A stretch of DNA of 4,219 nucleotides from a virus (lineage: Duplodnaviria > Heunggongvirae > Uroviricota > Caudoviricetes), in IMG/VR virus record IMGVR_UViG_2713896899_000012; one strand, given 5' to 3'. Positions 1 through 4,219 of this stretch are shown piece after piece; the first letter of the stretch is position 1, and every line of letters begins with the position of its first letter. A model generated the notes under the pieces. That model ran no database searches and was not told where the DNA came from. It saw only the letters and a list, made by a program, of their open reading frames with translations. The position numbers were made by a program, and so were the translations under genes.

Positions 1-84
1 CATGAAAGTTATTGTTAATACCTGTGCTTCTTGTCACCCAAACGTCTCTTCAGGCCACTGGTTACCAGCTATGTGACGATGAAG

Positions 85-789
85 TCACGAATTTTTCAGC
101 CACTCCCTTGCCTCGATGTCATCCAGATGACGAGATTGCTTCAGAATACCAGCCACATACTCCACCTTTGCTACTTGATGATAAGGCAACGTTATAGGCC
201 TGTGGTCCTGGTTAATGCTTGTAAATTGGTATTCTCCATCTCTGTCATAGCCAAGAACCTTAATCATGTTGTGTCCTTCAACGGTTCTGACAAACACCTC
301 ATCACCCGGGAATACTTTGGTGTTAGGCTCAATGAGTACATATTCTCCTGATTTTATTCTGGGCCACATGCTGTCTCCTTTCACACGAAGACCAAAGGCA
401 TCTGGATCATCGCTATAAATTTTGAGCCACCCATCGCGTTCTTCGGTCATCTCGATGGCACCATCAACACCAAGAATTGCCTCACCAACCACGCGCACTA
501 ACCCTTTTCTTACCTGACCGACAAAAGTTAAAGAATCTGAGCATGATGCAATTGGTGTTACATCATGTACCAAATCAAGCCACCCATTAGGTAACCCAAG
601 TGCGGCTTCGAATTTTCTTGCTAGTTTATCCCCTATGTTTCGAGTGCTTTTTTCACCGGAGACTTGCGTGAGTTGAGAAGGGCTAACTCCAAGCTTATCG
701 GCAAAGCTTGCATTAGTGTTACCCGCGATTTTTTTATGCTCATCTAGCAAAAACGCCAGATTCGATTTGCGAATATCTTTGTTTTCCAT
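85..789 (-). CDS. cI: CI-like phage repressor (N-terminal XRE-type HTH, C-terminal LexA/S24-like autopeptidase domain)
   Basis: 234-aa ORF. N-terminal segment NASFADKLGVSPSQLTQVSGEKSTRNIGDKLARKFEAAL looks like an XRE-family helix-turn-helix. C-terminal half has the S24 catalytic serine motif GDSMWP (Ser140) and a lysine 37 residues later (HNMIKVL, Lys177), the same Ser-Lys spacing as LexA. SD GAGGGAG on the minus strand (799-805) precedes ATG at 789. Divergent from a Cro-like gene, as in lambdoid immunity regions. Symbol is by functional analogy only. Confidence 0.88.
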   Translation of the reverse strand: MENKDIRKSNLAFLLDEHKKIAGNTNASFADKLGVSPSQLTQVSGEKSTRNIGDKLARKFEAALGLPNGWLDLVHDVTPIASCSDSLTFVGQVRKGLVRVVGEAILGVDGAIEMTEERDGWLKIYSDDPDAFGLRVKGDSMWPRIKSGEYVLIEPNTKVFPGDEVFVRTVEGHNMIKVLGYDRDGEYQFTSINQDHRPITLPYHQVAKVEYVAGILKQSRHLDDIEAREWLKNS

Positions 790-902
790 CCCACGATTCT
801 CCCTCTATTTAGCAAATGGATAAATACGCATTTTGATAAATCTTCATTGCGGTTGATTTATCAAAATGGTAAAGTTGCTCTGTGTGATAAACGGAGGCAC
901 TA
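790..902. promoter_or_regulatory. Divergent operator/promoter region between repressor and cro (OR/PRM/PR-like)
   Basis: 113-bp AT-rich intergenic region between divergent starts. Perfect 12-bp inverted repeat TTTTGATAAATC (831-842) / GATTTATCAAAA (855-866) separated by 12 bp. GATAAA(T/C) half-sites at 819-825, 835-841, 886-892, and inverted at 856-862. Two related 17-bp dyad-like sites, TTTAGCAAATGGATAAA (808-824) and TTTATCAAAATGGTAAA (857-873). Candidate PR: -35 TTGCGG (847-852), 17-bp spacer, -10 TAAAGT (870-875). SD GGAGG (893-897) for cro. Exact operator boundaries and promoter hexamers are inferred, not demonstrated. Confidence 0.6.
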
Positions 903-1136
903 ATGAGTAATGAACTACTACGCTGGCGAAAAGAGGCTTCTAGTGAGGAATGGAAGCGACTCGCCGCATTAGCGAATACTTCAGTTGGCTATCTTGATCA
1001 GATTGCATATGGCTTTCGAAGAGCTTCCCCAGATAAAGCGAATGCAATCGAAGAAGCCACTCGTAATTTCACGGGTTATAAACCTGTGAAAAAGGAAAAT
1101 CTGGTGTTCGTATCGCGTAGAGCATCAGCAGCATAA
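903..1136 (+). CDS. cro: Cro-like small HTH DNA-binding protein (Cro/YdaS-like)
   Basis: 77-aa ORF, first rightward gene divergent from the repressor. SD GGAGG 5 nt upstream of ATG. Segment TSVGYLDQIAYGFRRASPDKANAIEEATR follows the pattern I recall for YdaS/Cro-like prophage regulators (…AIE.ATR). Assignment rests on position and size plus this motif. Confidence 0.75.
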   Translation: MSNELLRWRKEASSEEWKRLAALANTSVGYLDQIAYGFRRASPDKANAIEEATRNFTGYKPVKKENLVFVSRRASAA

Positions 1137-1143
1137 GTAACCC

Positions 1144-1189
1144 CGCTCTTTGTAACAACGGACATTCGTCCTACGTCGCTGAAAAGCGA
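1144..1189 (+). promoter_or_regulatory. nutR-like antitermination site (boxA-like plus boxB-like hairpin)
   Basis: Immediately downstream of the cro stop. CGCTCTTTGTAACAA (1144-1158) resembles boxA (lambda CGCTCTTA; rrn GCTCTTTAACAA). TCGCT-GAAA-AGCGA (1176-1189) is a perfect 5-bp stem with a GAAA loop, resembling the purine-rich-loop boxB hairpin. A second small hairpin GGAC-ATTC-GTCC lies at 1160-1171. Position between cro and cII matches lambda nutR. Confidence 0.45.
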
Positions 1190-1218
1190 GTCCCAAGATA
1201 TCTGACCAACTAAGGCCA

Positions 1219-1236
1219 TATGCGTTTCCACGCATA
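1219..1236 (+). other. Inverted repeat / hairpin TATGCG-N6-CGCATA between nutR-like site and cII (possible tR1-like or regulatory element)
   Basis: Perfect 6-bp inverted repeat TATGCG (1219-1224) / CGCATA (1231-1236) with 6-nt spacer TTTCCA. No U-run follows (CCTTTCAACT), so it is not a canonical intrinsic terminator. Lambda has the Rho-dependent tR1 at the equivalent position. Confidence 0.25.
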
Positions 1237-1264
1237 CCTTTCAACTAACTATTCACTATTGGAA

Positions 1265-1297
1265 ATCTTAAGAAATGGAACAAACAAGTTACAGCAA
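1265..1297 (-). promoter_or_regulatory. PRE-like CII-dependent leftward promoter (TTGC-N6-TTGT repeat plus -10)
   Basis: On the minus strand, TTGC (1297-1294), N6, TTGT (1287-1284), then 13 nt, then TAAGAT (1270-1265). Lambda PRE is TTGC-N6-TTGC, 13 nt, AAGTAT, and likewise sits in the first codons of cII. Here the repeat lies in cII codons 3-8. Confidence 0.45.
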
Positions 1298-1571
1298 ACT
1301 ATCACAGCGTGACGTTGATCGCGCAGAAACAGATTTACTCATCAACCTGTCAACGCTTACCCAGCGCGGTCTGGCAAAGATGATTGGCTGTCATGAATCG
1401 AAGATAAGCAGAACGGACTGGAGATTTATTGCTTCGGTCTTGTGTGCTTTTGGAATGGCATCAGACATCAGTCCGATTAGCAGGGCTTTTAAGTATGCGC
1501 TTGATGGAATCACAAAGAAAAAACGCCCGGCGGCAACCGAGCGTTCTGAACAAATCCAAATGGAATTTTAA
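1275..1571 (+). CDS. cII: CII-like transcriptional activator
   Basis: 98-aa ORF. C-terminal 19 residues KKRPAATERSEQIQMEF match the lambda CII C-terminus as I recall it. Central HTH-like segment GCHESKISRTDW parallels lambda VDKSQISRWKRDW. N-terminal third is divergent. Weak SD (AAGAA). Located after cro and the nut-like site, as in lambda. Confidence 0.88.
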   Translation: MEQTSYSKLSQRDVDRAETDLLINLSTLTQRGLAKMIGCHESKISRTDWRFIASVLCAFGMASDISPISRAFKYALDGITKKKRPAATERSEQIQMEF

Positions 1572-1593
1572 TAACATCCAACGAGGTAATTAT

Positions 1594-1866
1594 ATGCGAA
1601 ACAAAGGCTTTAATCCACCTGATACACACAAAGAAGCTAAGCGTTTGCGCTTCCTTCGTTCCATTGATGAAAGAACTCAAATCTCTTTTGTGAAAGTTGC
1701 CAGAACTGAGCTTCTGAAGGCTGAGGCGAGGGCGTTGCTCCCGTCTCTACCAAAAGAGGATGGATATACGTTCATTCCAAACGCATTTCTGGAAAAGCTT
1801 CTCAAAGAAGACATATCCGTAAGTCAGTTTAACGATGTTCTTAAGGTCTTTCGTCAAGGCAGGTAG
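1594..1866 (+). CDS. Hypothetical small protein (90 aa) between cII and the O-like gene
   Basis: ORF in the track runs 1429-1866, but its 5' part overlaps cII in another frame. The in-frame ATG at 1594 is preceded by GAGGT (1583-1587) and sits 22 nt after the cII stop. Product MRNKGFNPPDTHKEAKRLRFLRSIDERTQISFVKVARTELLKAEARALLPSLPKEDGYTFIPNAFLEKLLKEDISVSQFNDVLKVFRQGR is basic and predicted helical, with no motif I recognise. Stop at 1864-1866, 2 nt before the O-like start. Confidence 0.55.
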   Translation: MRNKGFNPPDTHKEAKRLRFLRSIDERTQISFVKVARTELLKAEARALLPSLPKEDGYTFIPNAFLEKLLKEDISVSQFNDVLKVFRQGR

Positions 1867-1868
1867 TT

Positions 1869-2816
1869 ATGAGCAATACAGCAAAAATCTACGATTTCAG
1901 CGCCGCACACGAGCGCAGGAGCAACAGGATGGAGAACCAGAAAACTGGTTACATTCCGTTGTACCGGAGCATTCTGAAACAGTCATGGGCGAAAGATGTT
2001 TATCTTCGCACCCTGTGGGAAAACCTTCTCCTGAATGCCGCCAGAAAGCCATACAAAGCGAATTTCAAAGGTCATGAATGGCATCTGCAACCCGGTCAAC
2101 TGGTTGTGACAGCAGCTGATTTAGGTCTTCAGTTATGCGACAGACATGGCAAGCCAGCAAGCCGTGATCAGGTTGAGCGGATGCTTCAGGTTTTTGTGAA
2201 AGAGGGGATGATCTCCATTGATGGAGAGAAGCAAAAAGGTCGTGTGATCACCATCACAAATTACCATGAATATGCTCAAAAAATGGACGATTCACCCGCA
2301 CATGAAGCCGCACAAACAACCGCACATGATGCCGCACATGACGAAGCCAGTAATGGCGCGGCTTTCAGAGTACATGCCGCACATGAAAGCGCACATGAAG
2401 CCGCACAAACAACCGCACATCATGAACAAGAAGGTATTAACAAGAATATAAATAATACCCCCCTACCCCCCAATGGGGGAGGCGATGGGCAGGTTAAACC
2501 TGAACGTCGCAAGGCAGAACGCATCGACTACGAATCCTTCCTGAACGCCTACAACACCGAAGTCGGTGACAGACTTCCACACGCTGTTGCGGTCAACGAG
2601 AAACGCAAGCGTCGCCTGAAGAAAATCATTCCGCAACTGAAAACGCCAAACGTGGACGGTTTCAGAGCGTATGTCAGGGCGTTTGTGCATCAGGCCAAGC
2701 CGTTTTACTTCGGAGACAACGACACGGGCTGGACGGCCGATTTTGATTACCTGCTGAGGGAAGACTCGTTAACGGGAGTTCGGGAAGGGAAGTTTGCAGA
2801 CAGGGGGATTGCATGA
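1869..2816 (+). CDS. O: Replication initiator protein, lambda O-like (origin-binding) with embedded origin
   Basis: 315-aa ORF. N-terminus MSNTAKI parallels lambda O MTNTAKI, and the start-region DNA AATACAGCAAAAAT matches what I recall of lambda O. Position directly after cII and before a helicase gene. The middle of the gene carries an iteron array plus AT-rich tract, as in ori-lambda. Beyond the N-terminal heptapeptide the protein is divergent from lambda O as I recall it. Confidence 0.82.
   Translation: MSNTAKIYDFSAAHERRSNRMENQKTGYIPLYRSILKQSWAKDVYLRTLWENLLLNAARKPYKANFKGHEWHLQPGQLVVTAADLGLQLCDRHGKPASRDQVERMLQVFVKEGMISIDGEKQKGRVITITNYHEYAQKMDDSPAHEAAQTTAHDAAHDEASNGAAFRVHAAHESAHEAAQTTAHHEQEGINKNINNTPLPPNGGGDGQVKPERRKAERIDYESFLNAYNTEVGDRLPHAVAVNEKRKRRLKKIIPQLKTPNVDGFRAYVRAFVHQAKPFYFGDNDTGWTADFDYLLREDSLTGVREGKFADRGIA
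2296..2426. repeat. Iteron-like direct repeat array (putative phage replication origin iterons) inside the O-like gene
   Basis: About eight tandem ~12-bp units beginning CCGCACA: CCGCACATGAAG (2296-2307), CCGCACAAACAA (2308-2319), CCGCACATGATG (2320-2331), CCGCACATGACGAAG (2332-2346), then after a 30-bp gap CCGCACATGAAAG, CGCACATGAAG, CCGCACAAACAA, CCGCACATCATGAA (2377-2426). Includes a perfect 31-bp direct repeat CGCACATGAAGCCGCACAAACAACCGCACAT at 2297-2327 and 2390-2420. Confidence 0.6.
2427..2479. other. AT-rich tract followed by GC-rich palindrome adjacent to iterons (putative origin unwinding region)
   Basis: AT-rich stretch ACAAGAAGGTATTAACAAGAATATAAATAATAC (2427-2457), then CCCCCCTA and palindrome CCCCC(C)AATGGGGG (2466-2479). 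The order iterons, AT-rich region, palindrome mirrors ori-lambda organisation. Confidence 0.5.
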
Positions 2817-4214
2817 GACAGGATATCGAAGCGAGCGTTATCGGCGGTCTGCTGATTGGTNNNNNNNNNNNNNNNNNNNNNNNNNGGATTAACACCAACC
2901 GCCAGTGACGTTCTGGCAACGCTTGAGCCGGAAGCGTTTTCAATTCCGCTCTACCGGAAAGCCTTCGAGGTTATCCGCAAGCAGGCGCGAAACAGAAACC
3001 TAATCGACGCGCTGATGGTTGCCGAAGCGTGCGGAGAGGAGCATTTCACGTCAATCCTGATGACCAGCAAAAACTGCCCGAGTGCCGCAAACCTGAAGGG
3101 ATATGCCGGAATGGTCGCGGATAACTATCACCGCCGTCTGGTGCTGGAAATCATGGATGAAATGCGTGAACCAATTCAGAGCGGAACCATCGACGCATCG
3201 AGTCAGGCGATGGATGAACTTGTAAAGCGTCTTTCAGCCATCAGAAAGCCCCGTGACGAGGTTAAACCTGTACGGTTAGGGGAAATCATCACTGACTACA
3301 CTGACACGCTTGACAGGCGTCTGAGGAACGGAGAAGAGTCAGATACCCTGAAGACCGGAATCGAAGAACTTGACGCCATCACCGGAGGGATGAACGCAGA
3401 AGACCTGGTGATTATCGCTGCTCGTCCTGGTATGGGGAAAACCGAACTGGCGCTGAAGATTGCCGAAGGTGTTGCAAGCCGCGTTATTCCTGGTTCTGAC
3501 GTCCGGCGCGGAGTGTTGATTTTCTCGATGGAAATGAGCGCATTGCAGATTGCAGAGCGGAGCATTGCCAACGCCGGGAGGATGTCGGTTAGCGTGCTGC
3601 GAAATCCTGCATCGATGGATGACGAAGGCTGGGCGCGTGTTGCTAACGGCATGAGTCAGCTTGCAGATTTGGATGTATGGGTAGTCGATGCCTCGCGGTT
3701 ATCGGTCGAAGAAATTCGCTCAATTGCAGAGCGGCACAAACAGGAAAATCCAAACCTGTCACTAATCATGGTGGATTATCTTGGACTGATTGAGAAGCCG
3801 AAAGCAGACCGCAACGACCTCGCAATTGCTCACATCTCAGGAAGCCTGAAGGCGATGGCGAAAGACCTGAAAACGCCTGTTATCTCCCTGAGTCAGCTTT
3901 CACGCGATGTTGAGAAGCGACCAAACAAACGCCCGACAAACGCAGATTTGCGTGATTCAGGAAGCATTGAACAGGACGCAGACTCAATCATCATGCTCTA
4001 TCGGGAAGCGGTATATGACGAGAACAGTAGCGCCGCGCCATTTGCTGAAATCATTGTGACGAAAAACCGTTTTGGTTCACTTGGTACGGTTTACCAGCGG
4101 TTCTGCAACGGACACTTTGTTGCATGTGACCAGGATGAAGCCAGACAGATTTGCACAGCATCAAATGCACCTGCTGCGCGTGGCAGACGATATGCACAAG
4201 GGGCTGACGTATGA
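2813..4214 (+). CDS. dnaB: DnaB-family replicative DNA helicase (phage-encoded), interrupted by an N run
   Basis: ATG at 2813 overlaps the O-like stop (ATGA), with SD AGGGGGA at 2802-2808. N-terminus [16 protein letters not shown] resembles the DnaB N-terminus (…SIEAEQSVLGGLMLD). After the N run: Walker [10 protein letters not shown] (GMGKT at 3429-3443), Walker B-like [11 protein letters not shown], and C-terminal [38 protein letters not shown], typical of the DnaB family. Reading frame before the gap (phase 2) and after it (phase 0; track ORF 2856-4214) do not connect across exactly 25 nt. Confidence 0.85.
2861..2885. other. Run of 25 ambiguous bases (N) - masked or unsequenced segment within helicase gene
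   Basis: Directly visible as n x25 in the sequence. Confidence 0.99.
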
Positions 4215-4219
4215 CCATC

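What the first reader, a model, noticed from the sequence alone, without database searches (positions are those of the whole stretch)
1594..1866. Unassigned 90-aa ORF between cII and the O-like gene
Canonical lambda has cII directly followed by O. Here a tightly packed ORF with its own SD encodes a basic, probably helical 90-aa protein that I cannot assign to any family by motif. Its place in the early-right operon, between the lysis-lysogeny regulator and replication genes, suggests a regulatory or host-takeover role. It is the best candidate for uncharacterised function in this window, though it may simply be a known hypothetical phage protein.
Basis: partly seen in the sequence, partly recalled or inferred. 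Interest (0 to 1): 0.5.

Follow-up and report, generated by a model that had tools for sequence, protein, structure and literature searches.

The report
Small conserved gene ahead of phage initiator
The 90-codon reading frame is a real, selectively maintained phage gene in a slot just upstream of the replication initiator that was already known to hold small genes; its function is still unknown, and its tail resembles the first third of the initiator's own DNA-binding domain.

Summary
The ORF at 1594-1866 is real. It has a GAGG Shine-Dalgarno sequence, starts 22 nt after cII and ends 2 nt before the O-like initiator. Six diverged alleles give a median dN/dS of 0.12, and the length holds at 90 aa in 93 of 99 loci.

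It is already catalogued as PHROG 2519 (unknown function) and labelled "hypothetical protein" in 279 of 5426 complete E. coli genomes. The slot is also known: Hayes et al. 2012 describe a cII-oop-"orf"-O-P layout in lambdoid phages, with lambda as the exception (P22/HK022 orf48, HK97 gp53).

Two things are new here. Residues 54-88 are homologous to only the first ~35 positions of the Phage_rep_O winged-helix domain. The basic N-terminal half may be related to P22 orf48 (DUF2740), and a Proteus prophage carries the two halves as separate genes.

In about 20 contexts across Enterobacterales the gene always abuts an O-type initiator (2-nt gap, or 4- or 8-nt overlap), with or without cII upstream. 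Close relatives of the same initiator lack it, so it is dispensable.

My best guess, by inference only, is a non-essential partner or modulator of the initiator. Interest is modest.

The parts
1583..1586 (+). Shine-Dalgarno GAGG of the 90-aa ORF
   Evidence: Read from the sequence. The block GGTnAATTATATGCGAAA is invariant in 8 diverged loci and is homologous to the RBS region that precedes O in lambda and orf48 in P22/HK022.
1594..1866 (+). 90-aa protein gene (PHROG 2519), stop included
   Evidence: E 3.4e-57, profile 1-90/90. Purifying selection. Found in 58 phage records and 279 E. coli genomes.
1594..1752 (+). N-terminal basic helical module (codons 1-53, pI 10.9); possibly related to P22 orf48/DUF2740
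   Evidence: AF2 helices 10-23 and 26-51; pI. Absent from the 59-62-aa Providencia, Xenorhabdus and Proteus versions. hhalign against an orf48 alignment gives E 1.6e-3, probability 16%, which is inconclusive.
1753..1863 (+). C-terminal conserved core (codons 54-90), homologous to the first ~35 positions of the Phage_rep_O winged-helix domain
   Evidence: Pfam PF04492 positions 6-39 of 95, E 0.01. 17 of 20 family members hit it, best E 5e-5. hhalign against lambda-type O gives E 4e-5, probability 70%. BLASTP against lambda O residues 26-59 gives E 1e-4. I61, P62, N63, L83 and F86 are invariant.
1856..1863 (+). AAGGCAGG, the likely Shine-Dalgarno of the O-like gene, inside the last codons of the ORF
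   Evidence: Nearly invariant at nucleotide level in 8 diverged loci. Lies 5-9 nt before ATG 1869.
1869..2816 (+). O-like replication initiator (P22 gp18-like), the constant downstream neighbour
   Evidence: PF04492 E 3.4e-15 and phrog_345. Its first codons are homologous to those of lambda O. Synteny.
1275..1571 (+). cII gene, the upstream neighbour in Enterobacteriaceae
   Evidence: PF05269 E 2e-34. The last ~55 nt are identical to lambda.
1518..1547 (-). oop-like intrinsic terminator (12-bp stem plus U-run) inside the 3' end of cII
   Evidence: Identical to the lambda oop terminator region.
1589..1594 (-). Candidate -10 (TATAAT on the minus strand) of a pO-like promoter overlapping the ORF start codon
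   Evidence: Read from the sequence. Homologous to the lambda pO -10, where replacing ATTAT (38684-38688) inactivates pO (PMC3349717). The P22 record annotates the oop promoter across the orf48 start. The hexamer is conserved in 8 diverged loci. No -35 passed the consensus scan.

Best explanation
Shown: the ORF is a real protein gene of the early-right operon, with no promoter or terminator of its own. It occupies the 'orf' slot between oop/pO and the O-type initiator that most lambdoid phages other than lambda fill with a small gene. Relative to lambda, it sits exactly between the pO/RBS block and the ATG of O. It therefore uses the RBS that serves O in lambda, and the Shine-Dalgarno of O lies in its own last codons. 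The protein has two parts. The first is a basic helical N-module. The second is a near-neutral to acidic C-module (G-Y/F-x-F-IPN-x-F-L-E-x-LL-K-x-D-L-S-x-x-QF-N-x-VL-x-x-F) that is homologous to the first strand-helix-helix of the O winged-helix domain. The protein stops before the part of that domain containing the recognition helix and wing. Inferred: it does not bind origin iterons itself. It acts in trans as a dispensable partner or modulator of the initiator. It is made in a fixed ratio with O through translational coupling, and it contacts O or an O partner through the surface it shares with the O N-terminus. That contact could tune O oligomerisation at the origin or O stability.
For: Coding and selection: dN/dS 0.12, codon-position pattern 34/27/74, frame controls; length conserved down to about 50% identity, and every relative ends just after the same helix. 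Linkage: in about 20 distinct contexts (E. coli, Salmonella, Scandinavium, Pseudescherichia, Klebsiella, Cronobacter, Serratia, Providencia, Xenorhabdus, Proteus) it always lies directly upstream of an O-type initiator, with a 2-nt gap or a 4- or 8-nt overlap. The initiator N-domain is of at least three kinds, and the helicase partner is DnaB-like, lambda P or a primase-helicase. In Providencia and Xenorhabdus there is no cII upstream, so the link is to O and not to cII. Partial O homology. The conserved core is acidic and the basic N-module is optional, which argues against DNA binding as the shared function. No own promoter or terminator was found. Insertion geometry.
Against: The O homology covers only ~35 residues, lies below Pfam's gathering score, and reaches 70% hhalign probability. 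Initiators 73-76% identical in their N-domain exist without this gene and carry unrelated genes in the slot, so any role is accessory. Constant adjacency could also come from recombination between conserved flanks (the oop block and the first 60 nt of O) rather than from function. In most Enterobacteriaceae the adjacent O is not the lambda-like subtype that the C-module resembles most. Several gene callers start O at an internal ATG (window 1929) that has its own GGAG, which would loosen the coupling.
Confidence: 0.4

Rival explanations
1. It is an accessory cargo gene, such as an anti-defence or host-takeover factor, that merely sits in a recombination-prone slot and has no role in replication.
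For: The slot holds unrelated genes in related phages: a KilAC antirepressor, a 265-aa regulator, orf48 and HK97 gp53. The gene is dispensable for this initiator type. Both flanks are conserved sequence blocks that could act as recombination linkers.
Against: It has no promoter or terminator of its own, unlike typical morons. It was never found outside the pre-O position in about 20 contexts, including loci without the cII/oop flank. The core resembles the initiator itself. There is no real PADLOC hit.
Confidence: 0.2
2. It works only in cis, as a translated leader whose translation delivers ribosomes to the O start, and the peptide itself is irrelevant.
For: The stop-start gap is 2 nt, or the genes overlap by 4 or 8 nt, and the O Shine-Dalgarno lies inside the ORF. 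The ORF has taken over the RBS that serves O in lambda.
Against: The peptide sequence is under strong purifying selection (dN/dS 0.12), with invariant residues down to about 45% identity. No RNA structure masks the O start (z = 0.52). Coupling probably happens, but it cannot be the whole function.
Confidence: 0.1
3. It is a lysis-lysogeny modulator acting through the cII/oop axis, for example by affecting CII or pO activity.
For: It lies next to cII in Enterobacteriaceae. The candidate pO -10 overlaps its start codon, and the oop terminator is conserved.
Against: The Providencia and Xenorhabdus homologues have no cII or oop upstream yet keep the pre-O position. It has no HTH and no similarity to any regulator.
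Confidence: 0.1
4. It is a non-functional relic: the 5' stump of a lambda-type O gene left behind when the replication module was swapped.
For: The C-module looks like residues 26-60 of an O protein and stops abruptly. The adjacent O in this window is a different subtype.
Against: dN/dS is 0.12 with synonymous sites near saturation, and the ORF is intact in 93 of 99 loci. An exhaustive profile search of 1.84 billion representatives found no full-length parent. Short versions coexist with an intact lambda-type O. A relic origin long ago is possible, but the gene is functional now.
Confidence: 0.03

Closest known systems
PHROG 2519 (unknown function): Kapi1_024 and unnamed ORFs in CUS-3, HF4s, JEP4, Gally, TL-2011a and 48 Stx2a phages
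   Same: Full-length match (E 3.4e-57) at 98-100% protein identity, in the same position.
   Different: Nothing differs; this is that family. It has never been characterised. The Kapi1 record notes only 'phrog_2519; CDD:Phage_rep_O'.
P22/HK022 orf48 (Pfam DUF2740), the 'orf' between oop and gene 18/O (Hayes et al. 2012, PMC3349717)
   Same: Same slot, same upstream pO/RBS block, overlap with the initiator start, small and basic (pI 10.4 against 10.9 for the N-module). A shared H-K-x-x-x-R-x-R-F-L-x-S motif sits at the same residue numbers.
   Different: orf48 has 48 aa and no C-module. The sequence link is weak (hhalign E 1.6e-3, probability 16%; no Pfam hit). Its function is also unknown.
Lambda O / Phage_rep_O (PF04492) origin-binding winged-helix domain
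   Same: Residues 54-88 align with O residues 26-60, at profile positions 6-39.
   Different: Only about a third of the domain is present. The part containing the recognition helix and wing, the linker and the helicase-loader-binding C-domain are all missing, and the score is below the gathering threshold. It is not an initiator.
Truncated paralogues that modulate their full-length relative (Tn5 Inh, short pi forms of R6K; recalled from general knowledge, not checked here)
   Same: Concept only: a fragment that shares one surface with the full protein and is made from the same operon.
   Different: Those are made from the same gene by internal starts, and they keep their DNA-binding or dimerisation domains. 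Here the fragment is a separate gene that has diverged for a long time, and no interaction has been shown.
Leader peptides coupled to rep genes (IncFII tap, IncB/I repY; recalled from general knowledge)
   Same: An upstream ORF whose stop abuts or overlaps the initiator start.
   Different: Those peptides are short and their sequence is unconstrained, and they act through RNA structure. Here the 90-aa sequence is conserved and no structure was detected.

Membership tests
PHROG 2519 | Full-length significant match to the family profile | tested here: met
   E 3.4e-57, residues 1-90 on profile 1-90/90. The Providencia 62-aa version matches profile 35-87 at E 4.7e-17.
Pfam Phage_rep_O (PF04492) | Score at or above the gathering threshold (28.7 bits) | tested here: not met
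   16.8 bits, E 0.01. The best of the 20 relatives reaches E 5.2e-5, and 17 of 20 hit it.
Pfam Phage_rep_O (PF04492) | Complete ~95-position winged-helix domain, including the recognition helix and wing | tested here: not met
   Only profile positions 6-39 are matched, and the protein ends 2 residues later.
Lambda-type O initiators | C-terminal domain that recruits the helicase or loader, and origin iterons within the gene | tested here: not met
   Absent from the 90-aa protein. Both are found in the neighbouring gene 1869-2816.
Pfam DUF2740 (P22 orf48) | Profile match at or above 27 bits | tested here: not met
   No hit at E<=10 for three N-terminal halves. P22 orf48 itself scores 98 bits.
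Pfam DUF2740 (P22 orf48) | Remote homology of the N-module by profile-profile comparison, or through intermediates | tested here: inconclusive
   hhalign of the orf48 alignment against A1 gives E 1.6e-3, probability 16%. The Proteus 58-aa gene links both sides: BLASTP to orf48 E 9e-5, hhalign to A1 E 5.9e-4.
Lambdoid 'orf' slot genes (cII-oop-orf-O-P; Hayes et al. 2012) | Small ORF located between oop/pO and the O-like gene | tested here: met
   with the description in PMC3349717.
Cis-acting coupling leader peptides | Stop codon adjacent to or overlapping the downstream start | tested here: met
   2-nt gap here; 4- or 8-nt overlaps in Serratia, Cronobacter, Klebsiella, Proteus, Providencia and Xenorhabdus.
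Cis-acting coupling leader peptides | Peptide sequence unconstrained; downstream RBS masked by RNA structure | tested here: not met
   dN/dS 0.12. Fold of 1815-1935 gives z = 0.52.
Anti-phage defence or anti-defence catalogues | Significant match to a PADLOC model | tested here: not met
   Only JetB at E 0.02, 13 bits. Anti-defence libraries were not available.

The most novel reading that the evidence does not exclude
The small genes that lambdoid phages keep directly ahead of their initiator (this family, orf48/DUF2740, HK97 gp53) would be an unrecognised third component of the replication module. This one would be a 'mini-O' built from the first third of the initiator's winged-helix domain. 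It would bind O or its partners and set the timing, stoichiometry or stability of the origin complex.
Probability: 0.25. Interest if true: 0.55.

Novelty: new member of a known kind. Interest (0 to 1): 0.3.

Why it matters
Lambda replication is a textbook system built on O and P alone, but lambda is the exception: most relatives carry a conserved small gene welded to the initiator's start, and nobody has studied it. This family occurs in about 5% of complete E. coli genomes and in the replication region of many Stx2a-converting phages, where replication efficiency governs toxin output (PMC8044961). A role in initiation would add a regulator to a classic machine and a possible handle on Stx phage induction. 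If the gene has no role in initiation, it is one more hypothetical phage gene.

Tried and rejected
- **Sequence and RNA libraries.** PDB sequence search with the family profile gave no hit. There is no solved structure for lambda O or this O-like protein. NCBIfam, PADLOC and Rfam gave nothing meaningful.
- **Search for a parent gene.** An exhaustive profile search of 1.84 billion representatives found only 15 hits, all short, and no full-length parent initiator. The two long hits (1975 and 2536 aa) are multi-stretch matches that I took to be spurious and did not inspect.
- **Frameshift fusion to O.** By eye, the O frame has a stop at 1842-1844 and I saw no slippery heptamer in 1845-1866. The geometry also differs in relatives, so I rejected this.
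- **Junction structure.** No RNA structure is significant at the ORF/O junction.
- **Eru genes.** I checked whether the ORF is a named eru gene of Stx phages; it is not mentioned. The Kapi1 papers do not discuss it. Literature searches for phrog_2519, the accession and DUF2740 found nothing functional.
- **Own promoter.** The consensus scan found none on either strand in 1200-2000.

Full report
**Setting.** The window is a lambdoid immunity and replication region. It holds a cI-like repressor (85-789, minus strand; Peptidase_S24), a cro-like gene (903-1136) and cII (1275-1571; PF05269, E 2e-34). These are followed by the 90-codon ORF (1594-1866), an O-like initiator (1869-2816; PF04492 E 3.4e-15, phrog_345) and a DnaB-like helicase (2813-4214).

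- The ORF runs from ATG 1594 to TAG 1866. GAGG lies at 1583-1586. The ORF starts 22 nt after the cII stop and ends 2 nt before the O-like ATG.
- The product is basic (pI 10.0) and predicted helical. The AF2 model has mean pLDDT 79.5, with helices at 10-23, 26-51, 63-71 and 76-88 and a short hairpin at 54-59.
- ORF length alone proves nothing, because the window also holds 106- and 118-aa antisense ORFs.
- Comparative data settle it. Six alleles at 66-86% nucleotide identity give a median dN/dS of 0.12.
- The in-frame pN/pS is 0.245, against 1.28 and 1.79 in the two shifted frames. Variable columns by codon position are 34/27/74.
- The ORF is intact at 90 aa in 93 of 99 loci.

**Distribution.**
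- The DNA is at least 99% identical in CUS-3, Kapi1, HF4s, JEP4 and TL-2011a, slightly more diverged in Gally (97.8% protein identity), and at least 99% identical in 48 Stx2a-converting phages. It occurs in 279 of 5426 complete E. coli genomes, always labelled "hypothetical protein".
- It matches PHROG 2519 (unknown function) over its full length, at E 3.4e-57.
- An exhaustive profile search of 1.84 billion representative proteins found only 15 hits.
- A second search with a broader alignment found 77 hits. The true relatives are 59-93 aa long, and all named hits come from Enterobacterales. The longer proteins are mis-called starts or deletion fusions.
- Every relative ends just after the same helix (...QFNxVLxIF...). 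No full-length protein contains this sequence.

**Anatomy.**
- The conserved core is residues 35-90. Providencia, Xenorhabdus and Proteus carry only this part, at 59-62 aa and pI 4.8-5.2.
- Residues 54-88 match positions 6-39 of the 95-position Phage_rep_O profile at E 0.01, below the gathering score. Of 20 family members, 17 hit the same family on their own, best E 5.2e-5.
- hhalign against three lambda-type O N-domains gives E 4e-5 and 70% probability, aligning ORF 54-88 with O 26-60. BLASTP against lambda O gives E 1e-4.
- The core therefore covers only the first third of the initiator's DNA-binding domain. By the usual winged-helix topology, which is general knowledge and not tested here, that would be the first strand and two helices. 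The protein ends before the rest of the domain.
- The N-terminal half (pI 10.9) is optional in the family. At the same residue numbers it carries H-K-x-x-x-R-x-R-F-L-x-S, as does P22 orf48 (Pfam DUF2740, E 2e-28).
- The statistics for that link are weak: BLASTP E 0.09 and hhalign E 1.6e-3 at 16% probability.
- A Proteus prophage has a 58-aa DUF2740-like gene (E 0.018; BLASTP to orf48 9e-5) followed, with an 8-nt overlap, by a 59-aa core-only gene and then O. That arrangement fits the 90-aa protein being a fusion of two modules. I treat this as inconclusive.

**Context.**
- In every locus examined the gene lies directly upstream of an O-type initiator. The gap is 2 nt in E. coli, Salmonella, Scandinavium and Pseudescherichia. 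The overlap is 4 nt in Serratia and Cronobacter, and 8 nt in Klebsiella, Proteus, Providencia and Xenorhabdus.
- The initiator N-domain is of at least three kinds. The next gene is a DnaB-like helicase, lambda P (L011, L012) or a primase-helicase (L016).
- cII is upstream in most loci (in Proteus a small DUF2740-like gene lies between cII and this gene), but not in Providencia or Xenorhabdus, where a cro-like gene precedes it. The constant partner is O, not cII.
- Phages whose O N-domain is 73-76% identical to this one lack the gene and have a KilAC antirepressor or a 265-aa regulator in the slot instead. The gene is therefore dispensable.
- No promoter or terminator of its own was found.

**Relation to lambda.**
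- The last ~55 nt of cII, including a 12-bp terminator hairpin on the minus strand (1547-1520), are identical to the lambda oop region.
- The block CTGGATCAATCCACAGGAGTAATTAT precedes O in lambda, orf48 in P22 and HK022, and the 90-aa ORF in these loci. It contains the pO -10, whose ATTAT is required for pO activity (PMC3349717).
- The first codons of the window's O gene (ATGAGCAATACAGCAAAAAT) are homologous to those of lambda O.
- The ORF therefore sits exactly between the pO/RBS block and the O start codon.
- Hayes et al. [quoted passage not shown] - None of these small genes has a known function. The Eru papers on Stx phage replication regions do not mention this ORF, and neither do the Kapi1 papers.

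**Mechanism.**
- What is shown: a selected protein, co-transcribed with the initiator and abutting its start, whose core copies part of the initiator's N-terminal domain.
- What I infer, at confidence 0.4: it is a non-essential partner or modulator of O. It would be made in proportion to O and would act through protein contacts rather than DNA binding. The reasons are that the core is acidic, the remainder of the winged-helix domain is missing, and the basic half is optional.
- Rivals: an unrelated cargo gene in a recombination-prone slot (0.2); a purely cis-acting coupling leader (0.1), which conflicts with the strong constraint on the peptide and the absence of junction structure (z = 0.52); a cII/oop-linked regulator (0.1), which conflicts with the loci that lack cII; and a dead relic (0.03), which conflicts with the selection data.
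- Fold and sequence searches against solved and predicted structures were uninformative. No structure of lambda O exists to map the shared segment onto. A complex prediction could not be run.

**Verdict.** The gene is real, conserved and uncharacterised, but it belongs to a catalogued family and sits in a slot already known to hold small genes. The partial-initiator core and the possible two-module build are new observations of modest interest.

Noticed in passing
window 1518-1594, minus strand: An oop-like antisense RNA unit. The terminator hairpin and U-run are identical to lambda. A perfect TATAAT on the minus strand overlaps the ORF start codon (1589-1594). The predicted RNA is about 65 nt (about 1582 to about 1518), shorter than the 77-nt lambda OOP. 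No -35 passed the consensus scan.
   Followed up: partly
window 2296-2424 (inside the O-like gene): Two clusters of four 12-nt iterons (CCGCACATGAnG-like; 2296-2343 and 2377-2424), separated by 33 nt and followed by an AT-rich stretch (about 2428-2457). This is the probable replication origin. The iterons also encode the repetitive AHEAAQTTAH peptide.
   Followed up: partly
window 1852-1945 and the same stretch in L002-L013: The last codons of the ORF and the first ~60 nt of the O gene are far more conserved at nucleotide level than the ORF body, where synonymous sites are near saturation. This could be a recombination linker, a second O start at ATG 1929 with its own GGAG, or another DNA or RNA signal. 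It is unexplained.
   Followed up: no
window 1869-2816: The O-like protein is a mosaic. Residues 190-315 are 95-98% identical to mEp213, HK544, BTP1 and phage 2851, whereas residues 1-195 have only 73-76% relatives in Klebsiella and Yersinia phages.
   Followed up: partly
window 2861-2885: A run of 25 N near the start of the DnaB-like helicase gene. It is a masked stretch or an assembly gap, and it prevents reading the true 5' end of the gene.
   Followed up: no
L106 3332-3680 (Proteus prophage): Two overlapping small genes precede O: a 58-aa basic DUF2740-like protein and a 59-aa homologue of the C-module alone. This is a split version of what may be fused in the 90-aa protein.
   Followed up: partly
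P0021 and P0025 (E. coli contigs): These proteins join residues 1-52 of the ORF to the last ~70 residues of the DnaB-like helicase. They look like prophage deletions that removed O and most of the helicase.
   Followed up: no
P22 NC_002371.2 32349-32495 and phrog_1913: P22 orf48 (DUF2740) is labelled 'tail protein' in RefSeq and PHROGs, although it sits between c1 and gene 18 in the replication region. This is almost certainly a propagated annotation error.
   Followed up: no
window 903-1136: The cro-position gene (77 aa) has no Pfam match and only a weak PHROG repressor match (phrog_35, E 5e-7), so this immunity region carries an unusual Cro type.
   Followed up: no
L083 (IMG/VR contig): My ORF picker reported a 142-aa HNH-endonuclease-like ORF close upstream of the 90-aa gene in one E. 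coli phage contig. This may be an insertion near cII. I did not verify it.
   Followed up: no

Follow-up and report, generated by a model that had tools for sequence, protein, structure and literature searches.

Phage lambda carries its experimentally defined replication origin, ori-lambda (39034-39160), inside gene O, in the part of this initiator gene that encodes the linker. Four iterons (annotated at 39034-39118) are followed, in the direction of transcription, by an AT-rich tract of ~35-40 bp and an inverted repeat (PMC3349717). The lambda iterons are dyad-symmetric sites of 18-20 bp (ATCCCTCAAAACGAGGGA) with a start-to-start spacing of 20/24/23 bp and a total length of 87 bp, and the initiator is a two-domain protein, the C-terminal half of which is matched to the partner gene, encoding a P-type loader. 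Titration and handcuffing have been discussed for ori-lambda (PMC3349717). In gene 18 of phage L, six imprecise 11-bp repeats (TGTCCAACGGA) were proposed as the origin; the initiator of this phage is 15% identical to lambda O and 25% identical to P22 gp18 (PMC8022706). The idea that homologues of O and gene 18 contain type-specific repeats within their coding regions has already been published (PMC8022706), and the distinct specificity suggested for the present locus is less novel than the wording of its preliminary description implied.

A comparable arrangement was observed in the window, i.e., the whole 4,219-nt stretch of phage DNA analyzed here. The region 2296-2479 very probably represents the origin of vegetative replication in a lambdoid prophage and lies, as in lambda, within the linker-coding segment of the prophage's own initiator gene. 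This assignment is a prediction by homology with lambda O and with P22 gene 18/12; in the phage records examined, no replication-origin or binding-site feature is annotated under the match. The preliminary description had proposed an ori-lambda layout with a distinct initiator-iteron specificity; all of its computable predictions hold, and the proposal remains a prediction. The genes and domains concerned are as follows.

1869..2816, + strand: O-like replication initiator gene (315 aa; Pfam Phage_rep_O), containing the whole element
1950..2285, + strand: predicted N-terminal winged-helix DNA-binding domain (~aa 28-139; AlphaFold2)
2460..2816, + strand: C-terminal domain of the initiator; its type is invariably paired with a DnaB-like helicase gene
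2813..4214, + strand: DnaB-like replicative helicase gene (P22 gene-12 analogue; Pfam; aligned to CUS-3)

The initiator belongs to the lambda O family. Pfam PF04492 (Phage_rep_O) matched aa 20-132 with an E-value of 3.4e-15 and 56.8 bits, versus a cut-off of 28.7; it was the only family found in the initiator, and no plasmid Rep family was detected in the proteins of the window. The N-terminal domain was modelled by AlphaFold2 with moderate confidence (mean pLDDT 74), the protein database search, in which most entries were truncated, having fed only the alignment for this prediction. In the model, helix 2 of the helix-turn-helix (HTH) spans aa 82-88, the recognition helix aa 99-111 and the wing aa 115-129. 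Searching the sequences of solved structures with the full-length initiator gave no hit at E <= 1. Foldseek matches in the PDB were weak (E 0.005 or worse), and the top ones were mostly winged-helix regulators (e.g., CRP, MarR, CodY and RosR), which is consistent with the predicted fold but does not prove it. The downstream gene product matched Pfam DnaB_C (E 7.9e-79) and the DnaB N-terminal domain (E 3.2e-9). Its start overlaps the stop codon of the O-like gene (ATGA), and the gene is broken by a run of N at 2861-2885.

The putative origin itself is composed of the following parts.

2296..2343, + strand: iteron cluster 1, four 12-bp direct units (CCGCACATGAAG, CCGCACAAACAA, CCGCACATGATG, CCGCACATGACG)
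2344..2376, + strand: spacer between the clusters, 33 bp, of the same length in 29 of 29 loci, with its first ~21 nt conserved (AAGCCAGTAATGGCGCGGCTT)
2377..2424, + strand: iteron cluster 2, four 12-bp direct units (CCGCACATGAAA, GCGCACATGAAG, CCGCACAAACAA, CCGCACATCATG)
2418..2458, + strand: AT-rich tract, predicted DNA-unwinding element (GC and stability minimum; kept in 29 loci)
2456..2479, no strand: C-tract duplication (TACCCCCC twice, at 2456-2471) and palindrome (CCCCCA-A-TGGGGG, at 2467-2479)

The array follows both the Pfam match and the modelled domain (aa 28-139) and precedes the C-terminal module (starting at ~2442-2460), so that the elements lie between the N- and C-terminal domains of the O-like gene, where the preliminary description had placed them. 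Eight direct units, each consisting of [C/G]CGCACA and five variable bases, occupy 2296-2424. They start at 2296, 2308, 2320 and 2332 in the first cluster and at 2377, 2389, 2401 and 2413 in the second, in a common 12-bp register within clusters that are separated by a step of 45 bp. The approximately eight ~12-bp repeats of CCGCACA type reported initially were thus recovered, and the 31-bp duplication reported with them (2297-2327 = 2390-2420) is exact, its identity stopping at both ends. The units do not, however, form the single continuous run then envisaged, since they are arranged as 4+4 around the conserved spacer. Dyad symmetry inside the array was limited to incidental matches of 6-7 nt. 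Two ORFs that run through the array, at 2266-2451 (+ strand) and 2292-2429 (- strand), were taken as by-products of the stop-free repeat.

The motif SCGCACA was found nine times in the window, versus 1.42 expected, and none of 200 shuffles reached this number. Eight of the matches constitute the array. The remaining one, a CCGCACA at 1903, was rejected as an additional site: its count is within chance expectation, and the motif is apparently not kept, as the O protein of a Yersinia phage reads AERERR at the position of AAHERR in the window.

The AT-rich tract is located directly 3' of the array, as in an ori-lambda-type layout, and was described beforehand as being ~30 bp long. The GC content of the window is lowest (0.19) in the 32-mers with starts at 2425 and 2426, and no 40-mers in the 4.2 kb are less stable than those with starts at 2418-2419 (nearest-neighbour dG -42.1; mean -54.6, sd 3.6). 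The core of the tract (AACAAGAAGGTATTAACAAGAATATAAATAATA) is nearly invariant in DNA across the family described below, and identity at the third codon position (cp3) is 0.74-0.81 over the tract (29 loci). Beyond it, the C/G palindrome of the preliminary description is indeed present, 42 bp past the last unit, at the position that the inverted repeat occupies in lambda, to the right of the AT tract; as an independent signal it is marginal, barely above chance, an equal or longer stem having been obtained in 27 of 500 shuffles. Stems of C5/G5 occur at a similar offset (+43 to +48) in ST104 (CCCCC TAAC GGGGG) and in family locus L029 (TCCCCC GAT GGGGGA), and other C-terminal modules carry different inverted repeats at +40 to +45, which gives an overall range of about +40 to +48.

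These observations bear on the view that the units are true initiator-binding sites with a regulatory function, i.e., titration or handcuffing of the initiator, or control of read-through transcription or of translation of their own gene, with initiation taking place elsewhere in the phage genome. Plasmid and lambda iterons also work in control, two clusters of equal size at a fixed distance would lend themselves to pairing or looping, and the motif at 1903 lies near the 5' end of the gene, although, as stated above, it does not exceed chance. On the other hand, the array is directly adjacent to the stability minimum of the window, an AT tract that is conserved together with it; moreover, the array occupies the same position as the lambda origin in a homologous gene. 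In the whole CUS-3 genome (40.2 kb), SCGCACAW matched 13 times, with ~7.3 matches expected by chance genome-wide; eight of these represent the array and five are scattered singles, and a second cluster of the motif is lacking across this complete genome. A purely regulatory array is improbable in our estimate.

The conservation of the putative origin was analyzed in a family of 29 usable loci, whose N-terminal domains are 67-84% identical to that of the window. They stem from phages of Klebsiella and Yersinia and from genomes of Enterobacter, Citrobacter, Yersinia, Brenneria, Sodalis, Pantoea and others (Enterobacterales). In all 29, two equal clusters (3+3 or 4+4) in exact 12-bp register are accompanied by the spacer of 33 bp and by the same AT tract. 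Read in frame, the array encodes PAHEAAQTTAHDAAHDEA...AAHESAHEAAQTTAHHEQEG, and the difference between 3+3 and 4+4 corresponds to steps of 12 bp, or four codons. The repeats might hence represent a slippage-prone, low-complexity linker, ((A/P)-A-H-x)n, that has no cis role as DNA and owes its regularity to recent duplication or gene conversion. Such events do happen, and the two clusters of one genome are alike, as exemplified by the 31-bp exact copy.

The codon usage of the units is the reverse of that expected from selection at the protein level. A matrix of 198 units, which are drawn from loci of shared descent and thus provide non-independent counts, revealed the core C-C-G-C-[A/G]-C-A-T, followed by almost no information at positions 9-12. 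Unit position 2, a third codon position, is C in 197 of the 198 units, and C also ends 184 of the 185 four-fold-degenerate codons, versus a baseline of 27% in the N-terminal domain, whereas the residue encoded by codon 1 varies among P, A, T, S and G. The Ala codon of the unit is GCA (80 cases) or GCG (79 cases) and never GCC or GCT, which together account for 50% of the baseline. Across the 29 loci, codon-position identity in the N-terminal domain has the profile usual for a protein-constrained sequence (0.79, 0.87 and 0.56 for cp1, cp2 and cp3, respectively); this coding signature is absent from the clusters, in which cp3 (0.69-0.74) is about level with cp1 and cp2. The constraint on the repeats acts at the level of DNA and not of protein.

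Gene conversion occurs to some extent, given the likeness of the clusters within one genome, and could contribute to the uniformity of their units. Homogenization of whole units nevertheless fails to explain the uniform core, since positions 9-12 vary within a genome and the 8-bp core is constant. In addition, the register, the spacer length and the adjoining AT tract are retained across genera, and a silent A/G switch in the core follows residues of the DNA-binding helices, as described below. The possibility, raised in the preliminary description, that the repeats merely encode a variable protein linker is contradicted by this silent-site pattern, and we consider it very improbable.

The O-like gene is a mosaic with the following joint.

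2442, no strand: mosaic joint, approximate (BLAST matches begin at query position 193 of 2250-2520)

Rightward of ~2442, the window exhibits 87-90% DNA identity with ST104, HK446 and other O-like genes (Nil2, phage 1717); upstream of this position, ST104, HK446, Nil2 and phage 1717 do not align. ST104 and HK446 (with an O annotated as similar to HK97 gp54) each differ from the window in both the N-terminal domain and the repeats. The clusters of C-terminal domains coincide with clusters of partner genes. In the window, family locus L025 and ST104, the C-terminal domain is accompanied by a helicase. Among the 26 lambda-type C-termini (lambda included), a P-like gene follows in 24, that is, wherever a full downstream ORF was found. 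In 25 loci, the N-terminal domain, repeats and AT tract of the window type are combined with a lambda-type C-terminus, and a P-like gene is next in 23 of these, again wherever a full downstream ORF was found. The same N-terminal domain, repeats and AT tract also precede either a helicase-type C-terminus, accompanied by a DnaB-like gene, or a C-terminus of a third type. The unit of N-domain, repeats and AT tract and the unit of C-domain and partner gene thus recombine as two separate modules.

This mosaic structure also argues against binding of the repeats by a host or phage factor other than the O-like protein, such as DnaA or another regulator. The repeat type changes with the initiator N-domain across the mosaic relatives, irrespective of which C-terminal domain, partner gene or host genus is involved. 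The region 2296-2479 contains no DnaA-box-like sequence when up to two mismatches are allowed, and a reading of the array as host DnaA sites was therefore dropped. Recognition by another factor, which nothing specific favors, is, in our opinion, extremely improbable.

Within the family, core position 5, a silent site, distinguishes two groups: 12 genomes with A in essentially every unit, and 17 genomes with G in all of their units or nearly so. The units at matching positions keep their own spacers, e.g., CCGCACAAAGAA in L012 and GCGAGCAAAGAA in L020. Two codons of the initiator are concerned.

2112..2114, + strand: Ala82 codon, first residue of HTH helix 2; A in 12 of 12 CCGCACA genomes, S or T in 17 of 17 CCGCGCA genomes
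2166..2168, + strand: Asp100 codon, second residue of the predicted recognition helix; D in 12 of 12 A-type genomes, H in 17 of 17 G-type genomes

Residues 82 and 100, which lie at the beginning of the two HTH helices in the AlphaFold2 model, are the only ones that split cleanly with the A/G switch; residue 118 also splits but varies within both groups. The repeat core therefore co-varies with HTH residues of the initiator. The A-type and G-type genomes interleave on a neighbor-joining tree of the same half of the N-domain, which suggests several independent switches on the basis of an unbootstrapped tree of about 200 nt.

We infer binding, its stoichiometry, unwinding, helicase loading and origin activity from the arrangement described, as follows. 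The N-terminal winged-helix domain of the O-like protein would bind the eight 12-bp units, each consisting of the 8-bp core (CCGCACAT) and four variable bases. Head-to-tail binding, with one domain per unit, is probable because the direct repeats are just 12 bp apart; lambda O, in contrast, binds its dyads as dimers. There is precedent for head-to-tail binding among other winged-helix proteins of the PhoB/OmpR type. The two protein-covered clusters of four units would then form an O-some-like complex that destabilizes the adjoining AT-rich tract, and the C-terminal domain of the initiator would recruit the DnaB-type helicase of the phage itself, the product of the adjacent downstream gene, onto the opened DNA. 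The 12-bp spacing is tight for a domain of ~110 residues.

A more far-reaching and tentative proposal, which we regard as possible but rather doubtful, is that the family constitutes a second class of O-type origins, having one winged-helix domain per 12-bp unit, head to tail, and two equal clusters 33 bp apart, in which core position 5 (A or G) would set the specificity and would be read by residues 82 and 100. If true, a natural specificity swap would have been made several times (D100/A82 with CCGCACA and H100/S82 with CCGCGCA), and the equal-cluster rule would suggest that the two clusters pair within the initiation complex. The family provides a natural test of a joint change in specificity, involving one silent base per unit and two candidate protein residues.

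The replication module is common: its initiator gene is 98% identical to O or replication-protein genes in CUS-3, JEP4, Gally, HF4s and ~48 Stx2a phages, and a diverged form of the replication module occurs in prophages of many Enterobacterales genera. Eight records of a plasmid collection matched: four of ~36.7 kb from Salmonella, two of 42.6 kb and 50.2 kb from Klebsiella/Enterobacter, one of 5.4 Mb from Klebsiella and one of 5,555 bp from Salmonella, which carries only the 5' part of the gene. The matches to these eight records gave no evidence of a natural mini-replicon. The literature covered on the motif, on CUS-3 iterons and on lambdoid or P22-like iterons does not describe this repeat type, which may have been described earlier, for instance in older work on P22, HK620 and Sf6. 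Knowledge of the origin and of its specificity determinants would help to predict replication compatibility or exclusion among co-resident lambdoid prophages, and would permit the construction of mini-replicons from phages of the CUS-3 and Stx2a types. The origin also bears on the replication-dependent amplification of Shiga-toxin genes that follows induction.

In terms of known systems, plasmid iterons are typically 17-22 bp long and are located outside the rep gene, and the Rep proteins have two winged-helix domains. The window, with its 12-bp intragenic units and without a plasmid Rep family, differs from such iteron replicons (Rep_3/RepA-type). Direct repeats, winged-helix initiators (predicted in the window) and an adjoining AT-rich unwinding element are features it has in common with theta-plasmid iteron origins (pPS10, R6K, F and RK2; PMC4980987). 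Phage L, here taken from its published description, shares with the window short repeats of 11-12 bp in a gene-18/O-type gene of a P22-like phage, the origins of both having been proposed from sequence alone; the repeat sequence differs, however, and the initiators are only distantly related.

Compared with the P22-type module (genes 18 and 12), the helicase partner is present in the window, but the gene-18-type N-domain and repeats are not. ST104, whose gene 18 is annotated as similar to that of P22 and is followed by a gene-12 helicase, shares with the window the C-terminal domain, the C5/G5 palindrome and the gene order. Its N-terminal domain, in contrast, is unrelated in sequence, and its repeats are four 18-bp dyads (ATTAGCCAAGTCGGCTAA) at 20/24/23-bp spacing, i.e., the architecture of lambda. 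The comparison of lambdoid origins suggested in the preliminary description thus places lambda and ST104 together in this dyad layout, to which the window does not belong.

The likeness to ori-lambda comprises the homologous initiator (Phage_rep_O) with its two domains, the position of the array in the linker-coding part of the gene, the match between C-terminal half and partner gene, and the order of repeats and AT-rich tract; the marginal palindrome of the window lies where lambda has its inverted repeat. Many relatives of the window array run straight into the right-hand sequence of lambda (TCGTC.GAGAATTCTG.CGAATCC) and a lambda-type C-terminus. The ori-lambda layout first proposed is well matched in these respects, with a DnaB-type helicase gene next to the O-family initiator in place of the P-type loader. 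The iterons differ in sequence and unit length, as had also been recognized: instead of four ~18-19-bp dyads at ~20-24-bp spacing, the family contains direct units of 12 bp, eight or six in number, that lack dyads and have an unrelated core, totalling 129 or 105 bp. Lambda O and the window protein are barely alignable outside the Pfam domain (BLASTP E 0.004). Initiators of the O family are thus not confined to the dyad-iteron architecture of lambda, the origin function being predicted here for an array of short direct repeats.

The iteron array of the window and the AT tract that adjoins it, both situated inside the O-like initiator gene, constitute a predicted replication origin, an identification which we consider probable on the basis of the sequence comparisons. 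Origins of this general kind are well known; the present one would be an architecturally new form, and it is frequent among sequenced phages and prophages. The window (4,219 bases) comes from a lambdoid prophage, of which it spans the immunity and replication region, with the following features.

85-789, minus strand: cI-type repressor with an S24 peptidase domain
903-1136: small ORF (77 aa) in the cro position, no Pfam match at E <= 0.01
1275-1571: cII (Pfam Phage_CII, E 2e-34)
1594-1866: 90-aa ORF between cII and the initiator gene, no Pfam family match at E <= 0.01
1869-2816: O-like initiator (Pfam Phage_rep_O over aa 20-132, E 3.4e-15)
Starts at 2296, 2308, 2320 and 2332: iteron cluster 1, four units (repeat finders, motif scan)
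Starts at 2377, 2389, 2401 and 2413: iteron cluster 2, four units (repeat finders, motif scan)
2456-2471: two tandem copies of TACCCCCC, running into a palindrome
From 2813: DnaB-like helicase gene, overlapping the initiator stop codon (DnaB_C, E 7.9e-79)

The initiator gene is ∼98% identical to O/replication protein genes of CUS-3, JEP4, Gally, HF4s and ∼48 Stx2a-converting phages, and none of the listed phage records carries an origin or binding-site annotation under the initiator match. Most database entries for the initiator are designated "replication protein, partial", with lengths of 146-248 aa (proteins P0001-P0072); their ends therefore fall in or just past the repeat array, which suggests that short-read assemblies often break there. 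A 5,555-bp circular Salmonella Infantis record, deposited as a small plasmid (NZ_CP148879.1), contains the cI-cro-cII region and the first ∼560 bases of the initiator gene, up to the AT tract. It has only this 5' part of the gene, without the C-terminal part of the initiator and without the helicase gene; rather than a lambda-dv-like mini-replicon, it represents either a rearranged piece of prophage or an artefact of assembly. In the cI-cro intergenic region (808-873), a perfect 14-nt inverted repeat pair, CATTTTGATAAATC (829-842) and GATTTATCAAAATG (855-868), is accompanied by a third, weaker copy at 808-825; these repeats are probably the operator sites of the prophage's immunity type. The helicase gene contains a run of 25 Ns (2861-2885), an insertion relative to CUS-3, in which the sequence is continuous (CTGATTGGT directly followed by GGATTAAC). 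As 25 is not a multiple of three, the run would break the helicase frame if it were real sequence, and it has the appearance of a placeholder for a gap or a masked stretch.

The preliminary description of about eight CCGCACA-type direct repeats of ∼12 bp was borne out by repeat finders and a motif scan, which gave eight 12-bp units, and its perfect 31-bp duplication (2297-2327 = 2390-2420) is exact; the only refinement is that they form two clusters, of four units each, with 33 bp between them. Nine copies of the core [C/G]CGCACA are present in the window, versus 1.42 expected, and none of 200 shuffles gave nine. Of the 13 matches to the motif in the complete CUS-3 genome, eight make up the array, the only cluster; the other five are isolated and about as frequent as chance would give. 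The ninth CCGCACA of the window (1903-1909), close to the 5' end of the initiator gene in codons for AAH, is retained in CUS-3 and lies within chance expectation for the window; the O protein of a Yersinia phage reads AERERR at this point. The AT-rich tract reported after the repeats proved to be the lowest-GC and least stable stretch of the window: the lowest-GC 32-mers start at 2425-2426, past the last unit (GC 0.19), and the least stable 40-mers at 2418-2419 (dG -42.1; window mean -54.6, sd 3.6), and even the promoter regions are more stable.

Relatives of the N-domain, i.e., the predicted winged-helix DNA-binding part of the initiator, were taken from bacterial genomes, one per species (28 loci, 67-84% identity), and from two phages, one of Klebsiella and one of Yersinia, and 29 loci were usable for comparison of the array. 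All 29 carry two clusters with equal numbers of units (3+3 or 4+4, never 3+4), with the units in strict 12-bp register, and all have the AT tract AACAAGAAGGTAATAACAA.AATA.AAA; the spacer is 33 bp long without exception (2344-2376 in the window; loci L002-L031). The first ∼21 nt of the spacer are conserved (AAGCCAGTAATGGCGCGGCTT, with AAGCC/GGCTT ends). The number of units per cluster changed several times on the tree, with the clusters still equal.

Among 198 units, the information resides in positions 1-8 (C-C-G-C-[A/G]-C-A-T), with nearly none in positions 9-12. Position 2, a third codon position, is C in 197 units; for four-fold-degenerate codons alone the count is 184 of 185, versus 27% in the N-domain of the same genes, and the residue encoded across it varies (P, A, T, S or G). 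The next Ala codon is exclusively GCA (80) or GCG (79), and GCC and GCT, which account for half of the Ala codons in the N-domain of the same genes, are absent. Column identity at codon positions 1, 2 and 3 is 0.79, 0.87 and 0.56 in the N-domain, as is typical of protein, versus a flat 0.73-0.77, 0.74-0.78 and 0.69-0.74 in the clusters. These patterns are the opposite of those expected if the repeats were merely a translated, variable protein linker without a DNA role, the alternative which had been named as refuting the original proposal. In G-type genomes, i.e., those with CCGCGCA units, some units of loci L013-L031 read CCGAGCA, with Glu for Ala (38 of the 198), and may be weaker or functionally distinct sites; there are none in A-type genomes, which have CCGCACA units.

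At core position 5 the choice of base leaves the amino acid unchanged (GCA or GCG); 12 genomes have A there and 17 have G, in each case in every unit or almost every unit. Units at matching positions keep their own variable tails and differ in the core (...CCGCACAAAGAA CCGCACATCATG in L012 versus ...GCGAGCAAAGAA GCGCGCATCATG in L020), and the A/G change therefore went unit by unit, rather than by whole-unit replacement. Three of 122 N-domain positions split perfectly with core type: residue 82 (A versus S/T), residue 100 (D versus H) and residue 118, which nevertheless varies inside both groups. An AlphaFold2 model (mean pLDDT 74) predicts a winged helix-turn-helix fold, in which residues 82-88 form helix 2, 99-111 the recognition helix and 115-129 a beta wing; residues 82 and 100 thus lie where helix 2 and the recognition helix, respectively, begin. 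Structure matches to the model are weak, although winged-helix regulators make up most of the best ones. In a neighbour-joining tree built from the second half of the N-domain, A- and G-type loci are interleaved, suggesting that the core type switched independently no fewer than two or three times; the tree is unbootstrapped, its sequences are related, and there is some conversion between the clusters of one genome. Locus L020 looks like a recombinant with a G-type second half of the N-domain and G-type repeats.

Three types of C-terminus are attached to this one combination of N-domain, repeats and AT tract. Most relatives (25 loci) have a lambda-type C-terminus, a set that includes lambda's own sequence right of the AT tract, and a P-like gene is next in 23 of the 25, wherever a full downstream ORF was found. 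In the window and L025 the C-terminus is of another type, with a DnaB-like helicase gene downstream, and L029 has a third type. From ∼2442, the C-terminal part of the window shows 87-90% DNA identity to the genes of phages ST104 and HK446 and to similar genes, which have an unrelated N-domain and unrelated repeats. The joint between modules is the end of the AT tract. The parts are thus exchanged such that the repeat type goes with the N-domain and the partner gene with the C-domain, which is to be expected should the repeats be recognised by the N-domain and a helicase or loader be brought in by the C-domain.

The C/G palindrome proposed to follow the AT tract is present (CCCCCA-A-TGGGGG, 2467-2479), where lambda has its inverted repeat; alone it is marginal, as 27 of 500 shuffles were as good. 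C5/G5 stems occur at the same position in ST104 and L029. Inverted repeats are located 40-48 bp past the last unit in the window, L004 (ST104), L010, L012, L023, L025, L029 and L031, and they differ among several C-terminal modules (40-45 bp past the last unit). Arm changes are matched on both sides in some modules, including the lambda-type group (GAATTC-TGAC-GAATTC, GACATTC-TGAC-GAATGTC and TGATTC-TCAC-GAATCA) and L025 (GTCATCT-GA-AGATGAC, equalled in none of 500 shuffles). Such inverted repeats at about the same offset are suggestive.

An origin working like ori-lambda is the best-supported reading, and the proposed ori-lambda layout with a distinct iteron type is supported by the repeats, the AT tract and the silent-site and co-variation patterns. 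The initiator would bind the array, the adjoining AT tract would open, and the C-domain would bring in the phage's DnaB-type helicase. Because the direct repeats are only 12 bp apart, we infer head-to-tail binding, with one winged-helix domain per unit; such binding on ∼11-bp direct repeats is known for other winged-helix proteins. Pairing of the clusters within the complex might account for their equal numbers of units and for the fixed 33-bp spacer.

It has already been stated as a general principle that the coding sequences of O/gene-18 homologues contain type-specific repeats, and six 11-bp repeats were proposed in the gene-18-type gene of phage L (PMC8022706). Binding of O to iterons was shown experimentally for lambda-type Stx phages (PMC7466680). 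No description of the CCGC[A/G]CAT repeat type was found in the literature, much of the older literature being beyond the reach of the search. Lambda has four 18-20-bp dyad-symmetric iterons (annotated at 39034-39118; start-to-start 20, 24 and 23 bp), followed by an AT-rich tract ∼38 bp long (PMC3349717). The ST104-type gene contains four 18-bp dyads of the same design and identical 20/24/23 spacing, unrelated in sequence to those of lambda (L004 1396-1480; lambda, L114 535-621), which suggests a conserved complex geometry for these two iteron types, not shared by the window's family. In contrast, and in line with the difference from lambda in iteron sequence and unit length given in the preliminary description, that family has six or eight 12-bp direct units, without dyads, in two equal clusters.
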